Shown piece by piece: positions 1-64,000 of a stretch of DNA of 64,000 nucleotides (position 1 is the first letter of the stretch; each line of letters starts with the position of its first letter). Location of the stretch: assembly GCA_965208575.1 (NCBI GenBank), contig CBDBOV010000002.1:32001-96000 (forward strand), read 5' to 3'. The notes under the pieces are model-generated. The model saw only the letters and a list, made by a program, of their open reading frames with translations. It had not been told where the DNA came from and ran no database searches. The translations under genes were made by a program, and so were the position numbers. This stretch comes from Spirochaetia bacterium. GTDB lineage: Bacteria; Spirochaetota; Spirochaetia; SZUA-6; Bin103.

Positions 1-2
1 TG

Positions 3-599
3 GAGGCGTGCGCGCGCCTGCACGACGCCGGCAAGTTTCGCCGCCTGGGGATGAGCAACTACGCCGCCTGGCAGGTGGCGGACGCCTGGCACATCTGCCG
101 CAGCCGCGGCTGGCCGCTGCCGGAGGTGTACCAGGGCATGTACAACGCGGTGACCCGCGACGTGGAGCCGGAGCTGCTGCCCTGCCTGCGCCACCTGGGC
201 ATGAGCTTCTACGCCTACAATCCGCTGGCCGGCGGCCTGCTTACCGGCCGCTACGTGGGCGCCGAGGCGCTGCCCGCGAGCGGACGCTTCCACGACATGG
301 CCAACTACCGGCCGCGCTACTGGCAGCGCTCCTACCTGGGTGCGATGGCAGCGGTACGGGAGGCGTGCAATGCCGCCGGGACAAGCATGACCACGGCCGC
401 GCTGGCCTGGATGAATCACCACAGCGGCCTGGACGCGGGCGCCGGCGACGCGGTTATCCTGGGCGCCAGCACCCTGGAGCAGTTGGCGGCCAACCTGGAC
501 GCGCGCCGCGCGGCGCCGTTGGACGACGCGCTGGTGGCGGCGTTCGATACCGCCTGGGAAACCTGCCGCCCCGACTGCCCCCGCTACCTCCGCACCTGA
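3..599 (+). CDS. Aldo/keto reductase (AKR7/aflatoxin B1 aldehyde reductase-like), 5'-partial
   Basis: Frame open from window start (EACARLHDAGKFRRLGMSNY); motifs GMSNYAAWQV, YQGMYN, YNPLAGGLLTG, VILGAS. Confidence 0.9.
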   Translation, partial: EACARLHDAGKFRRLGMSNYAAWQVADAWHICRSRGWPLPEVYQGMYNAVTRDVEPELLPCLRHLGMSFYAYNPLAGGLLTGRYVGAEALPASGRFHDMANYRPRYWQRSYLGAMAAVREACNAAGTSMTTAALAWMNHHSGLDAGAGDAVILGASTLEQLAANLDARRAAPLDDALVAAFDTAWETCRPDCPRYLRT

Positions 600-617
600 T
601 GTGAGGGTTCGTACAGC

Positions 618-842
618 GATTACCTGAGGGCGATGGCTCAGATCGGCTCGGGGCCGCATCGTTCGGGAGACGTTGCAAAGGAGCTGGGCCGGCGCGTCAC
701 TTCGCTGGCGCCGACGCGTGCGCAACTGATCAACAAAGGGATGATCTGGAGTCCGAGCCACGGTGATACCGCCTTTACGGTGCCATTATTCGACGAGTTC
801 CTGCGACGCATCATGCCTGGCGACGGATGGCGCCGACGATGA
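618..842 (+). pseudogene. C-terminal winged-helix remnant of an AAA-family ATP-binding protein
   Basis: DYLRAMAQIGSGPHRSGDVAKELGR...RAQLINKGMIWSPSHGDTAFTVPLFDEFLRR resembles a STAND/AAA C-terminus; no P-loop domain upstream. Confidence 0.65.
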
Positions 843-933
843 AGCAAGTCGCCACGGCGGTCGCCGGCTTCGGGGCGGCGTGACCCCGCAGTCAGGGGAG
901 AGTCCCGACTGGAGTGTGGGGGACCGGGTGTGC

Positions 934-1662
934 TCAGGTGCGGCGATCGGGGCCGCCGGGGGTGGTGCCGGCGAGGTCGTGGAGCAGGTCCAGTATGGTG
1001 CGGCAGTCGCCGAGCGCGCGCAGGTGGGGCTTGGCGAGCGCGATGCCCTCGCGGCGCGCCGCCTGCGGCAGCGTCCAGTGGCGCAGGCCGCCTTCCTTCC
1101 GGTCGGCGAGACCGTGGTACTCGCTGTAGGCGATGCGCAGGCAGCGCCAGTCGGCCTCCGGCAGTTCCAGTTCGTAGCCGGCGGCGGTGCGGTGCAGCGC
1201 CCGCTTCTCCAGCGGCGCGTCGTAGGCGAGCACCACCTCGGCGGCGGACAGGGCCGCCGCGATCTCGGTGTGCGCGTCGCGGTAGTGCGGCGCATTCATG
1301 CGCTGCAGCTCGTCGCGGTCGATGCCGTGCGCGGCGGTCGCCTCGCGGGTGATCGTTCCGGTAGGCAGCACCACCAGGTCGAGCCGCACGGTGCCCGAGG
1401 TATCGATCATCGATACCTCGATTACCTCGGCGCTGGGCTGGAAGCTGGTCTTCTTGGTGGCGGCGATCAGCACGTCGTCGCGCCCGAGCAGCATGCGCGC
1501 CTCGCCCTGAACGCGCTGTGCAGCCGGCGGCAGCGGGCCCTGCGCGCGCTTGCGGGCGGCGCTGAGGCGGCGCCGGCGCAGCAACACGCGCCCGACGAGC
1601 AACACGAGCCCGGCGCCGCCGGCGACTACGATGATCAGGAGCAGGCTCACCCCGGAGGCCAT
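934..1662 (-). CDS. Membrane-anchored DEDDh (DnaQ-like) 3'-5' exonuclease-fold protein, catalytic residues degenerate
   Basis: N-terminal hydrophobic helix followed by RRRR; AEVIEVSMID, EATAAHGI, RALGDC typical of the fold; ExoI reads AATKKT instead of DTETT; start uncertain (1662 or 1650). Confidence 0.75.
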   Translation of the reverse strand: MASGVSLLLIIVVAGGAGLVLLVGRVLLRRRRLSAARKRAQGPLPPAAQRVQGEARMLLGRDDVLIAATKKTSFQPSAEVIEVSMIDTSGTVRLDLVVLPTGTITREATAAHGIDRDELQRMNAPHYRDAHTEIAAALSAAEVVLAYDAPLEKRALHRTAAGYELELPEADWRCLRIAYSEYHGLADRKEGGLRHWTLPQAARREGIALAKPHLRALGDCRTILDLLHDLAGTTPGGPDRRT

Positions 1663-1740
1663 CCGCGGCGCCGCCGCCTGTTGACTGGTCTGTACATAGT
1701 CTCCCCGCCCACCATAATGCAGTGCCCCGCGGGGCGCCAC

Positions 1741-1763
1741 CCGCACGTCGCCGCGACGTGCGG
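1741..1763. terminator. Perfect 10-bp GC hairpin downstream of the fucosidase gene
   Basis: CCGCACGTCG-ccg-CGACGTGCGG; no clear U-tract, about 180 bp past the stop codon. Confidence 0.35.
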
Positions 1764-1944
1764 CACGCTAGCGCTGCGCCGGCCCGCATCGGGAGCTGCC
1801 GGCCGGTTGTGCGCCGGCGCCATCCGGCGCAACGCCGTGGAATGCGCGGGCTGCACGCTGCGGCGGCGGCCGGCAACGCGGCCGTGCGCCCGCGGCCCCG
1901 CCGGCTGCGCTCGCCGCGCGGCGGTGCCGACCGTTGCCGCGACG

Positions 1945-3219
1945 CTACTGCAGGAACAGCTCGATTACCGGGACCGGGGTGTCCGGCTGCAACACCGGCA
2001 GTTCCAGCACCACGGTGTCCGCGGGGGTGCCCTCCATCCGCTGATGGTGCTCGCTGATCGCTTGCATGCGCACCTCGGAGGCGTCGTTCAGGAGTTGCGC
2101 GTATGCCACCTTGCCGGCGTAGCCGGGCAGGTGCAGGTGGCGGAACGGCCACGCGAACAGGTGCACGTACAACCGTTTCCGGTCCGGATGGAAGGTGAGC
2201 CTGCAGTCGGCCGGCTGGGCGAACCCGGCCGGCGCCGCGGTGCAGCCGTATATCGATCGGCTGTGCAGGCGCATCCACTCGCCGATCCCCTGCAGGCGGT
2301 CGAGCGCGCGGCGATCGAACTCGCCGCGCCCGGTCGGGCCGACGTTGAGCAACAGGTTGCCGCCCTTGCTGACCGTGTCCACCAGCATGCGCACCAACTG
2401 GCCGACACTCTTCCAGGATGCTTCGTCGCGGTGATATCCCCAGGAGCCGGAGAAGGTCTGACACGCCTCCCACACCACCGGCTGGCCGTCGACGGTGATC
2501 CAGCGTTGCGGCTGCCACTGCTCCGGGGTGCGGATGTCCCAGCCGTCGTCCAGGTCGAGGCGGTCGTTGAGCACCACGTGCGGCTGCAACTCCCGGATCA
2601 TCCGGTACAGGCGCGGGCTGTCCCAGTCGTCGCGGCCCTTGCCGCGGTCCGGGTAGCTGAAGTCGCACCACAGTACATCGACGCGGCCGAAACCGGTCAG
2701 CAACTCCCGTACCTGGCCGTGCAGGTACTCGATGTACTTGCCCTGGTCGCGCTGCTCGTTCAGTTCTGCCCGCCGCGGATGGTTGCGCAGGGCGTGCACG
2801 TCGTCGATCCGGAACGAGGGATGGTGCCAGTCGATGATCGAGTGGTAGAAGCCGACGCGCAGGCCGCGGGCGCGGAACGCATCCACCATCGGCCGGACCA
2901 GGTCGCGTCCGGCGGGCGCGTTGGTGGCCTTGTAGTCGGTCAGCGCGCTGTCCCACAGGCAGAAGCCGTCATGGTGCTTGGTGGTCGCCACGAAGTACTT
3001 CATGCCGGCGCCGGCGGCAGCCTCGGCCCAGCGATCCGGGTCGTACAGGTCGGGATCGAAATAGTCCAGGTAGCGTTCGTAGTCGCGGACCGGGATCTCC
3101 TCCTTCTGCATCACCCACTCGTGGCGCGCCGGCAGGGCATACAATCCCCAGTGAACGAACAGGCCGAAGCGGTCGTGTACGAACCAGCCGGTGTCGCCCG
3201 GACTCTGTCTGACTTCCAT
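1945..3219 (-). CDS. Alpha-L-fucosidase (GH29)
   Basis: RFGLFVHWGLY, TTKHHDGFCLW, LWCDFS nucleophile region, SKGGNLLLNVGP. Confidence 0.95.
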   Translation of the reverse strand: MEVRQSPGDTGWFVHDRFGLFVHWGLYALPARHEWVMQKEEIPVRDYERYLDYFDPDLYDPDRWAEAAAGAGMKYFVATTKHHDGFCLWDSALTDYKATNAPAGRDLVRPMVDAFRARGLRVGFYHSIIDWHHPSFRIDDVHALRNHPRRAELNEQRDQGKYIEYLHGQVRELLTGFGRVDVLWCDFSYPDRGKGRDDWDSPRLYRMIRELQPHVVLNDRLDLDDGWDIRTPEQWQPQRWITVDGQPVVWEACQTFSGSWGYHRDEASWKSVGQLVRMLVDTVSKGGNLLLNVGPTGRGEFDRRALDRLQGIGEWMRLHSRSIYGCTAAPAGFAQPADCRLTFHPDRKRLYVHLFAWPFRHLHLPGYAGKVAYAQLLNDASEVRMQAISEHHQRMEGTPADTVVLELPVLQPDTPVPVIELFLQ

Positions 3220-3247
3220 CTCCCGCGCTCCCCCCGGTGCCCGCCGC

Positions 3248-4042
3248 CTACTCGTAGACGATGGTGTAGTCGAGCGGCTCGTCGAGCACCAGCACGCGGA
3301 TCAGGGGAATGGTGATGAGCAGGCTGCCGTCCTCCTGCAGTTCGCCGCCGTCGTGCTCCAGGATTACGCCGTCCACTTCGACGCGCACCGTCACCACCGA
3401 GTCCTCGATGGCCGGGGGGCCGTCGTCGCCGAGCACGAACCCCATCATTTCCAGGTATTCGGCGTCGGTCACCTCCAGGTCCTGCTGCGGGCCGAGGCTG
3501 ACCAGCAGCGGGTGATCGAGGATCGGAAACAGGGCGGTGAGTGCGCGGTAGTTGTCGCGGGCGAGATGTACCCGCAGCGTGTTCGGGTCGCCGCCGGAGA
3601 AGGCAATGAGCGGGCGGCTCGCGGGTCCCGGCACCGGCGCGTTGGAGGCCAGCATCGCCTTCAGGTCCTCGAACGAGAGGTTCAACTCCAACTCCTCGGG
3701 AGTGGGGGTAGCGATGTGGGATATGGTTACTCCGCGCCGTTCGCCGACGGAACGCTCCACCTCCTCGGTGTCGAACACCGATTCCGGCACCATCTCGGAG
3801 TCGCCGGCCGCCTCGGACAGCGTATCGAGATAGTCGACGAACACCGGTTCCAGCTTGACGTGGATCTGCGCGTCGCCGGAGCGGTCGACGCGCAGCGTGA
3901 GCTGCTGATTCACCGTGCAGCCCGCCGACGCCAGCAGCAGCGCCAGGAGCGCCAGGAGCGCGGCCGCGGCCGCCGCCAGGCGGGCGATCCGCCCCTGCCG
4001 GCCAACCGGCGTGGCCGCCGGATCGATGCACCGCCCGCTCAT
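3248..4042 (-). CDS. Hypothetical lipoprotein
   Basis: Signal peptide with lipobox-like LLASAGC; ATG overlaps the peptidase stop (ATGA). Confidence 0.75.
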   Translation of the reverse strand: MSGRCIDPAATPVGRQGRIARLAAAAAALLALLALLLASAGCTVNQQLTLRVDRSGDAQIHVKLEPVFVDYLDTLSEAAGDSEMVPESVFDTEEVERSVGERRGVTISHIATPTPEELELNLSFEDLKAMLASNAPVPGPASRPLIAFSGGDPNTLRVHLARDNYRALTALFPILDHPLLVSLGPQQDLEVTDAEYLEMMGFVLGDDGPPAIEDSVVTVRVEVDGVILEHDGGELQEDGSLLITIPLIRVLVLDEPLDYTIVYE

Positions 4043-5406
4043 ACGGCGGACAACTCTTGCAGGATAAGACAATACGCCTCCTGTGCGCGCCCGAAGCTGG
4101 CCAGACGGAAGAACTCGTCCGGGCCGTGCGCGCCCTCGTCGTCGAGTGCGAAGGAGAAGCCGATGGTGTGGATGCCCAGTTCCTCCTGCAGCAAGCCGCA
4201 CACCGGAATGCTGCCGCCGGAGCCGGTGTGCAGCGGCGGCGTTCCGTACAGTTTCTCCAGCACCCGGGCGGCGGCCCGGTTGCCGGGATGGTCGGCCGGT
4301 ACCGAGTACGGCGCGCCGTGCACATCGCTTGCAGCGCAGCTTACCCGCACTCCGGCGGGGGCGCGGCGCGTCAGGTGGCCGGCGACCAGGTCCAGGACGC
4401 GCGCCGGCTGCTGGCCGGCGACCAGCCGGCAGGTGATCTTGGCGTGCGCCGAGGCCGGCAGCACGGTCTTGGTGCCGTCGCCCTGAAAGCCGCCCCACAG
4501 GCCGTTCACCTCCAGCGTGGGCCGGATCCACTCGCGCTCGTAGGTGCTCCAGCCCGCCTCGCCGTACAGGGCGGGCACGCCGGTGCTGGCCAGGTACGCG
4601 GGCTCGTCGAACGGCACGCGGGCGTACTGGCGGCGCTGCCGGGGGGTGGGCTCCACCACGTCGTCGTAGAACCCGTCCACGGCGACGCGTCCGTCGGCAT
4701 CGTGCAGGCCCGCGATCAGCTCGGCCAGTGCATGCAGCGGGTTGTGGATAGTGCCGCCGTAGATGCCGGAGTGCAGGTCGGACGCAGGGCCGCTGATGTC
4801 CACCTGCAGGGCGCAAATCCCGCGCAGCGACAACAGCAGCGTGGGCACGGTCTCGCTCCACTGGCTGCCGTCGGCGGACAGGGCAAAGTCGCAGGCCAGC
4901 AGGTCGCGTTGGGAACGCACGAACCCGGCCAGTTGCGGGCTGCCGATCTCCTCCTGCCCCTCGAGCAGGAACTTGACGTTGACCGGCAGGGCGCCGCCGG
5001 TGCGCAGCAGCGCCTCCACGGCGACGATCGGCGCAAGCATGTTGCCCTTGTCGTCGGAGGCGCCGCGCGCGTAGATGCGGTCGTCCGCCAGGCGCGGCTC
5101 GAACGGCGGGTGGCTCCAGCCGTCTTCGAACGTCGCCGGCTGTACGTCGAAGTGGCCGTAGATGAGCACGGTGGGGGCGCCGGGGGCGTGCAGCCAGTCG
5201 CCGTACACCACCGGGTGGCCGCCGGTGGGCAGCGTCTGAACGTGCTCCATGCCGGCTGCCACCAGGCGCGCATGCACCCAGTCGCCGGCGGCGGCCACGT
5301 CGTCCGCATGCGCCGGCAGGGCGCTGACGCTCGGAATGCGAATGAAGGCGAGCAACTCGTCCACTACGCGTTGCTGATGCTCGCGGAGATAGCTTTTCCA
5401 GTCCAT
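4039..5406 (-). CDS. M20 family dipeptidase
   Basis: YGHFDVQP, ARGASDDKG, EGQEEIGS, DLHSG, AHGPDE metal-binding motifs. Confidence 0.93.
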   Translation of the reverse strand: MDWKSYLREHQQRVVDELLAFIRIPSVSALPAHADDVAAAGDWVHARLVAAGMEHVQTLPTGGHPVVYGDWLHAPGAPTVLIYGHFDVQPATFEDGWSHPPFEPRLADDRIYARGASDDKGNMLAPIVAVEALLRTGGALPVNVKFLLEGQEEIGSPQLAGFVRSQRDLLACDFALSADGSQWSETVPTLLLSLRGICALQVDISGPASDLHSGIYGGTIHNPLHALAELIAGLHDADGRVAVDGFYDDVVEPTPRQRRQYARVPFDEPAYLASTGVPALYGEAGWSTYEREWIRPTLEVNGLWGGFQGDGTKTVLPASAHAKITCRLVAGQQPARVLDLVAGHLTRRAPAGVRVSCAASDVHGAPYSVPADHPGNRAAARVLEKLYGTPPLHTGSGGSIPVCGLLQEELGIHTIGFSFALDDEGAHGPDEFFRLASFGRAQEAYCLILQELSAV

Positions 5407-5502
5407 TTGATCTTTGAATCGGCAGGTTGCGCCATACGGTACACTACCAGGCGAGTACCGCTCAATCGCCGGGCGGTGCGCGCACAAAGGAGCGGCAAGT
5501 AG

Positions 5503-7284
5503 ATGAAACTGCGGGAAACCTGGGATCTGGAGGGGATCTTCGCCGGCGGCTCGGCGTCGCCGGCGTTCGCCGACTTTCTGGCCCGCCTGGAGAAGGGCAT
5601 CGAGACGCTGGCGGGGCAGGTGGACGCGCTCGGCGGCGACACCGAAGCGTGGACCGAGGCGGTGAACGGCTGGCAGCGGTGCGCCGCGGAGCTGGGCGAG
5701 GCATACAGCTTCGTGGAGTGCCTGGCGGCGGCGGATACCGGCGACGCTGTGGCCACCGCGCTCGGCGGCCGGCTGGACGCGGTGGAAGCGCGGCTGAAGG
5801 CGATCGAGGTGGAAATCGACCGGCGCCTGCTGGCGCTGTCCGACGAGGCCTGGCGGCGCCTGCTGGGGCAGGAGGAGCTGGCGCCGGTGGCATTCTTTCT
5901 GAACCGGCAGCGCGCCATGGCACGCCACAAGATGGACCCGCGGCGCGAGACGCTGGCCGAGACGCTGGCGGTCGACGGCTACCACGCCTGGGGGCGGATG
6001 TACGACAAGCTGGCGGGCTCGCTGCGCGCCTCGGTGAGCGAGGACGATGGCCAGGTGGAGTTGTCGATGGGGCAGCTCGTGCACCGGCTGGAGGACGCCG
6101 ACGGCGCCGTGCGCGCCGCCGCGTTGCGCCACCTGGAGGAGGCGTGGCGCGGCGTGCAGGATCTTGCCGCGATGGCCCTGAACAGCCAGGCGGGATTCCG
6201 GCAGAGCCTGTACGCGGGGCGCGGCTGGCAGTCGATCCTGTGGGAGCCGCTGCACCTGAACCGCCTGCAGCCCGACACCCTGCAGGCGATGTGGAGCGCC
6301 ATCGCCGCCCGCAGCGCGGCGCTGCTGCCCTACCTGGAGGCGAAGGCGCGGCTGCTGAAGATCGACCGCATGCGCTGGGCGGACCTGGTCGCCCCGGCGG
6401 CGAAGAGCGAGCGCCGCCTCGCTTACGCGGATGCCGCCGACTACATCGTGCAGCGGTTCGCCGCGTTCGGCGGCGAGTTGGGCGACTTCGCCCGCCATGC
6501 CTTTTCGCGGCACTGGATCGAGGTGGAGGACCGGCCCGGCAAGGCGGCCGGTGGCTTCTGCACCGACCTGCCGCTGAGCAAACAGACGCGCATCTTCATG
6601 ACCTACGGCGGCACGTTCGGCGGGGCGAGCACGCTGGCCCACGAGCTCGGCCACGCCTACCACGCCTGGCTGCTGCGCGAGCGCCCCTACTTCGCCACCC
6701 ACTACCCGATGGCGCTGGCCGAAACGGCGAGCACGTTCTGCGAGACGCTGATCATGGACGCGGCGCTCGACGCCGCCGACGGCGAGCAGAAACTGGCGCT
6801 GCTCGGCAACATTGGCGATGAGGCGGTGATGATGCTGATGAACCTGCGCAGCCGCTTCCTGTTCGAAACCGCCTTCTTCGAACGCCGCGCCGGCGGCCCG
6901 CTGACCGCGGACGAGCTGAGCGCGCTGATGGTGGAGGCGCAGCGCGAGGCGTACTGCGGCGGGCTGGCCGAGGACGGCTACCATCCGCTGTTCTGGGCCT
7001 CGAAACTGCACTTCTACCTCACGTCGATGCCGTTCTACAACTTCCCCTACGTGTTCGGATACCTGTTCAGCAACGGCCTGTCCGCGCTCGCCCGCCGCGA
7101 GGGACCCGCCTTCGCCGAGGCCTACGCGCGGCTGCTGCAAGACACCGGCTCCATGACCTGCGAGGAGCTGGCAAAGCGCCACCTGGGCGAGGATTTGACC
7201 GGCGCCGCCTTCTGGGAGCGCGCCGTGGACCGGGTGCTGGAAGTAGTCCCCCGCTTCACCCGCGCCGCCGCCCGCTCCGGTTAG
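5503..7284 (+). CDS. pepF: M3B oligoendopeptidase F family
   Basis: TWDLEGIF N-terminus, HELGHAYH zinc motif, LAETAS, FYNFPYVFG. Confidence 0.92.
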   Translation: MKLRETWDLEGIFAGGSASPAFADFLARLEKGIETLAGQVDALGGDTEAWTEAVNGWQRCAAELGEAYSFVECLAAADTGDAVATALGGRLDAVEARLKAIEVEIDRRLLALSDEAWRRLLGQEELAPVAFFLNRQRAMARHKMDPRRETLAETLAVDGYHAWGRMYDKLAGSLRASVSEDDGQVELSMGQLVHRLEDADGAVRAAALRHLEEAWRGVQDLAAMALNSQAGFRQSLYAGRGWQSILWEPLHLNRLQPDTLQAMWSAIAARSAALLPYLEAKARLLKIDRMRWADLVAPAAKSERRLAYADAADYIVQRFAAFGGELGDFARHAFSRHWIEVEDRPGKAAGGFCTDLPLSKQTRIFMTYGGTFGGASTLAHELGHAYHAWLLRERPYFATHYPMALAETASTFCETLIMDAALDAADGEQKLALLGNIGDEAVMMLMNLRSRFLFETAFFERRAGGPLTADELSALMVEAQREAYCGGLAEDGYHPLFWASKLHFYLTSMPFYNFPYVFGYLFSNGLSALARREGPAFAEAYARLLQDTGSMTCEELAKRHLGEDLTGAAFWERAVDRVLEVVPRFTRAAARSG

Positions 7285-7411
7285 CGGGGACAAGTGTCGG
7301 AAACGGCAAGGCACCGCTGCAACTGGAAGACATCCGGCAGATGCATCGTCTGATGACCCGCCACTCCGACGAGACAGACAATGTACCCGGTCGATTTCGC
7401 CGTCACCGCGT

Positions 7412-7789
7412 GAGCTTGGCGGCATCAACAACTTCATCAAGACCAAGCTGAACCGGCTGGTGTACCGCGACACCATGTTGAAGGCATACAACCGCAGAGC
7501 GGGCAAGCGCCGACGGGTACTCAACGACCGGGAGTACCGGCTGCTGACCTTTCTGCTCGACGAAACCGAACCGGAAGATCCCTTCGCCGAGAGACCGTCG
7601 AAGCAGGTCTCATTTGCCGACCTGCTGGCGTCGCCCTACGTTCGATCGGCGTACCGTTCGGTCACGCCGCGCACGTTCCGCCGCGAGTTGGTCCGCCTCG
7701 CCGACCTGGGGTTCATCCTGTTCACCGTCCCGGAAGGGACCGATCATCCGATCATCGAGCTCAGCCTCGCTGCCATCGGCAGGTACTGA
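7412..7789 (+). pseudogene. C-terminal wHTH fragment, probably from a Fic-family protein
   Basis: Coding-like frame begins mid-helix (ELGGINNFIKTKLNRLVYRD) with no RBS; ends in HTH-like YRSVTPRTFRRELVRLADLGFI. Confidence 0.45.
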
Positions 7790-8146
7790 CCCGCTGCAGC
7801 CGTCAACCAGGCAGGCTGTGATCACCGCGAAGCGCTCGAAGCGCTCTGAATTGGGAGACAAGACAGGGCAACCGTGCGACACTGCCGACGTGCGTCTGTT
7901 CGCTGACGTTGTCGGTGCGGTCGATCCCGGCACGACTCATCCCGCCGTCACCCCGCCGGACCATTGATCAACCGGAGTCCGCATTGATCCGAATCCCACT
8001 CGGCGTGTTGCCACGACCGCCCCGTGTCCGGCGCCGGGCCCCGACCGGCCCTCTTCCCCGGAGCGATATTGTTCTCGAGGCCGCCTTTTGCATTGCGGCC
8101 GCACGCGCAGGACCCGGCGCGTGGGTTGCCGGCGGGGGGGCGAGCG

Positions 8147-10954
8147 ATGCGCGATAAACGACGCGCCAAGCACCGCGGGAAGAAGCGCTCCCCGCGGCGT
8201 CGCCCGCCGCCCGAGGTCCTGTTGGAGCAGGCCCGCCGCAGCCTTGCCGACGGCAACCCCCGCAAGGCGCTCGAACTGCTGCGGCACGTACCGGACGAGT
8301 ATGGCGATCCGGGAGAGGTGCCCCTGTGGCGGTTCTACGCCTGCGTCGAACGGGCGCGGCAGTTGACCGACAGGGGATTGGCCAAGGAAGCCGCCGCCAT
8401 GCGCGACCGCGCCGAGCAGTACCGTGCGGCGATTGCGGTTCAAGAACTGCCGCAGCCAGACCTGCTTCGCTATCTGCGCTGCCTTGACGGGGGCGAGGCA
8501 GTGTCGACGTATGCCGAGTATCTCGCCTGCCGGCCGCCGCTGGCCGCGGCCGAACGGGTGCTGGCGGACCGGCTGGTGATCGACCGATGCTGGCAGCCGC
8601 TGCAGCGCTTCGCGGCCGACCACTCGCTGCGGCGCGACGCGGAGCCGGTGCAGCGCAGCCTCGACGCAATGGACCGCGGTGAGTGGAGACGCGCGGCGGA
8701 TCTGCTGGAACGCGTACCGCGGCGGTCGCCGTTCGCGCCGTGGCGGACGTTGTGCAAGGCGATGATGAGCCATGCGGCAGAAGACGCTCGCGGCCTTGCG
8801 CGCGCCGCCGCCCTGCTGCCGGAGGACTTCCCGCTGGCCGGCACGGTTGCCGAGCTCAAGCGCTGCGCCGGCGGCGGCGAACAGGCGGGGCCGGCCGCGG
8901 TCCGGCGCGCGCTCGGCACCGACGGCGCGCTGGTGGAGGCGGCCGCCGGCAGGCTGCGCGGGGCGCTGCGCCGCGGCGTCGAGCACCAGGTCGAGCGGTA
9001 TCTGGTCGACCTCGCCGATACCGTCTGCCCCGAGAACTCCCTGCCAGTGCGGATCGACCTGCTGATGATCGCGGCACGGGCAATGCTGGAGAGCCCCTTG
9101 TCCGTTTCCGGCTTCTTCAGCGTCGTCGAACGGACCGTGGAGGAACAGTACGTCGAAAGCGTGATTTCGCAGGCCAACCTGCTGCTCCAGCAAACCGACC
9201 CCGACGAGCTGTGGGACGCCGGCGCCGCGGTGGCCTACCTCGACGATCTCGCCATGCGGTTTCCGTGCCCGGCCGACCAGGCGCTGGCCCGCGGCAGTGT
9301 GCTGGAGTCGCTGGCGCGCAGCGGCGTCGCGGCGGGGGTCCACGTGCACGGTCTCGACGCGGACGACGTGGAATACGTCACCACCCTGCTCGGCGGCCCT
9401 CCCCGACACCCCGACCTGGTGCCGGTCGACCTGCTGATGGCCGGCCTGGCTGCCGACCCGCAATCCACCACCGGCTTTCAATTCCTGCTCGACCTGCTGC
9501 GCCGATACCCGACCGCCGACGCCCGGCTGCGCGGCGTCCTGCACGAGCTGGCGGACCGCTACCCCGACGCCCACGACCCGTGGTTGGAGCTGGCGAGGCT
9601 GCACTATGCCCGCAATGCCTATCGGCGGGCCGAGGATGCGCTCGGCGAGGCGCTCCGGCGCGCCCCCTACGACGACCGCATCCTCGACCTGCAGGCGATC
9701 GGCTTTCTCAAGTCCGCCGACCAGAGCCGCAGACGCGGCCGGCTCGCGCTTGCGGCGCGGGACTTGGCGCGTGCCGCCGAGCTGCGGCGTCCGCGACTGG
9801 AGCCGATACTACGGGTCAAGCGCCTGCTGTTCGACCTGGTCGAGGCAGGCGCCGATTTCGAGGAGGTAGTCGCTCCCCACCTGGAGGCGCTGGCGCCGGC
9901 GGCGCGGCTCAGGACGCTGGCGGTGGCGATCCATGATCTGCACGAGGTCCGTAGCGTCAGGGACGTCGACGTGCGGAGTGCCTCCGCGTTGCACGAGGCA
10001 CTGGCCCGTGCGGCCGGCTCCATCGCACGGCTTGACCCCGATGAAGTGCTGGAGCTGGTGACCGACCTGCCGGCCGACTGCCGCATCCTGTACGGGAGTC
10101 TGCGGGTCGCCGGGGTTCTGACCGAGTGGTGGCCGGCGATGCTGGCGCGCCTCGACGGCGACCGCCTGACCGCGTGCTTCGACATACTGCTTGCCTGCGG
10201 CGGGCGCAAGACGGTGCGCTCCGAGCTGGAGCGCCGTCTGCGCGGCGGCCGCGCCGCCGATCACGCCGCACTGCTGGCGTTCTACCTGGCGGTGATCCGC
10301 TACGAGGAACGGGAGGACTACGGCGCGGCGCGCTTTCTCGACCTCATCGAGCGCGCCGATGCCGCCGGGCGGCGCCGATTGCGGGAGGCGGCGAAGCGCC
10401 TCGCCCCGGTGGTGGGCGAGCCGTTGCGGCAGGCGTTGCAGCGGTTCGACTTCGAGTCGCTGGAGCGTATGATTCCCTCGTTCGAACGCCTGCGGGAGAT
10501 GGTCGAAGACCTGGGAGGACCAGGGGTTCTGGATCAGGTTCTCGGGGAGCAGCGAGATGCGGAGGCCGCGGTTGATGCCGGACCGGCCGAGCCGGAGGAG
10601 GAGGTGGAGCCGGAGCCGTCGGTTCGCGATTTCCAGGCGGCGCTCGCCAAGGCGGCGCGCAATGGACGGTTGGACCGGACCGGGCAGGGGCTGCTGTTCG
10701 AGGAGGAGGAGACCCTGACCATACTGGATCGCCTGGAAGTGATGATCGGCGGCGCCGGACTGCGCGGCGCGGGGTCGGAGGTCATGACGGAGGCGGCACA
10801 AACCGTGCGTGCCGATAGGGAGATCGGGTGGATACTCGATGATCTGGCCGCCTGGTGTACGGACAATGATCGGCGTGACGAGCTGTCGCAGGAGCTGGAT
10901 GCCTTGCTGTACACGAGTCAGAACCCCGGCCACGCCGCCAAGGAGCAATGTTGA
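8147..10954 (+). CDS. Large alpha-helical/TPR-like protein (935 aa), first gene of the Hsp70 operon
   Basis: Long ORF; TPR-like segment DPWLELARLHYARNAYRRAEDALGEALRRAPYD; basic N-terminus, acidic C-terminal region; stop overlaps next ATG. Confidence 0.8.
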   Translation: MRDKRRAKHRGKKRSPRRRPPPEVLLEQARRSLADGNPRKALELLRHVPDEYGDPGEVPLWRFYACVERARQLTDRGLAKEAAAMRDRAEQYRAAIAVQELPQPDLLRYLRCLDGGEAVSTYAEYLACRPPLAAAERVLADRLVIDRCWQPLQRFAADHSLRRDAEPVQRSLDAMDRGEWRRAADLLERVPRRSPFAPWRTLCKAMMSHAAEDARGLARAAALLPEDFPLAGTVAELKRCAGGGEQAGPAAVRRALGTDGALVEAAAGRLRGALRRGVEHQVERYLVDLADTVCPENSLPVRIDLLMIAARAMLESPLSVSGFFSVVERTVEEQYVESVISQANLLLQQTDPDELWDAGAAVAYLDDLAMRFPCPADQALARGSVLESLARSGVAAGVHVHGLDADDVEYVTTLLGGPPRHPDLVPVDLLMAGLAADPQSTTGFQFLLDLLRRYPTADARLRGVLHELADRYPDAHDPWLELARLHYARNAYRRAEDALGEALRRAPYDDRILDLQAIGFLKSADQSRRRGRLALAARDLARAAELRRPRLEPILRVKRLLFDLVEAGADFEEVVAPHLEALAPAARLRTLAVAIHDLHEVRSVRDVDVRSASALHEALARAAGSIARLDPDEVLELVTDLPADCRILYGSLRVAGVLTEWWPAMLARLDGDRLTACFDILLACGGRKTVRSELERRLRGGRAADHAALLAFYLAVIRYEEREDYGAARFLDLIERADAAGRRRLREAAKRLAPVVGEPLRQALQRFDFESLERMIPSFERLREMVEDLGGPGVLDQVLGEQRDAEAAVDAGPAEPEEEVEPEPSVRDFQAALAKAARNGRLDRTGQGLLFEEEETLTILDRLEVMIGGAGLRGAGSEVMTEAAQTVRADREIGWILDDLAAWCTDNDRRDELSQELDALLYTSQNPGHAAKEQC

Positions 10955-11256
10955 TGTTGGCCCACTACCTGACCCTGGGTCTCGCGCCGAACGCCAGCCA
11001 GGCGGAGATACGGCGGCGCTACCTGGACCTGGTCCGCAGCCATCCGCCGAGCCGCGATCCGGAGCGCTTCGGGCGGATCGCCGCCGCCTACGAAGCGCTG
11101 CAGGATGACCGCTCGCGCGTGCGGACCGCCATCTTCGGGATCGCGGCGTACAGCGATTGGGAGCTGGCGCTGGACGCGCTGGTACGGGCGCGCACCGGCG
11201 CGCGCAAGGCGCCCGGCCTGCAGGCACTGCTGGCGGCGGAAGGACGGTCGCAATGA
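10954..11256 (+). CDS. Small J-domain protein with variant HPD motif (HPP)
   Basis: HYLTLGLAPNASQAEIRRRYLDLVRSHPPSRDPERFGRIAAAYEAL; AGGAG 8 nt upstream of ATG 10954. Confidence 0.88.
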   Translation: MLAHYLTLGLAPNASQAEIRRRYLDLVRSHPPSRDPERFGRIAAAYEALQDDRSRVRTAIFGIAAYSDWELALDALVRARTGARKAPGLQALLAAEGRSQ

Positions 11257-12128
11257 AGGCTTCTCGGACCGGCCCCGGGGGGAGCGAGCCGGTGGAGCTC
11301 GGCCCGGCCTGGATGAACCGCGCACGATCGAGAGGCGCGCCGGTCGACGCGGCGGCAGCGGAACCGGGCAACGCCGGCGCGGCCCACGACCAGGGTGGCG
11401 GCGACTGGAAGCAGCAGGCGCTGGCGGAGTTCCGGCAATGGCTGGACGAGTTGCCCGCCGCCCCCGCCGCGGCGCCGGCGGCGGAGCGGGAACAGGGCAC
11501 GGAAACCGCGTCCTGCGACCTGCGCGCCCTGTTCGCGGAGCTCGCCGCGCTCCGGCAGGAGGTGCGACTGCAGAATCGGGAGCAGTCGCGGGCGAGGCGG
11601 GAGCTGGCCGACGCCGCCGCCCGCGTCGGCGAGTCCGGTCGCCCGGCGGAGACTCGCGACCGGGACCTGGCGGCGTTCGAGGAGCGCTGCTCGCGGGCGG
11701 CCGAGAACCGCTGCCTGCTGCCGGTGCTCGACGTGCGTGACGCCCTGGTGCGCGGCCGCGACGCCGCGGTGCGCCTGCGGAAGGCGGGCGGCAAGGGCGA
11801 CAAGGGCGGCAAGGGGCGGCGTCGGGGCGCGCGCAAGCGGCTGCGCCTCATGCGGCGGGGGATCGCCGGGGTGATCGAAGGCTACGAGCTGGCGGTCAGG
11901 CGCTGTGACCGCATGCTGGCGCGATTCGGCGTGCGCGGGGTGCCCGCGGAGGGCGCCCGGTTCGATGCCCGCACCATGCACGCCGTGGACACGCGCCGGG
12001 TCAAGCAGCAGGCGGAGGGGATCGTGGTAGAGGAATACGTCAGTGGATTCGTACGTGACGGCGCGGTGCTGCGCCTCGCGGAAGTGGCGGTAAACCGCCG
12101 CTCGTCCGCGGAGAAGGGAGCGGATTGA
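11253..12128 (+). CDS. grpE: GrpE-like nucleotide exchange factor
   Basis: Coiled-coil N-terminus; C-terminal [12 protein letters not shown]...[22 protein letters not shown]; ATGA overlap with J gene. Confidence 0.88.
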
Positions 12129-13891
12129 TGGCGGCGGACCGCGAGCCGATAGTCGGCATCGACCTTGGCACCACCAACTCGGAGGTGGCGATCATCGCCG
12201 GGGGAGCGCCGCGGATCGTCGGCGCCGACGACGCGATCCTGCCGTCGTGCGTCGGACTGGACGACTCCGGCGCGATCGTGGTCGGACACCAGGCGCGCAA
12301 CCAGTACGCGGTCGCCCCGGAGCGGACGGTTCGGTCGATCAAGCGGCTGATGGGTTCCGACACGCGCGTACGGATGGGAGCGGAGGCGTACACGCCGCCG
12401 GAGATATCGGCGTTCATCCTGAAGGCGCTCAGGGAGCGGGCCGCCGCGGAGCTCGGACGTCCGGTCCACAAGGCGGTGATCACCGTCCCCGCGTACTTCA
12501 CCGACGCGCAGCGGCAGGCAACCCGGGAGGCGGGCCGGATCGCGGGACTGGAGGTGGTGCGGATCATCAACGAACCCACGGCCGCCGCGCTCGCCTACCA
12601 CGCCGGCGACGCCGGGCAGCGCACGATCCTGGTATACGACCTCGGCGGCGGCACGTTCGACGTGTCGGTGGTGAAGATCGAGAGCGGCGTGGTCGAAGTG
12701 CTCGCTACCAGCGGCGACAATCACCTCGGCGGCGACGACTTCGACGCCATCGTCCTGGATCGCCTCAATGCCCACCTGGAAACGGACGCCGGGCTCGCCG
12801 GCGCGCGCGACGATCGCCTGCTGCAGGCGCGCCTGCGCCGGGCGGCGGAGCAGGCCAAGATCGAACTGTCCCGGCAGCCGTACGTGCTGGTCGAAGAAGA
12901 CCACGTCGCCACCGTGGACGGCGCCGTGCAGCACCTGTCATGGGAGTGGAGCCGCGCCGAGTTCGAGGGCGCCATCGAGGAGCTGCTGGCCGGCACCATG
13001 CGCGCGGTCACCACCGCACTCGACGACGCGGCGGTGCGCCCGAACGAGCTGGACCGCATTCTGCTGGTCGGCGGCTCGACCCGCGTTCCGCGCGTGTCCC
13101 AACTGCTGGCCGAGCGCCTGGGCCAGGAGGCGCACGGCGAAGTGAACCCGGAGCTGTGCGTGGCGCTGGGCGCCGGCGTGCAGGCGGGCATCGAAATGGG
13201 TCTGGACATGCCGGCGGTGCTGGTCGACATCACACCCTACACGTTCGGCACCAGCGTGCGGGGCGAACTCGACGGTCGTCCCTACGCGCACGAGTTCGTG
13301 CCGCTGATCCGGCGCAACGCGAAGCTGCCGGCCACCCACACCGGGGCGTTCTATACAGTGTACGAAGACCAGCGGGCCGCCGAGATCAAGGTGTACCAGG
13401 GGGAGCACCGCGACGCATTGCAGAACGTCGAGATCGGCACCTTCCTGTTCGAGGGGTTGAACCGGCAGCGCGGCGCCCGCGACCGCGGCCTGCTGTTCAC
13501 CTACCACCTGGACCTGGACGGCATCCTGAGCGTGCACGCCGTGGAGCGGGCGACCGGCCGCGAGATCCGCGGCGTGGTGGAGAACGCCCTGGACACCTCC
13601 ACCGAGGAAGCGGTCAGCGCCTCGCAGGAGCGGATCAGCGCCCGCTGGGGCGCGGAAGCGGCCCCGGGCGAAGCCGCCGCCTCGGGTCAGGAGGACGCGC
13701 CGGAACTCCCTGCCGAGATTGGCGACACGCTGCGCCGGGCAGAGGCCGCCCTGGCGACGGCACCCGACGAGGACAAGGAGGAGATCGTCGACCTGATGGA
13801 GGATCTGCGCGATGCCGTGAAGGCGGGCGACACGGAGCGGGCCGCCGGGGCCAGGCAAGAGCTGGACGAGATCCTGTTCTACCTGGAGTAG
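12128..13891 (+). CDS. Hsp70 family protein (specialised DnaK paralogue)
   Basis: [53 protein letters not shown]; divergent substrate-binding domain. Confidence 0.96.
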
Positions 13892-13896
13892 CCGCC

Positions 13897-14196
13897 GTGC
13901 GGCGATGCCCTACCTGCGGCGCCCGCCAGCGCGGCGGTCCCGAGTGCCACCGCTGCCGCACCGACCTGCGCCGGGTGCTGCGCGTCGAACGCTGCGCGGC
14001 CACCCTTCGGCAGCGGGCGCGCGCCGCCCTCGCCGCCGGCCGCACCGAGTCGGCGCGCGCCGCCGCCGAGCGCGCCTGCGCCCTGCACCGCGGTCCCGAG
14101 TCGCTCGCGGTGCGCGCCGTGGTCGCCCTGCAGGAGCGCGACTTCGCCCTGGCCGTGCGCCTCTGGCACGAACGCCGCACCCTTGCCCGCGACTGA
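13897..14196 (+). CDS. Small zinc-ribbon plus TPR-like protein
   Basis: GTG start 5 nt after the Hsp70 stop; CPTC...CHRC then helical TPR-like segment; buried inside the spurious 12247..14196 ORF. Confidence 0.8.
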   Translation: MRRCPTCGARQRGGPECHRCRTDLRRVLRVERCAATLRQRARAALAAGRTESARAAAERACALHRGPESLAVRAVVALQERDFALAVRLWHERRTLARD

Positions 14197-14336
14197 CACC
14201 TCGACCTATCCGGCCGGCCGGTCACCCCGGTAGCGCGGGGGCGCGCAGACTCGGCCGGCCTGCGTCTCACTTGTCCTGTACCTGCTGCGGATAATCGCGT
14301 AATTTCGTCGGGGTCACGAGCCGCGGAGATGAGCCG

Positions 14337-14636
14337 ATGAAGATTCCTATTCTGATAGAGGTCACCGAGGACCATCGATTCCGTGCCACGGGTGGTGAAC
14401 CGTTCGCCGCCGCCGTGGAAGCCGACACGGCGGAAGCCGCATTGGACAAGATGAGGCGGGGGATACTCGAACGGATGGCGCAAGGGGGCCGCCTAGCAGC
14501 ACTCGACCTGCCCGGCGGCGCCAATCCGTGGCAGCAGGTATACGGCATGTTCCAGGACGACCCGCTCTTCGACGAGTGGCAGCAGGCAATCCGCGACAAC
14601 AGACGTATCGTCGACGATAGCGAACAAGGAGCTTGA
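14337..14636 (+). CDS. Probable antitoxin
   Basis: 99 aa acidic protein overlapping a downstream PIN gene start (TTGA); GMFQDDPLFDEWQQAI. Confidence 0.7.
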   Translation: MKIPILIEVTEDHRFRATGGEPFAAAVEADTAEAALDKMRRGILERMAQGGRLAALDLPGGANPWQQVYGMFQDDPLFDEWQQAIRDNRRIVDDSEQGA

Positions 14637-14835
14637 CCTCGTACGTACTCGACACGGACACGCTGTCGTTGCTGCAACGTGGCAATGCCGCCGTGGGAGC
14701 ACGGTTCAGCCAATACGACGCCGATGAAGTGGCGACGACCATCGTAAGCGTGGAAGTACAGCTCTCGGGTTGGTATACGCTACTGAGGCGTGCCAAGACC
14801 GCGGCGGAGCTTGTCCCCGTGTACCAGCGCATGTC
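14633..14835 (+). pseudogene. VapC/PIN toxin, 3'-truncated
   Basis: YVLDTDTLS PIN motif, TTIVSVEVQLSGW; similarity ends after about 67 aa at a fusion junction. Confidence 0.8.
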
Positions 14836-16965
14836 CGCGCCTGCCGGCAGATCGACGCGGCCCGTCTGCGCGTGGCCGGCGGCGCATGGCGCGACACCCT
14901 GCAGCAGGTGGTCGTCCGCGCCGCCGCCGGACTCGGCTGCGCACCCGAGCGCACCCGCGCGCATCTGTACAAGCTACTGATCTACGAGCGAGGCGGGTTC
15001 TTCGCCGCCCACCGGGACACCGAGAAGGAGGACGGAATGGTCGCCACCCTGGTGCTGTCGTTGCCGGTGGCGGGCGCCGGAGGCGAACTGATCATCCGCC
15101 ATCAGCAGCGCGAGACGGTCGTCGATCTGCGCGCCGAGGAGCCCTCCGAGATCGCTTTCGCCGCCTTCTACGCGGACTGCGTGCACGAGGTCCGGCCGGT
15201 CACCGCCGGCCACCGAATCGTCCTGGTCTACAATCTGACGCTGCAGGACAGCGGTCCGTCGTTGCCGACCGCCCCCGACTTCGGCTCCCAGGAGGAGCAG
15301 ATCAGCGCGCTCCTCGCACACTGGGAAGCGGCCGCCGCCGCCGGCGACAAGCTGGTGTGGCTGCTGGAGCACGACTACAGCGAGGCGGGCCTGTCGTTCG
15401 ATGGGCTGAAGAACACCGACGCCGCGGTGGGCGGCGTGCTGGCGCGAGCGGCGCGGCGGGTGCAGCATGCGCTGTTTGCGGCGATCCTGCGTATCGAGGA
15501 GTTCGGCTACGCGGACGAGTCAGGCGGCTTTCCCGACTGGCGTGATGATGACGACGATTGGGAGATGGAGGAGGTGTTCTCTTCCACCCAGGCGCTGGAC
15601 GGCTGGGTCGCCCCCGACGGGACCCGGCCCGGCCACGGCGAGCTTCCACTGCTGCCGGGAGAACTGCTGCCGGAGGGGGCGCTGGAAGGCGCGCCGCCGG
15701 ATGATCAGCAAGCGACCGTGACCGGCAACGAAGGCGTCGAGCTGTCGCGCTCCTATCGGCGCGCGGCACTGGTGCTGTGGCCCGCGGCGCGCACCGTGGC
15801 GACGCTTGTGCGCGGCGGCATCGACGGCGCGGTCACCTACGTCGCCGAGGAGCTTGAGTTCGCCGAGCCCGAGGCGCGCCCGGGCCGGCGCCTGCTCGGC
15901 TTGGCCGCGCAGTTGATCGACGCTTGGCCCGCACCCGGGCGGGGAGGGGCGCGCAACGCCTGCCGGGCCGCGCTGCGCCTGCTGCGCCAACTGGGCGATG
16001 ACGCCACCACCCTGCGCTTCCTGCGCGAAGTCGCCACGCCGCACTACGGGAACGGCGACAACGACGAACTGCTGGCGACGGCGGCATCCGCCGAACCGGC
16101 TACGCTGCATGCCTGGCTGCCGGAGTTCGTAGCGACCAATGTCCCGCGCCAGCCGGAGGCCGCACTCGACCTGTTGTGGCGCCTGTGCGGGCGCGAGCAG
16201 TCGCCGGCCGGCGGGGAGGCGCCACGGCGCTCCCCACTGGAAGCCGCGGCGCGTGCCGCCTGCGCCGCGTTCCCGGCGGCGGTGGCCTCCGCTACGGCGG
16301 CCGAGCCGCCGGCCCGGCGCGGCACGGCCCGACCGCTGAGCGCGCAGGCCATCCGCTCCCTGCTGTTGGTCACTTGGCGCTTCGGGCTGGCCGCGGAGGC
16401 GGAGGCGGCCGCCCGGCTGCTCGTGGAGCACCCGGCGGCGGCGACCCCGCAGCGGGCGCTGCCAACGGCGTTGGCGGAGACGGCGGAGGTCTGCGGCATG
16501 GCCGGCGGCGCCGCAGCGCCCGCCGGGTTCGCCGTGCTGTGGCGGCATGCCGCGTCGAGCCTGCTGGCGCGCAGCGCGCAGCCGCCGGAGGAACCCGCCG
16601 ACTGGGTGATGGCAGCCAGAATCCCATGCAGTTGTCCGCATTGCCGGCGCCTGCAAGCGTTCTGCGACGATCCGACGGCTGTCACGTTGCGGCTTCCGTT
16701 GCGCAAGGAGTTGCGCCGCCACGTCCATGGCGTCATCGACGGCCTCGGGCTCGACATCCGCCACCAGACCGAGCGCACGGGCAGGCCGTACACGCTGGTG
16801 TGCACCAAGACCCGCGGCGCCTGGCAGCGGCGGTGCGCCCAGTATGCCGACGACATTGCCCACCTGCGGCTGCTGGCCGTGGCCGCGCCCTCCGGCGGCT
16901 GCGCCGGCGACCTGCGCGAAGTTCGCGCGGCGCTCACCCGCGCGGCCGCCGCGCTCGCGTCATGA
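14833..16965 (+). pseudogene. 2OG-Fe(II) oxygenase with long helical C-terminus, 5'-truncated
   Basis: YKLLIYERGGFFAAHRDTEK (HxD), CVHEVRPV, RIVLVYNL; C-terminal CSCPHC; N-terminus replaced by vapC sequence. Confidence 0.8.
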
Positions 16966-17022
16966 CGGAGGCGAGTCCGGCGCGTGGCCAACAACCTCAG
17001 TTAAGAGGAGGAGGCCAACGTC

Positions 17023-18114
17023 GTGATTGGTAGCAGGCTCAAGCTGGCTCGGTCTGCTGCCGGTCTGTCCCTTCGCGAACTGGAGGGGCGAATCGGCAGC
17101 CGGGTCACGGCACAGGCGATCGGCAAGTACGAACGCAACGAGTCGATGCCGGGGTCCGGCGTGCTCATCGCGTTGGCGAAGGCCCTGGGAGTTTCCGTCG
17201 AGTATCTGACCAGTGAGCAGGATTTGACGCTTGAGGCCGTCGAGTTCCGTAAGAAATCAATCGCGCGCAAGCGTGAGGAAATCATCGTACAAGCGAGAGT
17301 TATAGATCTCTTGGAGAGATACGTCTCGGTTGAGCAACTGCTGTCCATGCCAAGCGTGGAGTGGGACAAGCCGCGTGAAGCGCCCTATCCGGTGGATGGC
17401 GATCTGTCCGAAGTGGAGCAAGCGGCCATCAGCTTACGGACACACTGGGATCTCGGACGCAAGCCGATCCTCAGCATGGTCGAGCTCTTGGAAGAGTGTG
17501 GAGTCAAGATCCTCGCTTTGGAGTTGAGCGACATTGGCGGGTTGACCGCATATGCGCGGCGCGGTGGCAAGAATGCCGATGCCGTCATAGTTGTAAACCA
17601 CAAGGAATCGGGGGAACGGCAGAGATTCACGCTCTCGCACGAGCTGGGCCACTTGGTCCTTACGGTTGACGACAAGGTAAATTCGGAGAAGGCGGCTCAC
17701 CGGTTTGCGGGTGCGTTCCTCATGCCGGCCGATGCCGTGCGCACGGAGGTCGGCAGACGCCGCACGTCCATCGGCTGGAGCGAGCTGTTCAACTTGAAGC
17801 CGGTGTTCGGGGTGAGCGTGCAGGCAATCGTGTACCGGTGCCGGGATCTCGGAATCATCAACGATGCCCTCTACACGCGGTTGTTCCGGGATATGTCCAG
17901 GTTTGGCTGGCGCAGCCGCCCATACCGAGAGCCCCAGCCGATCAAGGCGGAGCGGCCCTCGCGGTTCGAGCGCCTCTGCTCTCGCGCCCTGGCGGAGAAC
18001 GTGATCTCCGAAGCCAAGGCGGTAGAGTTGCTCGGTGTCTCGGTTGGTGATCTCCGCGAACAGATGGAGAAGCCCCCGACAAGTGAATCGATATTGGACG
18101 GTAGTGCTGGATGA
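17023..18114 (+). CDS. XRE-HTH plus ImmA/IrrE metallopeptidase fusion regulator
   Basis: GSRLKLARSAAGLSLRELE HTH; RQRFTLSHELGH; AHRFAGAFLMP; strong RBS GAGGAGG. Confidence 0.93.
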   Translation: MIGSRLKLARSAAGLSLRELEGRIGSRVTAQAIGKYERNESMPGSGVLIALAKALGVSVEYLTSEQDLTLEAVEFRKKSIARKREEIIVQARVIDLLERYVSVEQLLSMPSVEWDKPREAPYPVDGDLSEVEQAAISLRTHWDLGRKPILSMVELLEECGVKILALELSDIGGLTAYARRGGKNADAVIVVNHKESGERQRFTLSHELGHLVLTVDDKVNSEKAAHRFAGAFLMPADAVRTEVGRRRTSIGWSELFNLKPVFGVSVQAIVYRCRDLGIINDALYTRLFRDMSRFGWRSRPYREPQPIKAERPSRFERLCSRALAENVISEAKAVELLGVSVGDLREQMEKPPTSESILDGSAG

Positions 18115-18192
18115 CCCCCGTGACCGTCCCGTGTTGTATTTCGAAGTGCTTGGCTCGGCGGGCGGCTGGGAGCTGCGGGGGGCAACCAACTA

Positions 18193-18746
18193 ATGACAAT
18201 GCCCGGTCAGAGTCACATCGACCAAGTGCGCGACGCTCTTCGGCGCTGGCCCATAGGCGGCGCATCGGTCAGGAACCTGCGCGGTATCCGGGATTTGCGG
18301 GTGCCCTTCGACTATCCCGTCTGCGTTCTGGCCGGTCCCAACGGTTGCGGCAAATCGACGGTCCTGTTCGCATGTGCGTGCGCCTACCGCGTTCCGGGCC
18401 GCGGACCACGAGAGTTCGTCCCGAGTTTGCTGTTCCCGAATTTCGTGAGTCTTCAGCAGCCGGAGTTCTCGGACTCTGCCGCGCGCACCGAGATCGAGTT
18501 CCACTATCTGCACCACGGCGATCGGCTTTCCATGCTGTGGCGGCGTGGCAAGTCATGGGGGCGGAGCTACCTGGGCCGCACGGGTGTCGCGAGGCGAAAC
18601 CTGCCGTGGGGTCACTGGCGTCCGATCTCAATCGGACGGTTCCCGATGTGGCCCGGATCGTCGGCCAGCGGGAAGCCGAGGCGAACGCCATGCCCGAGTT
18701 GACCGGCGCGCTGGCCGAACAGATCAACGCCTGGAGTCGACTGTGA
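18193..18746 (+). pseudogene. ABC-type (AAA_21/OLD-like) ATPase with large internal deletion
   Basis: NLRGIRDLRVPF, Walker A GPNGCGKST; similarity lost near 18590; a different frame gives a C-terminus-like helix whose TGA overlaps the next start. Confidence 0.7.
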
Positions 18747-19412
18747 CCGAGCAGCAACCCAATTCACCGAGGGACCAGCCCGCAGGCTCGGAGTGGAGCT
18801 GGCCCGGGGCGCGCTGGTGGCGCGTCGACCTCCATGCCCACTCCCCGGCGTCCCACGACTTCGGCAGCGAAGCCGACCGGGGCGATCCGGACTGGGTGGC
18901 CTGGATTACCGCTGCCCGTGACGCGGGTCTGGATGCCGTCGCTATTACCGATCACAACACGGCAGCGGGGGTAGGACCTCTCCAGGACGCGGCCTCGCGA
19001 GTGGAGAATAGTCCGGTTCTCTTTCCCGGTGTGGAAGTTACGGCCAGCGATGGCGTTCATCTGATAGTGTTGTTCGACCCGACTTGTAGCGACCAGTACA
19101 TTGAGGACTTTCTTTCCCGAGTGAAGATCCCGGTAGACAAGCGCGGCGATGACACTGCTCGATCATCGTTCAGCGTTGAACAGATTCTCGACGAGTGCCC
19201 CGATGACGCACTCATCGTCGGCCCGCACGTCAACCAGCCACGTGGACTGCTCGACCTCTCCGGGCAGGAACGGCGCGCGGTGTTGCGTCATGCGAGCCTC
19301 GCCGCGGTCGAGGTTGTCCCCGACTACCCTGTCGACGAGTCCTGGATCGACGGCAGCAGGTCGGAGATCGGGCGCAGGCTCCCGAGGCTATGGAGCTCGG
19401 ACAGCCACGCTC
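18743..19412 (+). pseudogene. PHP domain of a PHP-ATPase (Ppl/TrlF-like), N-terminal part, IS-interrupted
   Basis: RVDLHAHSPAS, AITDHNT, FPGVEV, GVHL, SDSH PHP motifs. Confidence 0.85.
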
Positions 19413-20426
19413 CTGAGAAACAACAATCAGGCGGCCTCCGGGACAAGCTCATAACCGAGTGCGTGTGCCTGCCTTCGGAGCCGGCGTTCAAAGCGGCGCC
19501 GGTCCTGGCGCTCCTCGGCGGCGAGGAATCGTAGGCCACGCGATGCGTGATCAGATGGTAGATGATCCGAGCCAGTTTATGCGCGACTGCAGTGGTCGCT
19601 TCGGGAGTACCCAGACGCGCCCGCATGCGGCGGAAGTGCTGGCCCAGGGCCGATGGGCTGCGGTACAACGACTGGGTCGCCCAGTGCAGCGCCTCGATTG
19701 GTGCCCCGACCGGATAGTGTTGTTCGACCCGACTTGTAGCGACCAGTACATTGAGGACTTTCTTTCCCGAGTCCGCATCGATTCCCTCATCCGGTGGGTC
19801 GTCGACCGCGCCGGGTGAGATCCCGGTAGACAAGCGCGGCGATGACACTGCTCGATCATCGTTCAGCGTTGAACAGATTCTCGACGAGTGCCCCGATGAC
19901 GCACTCATCGTCGGCCCGCACGTCAACCAGCCACGTGGACTGCTCGACCTCTCCGGCCGTGGCAGGAACGGCGCGCGGTGTTGCGTCATGCGAGCCTCGC
20001 CGCGGTCGAGGTTGTCCCCGACTACCCTGTCGACGAGTCCTGGATCGACGGCAGCAGGTCGGAGATCGGGCGCAGGCTCCCGAGGCTATGGAGCTCGGAC
20101 AGCCACGCTCCTGAGAAACAACAATCAGGCGGCCTCCGGGACAAGCTCATAACCGAGTGCGTGTGCCTGCCTTCGGAGCCGGCGTTCAAAGCGGCGCCGG
20201 TCCTGGCGCTCCTCGGCGGCGAGGATGCTGTCATCGTAGGCCACGCGATGCGTGATCAGATGGTAGATGATCCGAGCCAGTTTATGCGCGACTGCAGTGG
20301 TCGCTTCGGGAGTACCCAGACGCGCCCGCATGCGGCGGAAGTGCTGGCCCAGGGCCGATGGGCTGCGGTACAACGACTGGGTCGCCCAGTGCAGCGCCTG
20401 GGCGGCCCGATTGGTGCCCCGACCGG
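19063..20426. repeat. Imperfect tandem duplication of PHP tail plus IS110 end (19063-19712 and 19713-20426)
   Basis: Near-identical copies with 7- and 8-bp deletions and a spliced-in piece of IS interior at 19772-19817. Confidence 0.85.
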
Positions 20427-21513
20427 TGTGCGAGCTGATGATCTTGCCGCCGGTGATCTGGTTGTGGGGGCACAGGTGCAGCCAGGAGGCGAATTGCGGT
20501 GCGGTCGGAAAGCGGGACAGTTCCGGGCCGAGTTCGGTGAACAGAACCAGCGCCGTACTTTCGCCGATGCCGGGAATCAGCGTCAGGTCAGTGCCGAACA
20601 GGTGCGTAAGGTGGCCGCGCAGGTCGAACCGCTTGGCCGGTGACTCGGTTGGCGCCTCGGGCTCCGCATCGATTCCCTCATCCGGTGGGTCGTCGCCCAC
20701 CGCGCCGGGTGGCTCGCTGCTGGCTTCGAACGCGCGGATGCCGGCTTCGATTTCCTGATCGCACTCCGTGATGAGTTGTTGGTAGTGGGCATAGGTCGCT
20801 CGCGCGTGCCGCAACGCCAACAGGTGCTCGGCGCGCCAGTCGCCCTGCAGCGCCTTGATCAAGGTCTCGCGGCTGGCTTTGATCCGCCGGTCGGCCAGAG
20901 CGGCCAACCGCGCCGGATCCCGCTCACCCGCCAGGATAGCGTCCGTAATGGCCAGACCGGTCGTCCCCGTCAGGTCAGAGATGGCATGGTGCAGATGCAC
21001 GTTCATCTGGCTGTACGCCTTCTGCATGTGCAACACGCTGCGCGACGCCATCTTGATCAAGGTGTCGCGATGGCGCAGCACCGAGCGCAGTGCACACACC
21101 TCGTCGGCAGGGCGGAATGAGCCGCGCAGCAATCCCACCGAGTGCAGGTAGCGCAACCACTCGCAGTCGGCCACGTCGGACTTCCGACCGGGTACCGAGT
21201 GCACGTGACGCGCATTCACCAGCACCACGTCGAAGCCGTGTGCCTCCAGGATCTGATACACCGGAATCCAGTACACACCGGTGGACTCCATCGCCACCGT
21301 GGTGACCTCGCATTCCTTGAGCCAGTCGGCCAAGGCGTGCAGGTCCGCGGTGAACGTAGCAAAGTTCCGGATCGGGTCCGGGTCGCGCTCCGGGCGCACA
21401 GCCGCGTACACCTCGGTAGCGCCTATGTCCAAGCCGGCAGCGTCCGGGTGCATCACCTTTGGTTGCGCTGTGCGACTGCCCTTGCCCTTGCGTCTGTGTC
21501 TGCGTCGTGCCAT
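20125..21513 (-). CDS. IS110 DEDD recombinase/transposase
   Basis: GLDIG, AMESTGVYW, KSDVADC (DEDD RuvC-like); LIPGIG; TAVAHKLARIIY; GGAGG RBS before ATG 21513. Confidence 0.96.
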   Translation of the reverse strand: MARRRHRRKGKGSRTAQPKVMHPDAAGLDIGATEVYAAVRPERDPDPIRNFATFTADLHALADWLKECEVTTVAMESTGVYWIPVYQILEAHGFDVVLVNARHVHSVPGRKSDVADCEWLRYLHSVGLLRGSFRPADEVCALRSVLRHRDTLIKMASRSVLHMQKAYSQMNVHLHHAISDLTGTTGLAITDAILAGERDPARLAALADRRIKASRETLIKALQGDWRAEHLLALRHARATYAHYQQLITECDQEIEAGIRAFEASSEPPGAVGDDPPDEGIDAEPEAPTESPAKRFDLRGHLTHLFGTDLTLIPGIGESTALVLFTELGPELSRFPTAPQFASWLHLCPHNQITGGKIISSHTGRGTNRAAQALHWATQSLYRSPSALGQHFRRMRARLGTPEATTAVAHKLARIIYHLITHRVAYDDSILAAEERQDRRRFERRLRRQAHALGYELVPEAA

Positions 21514-21529
21514 GAAACCTCCGCTACGA

Positions 21530-21716
21530 CTGAGTGGTGCGGCCAAGGCGTGTGTAGCAGGTATTCTCCTGAACGGGATGATCGCCACCCGGCCGCGCCG
21601 GCTGACAACCTCACCAATGACTACGCCACCCGCCCCGGGGCCAAGCTCTTGAACGGGTTCGCAGAACGTAACGCCAGTGACGCGCCGGCCTACTTTCGCG
21701 CTCCACCCAGAACTCT
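21530..21716 (-). ncRNA. Predicted IS110 bridge RNA (target- and donor-binding loops); ends approximate
   Basis: Two repeated modules GTCA(C/T)TGG...CCCGTTCA(A/G)GAG whose loops match the reconstructed target (8 nt) and donor (7 nt); TATAGT -10-like hexamer at 21723-21728. Confidence 0.8.
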
Positions 21717-21783
21717 GCCCACACTATAGCTCACCCTTGTTTCTTTCATGACTGCGCCGGCCCAGGGGCCGGTGGGATAGCTC

Positions 21784-22028
21784 TTGATCAGGTCGGCCGA
21801 CGATTCACGTGGATCAAGATGACCAGACCGGATGCCGGTGGTCTGCGCCTGGCGCTTCTCGACGGGGACGGTTCGGTACGGCCGACGGCGGCCGGTGATG
21901 CGGTCCACCCAAATTCTCATGCTGCATCGGCAATTGAGAGCATCCGCATCCACAAGGCCAAGTACCTGGGGCGCTCGGAGCCGCTGACCGTCCCGTTCAA
22001 CCCGTGGTTCAACACGATCATCGGCGGA
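21784..22028 (+). pseudogene. Continuation of the PHP-ATPase after the IS, truncated at Walker A
   Basis: DQVGRRFTWIKMTRP...LRLALLDG...FNPWFNTIIGG, then similarity ends. Confidence 0.82.
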
Positions 22029-22672
22029 TCGTGGGGAGCGATCCCGACGGTGTCACGCGCCTGACGTTGGCGGGCACTCTTCTGTGCACGTCGAGGCCGC
22101 AGGAGTGGTTGCCCCATGCTCAGATTCAGGCGGTGAGCTATGCAGGCGAGCGCCACGACGTAAACTACCAGACGGACGCGCGTGACATGGATGGCCCGCT
22201 GGACGTACAGATTGGGGACGCCTTGCACTTCGTGCGACGGAACATGCTCGTGCGCGCCACGAAAGTTACCGCCCGGGTGGAGCGGCCGCAATTCAGCGAG
22301 CGCGCGGTGTTCGAGGCGCTGGTGAACGCCGTGGCCCACCGAGACTACTCGATGGCAGGTGCTCGCGTTCGACTGCACCTGTTTGCCGATCGACTGGAGC
22401 TGTACGTGCCCGGAGATCTGGTCAATACGCTTACGATCGACAGCCTGCATCTGCGCCAGGCCAACCGTAATGAATTGATCGTGTCGCTGCTCGGACGCTG
22501 TCCTGCACCGGGCGGTCTCGGCCGCTCCCATCTCATGGACCGACGCGGGGACGGCGTTCCGATCATTCGGCGGGAGTGTCGAGAGTTGTCGGGCCGGCTT
22601 CCGGAATACGAACTGATCGATGACAGCGAGCTGCGCCTCATCATCCGCGCGGCGAATCCGGTTGAGCAGTAA
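22025..22672 (+). pseudogene. C-terminal HATPase_c_4 (RecG-C-like) fragment of an AlbA_2/Schlafen-type ATP-binding protein
   Basis: VFEALVNAVAHRDYS, DRLELYVPG, RNELIVSLL, MDRRGDGV; N-terminus missing. Confidence 0.8.
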
Positions 22673-22819
22673 CGACGACGAGCGAACACTTGGTGTCCGG
22701 AGCTTCGATGTCGCGCCGGCACCTCCATCTTCCGACCTGCCGGCGGGACAGGGTGTCGTAGTATATTCGCCGGGCGAAGTCACGGTGGCTATGGGCATGA
22801 TCATGAAGAAGGGAACCAC

Positions 22820-24366
22820 ATGGCAGTAACGAATCACGAGCGGGTCGGCAAGCGGGCGTTATCAACAGGCGGAGTTCGCCGCCGATCTGTGGCAGGTGTT
22901 CCTCGGCGATGGATCTGACGAGTATCGCGACCCGGCGGAGTTTTTCCGTCGCACCTACCTGACCACGAGCCTGCGGCAGATGCTGGTCGGTGCGGTGCAG
23001 CGGCTCACCGGGCGGGGCGGCGATCCGGTCGTGCAACTGCAGACCAACTTCGGCGGCGGCAATGCCGGCCGAGCCGCCGGCCGTGTTCGGTGATGGGCTT
23101 CGGCGGCTGGCGACTGCCGCTACGTACCTGTACGAGGACAACGCGCGCTACTGGTTCGCCACCCAGCCCACGGTCACCAAGCTGGCGGAAGATCGAGCCG
23201 AGCAGATGCGGCGCAATCCGGACCGCGTGGTGCTTGAAATCGCCAAACGCGTGCGGGCCGACCTGCGCCAGAAGGGAGACTTCAGCCGGGTGCACCCGTT
23301 GCCGCACTCGGGCCAGGACGTGCCCGACGACATGGACGCACGGCTCGTCGTTGTGGGAATCGAGTACCCGCACAGCCGGGGCGGTGAGAGCCCCGCACTC
23401 AAGCAGGCGCAGGCGATTCTGGAGTCACGCGGCACTGCGCCGCGCATCTACCGCAACACGCTGGTGTTTCTCGCCGCCGACGCCACCCGCCTGCAGGAGC
23501 TCGACGAGGCGGTGCGGCGCTTTCTGGCCTGGGAGTCGATCGTCGCCGATCAGGAGCACCTCAATCTGGCCCCGCAGCAGGTGCGGCAGGCGGAAACGCA
23601 GCGCGAGGTTGCGGCAACCGAGGTGACGACCCGGATTCCCGAGACCTACCGGTGGCTGCTGGTGCCGGGACAGTCCGACCCGCACGGAGCGGCCACGTGG
23701 GAGACCTTGAACCTGACGGGGTCCGACCCGCTTGCGGTTCGTGCATCCCGCCGGCTGCGGGATCAGGACGGACTCCTGACCGCGTACGCCGCGACCCTCT
23801 TGCGAATGGAGCTGGACCGCGTTCCGCTCTGGCGCGGCGATCATGTGTCGGTCTCCCAGCTCGCCGAGGACTTCGCCCGCTACCTCTACCTGCCCCGTCT
23901 CAGGGGACCGGAGGTGCTGCTGCGCACCATCGACGACGGGGTGTCCCTGATCACCTGGGAGCAGGAGACCTTCGCATTCGCCGAGAGCTTCGACGAAGAT
24001 GCCAAACGCTACCGCGCGCTGCGCGTCCAGGATCGGATCAACCTGCCCGACGCAAGTGCTCCGGGAGTGCTCGTCAAGCCCGCGGTGGCCCGGCAGCAAC
24101 TCGATAAGGTAGAGCCCCCGCCGCCGCCACCACCCCCACCGCCGCCGCCGAACGGTGGTGGCAACGGCCCGGGTCCCCCACCACCACCGCCGCCTCGGCT
24201 GCTAAAGCGCTTCCACGGTGCCGTGGCGCTCGACGCCACCCGCGTCGGCCGCGACGCCAGCCAGATTGCCGACGAGGTGATCGCCCATCTCGCCGGGCTG
24301 GTAGGGGCCAACGTGACCGTTACGCTGGAGATAGAGGCCGAGATGCCGGGCGGCGCCCCCGAGCAC
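22820..24366 (+). pseudogene. DUF499 AAA+ ATPase in three fragments
   Basis: MAVTNHERVGK start; GRYQQAEFAADL...FFRRTYLT...LQTNFGGG; then YRNTLVFLAAD...RFHGAVALDATRVGRDA; deletions near 22851 and 23061, C-terminus lost. Confidence 0.85.
24115..24196 (+). repeat. Poly-proline low-complexity tract (CCG/CCA)n
   Basis: PPPPPPPPPPPPNGGGNGPGPPPPPPP linker in the DUF499 C-terminal region. Confidence 0.8.
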
Positions 24367-25097
24367 GAGAGGAACGTGTACTGGACGATCCGAGCACGTT
24401 GGCGATCAAGGGTCTTGGGCAATTCCGTGAGTTCCCCGTCGTGTCCGAGTTCCGTGGCTTATTGGAGAACTGGCACATTTCCGACTTCCAGATCAGCTCT
24501 GCCCGACAAAGCAGCGACGCGGGACTCTCGGAGCATCTGTCCACACGAGGCGACGACGTCGCTCAGGCCGCGGCATACTTGTATGAGCAACACCCCGATC
24601 GATTCCAACGTATCCTGGAGGTCATGCGCCAACGGGTACCAGGAGTTACCCGCGTAGAAGCCAGAGCGACCGAAGACGGGCGCTTGGTATTGAGGTTTCA
24701 AGACGGCAGCTTTCAGGATCCGTTCATCGCTCGTTACGTTTCTGATGGCACAATAAAGATGTTTGCCTACTTGATCCTCCTGCACGACCCGAAGCCGCAT
24801 CCGGTGTTGGCCGTGGAGGAGCCGGAGAATCAACTCTATCCACGACTTCTGAGTGAACTGGTGGAGGAGTTCCGCGACTATGCACGGCGTGGCGGCCAGG
24901 TATTCGTCTCCACTCACTCACCTGAGTTCATCAACGGCGCAAGTCTCGAAGAGATCTATTGGCTGGAGAAGAAGAATGGCTTTGCCGACGTCCAGCGGGC
25001 TGCTGATCGTGACCTGTTACGCCGATTGATCGACGAGGGAGATCGTCCTGGGGAACTTTGGAAACAGGGCCTGTTCGTGGGAGTGGATCCAGATTGA
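24366..25097 (+). pseudogene. ABC/AAA_21 ATPase, C-terminal half
   Basis: VSDGT signature, AVEEPENQL Walker B, STHSP H-loop; Walker A absent. Confidence 0.85.
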
Positions 25098-25370
25098 GCA
25101 GAGTTGGAAGCGTGGTATCTGGGTGACACGGAGGCTCTCGCTCATGCCTTCGGACATGAGTCGCTCCGAGGGCTGAACCGTAAGGCCAGGTTTCGCGATC
25201 CTGACTCCGTGTCACGACCGTCGGACGCGATCCGTAGACTGGTGCCGGAGTTCCAGAAAGTATCGGGGGCACGACTCATGGCCCAGCATCTGTCGCGCGA
25301 TGGCAACCGGTCACGCAGTTACCAAGTGCTCTTGGAAGGCATTGATGAAATTGGTGGATTCCAGGTGTAG
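25094..25370 (+). pseudogene. DUF4276-like protein with internal deletion
   Basis: TTG start overlaps the ATPase stop (MSRV), then shifts frame to ELEAWYLGD...FQKVSGAR...NRSRSY. Confidence 0.75.
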
Positions 25371-25455
25371 ACACGCGACTTGCGCGTTTGTAAGAGACAC
25401 AGCCAGAAAGGAATTGTGCTTCGTGGACATCGGCGACATCGACCAGACGTGACTA

Positions 25456-26325
25456 CTAGCGCTGCTTTGCCCAGGGCTGCGGGGTGGTATAGCCCAGCTC
25501 GGCGTAGGGGTCGTCGCCGCGGATCGGCACGACACCGCGGTAGTTCTGTGCGCCGCCCCAGGTGAGCCACGTCGACGCGCTGCAGTAGTGGAAGGTGAGG
25601 GCCGGACGGTGGCTGTCGCTGCGGTTCTTGTGCGAGCTGTGCAGCAGGTAGCCGCTGAAGAACAGGACGCTGCCGGCGGCCATCTGGACCGGGATGGCTC
25701 CGGTGTCGTCGAAGCCGCGCGCGACCGGATTGCTGTCGACGTCCGGCAGGTCGTGGGCGTAGCGTTCGTAGATCACCCCCGACTTGTGGCTGTCCGGCAG
25801 GATCCGCAGGCATCCGTTCGCCACCGTCGCGTCGGCGAGCGCGATCCACACGCCGGTCAGCGAGCGGTCGCGCGTCGGGATCGGGTGCTCGTCCTGGTGC
25901 CACGGGCTGCCGGCGCCGCCCGGAGGCTTGACCACGAACATGCTCTGCATGCACTTGTAGGCGCCGTTCCAGAATGGCACGTAGGCGCCGACGACGTGGT
26001 CGAGGACGCGGCAGATGCCGGAGTGGGTCATGGCGTTGCGGATGACCGCGCTGTAGGCATGCGGCTGCCCCAGGTACATGTGGCGGCCGATGAGCCGTTC
26101 GTCGTCCTCGGGCCAGTCGACCGGCTCGATCCGGTTGCGCCAGGTCACGCCCTCGGCAGGCGAGCGCGAGTAGTCGCCCCGGTTGATCCTGCGCAGCTCA
26201 CGCGTGATCTCGGCGCGCTCGGCCTCGTCCACCAGGCCGGTAACCAGCACGTACCCGCGCTCGATGTAGGCTCTTCTCAATTCGTCGCCCGACGCACGCG
26301 CCGGATCGAACTTCGCGATTGTCAT
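25456..26325 (-). CDS. Phytanoyl-CoA dioxygenase (PhyH) family
   Basis: PWHQDE, WIALADATVANGCL, PDSHK, LLHSS, R in HRPALTFHY. Confidence 0.92.
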   Translation of the reverse strand: MTIAKFDPARASGDELRRAYIERGYVLVTGLVDEAERAEITRELRRINRGDYSRSPAEGVTWRNRIEPVDWPEDDERLIGRHMYLGQPHAYSAVIRNAMTHSGICRVLDHVVGAYVPFWNGAYKCMQSMFVVKPPGGAGSPWHQDEHPIPTRDRSLTGVWIALADATVANGCLRILPDSHKSGVIYERYAHDLPDVDSNPVARGFDDTGAIPVQMAAGSVLFFSGYLLHSSHKNRSDSHRPALTFHYCSASTWLTWGGAQNYRGVVPIRGDDPYAELGYTTPQPWAKQR

Positions 26326-26574
26326 CGACTCGCCGCCTCCCGCAACCACACTGCCATGCCCTTGATCCCGCGATGCACCGAGCGCGAATCAGGGCGGCGC
26401 GGTCAGTTCGCCGTTCGGCGCTCGATCGCGACCTTGCCGCAGTCGGCCCGCACGAATCTGACCCGTACGGGTCACGACGGTCAATACACCGCTGACAACC
26501 CATACTGGAAATAAATGTTGCCAGTTGGTCATGGTTCCGGTAAGATGCGTGACCACTATGGCGCCCACCGGACC

Positions 26575-26952
26575 TACTGCATCGATCACGCCCTGGTCGC
26601 ATCGGTGTCGGCGCAGATACTGATCAACTTCGGCCATCTTCTGGAGAATCTCGTATTCGTGACGCTGCGCCGGAATCACCAGGAGATCTACTACTACAAG
26701 ACCAGGAACGGCCGCGAGGTGGACTTCGTCGTCCCCCGCCGCCGCGCGCGGCCGATGCTGGTGCAGGTGTGCGAGTCGCTGGTAGATCCGGCAACGCGAC
26801 AGCGCGAGACGGCGGCGCTGAACGAAGCAATGCGTGAGCTGGAAGTGACCAGTGGAACGATTGTCACACGCGACGAGCAGGAACTGATCGAGGCCCCGGC
26901 CGGCAGCATCGAGGTGGTGCCGGTCTGGCGTCTCCTGCTCGCTATGGAGTGA
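26575..26952 (+). pseudogene. DUF4143 C-terminal fragment of an AAA_14 ATP-binding protein
   Basis: YCIDHAL, GHLLENLVF, YYYKTRNGREVDF, VQVC; ATPase domain missing. Confidence 0.8.
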
Positions 26953-26975
26953 CACAGACGTTACGATTCATCCGC

Positions 26976-27221
26976 ATGAGGACGATCACTCAGCGCGAGC
27001 TCCGCAACGAGTTGGCGGCCATCCTGCGTGACGTGCAAGCGGGCCGGAGTATGATCGTGACCCGGAGTGGAACCCCGGTCGCGGAGTTGAGGCCTGTGGC
27101 GTTGCGCCGGTTCGTGTCCAGGGCCGCCGTCGCCGAAGCCGCGTCCGCCATGCCGCGGATCGATGCGGCGCGCTTTCGGGCCGACCTGGAGGCGGTAGTT
27201 GATCCGTTCATCCATGGCTGA
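26976..27221 (+). CDS. Phd/YefM antitoxin (orphan)
   Basis: MRTITQRELRN...IVTRSGTPVAELRP. Confidence 0.88.
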   Translation: MRTITQRELRNELAAILRDVQAGRSMIVTRSGTPVAELRPVALRRFVSRAAVAEAASAMPRIDAARFRADLEAVVDPFIHG

Positions 27222-27364
27222 AGCAGGGGTGAATTGAGAGCGGGGATTGCGGGATTGCGGCGAGCGGGTTTGCGGGAGTTTCGCGTGGCGGGGCTGCCCG
27301 GGTGCGCCGGTCTGGGGGCGAGGTGAGCCACCCCGCCGGCGCGGCTTCCAGACCACGCGGCGCC

Positions 27365-29851
27365 ATGCCGCCGGACAGAATGCGCGGCGCAGACCGCCGC
27401 GGCGGGCACCTGGGGTTCATCCTGAACGCCACCTACGCGGTCGAACCCGGCGGCGGCCGCGCGGTGGTGCACCTGTACGGGCGGCTTGCGGACGGGCGCT
27501 CGTTCCTGGTGCGCGACCGCCGCCCGGAGCCCTACTTCTACATCGAGAGCAGCGCCGCCGAGCAGGCACGGGGGCTCGGCGCGCGTAATCTCGACGCCAC
27601 CGACCGGCGCACCCTGCACGGCGCGCCGGTGCATCGCGTCCGCCTGCGCCACCCGGGCGACGCGCCGGCGATGCGCAGCCGCCTGCACCGTGCCGGCATT
27701 GCCACCTACGAGGCGGACGTGCGCTTCGCCTACCGCTACCTGATCGACCGCGGAATCAGGAGTGCGCTGCGTATCCACGGCGCCGCGGTCCCGCTGACCG
27801 GCGCGGTGCCGGCCGCCCCGCGGGAGACGGTGGTGTTCGACGAGCCGGAGGTGGAACCGGCGCGCTGGACGCCGGCGCTGACCACGCTCTCTCTGGACAT
27901 CGAGACCGATCCGGAGGCGAAGCGCCTGCTGTCGGTGGCGCTGTGGGGGTGCGGCGCGCGCGAGGTGCTGCTGCTGTGCCCGGATGCCGCCGCACGCGCC
28001 GCGTGTCCTGCGGATGCCATCCCCTGCGTCAGCGAGGCGGAGTTGTTGACCGTGCTCTGCGAGCGGGTGCGCGCGCTCGATCCGGATGTGGTGACCGGCT
28101 GGAACATCATCGACTTCGACGTGCCGGTGCTGATCCGCCGCGGCGCGGAGCTGAAGGTGCCGCTGGAGCTGGGCCGCGCGCCCGGCGCGGTGCGGCAGCG
28201 CGGAGCGTCGCGCCGCGCCGGCGGTGCCGGCGACGGGGGCAGCGGCGGCAGCCGGCGGCGGTTCAGCGACTCGATCTTCATCCCGGGGCGGGTGGTGCTG
28301 GACGGCATCCGCCTGCTGCGCGCGGTTTCCTACCGGCTGGACAGCTACTCGCTGGACAACGCGGCGCGGGAGATTCTTGGCGAGGGCAAGACGCTCGGCG
28401 GGGCCGACCACGTCGATCAAATCATGCACACCTTCCGCCATGACCCCGAGCGGTTCGTGGAGTACAACCTGACCGATGCGCGCCTGGTGCTCGACATCCT
28501 CGACAAGCTGGACCTGGTGCCGTTCACGGCCGAGCGCAGCGTGCTGACCGGGATGCCGCCCGACCGGGTCGGTTCCTCGATCGCGGCGTTCGACTTCCTC
28601 TACCTGTCGCGGCTGCACGCCCGCGGCGTGGCGGCGCCGACGGTCGGCGTCGAGCGGCGGTTTGGCCATGCCAATGGCAACGGTAGCGAAGATGGTGGCG
28701 GCACCGGCGCGCGACCGGAGCCGATGCACGGCGGCCACATTCTCAAGCCGCGCCCGGGGCTGCACGAGGACGTGCTGCTGTTCGACTTCAAGAGCCTGTA
28801 CCCGAGCATCATCCGCACCTTTCAGATCGATCCGCTCGGCCTGATCCGGGTGGCGGGCGAAGCGCATCGGGCGGCCGGCGGCGAGGTGGTCGAGGCGCCC
28901 AACGGGGCGCGCTTCCGGCGCCGGCGCGGCATCCTGACCGAGCTGCTCGACGAGCTGTTCACCAGCCGCGAGAAGGCCAAGGCGGCCGGCAACACCATCG
29001 CCAGCGACGCCATCAAGGTGCTGATGAACTCGTTCTACGGCGTGCTCGGCACCAGCGCGTGCCGCTTCTCCCATCCGCTGCTCGCCAACGCCATCACCAG
29101 CTTCGGCAAGCACTTCCTGCTGTGGGCGAAGGGCTGGATGGAGCAGCGCGGCCTGACCGTGCTGTACGGCGATACCGACAGCCTGTTCGTGGCCGGCAGC
29201 GGCGGCAGCGGCGGGCCGGCGCTGGCGAAGCGGCTCAATGCCGACCTGGCCGCCTACGTGGCCGCCACCTGGCGGGTGCAGAGCTACCTGGAAATGGAGT
29301 TCGAGACCCGCTACGAACGGCTGCTGCTGCCGAGCGTGCGCGGCGGTGGGCGCGGCGCCACCAAGCGGTACGTGGGGCTGACCGGCGGCAAGCTGCAGTT
29401 CACCGGCATGGAGGTGGTGCGGCGCGACTGGACGGCGCTGGCGCACGAGGTACAGCGCGAGCTGTACCGGCGGTTGTTCGCCGATCAGCCGGTGGAGGAG
29501 TACCTGCGCGCGGTGATTGGCGAGGTGAGCGCGGGGCGGCGCGACGGCCAGCTCGTCTACCACAAGGCGTTGCGCAAGGAGGCGGACGACTACCGCGCGG
29601 CCGCCCCGCACGTGGTGGCCGCGCGCAAGCAGGCCGCCGCCGGACCCGGCGAGGCATCATCCTGGCGCAGCGTGATCGAATACGTGATCACCGTGGAAGG
29701 TCCGGAGCCGGCCGCCGAGCGGGCACACCGGATCGACTACGAGCACTACATCGAGCGCCAGATTCGTCCGGTCGCGGAGCCGGTGCTCGCCATCAGCCGC
29801 CGCGACTTCGGCGAGGTGCGCCGCAACGAGCGCCAGCTCGAACTGTTCTGA
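27365..29851 (+). CDS. polB: DNA polymerase II (family B)
   Basis: SLDIET, GWNIIDFD, DFKSLYPS, KVLMNSFYG, YGDTDS, KRY; start approximate. Confidence 0.95.
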   Translation: MPPDRMRGADRRGGHLGFILNATYAVEPGGGRAVVHLYGRLADGRSFLVRDRRPEPYFYIESSAAEQARGLGARNLDATDRRTLHGAPVHRVRLRHPGDAPAMRSRLHRAGIATYEADVRFAYRYLIDRGIRSALRIHGAAVPLTGAVPAAPRETVVFDEPEVEPARWTPALTTLSLDIETDPEAKRLLSVALWGCGAREVLLLCPDAAARAACPADAIPCVSEAELLTVLCERVRALDPDVVTGWNIIDFDVPVLIRRGAELKVPLELGRAPGAVRQRGASRRAGGAGDGGSGGSRRRFSDSIFIPGRVVLDGIRLLRAVSYRLDSYSLDNAAREILGEGKTLGGADHVDQIMHTFRHDPERFVEYNLTDARLVLDILDKLDLVPFTAERSVLTGMPPDRVGSSIAAFDFLYLSRLHARGVAAPTVGVERRFGHANGNGSEDGGGTGARPEPMHGGHILKPRPGLHEDVLLFDFKSLYPSIIRTFQIDPLGLIRVAGEAHRAAGGEVVEAPNGARFRRRRGILTELLDELFTSREKAKAAGNTIASDAIKVLMNSFYGVLGTSACRFSHPLLANAITSFGKHFLLWAKGWMEQRGLTVLYGDTDSLFVAGSGGSGGPALAKRLNADLAAYVAATWRVQSYLEMEFETRYERLLLPSVRGGGRGATKRYVGLTGGKLQFTGMEVVRRDWTALAHEVQRELYRRLFADQPVEEYLRAVIGEVSAGRRDGQLVYHKALRKEADDYRAAAPHVVAARKQAAAGPGEASSWRSVIEYVITVEGPEPAAERAHRIDYEHYIERQIRPVAEPVLAISRRDFGEVRRNERQLELF

Positions 29852-29908
29852 ACGCGCCGGGTGCGCGCACGGGGCCGCAAGCGGTCTGCGGCGGCACGAA
29901 TCGAACGG

Positions 29909-29938
29909 TTGACATGCAAGCCAGCGCTTGCATATTAT
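29909..29938 (+). promoter_or_regulatory. Sigma70-type promoter overlapped by a palindromic operator
   Basis: TTGACA-18 nt-TATTAT; ATGCAAGC-cagc-GCTTGCAT at 29914-29933. Confidence 0.8.
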
Positions 29939-29981
29939 AGGCTCGTGACATGGAAGCAATCACTTGCCTTAGACCGGTCGT

Positions 29982-30272
29982 GTGGACGTATATCGCGCGA
30001 TCGCTGACCCAACCAGGCGAGCCATCCTGGATGAACTCGTCGATCGGTCGGGTCAATCGCTCTTCGAACTCTGCGCACGCCTGACCATGAAGCACGGCAT
30101 CAACTCCTCACGGCAGGCGATCACGCAACACCTGGACGTCCTGGAGGCGGCCGGGCTGATTCGCACGAAGCGCGAGGGGAGATCGAAGCTCCATTGGTTC
30201 GAGGGCGGCCCGCTGAAGGCCATCGCGGAGCGTTGGCCGATCTCAACAGATGAAAGAGGTTTTGAAAGATGA
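29982..30272 (+). CDS. ArsR/SmtB family regulator
   Basis: YRAIADPTRRAILDEL, SRQAITQHLDVLEAAGLI. Confidence 0.92.
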   Translation: MDVYRAIADPTRRAILDELVDRSGQSLFELCARLTMKHGINSSRQAITQHLDVLEAAGLIRTKREGRSKLHWFEGGPLKAIAERWPISTDERGFER

Positions 30273-30673
30273 GAATACACCTATCGGGTGTCTTCGTAGA
30301 CGACCAACAGAAGGCACTTCGCTTCTACACGGAAACGCTCGGTTTCCAGCTAAAGCACAACATCCCCTTGGGAGATCACGCCTGGATCACCGTTGTATCC
30401 GAGGAAGCTCCAGAGGGGACGGAATTGCTGCTCGAGCCTGATGACCATCCCGCGGTCCGACCGTTCAAGAGGGCGCTCGTGGAGGACGGTATCCCCAGTG
30501 CCTCCTTCGCGGTCGACGACGTCGAAGCCGAACACGAGCGTCTCATGGCAAGAGGTGTGCGATTCGTACAGCCACCAACAGACCTCGGGACTGTCATTGT
30601 CGCGGTATTCGACGATTCGTGCGGCAACTTGATCCAGATCGCAGAGGAGAAACGTCAACCGCGACCATCTTGA
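30269..30673 (+). CDS. VOC/glyoxalase family protein
   Basis: VFVDDQQKALRFYTETLGF, FDDSCGNLIQI. Confidence 0.92.
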   Translation: MRIHLSGVFVDDQQKALRFYTETLGFQLKHNIPLGDHAWITVVSEEAPEGTELLLEPDDHPAVRPFKRALVEDGIPSASFAVDDVEAEHERLMARGVRFVQPPTDLGTVIVAVFDDSCGNLIQIAEEKRQPRPS

Positions 30674-30746
30674 GTCGCCGCGCGACTCGCTACCGCGCCT
30701 GGGCCTGCCAGGGCCAGGTGCCGTAGTCCACCTGTTCTGATCCGAC

Positions 30747-31760
30747 CTAATCCCGGATCCGATCCAGGTGCACGGTTCGGCCGGTGCGGGCCGACTCGGC
30801 GGCGGCGCCCATGACGCGGGCGGTGGCGATGGCGTCGGTGTTGGGGAGCAGGGGCGCGGCGCCGTCGAGCAGGCAGTCGTGGAAGTGGTCGAGGGACGGG
30901 GTGAACGCGCGCACGCCGTTGTTCAGCGTGGCCCGTTCGGTGGCTTGCGGCGTGGTCAGGGTGTAGGCACTCTCCTCGTAGGGGTGGGTGGGTTGCTCGA
31001 TGTGCAGGGAGCCGCCGGAGCCGGCAAGTTGCGCACCGCGCACCGGCATGGCGTCGAAGGTGCCGAACAGGGTGGCCACCACGGCGTCCGGGAACTCCAG
31101 CAGCAGTCCGATGCGGCTGTCGACGCCGCCTTGCCGGGTTTCCCGCCAGGCCGCGGATACCCGGACCGGCTCGGTTCCGGCCGCCCAGCGCGCCACGTCG
31201 ATCAGGTAGCAACCGATGTCGGCGAGTGCGCCGCCGCCCAGATCGGGCTGCCAGCGGATGTTGCCGGGGGGCAGCGGCCCGCCCATGTGCATTGCGACGT
31301 GGCGCAGGTCGCCGATCGCGCCGGCATCGAGCAGGCTGCGCAGGCGCAGCGTCTGCGGGTGATAGCGGAACACCATCGCCTCCATCAGCAGCACGCCGTG
31401 CCGCGCGGCGGCGTCCACCATGCGCTGCGCCGCTTCCGGGCTGGTGGCCAGCGGCTTCTCGCAGAACACGTGCTTGCCGTGCTCCATGGCCCGGATCGCC
31501 CACTCCTCGTGCAGGGAGTTGGGCAGCGGCAGGTACACTGCGTCGACGCGGTCGCTCCACAGCAGGTCGTCGTAGCTGGCGAACACCTCCGGGATCTCCA
31601 GGTCGCGGGCGAACGCCGCCGCCCGCTCGCGGTTGCGGCTCGCCACCCCGGCCAGCTCGCCGCGCGCGGTGGCGCGCAGCGCCGGCGCGAACACCCAGCG
31701 CCCGATCTGCGCGGTGCTGACGATGCCCCACCGCACCTTGTCCGATTTCACTTGCTTCAT
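30747..31760 (-). CDS. Gfo/Idh/MocA oxidoreductase
   Basis: VRWGIVSTAQIG, HVFCEKP, GGGALADIGCY. Confidence 0.93.
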   Translation of the reverse strand: MKQVKSDKVRWGIVSTAQIGRWVFAPALRATARGELAGVASRNRERAAAFARDLEIPEVFASYDDLLWSDRVDAVYLPLPNSLHEEWAIRAMEHGKHVFCEKPLATSPEAAQRMVDAAARHGVLLMEAMVFRYHPQTLRLRSLLDAGAIGDLRHVAMHMGGPLPPGNIRWQPDLGGGALADIGCYLIDVARWAAGTEPVRVSAAWRETRQGGVDSRIGLLLEFPDAVVATLFGTFDAMPVRGAQLAGSGGSLHIEQPTHPYEESAYTLTTPQATERATLNNGVRAFTPSLDHFHDCLLDGAAPLLPNTDAIATARVMGAAAESARTGRTVHLDRIRD

Positions 31761-31837
31761 CGCCCGCTCGCCGCCCCCCGTTCTTTCCGCGCTGCGCTCT
31801 CGTTCACCGGCCCGCGTCCACGGTACAATCGCGCGCC

Positions 31838-32671
31838 ATGAGAATCGTACGCTACGCCAAGGGTGAAACGGTCGGCTACGGCTGTCAACGAGAAGATGGA
31901 TCGATCGTCGCCATTGCCGGCGACCCGCTCGCCGGCAGCGGCCCGCTCGGCCCCGGCGGCCCCGGCGCCTGGTCGGTGACCCGCCGCATCATCGGCGGCG
32001 CGCGCCTGCTCGCCCCGGTGGTGCCGCCGGCGGTGGTCTGCATCGGCCTCAACTACCGCCGCCACGCCGAGGAGTCGGGCGCCGCCATCCCCGATCACCC
32101 GGTGGTGTTCATGAAGATGCCGTCGTCGATTCAGCACCCCGGCGGCCCGATCGCGCTGCCGCGTACGCTGCGCAGCGACAAGGTCGACTACGAGTGCGAG
32201 CTCGCGGTGGTGATCGGGCGGCGCTGCCGCAATGTCTCCCGCCGCGTGGCGCTCGACTACGTGCTCGGCTACACCTGCGGCAACGACGTCAGCGCCCGCG
32301 ACTGGCAGAACGAATGGGGCGGCGGCCAGTGGTGCCGCGGCAAGACGTTCGACACCTTCTGTCCGCTCGGCCCGGCGCTGGTCACCGGCGACGAGATTCG
32401 CAATCCCAACGCCCTGCGCATCCGCACCGTGATCAACGGCGAGACGCTGCAGGACTGGAACACCAGCGACATGATCTTCGACGTGCCGGCGCTGATCTCC
32501 TTCCTGAGCGGCAGCACCACCCTGGAGCCGGGCACGGTGATCATGACCGGCACCCCGCACGGCGTAGGCGGCGCGCGCACCCCGCCGCGCTTCCTGCAGC
32601 CCGGCGACGAGGTGACCGTGGACATCGAGACCATCGGCGCCCTCACCAACCCCGTGGTCGCCGAGGAGTGA
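31838..32671 (+). CDS. Fumarylacetoacetate hydrolase family
   Basis: CIGLNY, DYECEL, NDVSARD, GKTFDTF, TGTPHG. Confidence 0.94.
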   Translation: MRIVRYAKGETVGYGCQREDGSIVAIAGDPLAGSGPLGPGGPGAWSVTRRIIGGARLLAPVVPPAVVCIGLNYRRHAEESGAAIPDHPVVFMKMPSSIQHPGGPIALPRTLRSDKVDYECELAVVIGRRCRNVSRRVALDYVLGYTCGNDVSARDWQNEWGGGQWCRGKTFDTFCPLGPALVTGDEIRNPNALRIRTVINGETLQDWNTSDMIFDVPALISFLSGSTTLEPGTVIMTGTPHGVGGARTPPRFLQPGDEVTVDIETIGALTNPVVAEE

Positions 32672-32729
32672 GAGGAGTGAGCCCCGCCAGTTGCCGGACG
32701 GAATCGGCGGCCGTAGGCTGGCGGGCGCG

Positions 32730-32927
32730 ATGAAGTATCGGGTGGTCCTGATCGAGTCGGACGAGGGGTACGCGGTCAGGTGTCCGGCGTTGCGCGGATG
32801 CCACTCCCAAGGAACCACGGTCGAGGAGGCGCTGGAGAACATCAAGGAAGCGATCCGCGATTGGTTGGCCGTCGACGATCAGCAGCGCTCCGAGCTCAAG
32901 GTCATTGAGACTGAAGTAGTCGTTTGA
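32730..32927 (+). CDS. hicB: HicB-like antitoxin (short)
   Basis: CPALRGCHSQGTTVEEALENIKEAI. Confidence 0.9.
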   Translation: MKYRVVLIESDEGYAVRCPALRGCHSQGTTVEEALENIKEAIRDWLAVDDQQRSELKVIETEVVV

Positions 32928-33138
32928 TGCCGCGCATCCCCGGAGTGGGTACCGGCAAGCTGTTCGTGTCCTTGAGAAACTCGGGTACCGCGTCGTCAGA
33001 CAGAGCGGGCATGCCGTGATGTCCAACGGCGAAGTCACGGTGACCATTCCTCGCCACAATCCGGTGAACGCCTACACCATGGGCGCGATTGCGCGTGATG
33101 TCGGGCTGACACCCGCCGAGTTTCTGCAACTCAAGTGA
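32927..33138 (+). pseudogene. hicA: HicA toxin, 1-nt frameshift
   Basis: MPRIPGV then other frame YRQAVRVLEKLGYRVVRQSGH...TIPRH...IARDVGLT; one base missing around 32945-32950. Confidence 0.85.
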
Positions 33139-33139
33139 G

Positions 33140-34048
33140 CTACGCCGATGTCGACTGCGTCGTGGCATGGAGCGCTGCTTCAAGCAACCGGATGAGGGCC
33201 GGTTTGCGGCGGCGGCGGGCGTAGTCGAGGGCGGTCTCGCCGCCGGGTTGTGTTGGCCCGGGCCTCGTGCGCAGGCAGAGGTCAGGGTGGTATGCGAGGA
33301 CCAACCTCACCCAGCCGATGGTGCCGGCGATCACGGCGTCGTGCAGCGCCGTCTTTCCGGCGCCGTCCTGGCGGCCCGGATCGGCTCCGTGGTCCAGCAG
33401 CAGGCGCGCCATTTCCTTGTGCCGGTTGGCGATGGCGCGATGCAGGGCGGCCCCGCCGAAGTGGCCGGCGGCGCAACCGGGGTCGGCGCCCCGTTCCAGC
33501 AGCACCGCGGCCGCGGCGAGCGCGTCGGCCTCGACGGCGTCGGCCAGCGGCGGGTGGCCGTGCCGGTTGACCGCGCCGATGTCGGCGCCGCGGTCGAGCA
33601 GCAGGCGAACCGCCGCCGGCTGATCGCCGCGCGCGGCGGCATGCAGCGGCGTGCCGCCCACCCGGTCGCGCCCGCCGGCCGTGGATGGGTCGGCATCGAG
33701 CATGCGGCGCAACTCGTCCAGCACCCCGAGCCCGGCGGCGTCGGCGGCGCGCATGCGACAGCCACTTCGCACCAGCAGGGCGGCGATCTCCCGGGAACCG
33801 GCCGCCGTGGCCGCGTCCATCAGTGATGAGCCGCCGTCGTTGACCTGCAGCGGGTCGGCGCCGCGGTCGAGCAGCAGCGCCACTAGCTCCGGGCGGCGCG
33901 CGTCGACCGCCTCCCGCACCGGCGTATTGCCGTGTGCGTTGCGGGCATCGACCAGACCGGGATGCCGGTGGAGCAGCGCGTGCACGTGCGCGGCCGGGCC
34001 GCGGCGGACGGCTTCCAGGAGCTGTTTGCGTAGCTCGCGCAGGTCCAT
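33140..34048 (-). CDS. Ankyrin repeat protein
   Basis: Repeats GNTPVREA, GGTPLHAA, GHPPLADA, GAALHRA, GKTALHDA, GETALDYA. Confidence 0.92.
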   Translation of the reverse strand: MDLRELRKQLLEAVRRGPAAHVHALLHRHPGLVDARNAHGNTPVREAVDARRPELVALLLDRGADPLQVNDGGSSLMDAATAAGSREIAALLVRSGCRMRAADAAGLGVLDELRRMLDADPSTAGGRDRVGGTPLHAAARGDQPAAVRLLLDRGADIGAVNRHGHPPLADAVEADALAAAAVLLERGADPGCAAGHFGGAALHRAIANRHKEMARLLLDHGADPGRQDGAGKTALHDAVIAGTIGWVRLVLAYHPDLCLRTRPGPTQPGGETALDYARRRRKPALIRLLEAALHATTQSTSA

Positions 34049-34063
34049 CGGCAATCGGTCACG

Positions 34064-35479
34064 TCAGGTGTTGAACATCTCTTCCACGCGCGAAATCGAC
34101 TCGGTCTTGGCCACCATGGTGAGCTTGTCGCGGTCGCGCAGGGTGTAGTTGCTGCGCGGCACGATGTGCGAGCCGTTGCGCGTCACCGCCACGATCAGGG
34201 AGTTGTCCGGCATGCGCACGTCGCGGACCGCGCGCCCCACGAAGCCGCGCGATCCGTCGAGCGTCGACTCGATCACCTCCGCCAGGCCGCCGAAGATGCT
34301 GTGCACGCTCTTCACCTTGCCGCGCCGGATGAACTTGAGGATGGTGTTCACGACGCTGTACTTGGGGCTGATGATCACGTCCGCGCCGAGCCGCGACGCC
34401 ACGGTCAGGTAGTTGAACTTGTTGACCAGGGCGATGGAGCGCTTGATGCCGAGCGTCTTGGCGTAGATCGCCACCAGGATGTTGAGCTCCGGATTGTCGG
34501 TGGTGGTGATGATCAGGTCGGACCCGGCGAGCGCCTCCTCCTCGAAGAAGCCCTCTTCCGACACGTCGCTGTTGATCACCACTGCGTCCGGGAACTGCTC
34601 GGCGAGGCGCTTGCAGTTGTCGTAGTTGGCGTCGACGATCTTCAGGCGCTTGTTGTGGCGGCGCAGGTAGTCGAGCAGGCGGCGCGGGCGGCGTGACCGG
34701 CTGCCGTTGCTGCTGAACCCGCGCTGCGTGAGCGAGCCGGCGACGAAGCTTCCGACCCGCCCACCGCCGATCAGCAGCACCCGGTTCAGGTCCACGCGCG
34801 GACGTCCGGCAATCACGAACACCTCCTCGAGGGTGTGTTCGGCCGCGACCAGGTAGAGCTCGTCGCCCGACTCCACGACGGTGTCGCCGCGCGGCACGAA
34901 GAAATCCTCGCCGCGGGAGATGCCGGCGACCAGGAAGTCGGCGTCCAGGGACTGCTTGATCGACGCGATGCTCTGCTTGGCGAACAGGGTGCGGCTGTCG
35001 ACCATGAAGTTGCGCATCTGCAGGTCGGTGTTCTCGAACGTCATCACGTCGCTGGTGGCGCCCTGCTCGACCGACTTGACGATCGCCTGGGCCGCCTCGA
35101 TCTCGGGATTGACGAAGTAGTCGACGTCCATCAGCGAGTGGCCGGACAGGTTGGAGTTGGCGTAGTCGGGGTTGCGCACGCGGGCGATCTTGCACGGCAC
35201 CCCGAACTCGCTGGCCACCAGGCCGCAGGAGACGATGTTCAATTCGTCGCTGTCGGTGACGCTGATGAAGAAGTCGGCGGCCTCGATGCCCGCCTCGCGC
35301 AACGCCGGCAGCCGATTGCCGGAGTCGTTGATCACCATGCAGTCCAGGTGGTTGACCGCGTACTTGGCGGTTTCCGGGTCGCGCTCGATCAGAACGACGT
35401 TCTTGTTGTCAGCGATCAGGTGCCGCGCCACCTGGAACCCGGTGGTGCCGGCACCCGCGATGACAACCTTCTCAGCCAT
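34064..35479 (-). CDS. trkA: Trk K+ uptake NAD-binding subunit
   Basis: Two RCK domains (IAGAGTTG, IGGGRVG), VTDSDELN. Confidence 0.93.
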   Translation of the reverse strand: MAEKVVIAGAGTTGFQVARHLIADNKNVVLIERDPETAKYAVNHLDCMVINDSGNRLPALREAGIEAADFFISVTDSDELNIVSCGLVASEFGVPCKIARVRNPDYANSNLSGHSLMDVDYFVNPEIEAAQAIVKSVEQGATSDVMTFENTDLQMRNFMVDSRTLFAKQSIASIKQSLDADFLVAGISRGEDFFVPRGDTVVESGDELYLVAAEHTLEEVFVIAGRPRVDLNRVLLIGGGRVGSFVAGSLTQRGFSSNGSRSRRPRRLLDYLRRHNKRLKIVDANYDNCKRLAEQFPDAVVINSDVSEEGFFEEEALAGSDLIITTTDNPELNILVAIYAKTLGIKRSIALVNKFNYLTVASRLGADVIISPKYSVVNTILKFIRRGKVKSVHSIFGGLAEVIESTLDGSRGFVGRAVRDVRMPDNSLIVAVTRNGSHIVPRSNYTLRDRDKLTMVAKTESISRVEEMFNT

Positions 35480-35585
35480 CGGTTCCAATATGACCGCTGC
35501 GCGGGAAGCCGGCAACCTGCAAAGCCCCCGCCGGCCCGCCGCCGGCACTGGCCATTTTCGCCGCTCCGTGGTGGAATCGGCAGCC

Positions 35586-36929
35586 ATGAAGATCACTTTC
35601 ATCGGGGCGGGGTCCACCGTATTCGTGAAGAACATCATCGGCGACTGCATGCTCACCGAACCGCTGCGCGACGCCACGGTCGCGTTGTACGACATCAACG
35701 CCAGGCGGCTGCAGGAGTCCAAGGCGATGCTGGACACGCTGAACGGAAACATCAACGCGGCGTGCGCCGGCATCGAGACCTACCTGGGAACGGAGCAGCG
35801 CCGGGAGGCGCTGCGCGGCGCCGACTTCGTGGTCAACGCCATCCAGGTGGGCGGCTACGAACCGAGCACGGTGATCGATTTCGAGGTGCCCAAGAAGTAC
35901 GGGCTACGCCAGACCATCGCCGACACGCTCGGCATCGGCGGCATCTTCCGGGCCCTGCGCACCATTCCGGTGATGCTCGACTTCGCCCGCGACATGGAGG
36001 AGGTGGCGCCGGACGCCTGGCTGCTGAACTACACCAACCCGATGGCGATGGTGATGGGCGCGGTGCTGCACGCCACCGGCGTGCGCGCCGTCGGGCTGTG
36101 CCACTCGGTGCAGGCGTGCGTGCCGAAGCTGCTCGGGAGGCTGGGCATGGAGCAGGATCCGGCGGTAACCAAGTGGCAGATCGCCGGCATCAACCACCAG
36201 GCGTGGCTGCTGGAATTGAAGGCGGCCGGCGCCGACCTGTACCCGGAGGTGAAGCGGCGCGCCGCCGAGATGAACTGCGCGGCGCGGGACGGCCGCGACA
36301 AGCACGACGACATGATTCGCTTCGAGATGATGCGTCACTTCGGGTACTACGTCACCGAGTCGTCCGAGCACAGCGCCGAGTACTTCCCGTACTGGATCAA
36401 GAGCACTCACCCGGAGTTGATCGAGGAGTTCAACATCCCGCTCGACGAGTACATCCGCCGCTGCATCCTCAACATCGAGCGCTGGAGCACGCAGAGCGCC
36501 ACCATGGTCGGCAACTCCGACCTGGGCCACGAGCGCTCGGTGGAGTACGGTTCGCGCATCATGGAGGCGATCGTCACCGACACCCCTTACCGCATTCACG
36601 GCAACATCCTCAACGACGGCTTCATCGGCAACCTGCCAGCCGGGGCGTGTGTCGAGGTGCCTTCGCTGGTGGACCGCAACGGCGTGCAGGGCTGCGTGGT
36701 GGGCGATCTGCCGGAGCCGTGCGCGGCGCTGAACCGCACCAACGTCAACGTGCAACTGCTCACCGTGGAGGCGGCGCTGGAGCGGCGCCGCGACCGCATC
36801 TACCAGGCCGCGATGCTCGACCCGCACACCGCGGCCGAGCTGTCGTTGGACCAGATCGTGAGCATGTGCGACGAGCTCATCGAGGCCCACGGCGACCTGC
36901 TGCCGTCCTATCGGAGCAACGGTGCGTAG
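35586..36929 (+). CDS. melA: Alpha-galactosidase (GH4)
   Basis: KITFIGAGS, NYTNPM, GLCHS, GINHQAW, TESSEH. Confidence 0.93.
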   Translation: MKITFIGAGSTVFVKNIIGDCMLTEPLRDATVALYDINARRLQESKAMLDTLNGNINAACAGIETYLGTEQRREALRGADFVVNAIQVGGYEPSTVIDFEVPKKYGLRQTIADTLGIGGIFRALRTIPVMLDFARDMEEVAPDAWLLNYTNPMAMVMGAVLHATGVRAVGLCHSVQACVPKLLGRLGMEQDPAVTKWQIAGINHQAWLLELKAAGADLYPEVKRRAAEMNCAARDGRDKHDDMIRFEMMRHFGYYVTESSEHSAEYFPYWIKSTHPELIEEFNIPLDEYIRRCILNIERWSTQSATMVGNSDLGHERSVEYGSRIMEAIVTDTPYRIHGNILNDGFIGNLPAGACVEVPSLVDRNGVQGCVVGDLPEPCAALNRTNVNVQLLTVEAALERRRDRIYQAAMLDPHTAAELSLDQIVSMCDELIEAHGDLLPSYRSNGA

Positions 36930-37012
36930 CCGTCGCGGCCCGGCGGCGGGCGCGGCGCGGTGCGCTGGCCGTGCGGTGCACACCGGTTGCACTACCGCGG
37001 GGGGGCGCTGAC

Positions 37013-38530
37013 ATGGCTGGATTGTTGCTGGGCTACGACCTCGGCAGCTCCGCCATCAAGGCGGCGCTGGTGGATGTCGAGAGCGGCCGGGTGGCGGCTC
37101 GGGCCACCTCGCCCGACACCGAACTGGAGATGGCGGCGCCGCGCCCCGGCTGGGCGGAGCAGAACCCCGACGTGTGGTGGCAACACATGGTGGCGGCCAC
37201 CGCGCAGCTCGGCGATGCCCTGCGCGGCACCGGAATGGCGCTTGCCGACGTGCAGGCGGTCGGCGTCGCCTACCAGATGCACGGCCTGGTGCTGACCGAC
37301 GCCGCCGGCGCGGTGCTGCGCCCGGCGATCATCTGGTGCGACAGCCGCGCCGTGGAAATCGGCGACCGGGCGTTCGCCGAGCTGGGGCCGGAGCAGGTCC
37401 TGCGCCGGCTGCTCAACTCGCCGGGCAATTTCACCGCCTCCAAGATGCGCTGGGTGATCGAGAACGAGCCGCGGGTGGCGGCGGCGGCGGCGCACTTCCT
37501 GCTGCCGGGCGACTACATCGCCTGGCGGCTGACCGGCGAGTGGGCCACCACCCCGTCCGGCCTGTCGGAGGGCATCCTGTGGGACTTCGCGCGCTCTCAG
37601 CGCGCCGACTTCCTGCTCGACCATTACGGCATCGACGCGGCGCTGCTGCCGCCGGAGGCGCCCACGTTCTCGGAGCAGGGCGCGCTGACCGGGGCGGCGG
37701 CGGCCGAACTGGGGGTGCCGGCGGGCACGCCGCTCACCTACCGGGGCGGCGATCAGCCCAATAACGCGCTGTCCCTCGGCGTGCTCGAACCGGGCACCGC
37801 GGCCGCCACCGCCGGCACCTCCGGGGTGGTATACGGCGTCGCCGAACGCGCCGACTACGACCCCGCCTCGCGGGTCAACACCTTCGTGCACGTGAACCAC
37901 GAGGCGGGACGCCCGCGCTACGGGGTGCTGCTGTGCCTGAACGGCTGCGGCATCCTGAACAGTTGGCTGCGCCGCGCCTGCGCGGGCGAGCGCGGCTACC
38001 CGGCCATGAACGTTGCCGCCGCAGAGGTGCCGGTGGGCGCGGACGGGGTGGTGCTGCTGCCGTTCGGCAACGGCGCCGAGCGCATGCTCGGCAACCGCGA
38101 TCCGGGCGCGTCGGTGCACGGCCTGCGTTTCAACAGCCACGACGAGCGCCACCTGCTGCGCGCCGGCCAGGAGGGGGTGGCGTTCAGCCTCGCCTACGGC
38201 CTCGAGGTGATGCGCGAGGTGGGCGTGCAAGCCGCCACCGTGCGCGCCGGCGATGCCAACCTGTTTCTGAGCCCGCTGTTCCGCGAGGCGTTCGCCGCCA
38301 CCACCGGCGCCACAATCGAGCTGTACGACACCGACGGCGCCGAGGGCGCGGCGCGCGGCGCGGGGATCGGCGCCGGCATCCACGACTACGACACCGCCTT
38401 CGGCACCATGGGCCGCGTCCTGACCGTAGCGCCGGATGCGGCGTTGCAACCCGCCTACGCGGACGCCTACCGGCACTGGCGCGCCCACCTCGACGCCGCC
38501 CTTGCAGGAGAATGGCGACCCGGTGCCTGA
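37013..38530 (+). CDS. xylB: Xylulokinase / FGGY carbohydrate kinase
   Basis: LGYDLGSS, YQMHG, IWCDSR, GDQPNN, GTSG, PFGNGAER. Confidence 0.88.
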   Translation: MAGLLLGYDLGSSAIKAALVDVESGRVAARATSPDTELEMAAPRPGWAEQNPDVWWQHMVAATAQLGDALRGTGMALADVQAVGVAYQMHGLVLTDAAGAVLRPAIIWCDSRAVEIGDRAFAELGPEQVLRRLLNSPGNFTASKMRWVIENEPRVAAAAAHFLLPGDYIAWRLTGEWATTPSGLSEGILWDFARSQRADFLLDHYGIDAALLPPEAPTFSEQGALTGAAAAELGVPAGTPLTYRGGDQPNNALSLGVLEPGTAAATAGTSGVVYGVAERADYDPASRVNTFVHVNHEAGRPRYGVLLCLNGCGILNSWLRRACAGERGYPAMNVAAAEVPVGADGVVLLPFGNGAERMLGNRDPGASVHGLRFNSHDERHLLRAGQEGVAFSLAYGLEVMREVGVQAATVRAGDANLFLSPLFREAFAATTGATIELYDTDGAEGAARGAGIGAGIHDYDTAFGTMGRVLTVAPDAALQPAYADAYRHWRAHLDAALAGEWRPGA

Positions 38531-38712
38531 TCCTCGGATGTCGATTGGGGACGCCATGACGTTCCACAGTGGCGTGCTGAGCGAACACGGCGCCGCTCCG
38601 CAACTGGAGACCACGGTAGCGATGGTGGAAGTCGAGGTCATGCCGGCCGCAACAGTAGGGGTGCGCTGACTCCTTCGTTGGCACAAGATCGGCGCCCCCG
38701 CCCGGTTGAGCC

Positions 38713-39432
38713 GTGATCGCCACCTATATCAACGCGGCCGCGGTGATCGTCGGCGCGCTGATCGGGCTGCTGCTGCGGCGCGCCATCAGCGACCGGTTTC
38801 GCGACGTGGTGACCAGCGGCATCGGCGTGATCACCCTGGTGCTCGGCTTCCGGCTCGGCTTCGAGTCGCAGCAGATCGTCTACCTGGCGCTGTCGGTGGC
38901 GGTCGGCGGCCTGCTCGGCGAGTGGTGGAAGATCGAGCAGGGCGTGACCGGGCTCGGCGCCGTTCTGCACCGGCTGCTGTGGCGGCGCGAAACGCGAGCG
39001 GCGGCCGCGGCCGACAGCCGGCGCGGGTTTGCGGTCGCCTTCCTGAATGCCTCGGTGCTGTTCTGTGTCGGCGCCATGACCCTGGTCGGCTCGTTTCGCG
39101 CCGGCGTCGAAGGCGACTACGAACTGCTGCTCACCAAGAGCGTGCTCGACGGCTTCATGGCGGTGCTGCTGACCGCGGCGCTGGGTATCGGCGTGGCGTT
39201 CGCCAGCCTGGTGATCCTGGTCTACCAGGGCGGCCTGACCCTGCTCAGCCGCGTCCTGCAGCCGCTGGTCTCCGCCGAGCTGATGGCCGAGCTGAGCGCC
39301 GTGGGCGGCGTGCTGATCGTCATGATCGGCATCAACCTGCTCGGCCTCCGCCAACTCAAGACCGCCAACTTCCTGCCCGCGTTCCCGGTCATGGTCGCCC
39401 TGATGGCCCTCGGTCCGCTCGACTTCCTGTAG
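38713..39432 (+). CDS. DUF554 membrane protein
   Basis: LFCVGAMT, KSVLDG, YQGGLT, ANFLPA. Confidence 0.9.
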   Translation: MIATYINAAAVIVGALIGLLLRRAISDRFRDVVTSGIGVITLVLGFRLGFESQQIVYLALSVAVGGLLGEWWKIEQGVTGLGAVLHRLLWRRETRAAAAADSRRGFAVAFLNASVLFCVGAMTLVGSFRAGVEGDYELLLTKSVLDGFMAVLLTAALGIGVAFASLVILVYQGGLTLLSRVLQPLVSAELMAELSAVGGVLIVMIGINLLGLRQLKTANFLPAFPVMVALMALGPLDFL

Positions 39433-39627
39433 CCCGCAACCTTGGAAATTCGGTCGCTTGACCACTTGCGAACATCGCGCCGTTGGTGGTAGCTTTTGGG
39501 CCGTGTATAAGATCGTTCGTTCCAGAATAGGCCCGCATCGTCTGCCGGTGCCATGCTGCGATTGGCACCTGCGTTCCTTGACGGTGCGTCACCACGGGAA
39601 TAGGTTGCTACCGAGGCGCGGAACCCC

Positions 39628-40320
39628 ATGACGAGCACTCACAAGGCCGACCATCTCGATCCGAAGTCGCTCGTGACGCGCATCATCGCGGAGCTGCAGG
39701 CCAACCCGGAGGCGCAGAGGCTTCTGTTGCGCGCGCTCCTGACCAACGAGTTCCTCGGCATGCCGGCCCGAATGGACCGTATCGAACAGGACATCGCCGA
39801 GCTGAAGATTGACGTGGCCCAACTGAAGGCCGACGTGGCGGAGTTGAAGACCGACGTGGCGGGGCTGAAGACCGACGTCGGATATCTCAAGGGCTCGGAT
39901 CTGGAGATGAAGGTACATCGCCGGATTCAGCCGCTGGTCAGCCAGCGCCTGCAGTTGAGGCGTCCGCGCATCGTGCAGAGCGCGGTCCACCAGGCCGGGG
40001 ATGCGTTCGCGGAACCCCTCGCCGCGGCCGCCGAGGCGGGCGGGATCACCGCCCAACAGGAGTACCGGGTCATGGCCACCGACATCATCCTGCGCGCGCA
40101 ACGGAGCCGCGAGCGAACGCCGGTCTGGGTGGCGATAGAGGTGGCCAACCGGGTGGACGGGGAGGACATCCAGCGCAGCCGGGAGAGCGCGGATGCACTT
40201 GCCGCCGTGTTCGGAGAGGAGGCGGTGGCGCTGGTTGCCGGGTACCGGATCGATGCCGCCGACCGCGACCGGGCCGCCGCCGCCGCGGTGCTCTGCCTGG
40301 AAGTTCCGGAACGGTTCTGA
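39628..40320 (+). CDS. Coiled-coil heptad-repeat protein with degenerate PD-(D/E)XK-like C-terminus
   Basis: [28 protein letters not shown]; TDIIL...VAIEVA. Confidence 0.75.
39796..39879 (+). repeat. 4 x 21-bp in-frame tandem repeat
   Basis: Units of the form GCnnnnyTGAAGnnnGACGTs. Confidence 0.8.
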
Positions 40321-40466
40321 GCCGGTACGGTCACTCCGTGACAGGGAAGACGATGAAAACCGATGCCCGAGCATCGCCCACCAGCCGGCTTTCTCGGACC
40401 AGCGAAGCGCACGCATCGATGCGGTGTGGCAAGCGCGGAACCTAGCGCCCCGGTGGCGCGGCACCG

Positions 40467-41504
40467 TCAGCGGGATACGTCGATCACTATCTTCAGGGCT
40501 TGGCGTTCTCCCGTGGCGAGGGCGGTCATCATCGCCGGCACCTCGTCGAGGGTGCAGTGGCCCTCGATGAAGCCGGACAACTCGCGGTGCAGGCCGCCGA
40601 GCATCGCCACCGCGTCGGCGAACGCGCGCCGGTCGAAGCCGTAGGTGCCCACCAGGGTCCACTCGTAGCTGATCATGTCCTGCAACGGCAGCGGCACCTC
40701 GTGGGCCAGGTTGCCGATCATCAGCACCGTGCCGCCCTCCGCCACCATGCGTACCGCGCTCACGAAGGAGGCGGCACTGCCCACGGCGTCGACCACCACG
40801 TCCGGCGGCTCGCCGAGCGCCGCCGTAACCGCCGAACGGGTATCCTCCACCGTGGCGCCGGCCGCGATCGGCACCGCCGTCGCTCCGAGCTCCGCCGCGC
40901 GCCGCGCCTTGGCGGCTAGCGTATCCAGGGAGGCGATCCGCTCGGCGCCGCGGGCGCGCGCCACCAGCACCCCGGCCATGCCGATGGTGCCGGCGCCGAG
41001 AATCGCCACCCGGCGCGGCGCCACGTTGCGCGCCTCCAGCCGGTGCCAGCCGTGCAGCACTACCCCCAGCGGCTCGGCCAGGAGGCCGACCTCGCTCGGC
41101 ACGCCGTCGGCGAGCGGAATCAGGTTGGCGGCGGGTACCGCCACGTACTCCGCCATCGCCCCCCGCGTGCCGAGGTTCACGCCGATCAACTGCTTGTTGA
41201 GAAACGACGGATCGCCCTCTTCCGGGCTCGGCGCGTGGTCGGCGATGATATTGTACAGTGCCACCCGGGTGCCCGGTGCGGGTGTGCTCGCGCCCGGCCC
41301 GAGCCGCTCCACGGTGCCGCTGACCTCGTGCCCCATCACCATGCCGGGGGCGCGGCGCCCGCTCTCGCCGGTAAAGCCGTGCACGTCGCTGCCGCAGATG
41401 CCCACCGTGTCGACGCGCAGCAGCGCCTCCCCCTCGCCCGGCTCCGGGGCCGGCAGATCGACCACGCTCATGTCCCACGGACCGTTGTACTGAACCGCCT
41501 TCAT
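40467..41504 (-). CDS. Zn-dependent sugar-alcohol dehydrogenase (MDR)
   Basis: GICGSD, GHE, GAGTIG; structural-Zn Cys lobe absent. Confidence 0.9.
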   Translation of the reverse strand: MKAVQYNGPWDMSVVDLPAPEPGEGEALLRVDTVGICGSDVHGFTGESGRRAPGMVMGHEVSGTVERLGPGASTPAPGTRVALYNIIADHAPSPEEGDPSFLNKQLIGVNLGTRGAMAEYVAVPAANLIPLADGVPSEVGLLAEPLGVVLHGWHRLEARNVAPRRVAILGAGTIGMAGVLVARARGAERIASLDTLAAKARRAAELGATAVPIAAGATVEDTRSAVTAALGEPPDVVVDAVGSAASFVSAVRMVAEGGTVLMIGNLAHEVPLPLQDMISYEWTLVGTYGFDRRAFADAVAMLGGLHRELSGFIEGHCTLDEVPAMMTALATGERQALKIVIDVSR

Positions 41505-41644
41505 CGCCGCCTGAGCATAGCACACGCGCCGCGCGGCGAGGCGGGGAGCTTGGCGGGAGCTGGCGGGAGCGGCGCGCCGGCGTGGCCGCGGTGCCGAAGC
41601 GCTTGGCGGCCGCCGTCGGAGCGCGTAGCCTTGGCTCAGGGATC

Positions 41645-42556
41645 ATGCCGGAACTGCCGTCGGTAACCGTGTACGTGGAGCACCTGCGGCGCCGCACCGT
41701 GGACCGCACGCTGGAGCGCGTGCGCGTCGCCAACCCGTTCGTGCTGCGCTCGGTCGATCCGCCGATCGACGCCGCGCACGGCCGGCGGGTGCAGGCGGTA
41801 AAGCGGCTCGGCAAGCGCATCGTGTTTGGCCTGAGCGGCGACCTGTACCTGGTGATCCACCTGATGGTCGCCGGCCGCCTGCGCTGGCACGACGACAGTG
41901 CGGCGGCGAAGATTCCGCGCAAGGTGGGCCTGGCCGGCTTTCAGTTCGACTCCGGCACCCTGGTGCTCACCGAGGCGGGCAGCAAGCGGCGTGCCTCGGT
42001 GCACCTGGCAGCCGGCGCCGCCGGCCTGGCCGAGCACGAGCGCGGCGGCCTGGAGGTTCTGGAGGCGGACGCGGCGGCGTTCCGGGAGGCGCTGCTGCGC
42101 GAGAACCACACGCTGAAGCGCGCGCTGGCCGATCCGCGCCTGTTCTCGGGCATCGGCAACGCGTTCTCGGACGAGATCCTGCACCGCGCCGGCCTGTCGC
42201 CGCTGCAGCTCACCACGCGCATGAACGACGAGCAGGTGGACACGCTACGAGGTGCCTGCGTGGCGGTGCTCACCGAGTGGGTGGACCTGCTGCGCGCCGA
42301 GAGCGGCGAGGAGTTCCCGAAGAAGGTGACCGCGTTCCACCCCAAGATGGCCGTGCACGGCAAGTACGGCCAGCCGTGCCCGGCGTGCGGCACGCCGGTG
42401 CAGCGCATCAGGTACGCCGCCAACGAGAGCAACTACTGCCCCACGTGCCAGACCGGCGGCAAGCTGCTCGCCGACCGCGCCCTGTCCCGCCTGCTCAAGT
42501 CGGACTGGCCGCGCAGCGTCGACGAATTGGAGGACCTCCGCAAGCCGCGCCCCTGA
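41645..42556 (+). CDS. Fpg/Nei family DNA glycosylase
   Basis: MPELP, HLMVAG, H2TH SGIGNAFSDEIL, CPAC...CPTC zinc finger. Confidence 0.93.
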   Translation: MPELPSVTVYVEHLRRRTVDRTLERVRVANPFVLRSVDPPIDAAHGRRVQAVKRLGKRIVFGLSGDLYLVIHLMVAGRLRWHDDSAAAKIPRKVGLAGFQFDSGTLVLTEAGSKRRASVHLAAGAAGLAEHERGGLEVLEADAAAFREALLRENHTLKRALADPRLFSGIGNAFSDEILHRAGLSPLQLTTRMNDEQVDTLRGACVAVLTEWVDLLRAESGEEFPKKVTAFHPKMAVHGKYGQPCPACGTPVQRIRYAANESNYCPTCQTGGKLLADRALSRLLKSDWPRSVDELEDLRKPRP

Positions 42557-42804
42557 CCGTCGCCCGCGCCGCCCGCCGCCATAGTCGCGTCAGCAGCGTC
42601 CTACGGGGCTGGCGGCGAGGTGTCGGCCAGGCACCCATCCGGGCCGCCCGGACACGCCACGGTGCCGACGTCGACTGCCACTCGCCGGCGCGCGCCTGCC
42701 CCACCCGGCCCTCCGGCCCTCTCGGCCCACATGAAGATTGACGCCCCCGCGCGGCGGGCGTACAGTGCGGAGCCATCCCATCACCGACAAAGGCGGAAAC
42801 ATCC

Positions 42805-44064
42805 ATGATCCCACACGTCCATCAACCCCCGCCGGACGGGGTACTGCTGGAGCAGGAGGAGCGCATCCCGCTGGCCGGCGGCGCGCTCGAGGTCGCAAAG
42901 CCGCCGGCCGGCTACCGCCACCTTCCCGACCTGGGCATCATCGCCTCCGACCGCCTGGACGTGCGCCGCCTGCACGCGTTCCCGCCGCCGAACGACATGA
43001 GCGAGCCGGTGCGCGCCCTGAAGACGCCCGGCGGCGACCTGCTGGCGATCACCCAGTCGGGGTCCGGGCACATGATCAACAACCACGACAAGATCAACGA
43101 GCTGCTCGCCTACCGCTCCGCCGACGGCGGCGCCACCTGGCAGGGCCCGACCCATCCGTGGGAAGTTCCCTACAACCAGCACGGCTTCAACCCGATCGTA
43201 GCGCGCGGCAGCACGCAGATCGTCGCCTTCGGCACCGAGCCGACGCCGGAGCTGTTCCTGCCGCCGCACGACGGCGGCATCGGCGTGCGCCGTTCCGATG
43301 ACGACGGCCACACCTGGAGCGAGGTGGAGATCCTCGACCCGGTCAACAGCCCGGGGTACTGCGGCGTCGGTCACATGCGCGGCTGCGAGATGGACTCGGG
43401 CGCCTGGCTGTTGCCAACCTACAGCGTGCGCAACCGGACCGACCGGCCGGGCCGCACCGATACCCAGTTCGTCCTGCGCAGCGAGGACCGCGGGGCGAGT
43501 TGGACGCTGATCCCCGGCCCGCACCCGCACGGCTGGCAAACGCAGCCGTGGCAGCGCACCCTGGAGGGCACCATCCTGTCGCTCGGCGGCAGCGACGCGG
43601 TGATGTTCGCGCGCGTGCCGTCGGGGCGCATGTGGGAGTTGCGCAGCGCCGACGACGGGCGCACCTGGAGCGATCCCAAGCCGACCCTGCTGCACCACCC
43701 CGACGCGCCGCCAATGGTGTTCTGGCTCGCCGACGGCAGCACGATGGTGGCGCTGATCCACAACCAGGGTTCGGGCGACTGGCGCGGCCAGGCCGACCGC
43801 CGCGAGTTGTGGGCGTGCCTGTCACGCGACGATGGCCGTTCGTGGAGTCCACCGCGCCTGCTGCTCGCTGACACCACCGTCCCGCGCGCGGCGCCGTCCA
43901 CGCGCGACGCCAAGCGGCGGGTGGAGCTGTCCTACGCCGACCTGGTGCTCGACGGCGACCGCCTGCACCTGTTTCTCGATCACCAGAAACGGCAGATATT
44001 CCACATCATGCTGACGGAAGCCGACCTGAGCGCCGGCGCCACCGAGCAGGACCTGCACGGCTGA
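42805..44064 (+). CDS. BNR/Asp-box sialidase-fold protein
   Basis: Five Asp boxes SADGGATW, SDDDGHTW, SEDRGASW, SADDGRTW, SRDDGRSW. Confidence 0.88.
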   Translation: MIPHVHQPPPDGVLLEQEERIPLAGGALEVAKPPAGYRHLPDLGIIASDRLDVRRLHAFPPPNDMSEPVRALKTPGGDLLAITQSGSGHMINNHDKINELLAYRSADGGATWQGPTHPWEVPYNQHGFNPIVARGSTQIVAFGTEPTPELFLPPHDGGIGVRRSDDDGHTWSEVEILDPVNSPGYCGVGHMRGCEMDSGAWLLPTYSVRNRTDRPGRTDTQFVLRSEDRGASWTLIPGPHPHGWQTQPWQRTLEGTILSLGGSDAVMFARVPSGRMWELRSADDGRTWSDPKPTLLHHPDAPPMVFWLADGSTMVALIHNQGSGDWRGQADRRELWACLSRDDGRSWSPPRLLLADTTVPRAAPSTRDAKRRVELSYADLVLDGDRLHLFLDHQKRQIFHIMLTEADLSAGATEQDLHG

Positions 44065-44176
44065 GCGCGCCCGCCGGCGCGTGCACGGAACTGCCGCGGT
44101 ATCGGCACGGCACGACCGGGCGGCTCGTGTCGGCTGAGCGCGGCGCCGCACCGGCCCGCGCCGTCCGCGGCTTCCG

Positions 44177-45061
44177 TCAGCCCTTGACCGAGCCGATCAG
44201 CACGCCGCGGATGAAGTACTTCTGCGCGAACGGATAGAGAATCACGATCGGCCCGATGCTGATGAAGATCAGCGCCGCCTTCACGGTCTCCTCGGTCACC
44301 GCCGTGTCGGTCTCCAGGTCGACGTCGGTCATCGACATGATCTGCGCCTCCAGCAGCACCCGCCGCAGCAATAGCTGCAGCACGATCTTGGTGTGGTCGG
44401 TGACGTAGATCAGCGCGTCGAACCAGGCGTTCCAGTGCATCACCGCGCCCCACAGCGCCACCGTGGCGATGATCGGCTTGGACAGCGGCAGGATGATGCG
44501 CCACAGGATGACGATCTCGTTGGCGCCGTCGATGTAGGCGGACTCCTCCAGGCTGTCGGGAATCGAGAACATGAAGTTGCGCGCGATCAACAGCGTGTAC
44601 GCCTGCACCAGCACCGGCCAGATCAGCGCCCAGCGGGAGTCGAGCAGCCCCACCGAGCGCACCAGCAGGAAGCGCGGAATCAGCCCGCCGTTGAAGAACA
44701 GCGTGAACACCACCAGGAACGTGAAGGTGCGGATGAACGGCAGGCGGCGCTTGGAGATGGCGTACGCGGCGGCGATCGTCACCAGGGTATTCAGCACCGT
44801 CCCCACCACGGTGCGGAACAGGGTGTTGGCGTAGGCGGTGCCGATGGCGGATTTCTGCAGCACGGTCTCGTATGCGGTGATCGACCATGACACCGGCAGG
44901 AACTGGGCGCGGAACTCGCGCAGGTATACCGACTCCGGGGTGCTGAACGAGTCGACCAGGAGCAGCCAGAACGGCAGCACCACGACCGCCGACACGAGAA
45001 TCAGGACGGTGACGTTGACGGCGTCGAACAGCCGCTCGCCGCGCGTGCGCAGGACGCTCAA
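44177..45061 (-). CDS. Carbohydrate ABC permease
   Basis: EESAYIDGA EAA motif, YPFAQKYF...GSVKG; TTG start overlaps upstream stop. Confidence 0.92.
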   Translation of the reverse strand: MSVLRTRGERLFDAVNVTVLILVSAVVVLPFWLLLVDSFSTPESVYLREFRAQFLPVSWSITAYETVLQKSAIGTAYANTLFRTVVGTVLNTLVTIAAAYAISKRRLPFIRTFTFLVVFTLFFNGGLIPRFLLVRSVGLLDSRWALIWPVLVQAYTLLIARNFMFSIPDSLEESAYIDGANEIVILWRIILPLSKPIIATVALWGAVMHWNAWFDALIYVTDHTKIVLQLLLRRVLLEAQIMSMTDVDLETDTAVTEETVKAALIFISIGPIVILYPFAQKYFIRGVLIGSVKG

Positions 45062-46017
45062 AACCCGAACTCCCGCGCCACGCGCGTGAACCGGTTCACC
45101 ACCAGCAGCAGGATCAGCCCCACCGTGTTGTTGAACAGCCCCACGGCCGCCGCGTAGCTCCAATCCTGCTGGATGATCCCCTTGCGGTAGGTGTAGGTTT
45201 CGATGATGTCGCCGGTGTCGTAGATGGTGGGGTTCTGCAGGTTGAAGATCTGGTCGAAGCCCACCTCCAGCAGGTTGCCGACGCGCAGCAGGAACACGAT
45301 CACCATCACCGGGTACAGCGACGGGATGGTGATGCTCATGGTGCGCTGCAGACGGCTCGCGCCGTCGATCTGGGCGGCTTCGTAGAGTTGCGGATCGATG
45401 CCGGCCAGCGCCGCCAGGTAGATGATCGAGCCCCAGCCGAAGGTCTGCCAGACGTAGCTCATCACCACCACCGCCACGAACCAGTCGGAGTCGGCCATGA
45501 AGTTGTGCGGGCGCCCGCCGGCCGCCTCGACCACCTGGTTGACGATGCCGAGGGAGGGGGACAGCACTTCGTAGACGATGCCGGCCAGCACCACCCAGGA
45601 GATGAAGTGCGGCAGGTAGCTGATCGTCTGCACGCTCTTCTTCAAGCGCACGCCCACCAGCTCGTTGAGCATGATGGCGAACAGGATCGGCGCCGGGAAC
45701 CCGAACAGCAGCTTGAGCACGCTGATCACCACGGTGTTGCGCAGCACCTGCCAGAAGCGCGGCGCCCCGAACATGGCGATGAAGTGCTCGAACCCCACCC
45801 ACTCGCTGGCCCAGATGCCCTTCAGCAGCTTGAAGTCCTTGAAGGCGATCTGGATGCCGTACATCGGGCCGTACTGGAACAGCACGAAGTAGGCCGCCGC
45901 CGGCAGCAGCAGCAGGTAGATCAGCTTGTAGCGGCGCATCAGGCGCCAGCGCGCGCCCCAGTTCACCCGGGCGTGCGTCGGCGCCCCCGCCGCCGGTATC
46001 GCGTCCGGCGATTTCAT
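45058..46017 (-). CDS. Carbohydrate ABC permease (LplB-like)
   Basis: YLPHFISWVV, LYEAAQIDGA, AAAVGLF. Confidence 0.93.
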   Translation of the reverse strand: MKSPDAIPAAGAPTHARVNWGARWRLMRRYKLIYLLLLPAAAYFVLFQYGPMYGIQIAFKDFKLLKGIWASEWVGFEHFIAMFGAPRFWQVLRNTVVISVLKLLFGFPAPILFAIMLNELVGVRLKKSVQTISYLPHFISWVVLAGIVYEVLSPSLGIVNQVVEAAGGRPHNFMADSDWFVAVVVMSYVWQTFGWGSIIYLAALAGIDPQLYEAAQIDGASRLQRTMSITIPSLYPVMVIVFLLRVGNLLEVGFDQIFNLQNPTIYDTGDIIETYTYRKGIIQQDWSYAAAVGLFNNTVGLILLLVVNRFTRVAREFGF

Positions 46018-46081
46018 GCGTGAGTGGTCACCGGCGCCCAAGCCCGCGCATCGGTGTCAGGGTTCGGGCGCCGCCTGGAGC

Positions 46082-47653
46082 TCACTCCATGATGGTGCCG
46101 TCCTGGATGAACTGCTTGGCGGCCGCGGTCATGCGCTCGCCGCCGTTGGCCATCCAGGAATCCACGTAGGCGTCCCACTCGGCGTCGATGTCGATCGCGC
46201 CGGAGATCGCCTTGACGTAGAACTGCACCTCGATGTCGCTCAGGTCGCCGCGCAGCTTGTTGACGTCGGCCGAGAACTCCACCCACGGCCCCTCGTCGAC
46301 CAGCCTGGCAGCCACGCCCGCCTCCACCACGGTCGCCACCTCGCCGGCGATGTTGGTGCGCCACAGCTCGATGGGCCGGTAGTTGTGCATGGCGAACTTG
46401 TACATGCCGGCCTTGGCGTACGCCTCGTTGTTGTGGAACTCTCCGATGCGGCGGATCTCGGTGGGCGACACCCGCTCGGCGTACTTCACCTCCGGGTCGA
46501 AGATGCCCATCGGGCCGACGCGGCTGCGCCAGTGGCGGTCGGGGTCGGTCTCGATCCACTCCAGGATCTGCATGATCTTGACCACCTTCTCGTCGCTGGC
46601 GTCCTTGCCGAACAGGCCGACCGCGGTGGCGGCGCCGTAGGCGGAGGTGTGCGCTCCCGCCGGGCCCTCCGGCTGCGGCAGGTAGATCATCGACACGTCC
46701 GGCATGGTCTTGCGGATCTCGTTGATCGGCGAGCCGGCGCGCTCGCGCAGCCAGGTCCAGTTGCGCTCCACCACGCCGAGCTTGTGGTTGGCCCACTTGG
46801 CGGTCCAGGTGGCGCGGTCCACGGTGAAGCTCTCCGGGTCGATCAGGTCGTCCGCCCACCAGGCCGCGAGCACCTTCAGCGCCTCGCGGTAGCCGGCGCT
46901 GATCATCGACCAGTCGCCGTTGTGGTCCCAGGTGGCGATGCGCACGCCGTGCGCGCCGAACACGTTCGGGAAGCTCGCCGAGGCCACGCTGAGCGAGCTC
47001 AGGCCCTGCTGCGCCCAGCGTGCGTAGCCGTACTGGTCCTTGTTGCCGTTGCCGTCCGGGTCCTCGTTGCGCAGGCTGCGGATCAACTCCTCGAAGTCGG
47101 CCAGGGTCCAGGCGTCGGGCCGCTCGAAGCCGACCGCCGCCGCCCAGTCGTCGCGGATGCCGAGGATGTGCCCGGTGGCGTTGCCGGCCGACACGTTCGG
47201 AATGGCGTACTGCACGCCGTCCACCTGCGTCGACGGCCACGCCTTGCCGGTGTCGTTGGTGTCGACGTAGCGCACGTAGATCGGCATGTGGGTTTCCAGC
47301 CACTCACGCGAGATCGAGCGGATCACGCCGTCCTCGGCGAGCTGCCGCAGGCTGGTGCCGGCCATGCCGCGCCCGATGTCGTAGGCGAAGTCGGGAACCT
47401 CGCCGGCCGCGATGCGCAGCGAGATCTGGTCCCGGTCGCTCCAGTCGATCGGCACCGGCTTCAGGTCGACGTCCGGGAACTGCGCCTCGATCGCCTGCTC
47501 GATGATAGACCCCTCCAGCACCGGGTTGCCGGTCGGATTGACCCCGTGCCAACTGATGACAAGCTGATCCGGCGCGGCCGCCTCGGCTTCGCCGGCCGCA
47601 TGCCCCGACACGGCCGCCGCGACCGCCACGATCACCCCGATCCAAATCCGCAT
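46082..47653 (-). CDS. Extracellular solute-binding protein (carbohydrate ABC)
   Basis: Signal peptide; IAAGEVPD, DPDGNGNKD, WDAYVDSW. Confidence 0.9.
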   Translation of the reverse strand: MRIWIGVIVAVAAAVSGHAAGEAEAAAPDQLVISWHGVNPTGNPVLEGSIIEQAIEAQFPDVDLKPVPIDWSDRDQISLRIAAGEVPDFAYDIGRGMAGTSLRQLAEDGVIRSISREWLETHMPIYVRYVDTNDTGKAWPSTQVDGVQYAIPNVSAGNATGHILGIRDDWAAAVGFERPDAWTLADFEELIRSLRNEDPDGNGNKDQYGYARWAQQGLSSLSVASASFPNVFGAHGVRIATWDHNGDWSMISAGYREALKVLAAWWADDLIDPESFTVDRATWTAKWANHKLGVVERNWTWLRERAGSPINEIRKTMPDVSMIYLPQPEGPAGAHTSAYGAATAVGLFGKDASDEKVVKIMQILEWIETDPDRHWRSRVGPMGIFDPEVKYAERVSPTEIRRIGEFHNNEAYAKAGMYKFAMHNYRPIELWRTNIAGEVATVVEAGVAARLVDEGPWVEFSADVNKLRGDLSDIEVQFYVKAISGAIDIDAEWDAYVDSWMANGGERMTAAAKQFIQDGTIME

Positions 47654-47833
47654 GGTCCTCTCCTTCGCACCTCGCAGCCTTGATTCCGCCGCTCGTGCGT
47701 AACCAGAGATACTGCGCCCCGCCCCGCCCGCTGTCAAGCTCGCGCCGCTCTTGCTCGGCTGCGCTCGCGGCGAGCCATGTGCTGATCTACGCGCCCGGGA
47801 TACCGCTTGGGGCCGGCAGACCGTCCTGCTCGG

Positions 47834-48281
47834 TCAGTTGAACAACCGATTCAGCCACGCTACCAGCCGAACCGCATCGGGAGCGCTGACATTCAGATCC
47901 CCGGCTCCGATCGCCGCTCCCATCATCCTCGGTTCCGCTCTCGTGGCCAGCCACGAGTGAACCTTGGCGCGAAGCACCTTGCCGCTGGCGAACTTGCGGT
48001 CAGGAACGGGTATCTCGTCGATGTATGTCTCGGATCGCGGCCATACGGGGTCATCGTTGGGGATCATGTCCGCGAAGAACTCCTCCACTTGGCCAGCGGA
48101 CACGTTATCGGGCATCAGCCAGATCCCGATTTGCGGCCGGTTGTCGATGATGGTCCCGGATGGATCGGGCACACGCGGTGCGGTGACATCCACTCGCGAC
48201 AGCGCGTGGGTCACGGCATTCCAACGACTCTGTACGTCGTCGTCTGCATCCAGCAGGATGCCCAACGCTGGGGCCGGGCAC
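47834..48281 (-). pseudogene. DUF3226-like (TOPRIM-like) protein with N-terminal internal deletion
   Basis: GTG start (MPGPSV) then frame change to LGILLDADD...GIWLMPDN...G.VEEF...KVHSWLA. Confidence 0.75.
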
Positions 48282-48285
48282 GGCG

Positions 48286-49369
48286 TCAGCGAACCTCGAT
48301 ACCCTGGTCGGCAGCGATCTTCAGATCCTCTTCCGAGTAATCGACTGCTCGCAGCCCTCTGTCATCCCGGTCCAGACGTACCAACACTCCGTCCCCGTCC
48401 TCGAATTCGGCTGCCGCGTGGGCAAACCCTCGCACGCAGTCCCAGCTATGCGTCGTCGCCAGAACCTGCACGTCGTTCGCAAGTGCCGTCTGCAGCACAA
48501 GTTTCCAGATTTCGTACTGCGCGGTGTGGTGGATGCCGTTCTCGGCCTCATCGATCAGCAGCAATCCGCCGCGGCAGTTGGCAAGTGCCAGGGCAATTCC
48601 ATATAGCCTTACCGTACCGTCGCCGAGGCTCTTCAACGGCACCGGTCGATCATATCCCGTGAGGCGGACGACGGTCCTTCGTCGACGTCCGTTCGGCCTG
48701 CCATCTCCGATCAGCGCTACACCAGTTACCGTGTTCCCGGCTATCAGTTGAAGGGCCGATACTGCTCGTTGTTCATTGTCCGTCAACGCGACCTCGTCCC
48801 AAAAACGAGCAAGATCGCTGTCTCCAAGGACATCCGGACCCAGAAGCTCGCAGGTCAATCGTGGTTCCGGCTCATCATTCTCGGGTAGACGTTGCGACCG
48901 ACTGAAGTCGTTAAGCCCACCACTCGGGATGAACCAACGGACCTGTCTCTTGCCGCGGAACGAGACCGAAAGACCCGGTACCGGGTCCGCAAGATTGAGG
49001 AGAGTCGAACGAAACTTGGCAAGGGAGGTCATCTCGATCTCGAGTTGATCTGACGGGTTCCTCGGGCCGATGACAATCGGTGTTCCCTCACTGACTCGCC
49101 GATGGAACAACGACAGGGCATCGAGTTCACTCGCACCATCGCCGTTGTCGTCCGAGCCAACATGTACCTCATCGCGACTGCTCAGCAGGTCCGAGAGCGC
49201 CGAAAAGCGGCCTCGAGCAGCGAACACGGACCGCTTCCAAGACGGTGGTCTTGCCGACGCCGTTCTTTCCGGCAAGCAAGGTCACGCGGCCGAGGCGGGG
49301 AATAGTCAGTTGGTCGATCCCTCGGAATCCCTGGATGGTCAGGTCAGGAAGGTGGAGAGGCTTGCTCAT
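48286..49369 (-). pseudogene. ABC/AAA_21 ATPase, frameshifted
   Basis: GFRGI, Walker A GKNGVGKT in one frame; SLGDG, LIDEAENGIH, ATTHS in another; shift near 49225. Confidence 0.85.
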
Positions 49370-49383
49370 GGCGTGCTGCACCG

Positions 49384-49893
49384 TCAAGCGACATTGTACC
49401 ACTTCGTACCGCGAGTGTCGGGAGTTTCGTTTCCGTCATCCTGCCCGGTGGTGGGCGGATCGCGTCCGGGGAAGGGTGTAGGGCGGGGTCGAACAGGTTG
49501 CCGAGTTGTAGCCGGCGGCTTGGCCGAGGACAGCGGCGCGCAACAAGGTTCGTCGTTCAGGACGCGACTTGCACGAGCCGATGTGCTCCGAGGGGCGTCT
49601 CGCGTATCGCGTATCGCGTCGGCAATTTCATGCACCGCGGCGCGCAAGGGACGGAGGCGGTTGTCATCGCCGGCAATCACGGCAATCGGAGGTCTTGGAT
49701 GCTCCGTCGCCAAGCGCTTGTCGGCGGTGACCAGAGCGGTGAGACCGTGTTGATGAGCTTGTTCCAGCAGTTCGCTGTTTCGCAACGTGCGCCAGCGGTG
49801 GAAAATCGCGCTCTCCACTGAGCCTCCGCCGAGGGCCTCTTGCAGCGGTATACGCAGCCGTGGTGAGATGCCGACGTCAAGGAGGACCTTCAT
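49384..49893 (-). CDS. DUF5615 PIN-like toxin, atypical with long tail
   Basis: MKVLLD...W..LRNSELL...LVTADK; paired with DUF433. Confidence 0.75.
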   Translation of the reverse strand: MKVLLDVGISPRLRIPLQEALGGGSVESAIFHRWRTLRNSELLEQAHQHGLTALVTADKRLATEHPRPPIAVIAGDDNRLRPLRAAVHEIADAIRDTRDAPRSTSARASRVLNDEPCCAPLSSAKPPATTRQPVRPRPTPFPGRDPPTTGQDDGNETPDTRGTKWYNVA

Positions 49894-50147
49894 GCATTGG
49901 CGCGTTGCCCGTTGCCCTCCTCCGTGCTTCGGTCAGCGAGTGCGGCACCGGCCGCTCGCAACACCGCCTCGGCAGCCTGACGGTCGATTTTGAAATCCTC
50001 AATGAACTCGTCGAGCGACACGCCGTCGGCGAGCCAGTCGAAGAGCTGCTGAACCGGGAGCCGGCTGCCACGGAAGCACGGCACCCCGCTCATCCGGTCC
50101 GGATCGACCCAGACCGCCTGGTCAAGGGGCATCACGTCATGCGTCAT
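49890..50147 (-). CDS. DUF433 antitoxin
   Basis: DPDRMSGVPCFRGSRLPV...GVSLDEFIEDF; GGAGG RBS. Confidence 0.9.
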   Translation of the reverse strand: MTHDVMPLDQAVWVDPDRMSGVPCFRGSRLPVQQLFDWLADGVSLDEFIEDFKIDRQAAEAVLRAAGAALADRSTEEGNGQRANA

Positions 50148-50230
50148 GATGGTCACCTCCCACGATCATGCAGCAAAACCCCATTTGTAGCACTTCACGT
50201 CGGACTTGGTGGGAACTGCGGCCAGCCATG

Positions 50231-51154
50231 TCATCGCGACGACGTGCTGACGCGGAGGGTGTCGTGGGGGAGGGTGCAGACCATGGTGTAGGCGGGGTCG
50301 AACATGTTGCCGAGCTGGTAGCCGGCGGCCTGGCCGAGGACGATGTGGGCCAGGTGGCGGTCCAGGCCGTAGTCTTCGGCCAGCCAGCGCAGCATCTCGG
50401 TGGTGGCGTGCTGCACGCACTGGTCGAGCGGGCGGGCGTTGCCGAGGGTGGCGATGCATTCCGGCGTCCGGGCGCGCGGCCAGCCGATGGCGCGGCCCTT
50501 GTGCAGCTCGACGCGGAACACCACGTCGGCGGAGATCTCGATGCCGGTGCCGACGATTTCGCCGTCGCCCTGCACGGCGTGCACGTCGCCGAGCGCGAAC
50601 AGGGCGCCGGGTTCGAACACCGGGAACAGGGCGGTGACGCCGGCCTGGAAGCCGTTCCAGTCCATGTTGCCGCCGTGGCGCTCGGAGGTAGCGGTGGAGA
50701 TCGCCTGGTGGCGTTCCGGCGCGACGCCGAAGCAGCCGATCATCGGCGCCAGCGGCACGCGCCAGTGCGCCAGTTCCGGCACGCCCCGCGGCGAGGCCAC
50801 GCCGGCGTCGACGTCCACGGTCCAGTCGATGCTCGGCGGCAGGCCAGCGGGCAGGGTGGGGTGGCCGGGATCGAGCACGTTGGCCGCCACCCAGGTCTTG
50901 GTGTAGCCGCGGGTGCGGTTGGGACGGATCTGCTCCAGGTGCACGGACAGGGTGTCGCCGGGCTCGGCGCCGGCCACCCGGAACGGGCCGGTCTGCGGGT
51001 TGCCGGCGGGCGTGACGGCGTCGTCGTTGGCATCGAAGCCGCCGGCGTCCACGGTGGTGGTGAACACCCGGTCGCCGGATGCGATGGTGAGCACCGGATC
51101 GTGCGGGCCGAGGGTGGTGTGATAGGCGGTGGGGACGAATCGATGATCTGCCAC
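50231..51154 (-). CDS. Acetamidase/formamidase family
   Basis: NPQTGP, PMIGCFGVAP, HGGNMD, GDVHAVQGDGE, GIE; AGGAG RBS before GTG. Confidence 0.92.
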   Translation of the reverse strand: MADHRFVPTAYHTTLGPHDPVLTIASGDRVFTTTVDAGGFDANDDAVTPAGNPQTGPFRVAGAEPGDTLSVHLEQIRPNRTRGYTKTWVAANVLDPGHPTLPAGLPPSIDWTVDVDAGVASPRGVPELAHWRVPLAPMIGCFGVAPERHQAISTATSERHGGNMDWNGFQAGVTALFPVFEPGALFALGDVHAVQGDGEIVGTGIEISADVVFRVELHKGRAIGWPRARTPECIATLGNARPLDQCVQHATTEMLRWLAEDYGLDRHLAHIVLGQAAGYQLGNMFDPAYTMVCTLPHDTLRVSTSSR

Positions 51155-51416
51155 GGGGTTCTCCTGAATCAGGCTCTCCTGTAGTTGCGGTTCTCGCCTG
51201 TTCCCACACCACCGAGGCGGCGCCCTCGAACAGGCACTGTCGAGCGAGGTGTACTCAGAATACCCCGGCAGGCCGGTTGCCGCCCGCCTCCCCACGCATG
51301 GCAGCCCGCGGCAAGACTCCGGTTGCATTGAATGCGGCGATGTATCCCCTCTGACTGCAACCGGCCACCGGTGCGCCTCGCCGCCGTCGGTGCGACAGCC
51401 GGGTTTCCCCCGGCTG

Positions 51417-51890
51417 TCAGGACGACACGGAGATGCCGAGCAAGTCGCCGACTTCCCACGCCCCGGCGATCGTGTAGTCGGGCGGCGGCGCGGCGGCTTC
51501 CCACGTGCGTCCGTGGTGGATCCATGCGGTCCGCGTGCCAACGCCCCGCGCGCCGCCGATATCCGCCTCCGGCCGGTCACCAACGAACAGCGTGTGCGCC
51601 GCATCCGCTCCGACCGCGCGGAGGGCGTGCCGGAATATCGCTGCAGCCGGCTTGGCCGCCCCGATCTCTTCCGACACCACGATCGCGTCCACCAGGCCCG
51701 GCAGTCCCCAGTGCCGCACCTTGGACCGCTGCGACAGAGATGACCCGTTGGTCACCACAGCGGTACCGAGCCCTTCGCGTCGCAATCGCACCAGCAGCGC
51801 GCGGGTGCGCGGATCGAGCGGGGTAAAGCGCGCCAACTGCGTGCGGTGGCAATCGATCGCAGCCTCGACGCTGGTAAAGCAGCGCTGCCA
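51417..51890 (-). pseudogene. HAD hydrolase lacking N-terminal motif I
   Basis: VVTNG, KP, FVGDRPEADIGGA present; DxD motif absent, in-frame stop upstream at 51930-51932. Confidence 0.75.
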
Positions 51891-51949
51891 CGATCTACTT
51901 GGGCTGCCTGCTTCGCCGGGCGTAGCGGGTCACCGGGCTGCCAATGCGT

Positions 51950-53460
51950 CGGGAGTGGGAGCGGGGGTGGCCAGTGCCGCGGCGATGACTGCATCGATGC
52001 CGCGCGGCGTGGTCGCCGTCGACCAGGAGGCATGGCCGCCCTGTGACGCCGGAGGCCGCGAAGATCGGCATACCGGGAGCGACCGATGCGGACCATCTTC
52101 GCACGAACCGGCGACAGTCGATGCCCGCCCGGCCGCGGCGGGTGCGCAGCCGGTGGGCCGATTGCACTCGAGTGCCGCCACCTCGGACGCTGCACCGGAC
52201 TCGAATAACCCCGCCTCGCACGCGCCACCGCAAGCGGCGCCGGGGCGTATGCCGCGGGCCGGGCTCGCCGCTGAGGTCGCGGCAGACATGCCGGTGGCGA
52301 GCCACGACGCTGCGCAGCACCGCGGCGCCGGGCATGCCGATACGCTGCCGGCGTGGCTGGAGTCAAACGGAGCCGCCTCACGCTCTCCGGCGCAGGCCCG
52401 CGCTCCCCGGCCGGCCGCAACCTCGTCGGACCAGGGCCGGGCCGCGCCACTTCTGCCGCCGGCCAGTCGCGCGGCACCCGTACCGTTGCCGGTCGTGGCC
52501 CCATCGGAGCCGCGTCCCGCGGCTGCGCTCACACCGGCGCAGTCCCGGGGTGAGCGGAAGCCGGAACCGTGTTCCAACCCGGAATGGTCTGCCCGGCCGG
52601 TGTCCGCCGCCCCGCTGCTGCACCCTCGGCACCAGCGCGAGCTGATCGAGCGGGCCGCCGGCATGACCACCCGCCAGGTCGCCGGCCTGCTGGCGGAAGC
52701 CGCTCCCCAGGTGGCGCCGCCGCGCGACACGCTGCGCGCGGTGGCGCCGGACCGCTACACCTTGAAGGTGAGCATTGACCAGGAGTGCGAGCACGGACTG
52801 CGCCAACTGAAGGACCTGCTGTCGCACATCGACCCGCGCATGTCGTGGGGAGACCTGGTGGCGCGCCTGGTGCGCGAGGCGCTGGCGCGGCACGATCCTG
52901 GCGGCGGCGGTCGCGGGCGAAGGCGTGCGGGCGGCACGGCAGCATCGTCGCGGCGGGAACGGACCAGCACGCCCTCCGTGGTGCCGGCAGCCGCGCCCGT
53001 TGGGCGTAGGGGCGGCGATACTCCGGCGCCGCAGAGCGAGACCGCCGCCGGGAAGCAGCCTCGGGCCGCGATGTCCCGCAACGCTGCCCCGGTGCGCGGC
53101 GTTGCACCCGCCGCCCCGGCTGCCGCCGCCCCGGCTGCCGGTGCAAAGGCACTGGGCACCCGCGCAGGCGCCGCTGCTTCGGCCACGCCCGCCGCTGCCG
53201 AGGCGCCGGAGGATCAGAGCGCCGACGCCCGAGTGCCGTGCGCAGCACCAAGGAGGCCCGAGTCCGCTGCTCCGCGCATGACCGCGCCCGCTGCGCCGAC
53301 GGGCACCGACCGCCAGGCCGGGCCATCGGGCGCGCCGGAAGCGGCAGCGGCGCCGCAGTTCGCCGGCAGCGGCCCAGGCGACGGCACTGACGCCACGCCG
53401 GTTTCGTCAGGCACCACTTTTCTGCGCGCGGCGGCGCCGGGCGGCAAGGATGAATCGAGC
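51950..53460 (+). pseudogene. Remnant of an HNH-endonuclease-associated (DUF222-like) gene
   Basis: Core RELIERAAGMTTRQVAGLLA...YTLKVSID...LKDLLSH...LARHDP (about 52630-52900) in Ala/Pro low-complexity sequence; no HNH motif and no start. Confidence 0.45.
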
Positions 53461-53474
53461 CGTAGTCCCGGCTG

Positions 53475-54893
53475 TTATTCGGGCAGGTGGAAGACGGCCA
53501 TCTTGGTTTCGGTCATCTCCTGGACGGCGTACTTGGGGCCTTCCTTGCCCATGCCGCTGTCCTTCAGGCCGCCGTAGGGCATCAGGTCGGCGCGCCACTG
53601 GGTGCCCCAGTTGACGTGGATGTTGCCCGACTCGCACTTGCGCACGAACTGCATGGCCCAGTCCACGTTCTGGGTGAAGATGGCGGCGCTCAGGCCGTAC
53701 TTGGTGTCGTTGGCGAGCTCGATCGCGGTGTCGATGTCGGGCGCCTGGCTGACGCCGACCACCGGGCCGAAGATCTCGTCGTAGGAGATTTTCATCTCCG
53801 GGCGCACGTCCGCCACCACGGTGGGCTGGAAGATCTGGCCGTTGCGCTCGCCGCCGGTGAGCACGCGGGCGCCCGCGCTGGCGGCTTCGCTGACCCAGCT
53901 CGCCACCCGCTCGGAGTCCTCTTCGCGGATCATCGGCCCCATCCCGGTGGCGTCCGCCAGCGGATCGCCGGTGGAGATGCCCGCCGCCACGTCGGTCATG
54001 GCGTCGAGCAGGTCGCCGTAGATGTCGTTGTGGGCGATCACCCGCTGGGTGGAGATGCACACCTGGCCGGCGTTGGAGAAGCCGCTCATGGCGGCGGCCG
54101 CGGCCACCCGCTTGGGGTCGGCGTCCGGCATCACGATCAGCGGCGCGTTGGAGCCGAGCTCCATGGTCACCCGCTTCAGGCCGGCCACCTGGCAGATGCG
54201 CTCGCCGATGTCGCGGCTGCCGGTGAAGGTGATCTTGCGCACCCGCGGATCGCTGCACAGGGCGTTGCCGAGGCTGCCGCCCGGTCCGGTCAGGCACTGC
54301 ACCGCCTCCGGCGGCACGCCCGCCTCGACGAACAGCTCGATCAGCTTGAGGGCGGACAGCGGCGTGTCGGTGGCCGGCTTGATGATGCACGCGTTGCCGG
54401 CGGCGATCGCCGGACCCACCTTGTGGCACACCAGGTGCAGCGGGAAGTTGAACGGGCTGATGCCGACCACCACCCCGCACGGCACGCGCAGCGTGAAGCC
54501 GAGCTTGCCTTCCACGCCGGGGGCGCCGTCGAGCGGTATCACCTCGCCGGACAGGCGCTTCGCCTCTTCCGCCGACAGCACGATGATCTCCCGTGCCCGG
54601 GTCGCCTCGATCTGCGCCTCGGCCAGGATCTTGCCCTCTTCCAGGGTGATGGTGCGCGCCAGGTCGTCGGCGCGCTCGCGCATCAGGTCGGCCACCTTCA
54701 TCAGCAGCTCGTAGCGCTGATAGCCGGTCAGGTTGGCCATGACGCGGGCGCCGCGCTCGGCGGTGGCGAGCGCCTCCTCGACGTCGGCCAGACTCGATTG
54801 CGGCACGGTGTCCACCACCGACCCGTCGAACGGGTTCAGCACGTCGATCTTGTCGGCCCGGTCCACCCAGTTGCCACCCAGCAGCATTTTCAT
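53475..54893 (-). CDS. Aldehyde dehydrogenase
   Basis: SPFNFP, FTGS, MELGSN, GQVCIS, EIFGP, PYGGLKDSG; GGAGGAG RBS. Confidence 0.95.
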   Translation of the reverse strand: MKMLLGGNWVDRADKIDVLNPFDGSVVDTVPQSSLADVEEALATAERGARVMANLTGYQRYELLMKVADLMRERADDLARTITLEEGKILAEAQIEATRAREIIVLSAEEAKRLSGEVIPLDGAPGVEGKLGFTLRVPCGVVVGISPFNFPLHLVCHKVGPAIAAGNACIIKPATDTPLSALKLIELFVEAGVPPEAVQCLTGPGGSLGNALCSDPRVRKITFTGSRDIGERICQVAGLKRVTMELGSNAPLIVMPDADPKRVAAAAAMSGFSNAGQVCISTQRVIAHNDIYGDLLDAMTDVAAGISTGDPLADATGMGPMIREEDSERVASWVSEAASAGARVLTGGERNGQIFQPTVVADVRPEMKISYDEIFGPVVGVSQAPDIDTAIELANDTKYGLSAAIFTQNVDWAMQFVRKCESGNIHVNWGTQWRADLMPYGGLKDSGMGKEGPKYAVQEMTETKMAVFHLPE

Positions 54894-54980
54894 GTTCGTA
54901 ACTCCTCCATGCGGCGGCCCTGTCGTGCCGCCTGCCCTATTATCGTGCTCCGGCGCCGCCTCTGCCAATCGCCGGCGGCA

Positions 54981-55532
54981 TTAATTCCCATTAATCTCCG
55001 CTGCCCGAAACGATGGCCGGGCGCCACGGGGAGGTTCGCCGCCCGGCAGTTCCACGACCAGGTATGCGCCGTCACGCTGCACCGGGTAGGTTTCGGCGAC
55101 GTACGGGCCCTTTACCATGCCGGGCGCGGGCGCGCCGGCGTCGTCCGGTGGATCGTCGCCGGGGACCAGGTCGGCGCCGGAGACCGTGGCCACCGCGTAG
55201 CGGTTCACCCGCAGCTTGTCGGGGGCGCACCACGACTGGCCGGTGCGCAGGTGGAACTCCCAGCCGTGCCACGGGCAGGCGATCACCTCCCGGCTCGGCT
55301 GGTAGTCGAACTCGCCGGGCCGCTCCGATTGCAGCACGCCCCAGAGCTGACCCTCGCACAGCTTGCCGCCCTGGTGCGGGCAGCGGTTGCGCAGCGCGAA
55401 GTACTCGCCGCCGACGTTGAACACACCGATGGAACGCCCGGCCACGGTGACGATCTTGCGCTCGCCCGGCGCGATCTCATCCGCCCCGGCGACCACGTAG
55501 CGCGCGACCGCGGCGCGCCGCCTGGCGCTCAC
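54981..55532 (-). CDS. Rieske 2Fe-2S ferredoxin
   Basis: CPHQG and CPWHGW. Confidence 0.93.
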   Translation of the reverse strand: MSARRRAAVARYVVAGADEIAPGERKIVTVAGRSIGVFNVGGEYFALRNRCPHQGGKLCEGQLWGVLQSERPGEFDYQPSREVIACPWHGWEFHLRTGQSWCAPDKLRVNRYAVATVSGADLVPGDDPPDDAGAPAPGMVKGPYVAETYPVQRDGAYLVVELPGGEPPRGARPSFRAAEINGN

Positions 55533-55706
55533 CGGCGCGCCATTACGCCAGCCCGCGGCGAACCAGCGGCTGCATAGAATGCGGCGATGCGGCCCGGTCG
55601 GCTACGTTGCTCCTCGCCCACATATGGCAGAGTGGCTCGTTGGCCGCGCACCGCCAGCCGGGCGCCTCGCCGCTCTCGGTGCGCCGCCGGGCTCCACCAC
55701 CGGCTG

Positions 55707-56834
55707 TCAGAACCCATACAGGGCGGCCGCGTTGTGGTACCGGATGCGCGACTTCAGGTCTTCGGGCAGGTTGTGCGGCAGCACCACGTCCGGGTTGTCG
55801 CTGTCCCAGTGCGGGTAGTCGCTGGCCATCAGCAGGTGGTCCGCCATGGCGCCGAAATGGTCGAGCAGGCGGTGGAAGTCGCTCGGGTGCGGCGGCTCCT
55901 CTACCGGCTGGGTGGTGATGTAGACGTGCTCGGCGACGATCTCGGACGGCTTGCGCGTCACGTGCGGCACCTCGGCGCGCAGCAGCATCCAGGCGGCGTC
56001 CAGCCGCCACATCAGCGACGGCGCCCACGCGAACGCGTTTTCGATCGAGATCAGCTTGACGCCGAAGCGGTCGAACACGCCTTCCATCACCAGGCTGGTG
56101 ATGTTGGCCTGCACCGACTGGGCGGGGCTGAGGTGGTCCTCGATGTAGTAGGAGGCATGGCCGGCGCCGGTGATCGGGTGCCCGTAGGCGCCGAACGCGT
56201 GGCTGGCCACGTGCACTCCTTCCTCCGCGCACGCCTCGTAGATCGGCCAGTACTTGCGGCGGCCCATCGGCTCCTGCATGCGGCCCTTGAACAGCACCTG
56301 CACGAAGCGCCGGTCGCGCGCGCAGCGGCGCACCTCGGCGGCGGCCGCCACCGGATCCTCGGGTGTGATCAGGATCGACGCGCGCAGGCGCTCGTCCCGG
56401 TCCAGCCACTCCGCCGCCTGCCAGTCGTTGCAGGCGCGCGCCAGGGCGGCGCCGAGCTCCAGGTCGAGCGCGGTGTTGGCCAGCACCGCGGGTTGCAGGA
56501 CGGCGTAGGCGACGTTGTAAGGATCAAGGTAATGGCGGCCGGTGAACTCCACGTCGGAGCCCGAAGAACGGCCCGACGGCGGCCTCGCATCCTCGCGGTG
56601 ATCCATGAAGCGCGGATAGGAGCCGCTGTTGGGGGTGCGTACGCCGAACGCGTCCAGGTGATCGCGCCAGCGTTGCGACAGGTAGGGGTAGAGATCCTTC
56701 AGCGAGTCGATCTCGTTGTGCAGGTCGCAATCGATGATCGCCGGGCGGGCCGGTGCGGCACGCTCGGTCATCGCGGGATCGGTCGCGGCAGCCTCCCGTG
56801 CGTCCAGCGCCGGTGCCGTCATGGTCGGGCTCAT
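55707..56834 (-). CDS. Amidohydro_2 family protein (probable dinuclear oxygenase catalytic subunit)
   Basis: IDCDLH, ASH, IENAF, SDYPHWD. Confidence 0.88.
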   Translation of the reverse strand: MSPTMTAPALDAREAAATDPAMTERAAPARPAIIDCDLHNEIDSLKDLYPYLSQRWRDHLDAFGVRTPNSGSYPRFMDHREDARPPSGRSSGSDVEFTGRHYLDPYNVAYAVLQPAVLANTALDLELGAALARACNDWQAAEWLDRDERLRASILITPEDPVAAAAEVRRCARDRRFVQVLFKGRMQEPMGRRKYWPIYEACAEEGVHVASHAFGAYGHPITGAGHASYYIEDHLSPAQSVQANITSLVMEGVFDRFGVKLISIENAFAWAPSLMWRLDAAWMLLRAEVPHVTRKPSEIVAEHVYITTQPVEEPPHPSDFHRLLDHFGAMADHLLMASDYPHWDSDNPDVVLPHNLPEDLKSRIRYHNAAALYGF

Positions 56835-56864
56835 GCTCGCCTCCTCGCGCGCCCTGCCGGCGGC

Positions 56865-57898
56865 TCAGAGCCGGTACAGGCCGCGCGCATTTTCGCTGCG
56901 AATCTTAACTTGCAATGGGCGCGGCAAATGTGCAAGCAGCGCCGGATCCGGGTCGGCGGCGTGCAGGTGCGGGTAATCGCTGGCGTACAGCAGCATGTGG
57001 TCGCCGCCGAGCTGCGCCACCACGTCGAGCAGCGGGCCGGGCTCGGGCGGCGCGTCGAGCGGCTGAACGGACAGGCGCAGGTGTTCGCGCACGTACTCGG
57101 AAGGCGGCTTCTTTACCCACGGCACCAGCCGGCGCAGGTTCTTCCACTCCTTGTCCATGCGCCACAGGTGCGCCGGCAGCCAGGTAAAGCCCGACTCCAG
57201 GAACGCCACGCGCAGCCTCGGGAAGGCGTCGAACACCCCCTCCACGATCATGCTGGTGAGCTGGGTGGCGAACACGCCGGCCATGTCGGCGTACACCTCG
57301 ATGAAGTAGGAGGGCCACCCGGTCGGGGTCGGCGGCGCTGACGGGGCGCCGCCGAAGTGGACGCCGGCCACCAGGCCGTGGCGTTCGATGCACTCCCACA
57401 GCGGGTGGTACAGCCGGCTGCCGAGGGGGTGCTCGGTGCGCGCCGGGAGCAGCACCTGAACGAAGCCGGGCCGGTCGGCGACACGGTCGATCTCCGCCAC
57501 CGCCTGCGCCGGAATCCGCATCGGCACCACCACCGACCCGCGCAGGCGCGGTTCCGGCTCCAGCCACTCGCGGGTGAGCCAGTCGTTGACCGCGCCGGCC
57601 AGCGCCGCCGCCACGTCGGGGTGGTGCACGCTGTCCACGGCGTACAGGCAACTGGCGATCGCGGCCTCCACCGCGGTGCCGTCGAGCACGTCGGCGCGCA
57701 GCCGCTGCAGGCTGGCGCCCGCGTCGGGAGGGCCGGCGTTCGGCGCCCCCTCGGGTAGTAGTGCTGGCTGGCGCCGTTGTCGAGGGTCTGGCTGAAGTGC
57801 TCGACCCAGCGCGCGTCGAGATAGGGATACAGCGTCTCCACCGCCGGCACGGCGATGTGGACGTCGGCGTCGATCAGCGCGTCGGTGGCCGGGCTCAC
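56865..57898 (-). CDS. Amidohydro_2 family protein, 1-nt frameshift in a homopolymer
   Basis: IDADVH N-terminus in one frame; GVH, LESG, SDYPHLH in another; shift at the C5 run 57746-57750. Confidence 0.85.
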
Positions 57899-58959
57899 GA
57901 CGGCGCCGCCGGACTGAGCGCCGCCCGCAGCGCGTCGATTGCCGGTGACTCGTCGGCGGCGGGCAGGGCCAGCGGACGCCGCTCGGTGGCGCTGCGGTAG
58001 GCGGCGAGCAGCACCGCGTACTGCGCGGTCGCCTCGGCCAGCGCCAGCGGGTGGTCCGGTTCGGCCCCCTCGATCCAGTCCAGCATCGAGTCCACGAGGG
58101 CCGATTCGGCCGGCGCGTCGTGCTCCCAGTAGTCGTGCGTGCCGCGCTCCAGGCTCCCGTCCAACAACGTCTCCCACGACCACATGGTCCAGGTCACGTG
58201 GCCGCGGTCGCCGTACACGGTAATGCGCTTGTGGCCCCACACCGCCTCGCGCGCTCCAGGCGGCGCTTCGGTCAGCCGGGGCGCTCCGGCCCCGCAGCGC
58301 AGCACGGCGCGCAGGCCGCCTGCGAAGTCGATCGCAGCCAGCAGGTCGTCGGGGGCGAAGTGGTTGCGCGGCGACGGCTGCAGGCCTTCGCCGCCGGCCG
58401 CCTGCCCGAACACGGCGGCCGGATGCGCGCCGCCGGCGAAGGCGAACACCGATTGCAGGGCGTGCGTGCCCTGGTAGGCCGCGTTCATGCCGGTGCTGGC
58501 GTCGATCAAGCGCACCGCGCCGATGGCGCCGTCCGCCACCAGCCGCTGCAGCCGCCGGCGCGGGGCGTGGTAGTGGAGCTGGTGGTTGACCGCCACCTTC
58601 AGCGGCGAGCTGCGCGCAAACGCCGCCAGCGCGGCGCAGTCGGGGCCGTCGATGGCGATCGGCTTCTCGATGATCGCCGCCGGCACGCCGGCGGCCGTGA
58701 TCTGCTCCAGCAGCTCCAGGCGCGCGTCCGGCGGCGTATTGACGTGCACCACGTCGGGCCGCTCGCGCGCCAGCATCTCCCGGTAGTCGTCGTAGCGCGC
58801 GGCGACGCCGTGGGCATCGGCCAGCTCGTCCCGCTTGTCCACGGTACGCGCCGACACCGCCACCAGCTTCGCGCGCCGCTGGTGGCGATACGCCAACGCG
58901 TGGTGCCGCGCCCGGCCGCCGCTGGCGCCGATGATCACACTCCGATAGTCGCCCGCCAC
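57895..58959 (-). CDS. Gfo/Idh/MocA oxidoreductase
   Basis: IIGASGG, YDDYREML, IEKP. Confidence 0.88.
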   Translation of the reverse strand: MAGDYRSVIIGASGGRARHHALAYRHQRRAKLVAVSARTVDKRDELADAHGVAARYDDYREMLARERPDVVHVNTPPDARLELLEQITAAGVPAAIIEKPIAIDGPDCAALAAFARSSPLKVAVNHQLHYHAPRRRLQRLVADGAIGAVRLIDASTGMNAAYQGTHALQSVFAFAGGAHPAAVFGQAAGGEGLQPSPRNHFAPDDLLAAIDFAGGLRAVLRCGAGAPRLTEAPPGAREAVWGHKRITVYGDRGHVTWTMWSWETLLDGSLERGTHDYWEHDAPAESALVDSMLDWIEGAEPDHPLALAEATAQYAVLLAAYRSATERRPLALPAADESPAIDALRAALSPAAPS

Positions 58960-59146
58960 GCGCGTTACTGTAGCACGCCCGAGGCGGCCATGAAGACTCC
59001 GCGCCGGTGCTCGACCGCATCACCGTGCCGTCCGCCACGCGGGCCCGCGCACCGCTTCCTGCATTCCGTTCGCCAGTTATGAAATAGACACCTTTCTAAC
59101 GGTAATCGATACGTCCATCATACTTTTGTTGAGTACCTTCGTGGCA

Positions 59147-62100
59147 ATGACGACGACGAGATACAGCACGACAGTTGTACGGAGGACATCCGCCGCGCTC
59201 GCCTTGCTGCTGATAATCTTGACAGCGGCGGAGACCGCACAGGCGCAGACCTCGGTCAAGCTGGTCGGCAACACCGGGCAAGCACACAATGGCAATCGCG
59301 ACTTTCGAACCGATTTCGACTACGCCGGCGGGTTCACCACCGGCCGCAATAGTGACGGCTACAAGCTGACCAGCGTGGGCCTCGGCGTTTCAATGCTCAA
59401 CCCATCAGGAACGACAGAGCCTCAGTATACGGTGAGCATCTGGTCGTCGAACTCGAGTGGCCATCCGGGCAGCAATCTGGGCACGCTCACGAACCCGGCC
59501 AAACTGGCTCAGGGAACCAACTCGTTCACCGCCGCCGGCACGGGCATCGATCTGGACGCCCAGACAACCTACTGGGTGGTGGTGGACCCAACCGCCGTGG
59601 GGGACAGACAAACTCGACTCCGTATGACACAAACGAACGCGGAGGATGCGGGTGCGGCGACGGGCTGGAGCATTGCGAACAGTGACCTTTCGAAACACAC
59701 GAGCGACAGTTGGACTGGAGATGAATTTGGGCAGTCCACTCAGTTCGCCGTCCACGGCCACGCGAAGGACGAAGCCGCGCCGACGCTGCTCGGCGGCACG
59801 ATTCGCGGGCAAACCGTGAAGCTGTACTTCAGCGAGCTCCTGAAGACGACGGGGACCCCGGCTGCGAGCCAGTTCACGGTCACCGGCAATCCCACCGACC
59901 TGGGGGCGGTCACCAGCGCCACGATCGACACGTCCGAGAGCAACATCATTACCCTGATGGTGACTAATGCCTCGGCCGCGGCCGATACGGTCACGGTCAC
60001 CATCCCCACCACCACCGGCATCGAGGACCTCGCCGGCAATTCCCTCGCGGCAATCACGACGGCGTTCACGCTGACCAACATCAACCCCGACGATCCCGGC
60101 GCCCCGCTCCTTACCGCCGCGTCGGTCAACGCGAGAACGCTGACGCTGACCTACAACCAGAAGCTGCTGCCGAGATATCCGCCCGCCGCGGACTTCACCG
60201 TCTCGGCGAGCACGACGAGCGTGAGCGTGGACGAGGTCGCCCTCACCCCCGGCTCGACGAGTTCGACCGTGGCGCTGGCTCTGAGCCTGCCGGTGAAGCA
60301 CGGCGAGACGGTGACGGTAAGCTACAGCAAGGCCACGAAGCCGCGGCTCCAGAACGAGTGGGGCAGTCAGGTGACCGCGCTCTCGATCCGTGCGGTGACC
60401 AACGCCACCGACCCGCCCGTGGCCTGGATCGTGTCCGCCCATAGTGATGGGCCAGTAGAAGAAGGCAAGCCTGCGGGATTCTCAGTGGAAATGGACCCGG
60501 TGCCGGCGTCGGAGGTCCAGGTCAACGTGACGATTTCGCAGACGGGCACCTTCGTGGCAAGCGAGCACCTGGGTGCGAGGACCGTGACCATGCCGACCAC
60601 CCAGTCTCACATCTTCAATGTGCCCACGGTACACAACGGGGCGGATCAGGCGGACGGGTCGGTGACGGCGACGCTTGCCGCGGGTACCGGCTACACCGTG
60701 CACGCGACGAAGAACGCCGCCACCACGCGGGTGCGCGACATCGACGAGAGCCCGCCCGCGCCTCCGGCGCCACCGTCACCGTCACCGTCACCGTCGCGCG
60801 GCAGCGCGCCGGCGGCTTCGGCGGGCGCGGACGTGGAGGTCGACCCGGGGGCTTCGGTGACGCTGAACGCCTCGCGGAGTTCGGACCCGGACGGGGACGC
60901 GCTGACCTACGCGTGGGAGCAGGTCTCGGGCGCGGCGGTGACGCTTTCCGGTGCGAACACGGCGCGAGCTGCGTTCACGGCTCCGGCCGCGCCGGGCGCG
61001 CTGGAGTTCCGCCTCACGGTGACGGACCCGGGCGGGTTGTCGGACAGCGACGTGGTGACGGTGACGGTGCGCGACCTGGCGCCGAGCTTCGGCGATGCGG
61101 CGGTCGCCGCGCTGGTGCTGGTGTCGGGCGAGGCGATGGCGCCGGTGGTGCTGCCGGAGGCGGCGGGGGGCAACGGGGCGCTCTCCTACAGCTTGACCTC
61201 CGAGCCGACGGGGCTTGCGGGGCTCAACTTCGACGCGGCGGCGCGGCGGCTGTCGGGCAGGCCGGGGACGGAGGGGAGCTGGGTCTTTACCTGGCGGGCG
61301 CACGACGCGGACGCAAACCGGGCGGACGCGGACGCGGCGACCCTGACCTTCCGGGTTACGGTGGATGACTCGGGCGCTGCGATGGTAAAGCACACGGTGC
61401 GGCGCACGCTGTCGGCGGTGGCGGGGCGGGCGCTGTCGAGCGCGCTCGACAACATCGGGGCGCGCATCGAGACCTCGGTGCCGGCGAGCGGTCTGACGCT
61501 GGCCGGGGAGACGTTGCCGCTCGGCCTGCCCGCGGCGCGCCTCGCGGGTGCGTGTGCGCCGGACGCGCGCGGCCGCCACGGGTTCGGGACCACGTTCGGG
61601 CAGGCCGGCTTCGGCGCGGCGCGCGACGGCTGCGCGCCGGACGCGCGGGGCCGGAGCGTCGCGGCGGCGGAGCTGCTGCACGCGAGCGCGTTCTCGCTGA
61701 CGCCGGGCGCGGCGCAGGCGGCGCCGTCGGCGCTACTGTGGTCGGTGTGGGCCCGCGGCGACCTTGGCACGTTCGCGGGCCGCCCGGAGCCGGGGATACG
61801 CTACGAGGGCGAGCTGCGCACGGGCTGGCTCGGGATGGACGTGCGCGCGGGCGCGTGGGTGGCGGGGCTTGCGGTGAGCCACGGCACGGGCGAGGCGGAC
61901 TACCGCTTCGAAGAGCGGGGCATGTCCGGGCGCGGCCGGCTGCAGACGTCGCTGACCGCGCTCTACCCCTATGGAAGCTGGACCGTGGTGGACGGCCTGG
62001 AGCTGCGCGGCGTGCTCGGCGCCGGGCTCGGCGAGGCCGTGCATCGCCTGGACGGCGACGAGCGCGAGACGAGCGACCTCTCGATGCAGATGGCGTCGCT

Positions 62101-62833
62101 GGGCCTGCGCCACGAGTTGCCCGCACTGGCGCGGATCGACCTCGCGGCGCGGGCCGACGCGAGCCTCGTGCGGATGGCGACCGACGACGGCCCGGACTAC
62201 GTCGACGGCGTGACCGCCACTACTTGGCGCTTGCGAGCCGGGCTCGAGGCCTCGCGGCGCTTTGCGCTGGGCGGCGACACCGCGCTCGCACCGTTCGTCG
62301 AGGCGGCCGGGCGGCACGACGGCGGCGACAGCATCACCGGCAGCGGCCTCGAAATGGCGGGCGGGCTGCGCTTCATGACGCCGCGTCTGCAGGTGGAGGC
62401 GCGCGGGCGCTGGCTCGCGTTGCACTCGGAGGAAGGCGCGGAGGAGCGCGGCGTGAGCGCGACCGTGCGCATGGCGCCCGGGGCGCACGGGCGCGGGCTG
62501 TCGCTGTCTGTGACCCCGCGCTGGGGCGCGGGAACCGGCGGCGCGGAGGCGCTGTGGCGGGACCAACTGCCGCAATCGCCCGGAACCCCGGAAGGCGATG
62601 CCGCCGCGCTCGACGCGCAGATCGGCTACGGTCTGGGTCTCACTCCGCACGGGCTGCTGACGCCGTTCGCCGAGACCGGGCTCGCCGGCGCGGACAGCCG
62701 GCGGCTCAGGCTCGGCGCCCGGTTCGACGCCTCGCACCTGGATCTCGGCGTCGAGGTCGCGGGCGAGCGCGTCGAGAGCGGCGCGGCCGAGCCCAAGCAC
62801 GCGCTCAGGTTCGACCTCAGGCTGCGGTTCTGA
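59147..62833 (+). CDS. Autotransporter-like surface adhesin with Ig-like/PKD-type passenger repeats
   Basis: Signal peptide (AQAQ), Thr-rich beta-sandwich modules, SDPDGDALTYAWEQ PKD-like module, C-terminal beta-barrel ending in F. Confidence 0.85.
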   Translation: MTTTRYSTTVVRRTSAALALLLIILTAAETAQAQTSVKLVGNTGQAHNGNRDFRTDFDYAGGFTTGRNSDGYKLTSVGLGVSMLNPSGTTEPQYTVSIWSSNSSGHPGSNLGTLTNPAKLAQGTNSFTAAGTGIDLDAQTTYWVVVDPTAVGDRQTRLRMTQTNAEDAGAATGWSIANSDLSKHTSDSWTGDEFGQSTQFAVHGHAKDEAAPTLLGGTIRGQTVKLYFSELLKTTGTPAASQFTVTGNPTDLGAVTSATIDTSESNIITLMVTNASAAADTVTVTIPTTTGIEDLAGNSLAAITTAFTLTNINPDDPGAPLLTAASVNARTLTLTYNQKLLPRYPPAADFTVSASTTSVSVDEVALTPGSTSSTVALALSLPVKHGETVTVSYSKATKPRLQNEWGSQVTALSIRAVTNATDPPVAWIVSAHSDGPVEEGKPAGFSVEMDPVPASEVQVNVTISQTGTFVASEHLGARTVTMPTTQSHIFNVPTVHNGADQADGSVTATLAAGTGYTVHATKNAATTRVRDIDESPPAPPAPPSPSPSPSRGSAPAASAGADVEVDPGASVTLNASRSSDPDGDALTYAWEQVSGAAVTLSGANTARAAFTAPAAPGALEFRLTVTDPGGLSDSDVVTVTVRDLAPSFGDAAVAALVLVSGEAMAPVVLPEAAGGNGALSYSLTSEPTGLAGLNFDAAARRLSGRPGTEGSWVFTWRAHDADANRADADAATLTFRVTVDDSGAAMVKHTVRRTLSAVAGRALSSALDNIGARIETSVPASGLTLAGETLPLGLPAARLAGACAPDARGRHGFGTTFGQAGFGAARDGCAPDARGRSVAAAELLHASAFSLTPGAAQAAPSALLWSVWARGDLGTFAGRPEPGIRYEGELRTGWLGMDVRAGAWVAGLAVSHGTGEADYRFEERGMSGRGRLQTSLTALYPYGSWTVVDGLELRGVLGAGLGEAVHRLDGDERETSDLSMQMASLGLRHELPALARIDLAARADASLVRMATDDGPDYVDGVTATTWRLRAGLEASRRFALGGDTALAPFVEAAGRHDGGDSITGSGLEMAGGLRFMTPRLQVEARGRWLALHSEEGAEERGVSATVRMAPGAHGRGLSLSVTPRWGAGTGGAEALWRDQLPQSPGTPEGDAAALDAQIGYGLGLTPHGLLTPFAETGLAGADSRRLRLGARFDASHLDLGVEVAGERVESGAAEPKHALRFDLRLRF
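60771..60794 (+). repeat. (CACCGT)4 in-frame hexamer repeat (Pro-Ser linker)
   Basis: Directly visible tandem repeat. Confidence 0.8.
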
Positions 62834-63028
62834 ACCGCGCAGCCGGCGGCGGCCGGCGGCGCGGCGGGTGAGCGGTGATCGGGTGAGTCCGACCAGCGCA
62901 ATGCAATCTCCAGGCCGTCGTGCTTGCAACGGCGAAAGGTCGACTCGACCGTAGTGGCGACCATACTCTCATGGTCCGGCCATGCCGACGCGCCGTCAAA
63001 GATGCGGCGCGACGCCGGTAGACGGAGG

Positions 63029-63277
63029 TTATTCCTCGTCGCGCTCGACGATGTGCAGAGCGGCGCGCGCCTGCTCCGCCTGGTCGCCTACCCCGCCCAG
63101 CCGGGCGGCGAGGTCGGCGCGCAACTCGGCGGCGAACTCCTCCAGGATGGCACGGATTTCGGCGCACAGTCCGTCCAGGCGGGAGCCGAGGTCGGAGCGC
63201 ATCGCGGCGATTTCGGCGCGGATCTCGCGCAACTCGGCGAGGACGTCGCGAATCGTCGGCTGGGCGGGTTCACTCAT
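63029..63277 (-). CDS. Small coiled-coil hypothetical protein
   Basis: 82 aa with heptad periodicity. Confidence 0.55.
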   Translation of the reverse strand: MSEPAQPTIRDVLAELREIRAEIAAMRSDLGSRLDGLCAEIRAILEEFAAELRADLAARLGGVGDQAEQARAALHIVERDEE

Positions 63278-63286
63278 CCGTACAGC

Positions 63287-64000
63287 CTACCGCGCCCGCC
63301 GGCGGTGAGGCAATGGGGCGACCGGGGCGACCTCGGGGCGACCTATCGGCATTCCGCACATGCGGCGCAGGGTGTGGCGGTCCCCGAAACCGCCCGCCTT
63401 GGTGACCACCACCAGGCCGCCCCACGGCCCACCGAGCACGCGGCCCCACGGAACGCAGGGCTCCGCTTCGCCACGCAGCGCGAGGCGGCGAATGTGCAGC
63501 CGTCGCAGGCATGCGTAGGCGGTGTCGCCGCCCACCAGCAGCAGCGCGCGCGGGCGCACCGCTGCCGCCGCCAGGGCGCGCGCGGCCAGATCGGCGAGTT
63601 CCATCGCCACCGTCTCCGCCACCGGGGCGGATGGCCGTGCGGCGGGCTCCGCGGGCGGGGGTGCGCAGAGAAAGAGATCCCGGCCGCCGGCCAGCGCCTG
63701 GGCGGACACCGCGACCGCATCCGCCGCGCTCAGCGGGCCCGGTGGGCCGCCGTCCGCGGCACCGGTGGCGTGCCAGCGTGGGGCGTACGCCGCGGCTCCG
63801 GAAGGCGCACTCGGACGCACCATCAGCGGGCGCGCGGCGGCGGCGGCGAAGTCCACCTGCGTGCGGGCCAGGATGCGGCGCGATCCACAGACCAGTACCA
63901 GCGGCGCCCGGTGTGCGGGCACCGAGTCAGCAACGCGATCGCCTCCCTCCATGGGCGGCGCGGCATCGAGTCGCGGTGCGCCGGCCAGCGCCAGGGCGCG
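63287..64000 (-). CDS. Four-carbon acid sugar kinase family (DUF1537), 5'-partial
   Basis: VCGS, LVGGDTA, VTKAGGFG nucleotide-binding domain motifs. Confidence 0.82.
   Translation of the reverse strand, partial: RALALAGAPRLDAAPPMEGGDRVADSVPAHRAPLVLVCGSRRILARTQVDFAAAAARPLMVRPSAPSGAAAYAPRWHATGAADGGPPGPLSAADAVAVSAQALAGGRDLFLCAPPPAEPAARPSAPVAETVAMELADLAARALAAAAVRPRALLLVGGDTAYACLRRLHIRRLALRGEAEPCVPWGRVLGGPWGGLVVVTKAGGFGDRHTLRRMCGMPIGRPEVAPVAPLPHRRRAR

What the first reader, a model, noticed from the sequence alone, without database searches (positions are those of the whole stretch)
21514..21783. IS110 bridge RNA with readable target and donor guides
Seen: excising the IS gives the target ...AGCCAC-GCTC-TTGATC... 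and the circle junction ...GGGATA-GCTC-CTGAGA... The 270-bp non-coding end contains GCTCTTGA (21645-21652, 8/8 to target) and CTCCTGA (21566-21572, 7/7 to donor), each followed by ACGGG. On the minus-strand RNA each sits on the 3' side of an internal loop in a repeated GTCA(C/T)TGG-hairpin-CCCGTTCA(A/G)GAG module. The 5' sides carry CGCG (21681-21684) and GTAG (21621-21624), which match target CACG and donor ATAG with one G:T wobble each. A TATAGT hexamer at 21723-21728 would give an RNA of about 185 nt. Known: IS110 recombinases use a bispecific bridge RNA (IS621). Inference: a programmable recombinase with deducible specificity; the short guide lies 5' of the long guide, which I recall as opposite to the IS621 layout.
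Basis: partly seen in the sequence, partly recalled or inferred. Interest (0 to 1): 0.85.

Follow-up and report, generated by a model that had tools for sequence, protein, structure and literature searches.

The report
Flipped-layout IS110 bridge RNA
The non-coding end of a 15-copy insertion sequence encodes a two-loop guide RNA whose loops spell out its insertion site and its own end, a known kind of system, but with the guides in the opposite order to the studied examples.

Summary
Window 20108-21782 is an IS110-family insertion sequence: a 462-aa DEDD/Transposase_20 recombinase on the minus strand, present as 15 identical copies in this genome.

The 14 independent insertion sites share (C)TCAAG-AG on the side next to the non-coding end, read on the gene-sense strand. 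A tandem dimer shows the predicted end-to-end junction.

In 22 aligned relatives (42-69% protein identity) the non-coding end folds into two stem/internal-loop/hairpin modules. 94% of cells pair and 14 of 25 pairs show compensatory changes.

- The 3' strand of loop 1 copies the left flank plus the core AG plus the first two bases of the element.
- The 3' strand of loop 2 copies the right end (95 of 95 positions).
- The 5' strand of loop 1 pairs with the right flank in relatives. In this element that guide is weak.
- The short donor guide is unsupported.

The long flank-identical guide lies 3' of the hairpin and the core reads AG on the sense strand. This reverses IS621 and ISEc21 and matches the order reported for IS1111-type seekRNAs.

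Transcription is unproven. Verdict: a bridge RNA, a layout variant of a known system.

The parts
20108..20109 (.). Core dinucleotide CT (AG on the gene-sense strand) at the right-end junction. Base 20107 to its left is the first right-flank base and varies between copies.
   Evidence: Flanks of the 15 copies. AG is the only dinucleotide shared by flank and end in all relatives.
20110..20116 (-). Right end of the element (left donor, sense TCTCAGG before AG). Its last bases TCAGG+AG are identical to the 3' strand of loop 2.
   Evidence: The last 5 bases before AG equal the loop-2 guide at 95 of 95 positions in 19 relatives, with 6 different 5-mers.
20114..20121 (.). Right-end arm (sense TTGTTTCT) of an 8-bp inverted repeat. 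Its partner lies at 21737-21744.
   Evidence: an inverted repeat of 6-9 bp at the same two positions in 20 of 20 loci examined, with 5 sequence variants.
20125..21513 (-). Recombinase gene, 462 aa (P0001), of the IS110 family.
   Evidence: IS621 transposase is the only PDB match, E 1.3e-7.
21518..21522 (-). GGAGG ribosome-binding site, 4 nt before the ATG at 21513.
   Evidence: Sequence reading. N-termini of relatives align from this ATG.
21543..21690 (-). Structured core of the predicted bridge RNA, made of two stem / internal loop / hairpin modules. Loop 1 spans 21639-21690 and loop 2 spans 21543-21638.
   Evidence: Alignment A1 of 22 sequences. Named structure of 25 pairs: 94.3% of cells paired against 31-48% when slid; 14 pairs with compensatory change; covariation 0.432 against 0.226 in shuffles, 0 of 500 as high. 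Coordinates.
21644..21653 (-). Loop 1, 3' strand UUCAAGAGCU. It holds the target guide (UCAAG), the core AG and the handshake CU, and is identical to the left junction TCAAG-AG-CT.
   Evidence: flank against own guide 100 of 115 positions in 23 loci (other elements' guides 1.92 of 5); the 2 nt after AG against the element's first 2 nt, 45 of 46.
21677..21685 (-). Loop 1, 5' strand GCGCGUCAC.
   Evidence: In 21 acidobacterial relatives the homologous 5-mer pairs with right-flank bases 1-5: 4.71 of 5 against 2.98 of 5 for mismatched pairings, with variants GCCGA/TCGGC, GGGGA/TCCCC, GGCGA/TCGCT. In this element the sites show only Y at base 1 (12 of 14) and G at base 2 (8 of 14).
21564..21573 (-). 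Loop 2, 3' strand UUCAGGAGAA. It holds the donor guide (UCAGG) and the core AG, identical to the right end TCAGG-AG.
21617..21626 (-). Loop 2, 5' strand GCGUAGUCAU. GUAGU could pair with G-CTAT (core G plus the first 4 bases of the element) using two G:U/G:T wobbles.
   Evidence: this pairing is found in the window, but no consistent pairing with the left end is seen in 15 representatives. Unsupported.
21723..21728 (-). TATAGT, a candidate -10 hexamer, 33 nt upstream of the loop-1 stem.
   Evidence: Sequence. By eye, TAnnnT hexamers lie 21-33 nt upstream of the loop-1 stem in L022, L023 and L028. The sigma-70 consensus scan found no promoter and there is no RNA evidence.
21737..21744 (.). Left-end arm (sense AGAAACAA, element positions +37 to +44) of the inverted repeat with 20114-20121.
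21771..21780 (-). First 10 bases of the element on the gene-sense strand (right donor, CTATCCCACC).
21781..21782 (.). Core dinucleotide CT (sense AG) at the left-end junction.
21783..21788 (.). Target half-site in the host flank (+ strand CTTGAT; sense ATCAAG). The consensus of the 14 sites is C-TCAAG before AG.
   Evidence: C precedes TCAAGAG in 11 of 14 occupied sites, against 93 of 332 empty TCAAGAG sites.

Best explanation
Window 20108-21782 is an active IS110-family insertion sequence. Its 270-bp left end (upstream of the recombinase gene, minus strand) encodes a bridge RNA of about 150-180 nt with two internal loops.

Loop 1 binds the target. Its 3' strand UCAAG-AG-CU has the sequence of the gene-sense strand of the left flank, the core and the element's first two bases. 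It would therefore pair with the opposite strand of the target half-site, and after strand exchange with the new left junction (a handshake). Its 5' strand carries a short, weak guide for the right flank.

Loop 2 binds the donor. Its 3' strand UCAGG-AG copies the right end of the element.

The recombinase would bring target and abutted ends together and exchange strands at the core, as shown for IS621.

Relative to IS621 and ISEc21 the layout is flipped. The long flank-identical guide is 3' of the hairpin, and the core reads AG, not CT, on the strand that carries the genes. If the CT strand is taken as top, the RNA has the IS621 plan: the 3' strand is guide, then AG, then two handshake bases. 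The genes then lie inverted relative to the core.

Shown here: copies, insertion sites, sequence identities, covariation.
Inferred: transcription, RNA-protein complex, chemistry, and the strand mapping onto IS621.
For: - Family: Pfam DEDD_Tnp_IS110 (6e-20) and Transposase_20 (1.5e-11); NCBIfam NF033542 251 bits, cut-off 140; IS621 transposase is the only PDB hit.
- Activity and specificity: 15 identical copies at 14 independent sites sharing TCAAG-AG, plus one tandem dimer with the predicted junction.
- Fold: 25 named pairs on 22 sequences, 94.3% paired against 31-48% when slid; 14 pairs with compensatory change; 0 of 500 shuffles reach the covariation score.
- Guide-DNA covariation: left flank against loop-1 guide 100 of 115 (cross 1.92 of 5); 2 nt after AG against the element's first 2 nt 45 of 46 (cross 0.41 of 2); right end against loop-2 guide 95 of 95, with 6 variants.
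- An unanchored test on 40 loci: own guide 6.45 of 8, others 5.12 of 8.
- Right-flank guide in relatives: 4.71 of 5 against 2.98 of 5, with three compensating variants.
- The same layout occurs in 32-33% identical relatives on Streptomyces and Caballeronia plasmids.
- IS621 layout, from passages of PMC11208158: LTG 50-58 is 5' of the stem-loop; RTG 77-80 is 3', with G80 pairing core C8; handshake bases 81-82 follow directly.
- A Citrobacter relative has core AA. This keeps the base that corresponds to the near-invariant T of IS621's CT.
Against: - No evidence of transcription. The sigma-70 scan found no promoter. Two raw-read RNA runs gave 0 reads. Metatranscriptome contigs covered only parts of the recombinase gene and none of 21331-21850.
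- The single-sequence fold is no better than shuffles (z -0.91).
- No Rfam family matches, even at E up to 10.
- The 5' strand of loop 2 shows no consistent pairing with the element's left end in 15 representatives. Half of the donor recognition is therefore unexplained.
- In the register of the relatives, the window's 5'-strand 5-mer CGCGU does not fit its right flanks. It fits only when shifted by one base, and then weakly.
- C before TCAAGAG is preferred (11 of 14) although the RNA has U there; a T, which would give a U:A pair, is never seen.
- The residue aligned with the IS621 Ser of the ESG motif is Thr here.
- I set the left-end junctions of the relatives used by eye, knowing the guides. 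This favours the 'own' counts, although conserved left-end sequences within clades agree with them.
Confidence: 0.85

Rival explanations
1. The two CCCGTTCA(A/G)GAG repeats act as DNA, as subterminal binding sites for the recombinase. Their likeness to flank and end would then reflect protein-DNA recognition of similar sites, with no guide RNA.
For: No transcript is shown. The elements also carry a covarying inverted repeat at the DNA level. A base outside the guide logic (C before TCAAGAG) is preferred.
Against: Fourteen of 25 stem pairs change on both sides and stay paired, which a DNA binding site does not require. The variable bases track flank and end base for base across relatives whose recombinases differ little in the relevant motifs. 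The protein family is shown experimentally to be RNA-guided (PMC11208160, PMC11187229, passages).
Confidence: 0.04
2. Only loop 1 is a guide, like a short seekRNA of 70-100 nt. On this view, loop 2 is a leader structure that controls translation of the recombinase, and its match to the right end is incidental or serves another step such as excision.
For: Siddiquee et al. found a short RNA holding only the target matches to be the abundant and sufficient form (PMC11187229, passages). Loop 2 ends 21 nt before the ribosome-binding site. Its 5' strand has no supported partner. Its two bases after AG do not match the right flanks in the window.
Against: The loop-2 guide equals the right end at 95 of 95 positions with 6 variants. 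Loop 2 has the same module plan and compensatory pairs as loop 1.
Confidence: 0.08
3. The stretch 21514-21588 is coding. The longest open frame starts at GTG 21588 (487 aa), so part of the 'RNA' would be an N-terminal extension of the recombinase.
For: the ORF listing gives 20125..21588 as an open frame.
Against: A GGAGG site lies 4 nt before ATG 21513. Relatives align from that Met. In relatives the upstream stretch varies by compensatory pairs and length changes in the hairpin, not by codons.
Confidence: 0.02

Closest known systems
IS621 bridge RNA (Durrant et al. 2024, PMC11208160; Hiraizumi et al. 2024, PMC11208158; passages read)
   Same: - The RNA is encoded in the left end, upstream of a DEDD/Ser-type recombinase.
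- There are two internal loops, one for the target and one for the donor, each interrupted by a hairpin.
- The guides overlap a 2-nt core.
- The 3' strand of the loop reads guide, then AG, then two handshake bases.
- The size is similar: IS621's loops span nt 34-177, and here about 148 nt hold both loops.
   Different: - On the gene-sense strand the core is AG, not CT.
- The guide identical to the left flank or right end is 3' of the hairpin, not 5'.
- The long guide (5-6 nt plus core plus 2) sits where IS621 has its 4-nt RTG, and the short one where IS621 has its 9-nt LTG.
- The candidate -10 lies 52-57 nt inside the left end, so a promoter made by joining the ends is not evident.
- The protein is 462 aa against 326 and only distantly related (E 1.3e-7).
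- Thr stands at the position aligned with the catalytic Ser.
- There is no Rfam hit.
ISEc21 seekRNA, IS110 type (Siddiquee et al. 2024, PMC11187229; passages; sequence read from NZ_LT903847.1)
   Same: The non-coding region is upstream of the transposase gene. The RNA carries matches to both strands of the target. Insertion is site-specific without duplication.
   Different: In ISEc21 the bottom-strand match is 5' of the top-strand match (paper). Here the order is the reverse. The proteins are barely alignable (blastp E 0.005).
IS1111-type seekRNAs (ISEc11, ISKpn4, ISPa11: PMC11187229; IS4321 of plasmid R751 read here)
   Same: The segment complementary to the top strand lies 5' of the segment identical to it (paper). 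By my own reading, IS4321 has AAAACGGAAA, then a hairpin, then UAUUUUC. Subterminal inverted repeats are present.
   Different: [quoted passage not shown] Here it lies upstream, with a right end of about 15 nt. The left arm of the inverted repeat here is 37-44 nt inside the end. P0001 against IS4321 gives blastp E 1.6e-7 over 125 aa.
ISPpu10 bridge RNA (bioRxiv 10.64898/2026.03.19.712850; passages)
   Same: A natural multi-copy IS110-group element whose two-loop bridge RNA explains a short genomic target.
   Different: ISPpu10 follows the IS621 plan, with a CT core and a junction promoter, and it also needs a stem-loop in its REP target. The 14 sites here share nothing beyond about 10 nt.

Membership tests
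IS110 family insertion sequences | Recombinase with an N-terminal DEDD (RuvC-like) domain and a C-terminal Transposase_20 domain | tested here: met
   PF01548 at residues 26-166 and PF02371 at residues 310-385. NF033542 scores 251 bits, cut-off 140. D29, E76, D113 and D116 lie in conserved motifs.
IS110 family insertion sequences | Serine nucleophile in the C-terminal domain (S241 of IS621) | tested here: inconclusive
   The aligned residue is T354 in P0001 (the mapping assumes a 2-residue tag in the PDB chain). Among 37 related loci the column is S in 33 and T in 4. The 15 identical copies argue that the Thr form is active.
IS110 family insertion sequences | Site-specific insertion without terminal inverted repeats or target duplication beyond a shared core | tested here: met
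   14 independent sites share TCAAG-AG. Only CT(C) is common to both junctions.
IS110 family insertion sequences | Circular or abutted-end intermediate | tested here: inconclusive
   The abutted junction is seen only as the joint of a tandem dimer in the assembly. No circle-specific reads were examined.
IS621-type bridge RNA | Non-coding RNA in the left end with two internal loops closed by stems, each holding a hairpin | tested here: met
   structure covariation; coordinates.
IS621-type bridge RNA | Loop 1 covaries with the target and loop 2 with the donor, each loop reading both strands | tested here: inconclusive
   Met for both 3' strands and for the 5' strand of loop 1 in relatives. Not met for the 5' strand of loop 2. 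Weak for the 5' strand of loop 1 in the window.
IS621-type bridge RNA | The guide identical to the left flank or right end (LTG/LDG) lies 5' of the hairpin; the guide complementary to the top strand (RTG/RDG) lies 3' | tested here: not met
   Here the flank-identical guides are 3' of the hairpins. IS621 positions are from PMC11208158.
IS621-type bridge RNA | CT core on the strand that carries the RNA and recombinase genes | tested here: not met
   The sense-strand core is AG in the window and relatives, and AA in a Citrobacter relative.
IS621-type bridge RNA | Two handshake bases directly after the core-pairing AG of the 3' strand, matching the other DNA partner | tested here: met
   Loop 1: 45 of 46 positions match the element's first two bases. 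Loop 2 in the window (AA) does not match the right flanks. The wild-type IS621 handshake is also imperfect.
IS621-type bridge RNA | Promoter rebuilt across the joined ends | tested here: not met
   The only -10-like hexamer lies 52-57 nt inside the left end. The consensus scan found nothing.
IS1111-type seekRNA | Non-coding region and RNA downstream of the transposase gene | tested here: not met
   The stop codon ends 15 nt from the right-end core, and the 270-nt non-coding region is upstream.
IS1111-type seekRNA | Top-strand complement lies 5' of the bottom-strand match | tested here: met
   The definition is from PMC11187229.
IS1111-type seekRNA | Subterminal inverted repeats of 7-17 bp close to both ends | tested here: inconclusive
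   A covarying 6-9 bp inverted repeat is present in 20 of 20 loci, but its left arm lies 32-45 nt inside the left end.

The most novel reading that the evidence does not exclude
The window's element represents a large cross-phylum clade of left-end-encoded bridge systems (Acidobacteriota, Pseudomonadota, Actinomycetota plasmids and others). In this clade the recombination core and the guides are inverted relative to the genes. The sense-strand core is AG. The long, handshake-bearing guide lies 3' of the hairpin and reads the flank next to the RNA gene.

This would be a natural 'flipped' architecture that links the IS110-type and IS1111-type layouts by a simple inversion of the cargo relative to the donor site. 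It runs, in this element, with threonine in place of the catalytic serine. It has not been described as such in the text of the papers I could search.
Probability: 0.35. Interest if true: 0.6.

Novelty: new variant of a known kind. Interest (0 to 1): 0.45.

Why it matters
Bridge and seek RNAs are under development as programmable recombinases. Nearly all mechanistic knowledge comes from IS621-like elements with a CT core on the sense strand and the long guide on the 5' side.

A natural, evidently active system (15 identical copies) uses the same scaffold with the element turned round relative to the core. Here a 7-8 nt guide on the RTG-like side carries most of the specificity. This shows which features of the architecture are free to vary. 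It also offers a test of how guide length on each side sets specificity, and it bears on how the IS110 and IS1111 layouts are related.

For annotation, it gives a rule for reading target and ends of this clade: CCCG + 6-7 nt + AG + 2 nt. Rfam does not cover this clade.

The kind of system itself is already known. For a specialist the presence of a bridge RNA in an IS110 element is expected.

Tried and rejected
- Rfam scan of 19500-22500 at E up to 10: no match.
- Single-sequence folds of the 270-nt and 177-nt stretches: z -0.91 each, uninformative in this G+C-rich sequence.
- Promoter and terminator consensus scan of 21400-21900: nothing.
- RNAalifold on the MAFFT alignment gave only 17 pairs because the hairpins align poorly. 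I therefore named a structure by hand and counted it.
- Expression: one run search and one lay. Raw-read RNA runs X23 and X24 gave 0 reads, which is no test because the organism is not shown to be in them. Contigs of metatranscriptomes X15 and X16 (95-99% alike) lay only on parts of the recombinase gene and none on 21331-21850. This is neither support nor refutation.
- Pairing of the loop-2 5' strand with the element's left end: the window's GGUGGCGUAG against CTATCCCACC looked good (9 of 10). However, GUG of it belongs to a covarying stem, and no relative shows a consistent pairing. Rejected as evidence.
- Register of the loop-1 5' guide: the relatives' register (5-mer directly before CA) does not fit the window's right flanks.
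- Phylogenetic placement between the IS110 and IS1111 groups: not attempted. Only ISEc21, IS4321 and (as a printed alignment) IS621 were at hand, and all are about equally distant.
- ISEc11 could not be fetched.
- Literature: no held paper contains 'IS110', 'bridge RNA' and 'reverse order' together. A search for bridge RNA with Streptomyces/IS900/IS116/IS1110 found no description of this clade's RNA.
- Figures and supplements (Durrant Fig. 6d, Extended Data Fig. 10c, Supplementary Data) were not visible and may show this layout.
- The protein database searches, structure prediction, complex prediction and atlas search were not used.
Full report
**What is there.**

The window's minus strand carries a 462-aa open frame, 21513-20125 (P0001). 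It has Pfam DEDD_Tnp_IS110 at residues 26-166 and Transposase_20 at residues 310-385. It matches NCBIfam NF033542, 'IS110 family RNA-guided transposase', at 251 bits against a cut-off of 140. Its only relative among solved structures is the IS621 transposase (8wt6_A, E 1.3e-7). A GGAGG lies 4 nt before the ATG. The right end is about 15 nt.

**Copies and insertion sites.**

The window's genome is 6.50 Mb in 6 contigs, with G+C 0.67-0.68. It holds 15 full copies at 100% identity. The 1669-bp interior occurs 15 times exactly. Two copies form a head-to-tail dimer at C4:1265902-1269243. That leaves 14 independent target sites.

Read on the gene-sense strand, the flank next to the left end is always TCAAGAG. 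It is preceded by C in 11 sites, G in 2 and A in 1. The base after the right end's ...CTCAGGAG is C in 9, T in 3, G in 1 and A in 1. The next base is G in 8 of 14, and further bases vary.

Hence the four-base repeat GCTC is not a core. Its G is the element's first base on one side and a variable flank base on the other.

The genome has 346 TCAAGAG sites (354 expected from composition), of which 14 are occupied. C precedes the heptamer in 93 of 332 empty sites.

**Relatives and the fold.**

A scan of one genome per species found 52 loci encoding relatives (42-69% identity), mostly in Acidobacteriota MAGs and also in several Pseudomonadota lineages and others. Upstream of most of these genes the same plan recurs: twice over, a stem, a variable 5' strand, YUGG, a hairpin, CCCG, 6-7 variable bases, AG, two more bases, and the closing stem.

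I aligned 22 of them (A1). RNAalifold recovered only 17 pairs. I named 25 pairs in five helices and counted them:
- 94.3% of 547 cells pair, against 31-48% when the partners are slid by 1-3 columns.
- 14 pairs have changes on both sides.
- The covariation score is 0.432 against 0.226 in shuffles (0 of 500 as high).

In window coordinates, the modules are:

| Part | Loop 1 | Loop 2 |
|---|---|---|
| Outer stem | 21690-21686 / 21643-21639 | 21638-21633 / 21548-21543 |
| Closing stem | none | 21629-21627 / 21563-21561 |
| 5' strand | 21685-21677 | 21626-21617 |
| Hairpin | 21676-21654 | 21616-21574 |
| 3' strand | 21653-21644 | 21573-21564 |

The single-sequence fold is not better than shuffles. 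No Rfam model matches.

**Guides.**

Of the 41 loci (the window included) in which I had located both modules, I set the left junction by eye for 24. The other 17 were left out of this count. The LT strings of 23 were long enough to use.

- The five bases before AG in the flank equal the five bases before AG in the loop-1 3' strand at 100 of 115 positions. Guides of other element types match 1.92 of 5.
- The two RNA bases after AG equal the element's own first two bases at 45 of 46 positions (variants CU, CG, UC, UU, CA; cross 0.41 of 2).
- In the 19 of these loci for which I also placed a right-end junction, the five bases before AG at the right end equal the loop-2 3' strand at 95 of 95 positions, with six different 5-mers.

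I knew the guides when I set the junctions, which favours the own counts. Conserved left-end starts within clades and the 15 copies in the window's genome support the junctions. An unanchored best-match test on 40 loci also separates own guides (6.45 of 8) from foreign ones (5.12 of 8).

In 21 acidobacterial relatives the 5-mer at the end of the loop-1 5' strand pairs with right-flank bases 1-5. The score is 4.71 of 5, against 2.98 of 5 for pairings with other guides. The compensating variants are GCCGA/TCGGC (13 loci), GGGGA/TCCCC (2, plus 1 TCCCG), GGCGA/TCGCT and CGGGA/TCCCA. So loop 1 reads both strands of the target, as in known bridge RNAs.

**The window's own guides.**

- Loop 1, 3' strand: UUCAAGAGCU = (U)+UCAAG+AG+CU. 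This is identical to the left junction TCAAG-AG-CT.
- Loop 2, 3' strand: UUCAGGAGAA = (U)+UCAGG+AG+AA. This is identical to the right end TCAGG-AG.

The sites show Y at base 1 in 12 of 14 and G at base 2 in 8 of 14, with little beyond. That register is one base off the relatives' register.

The short donor guide GUAG(U) can pair with G-CTAT using two wobbles. No relative shows a consistent equivalent, and the neighbouring GUG belongs to a stem. I regard CGCG as plausible but weak, and GUAG as unsupported.

**Layout against known systems.**

In IS621 the TBL runs as follows (PMC11208158 passages):
1. Stem.
2. LTG, A50-U58. It pairs with the bottom strand, so it has the sequence of left target plus CT.
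3. Stem-loop.
4. RTG, G77-G80. It pairs with the top strand, with G80 opposite core C8.
5. Handshake bases 81-82.
6. Stem.

The products are LT-RD and LD-RT, with RE-LE as the donor (PMC11208160 passages). So the left target abuts the end that encodes the RNA. ISEc21 has the same order, bottom-strand match first (PMC11187229). My reading of its sequence agrees. ISPpu10 and IS622 are described with the IS621 logic and a CT core.

Here the guide with the sequence of the left flank plus core is 3' of the hairpin, and the core on the gene-sense strand is AG. That is the order Siddiquee et al. report for IS1111-type seekRNAs: top-strand complement first. I see the same order in IS4321 of R751. But those RNAs lie downstream of the gene.

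**A simple reading reconciles the layouts.**

In IS621, in ISEc21 and here, the 3' strand of the loop is 'guide, complement of the core, two handshake bases'. Here its AG would pair with CT on the antisense strand. With the CT strand as top, the RNA has the IS621 plan, and the genes lie inverted relative to the core.

A Citrobacter plasmid relative (46% identity) has AA in place of AG. This keeps the base that corresponds to the nearly invariant T of IS621's CT.

This mapping is inference. It needs cleavage mapping.

The layout is not peculiar to the window. Relatives of 32-33% identity on a Streptomyces and a Caballeronia plasmid show CCCG-UAGGUC-AG-UC beside the flank GATAGGTCAG|TC, and CCCG-UUUGAG-AG-UU beside CTTGAGAG|TG.

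**What is not shown.**

- Transcription is not shown. TATAGT at 21728-21723 is a plausible -10, and similar hexamers stand at like distances in relatives, by eye. The consensus scan found no promoter. The hexamer is too far inside the left end for a promoter rebuilt by joining the ends.
- The RNA libraries I could lay gave no reads, or only recombinase-gene contigs of a close relative.
- Donor recognition on the left-end side is unexplained.
- The preference for C before TCAAGAG is not explained by the U in the RNA.

**Known or new.**

That IS110-family elements use a bispecific bridge or seek RNA is established (2024 papers), and NCBI already names the protein family accordingly. The reverse guide order is in print for IS1111-type elements. 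Durrant et al. state that bridge RNA structures are diverse.

I found no text describing a left-end-encoded RNA with this order or an AG sense-strand core (searches; passages). Figures and supplements were not visible, and the large surveys very likely contain this clade.

I file it as a new variant of a known kind, of moderate interest.

Noticed in passing
G000:C4:1265902-1269243 (own genome, outside the window): Two copies of the element lie head to tail, separated only by GCTC. This gives the donor (abutted-end) junction in chromosomal DNA. The left junction of a resident copy keeps the full TCAAG-AG half-site, so a second insertion there is one way to make the dimer.
   Followed up: partly
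window 19207-19817: A degraded second copy lies just beside the element. Window 19207-19694 repeats 19900-20399 at 98% with two small deletions (207 nt of host flank plus the first ~290 nt of the element's right-end side). Two short internal fragments follow. This is a local duplication of flank plus element, followed by decay.
   Followed up: partly
window 20452-20454 (codon of T354 of P0001): The residue aligned with the Ser of IS621's ESG motif (S241, if the PDB chain carries a 2-residue tag) is Thr. Among 37 related loci the column is Ser in 33 and Thr in 4. An element with 15 identical copies thus seems to work with Thr at the presumed nucleophile position.
   Followed up: partly
window 20114-20121 and 21737-21744: An 8-bp inverted repeat (TTGTTTCT / AGAAACAA) lies between the right end (6 nt from the end) and the left end (37-44 nt inside). 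An equivalent 6-9 bp repeat sits at the same two positions in 20 of 20 loci, with five sequence variants. Its function is unknown. It lies upstream of the candidate -10.
   Followed up: partly
window 21789 and the equivalent base of the other 13 sites: C precedes TCAAGAG in 11 of 14 occupied sites, against 28% of empty sites. T is never seen, although the RNA has U at that position. The right end also has C there in all relatives. This looks like a base read by something other than Watson-Crick pairing with the guide.
   Followed up: partly
window 21566-21572 versus 21646-21652: Target half-site and right end differ by one base (TCAAGAG against TCAGGAG). The donor guide UCAGGAG could pair with the target's opposite strand through one G:T wobble, so loop 2 might also bind targets. 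This may be relevant to the half-match recombination reported for IS621 (abstract of bioRxiv 10.64898/2026.08.31.748434).
   Followed up: no
L022:2581-2800: The closest relative (69% identity) sits directly beside a partial copy of a related left end. That partial copy breaks off just after its own loop-1 guide (CCCGTAAAGAAGT...), as if an element had inserted into the guide-coding DNA of another copy, which by construction resembles the target (by eye).
   Followed up: no
L024-L065 (acidobacterial relatives), left flanks: Their left flanks share a longer conserved string (GAT..GTaCCGAnAAG) across different genomes. These relatives seem to target a repeated or conserved host sequence.
   Followed up: no
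L077 (Citrobacter freundii plasmid CP132326.1:107292-109996): A 46% identical relative, present on 61 Citrobacter plasmid records in the tblastn tally. It lies after the string ...GACATATTAAAAAA, which looks like an IS3-family transposase frame. Its core is AA and it stands next to an IS66-family gene.
   Followed up: partly
whole element, window 20107-21783: The run index lists 14 public runs holding half or more of the element's sampled words. They include runs labelled coral reef and sponge metagenome.
   Followed up: no
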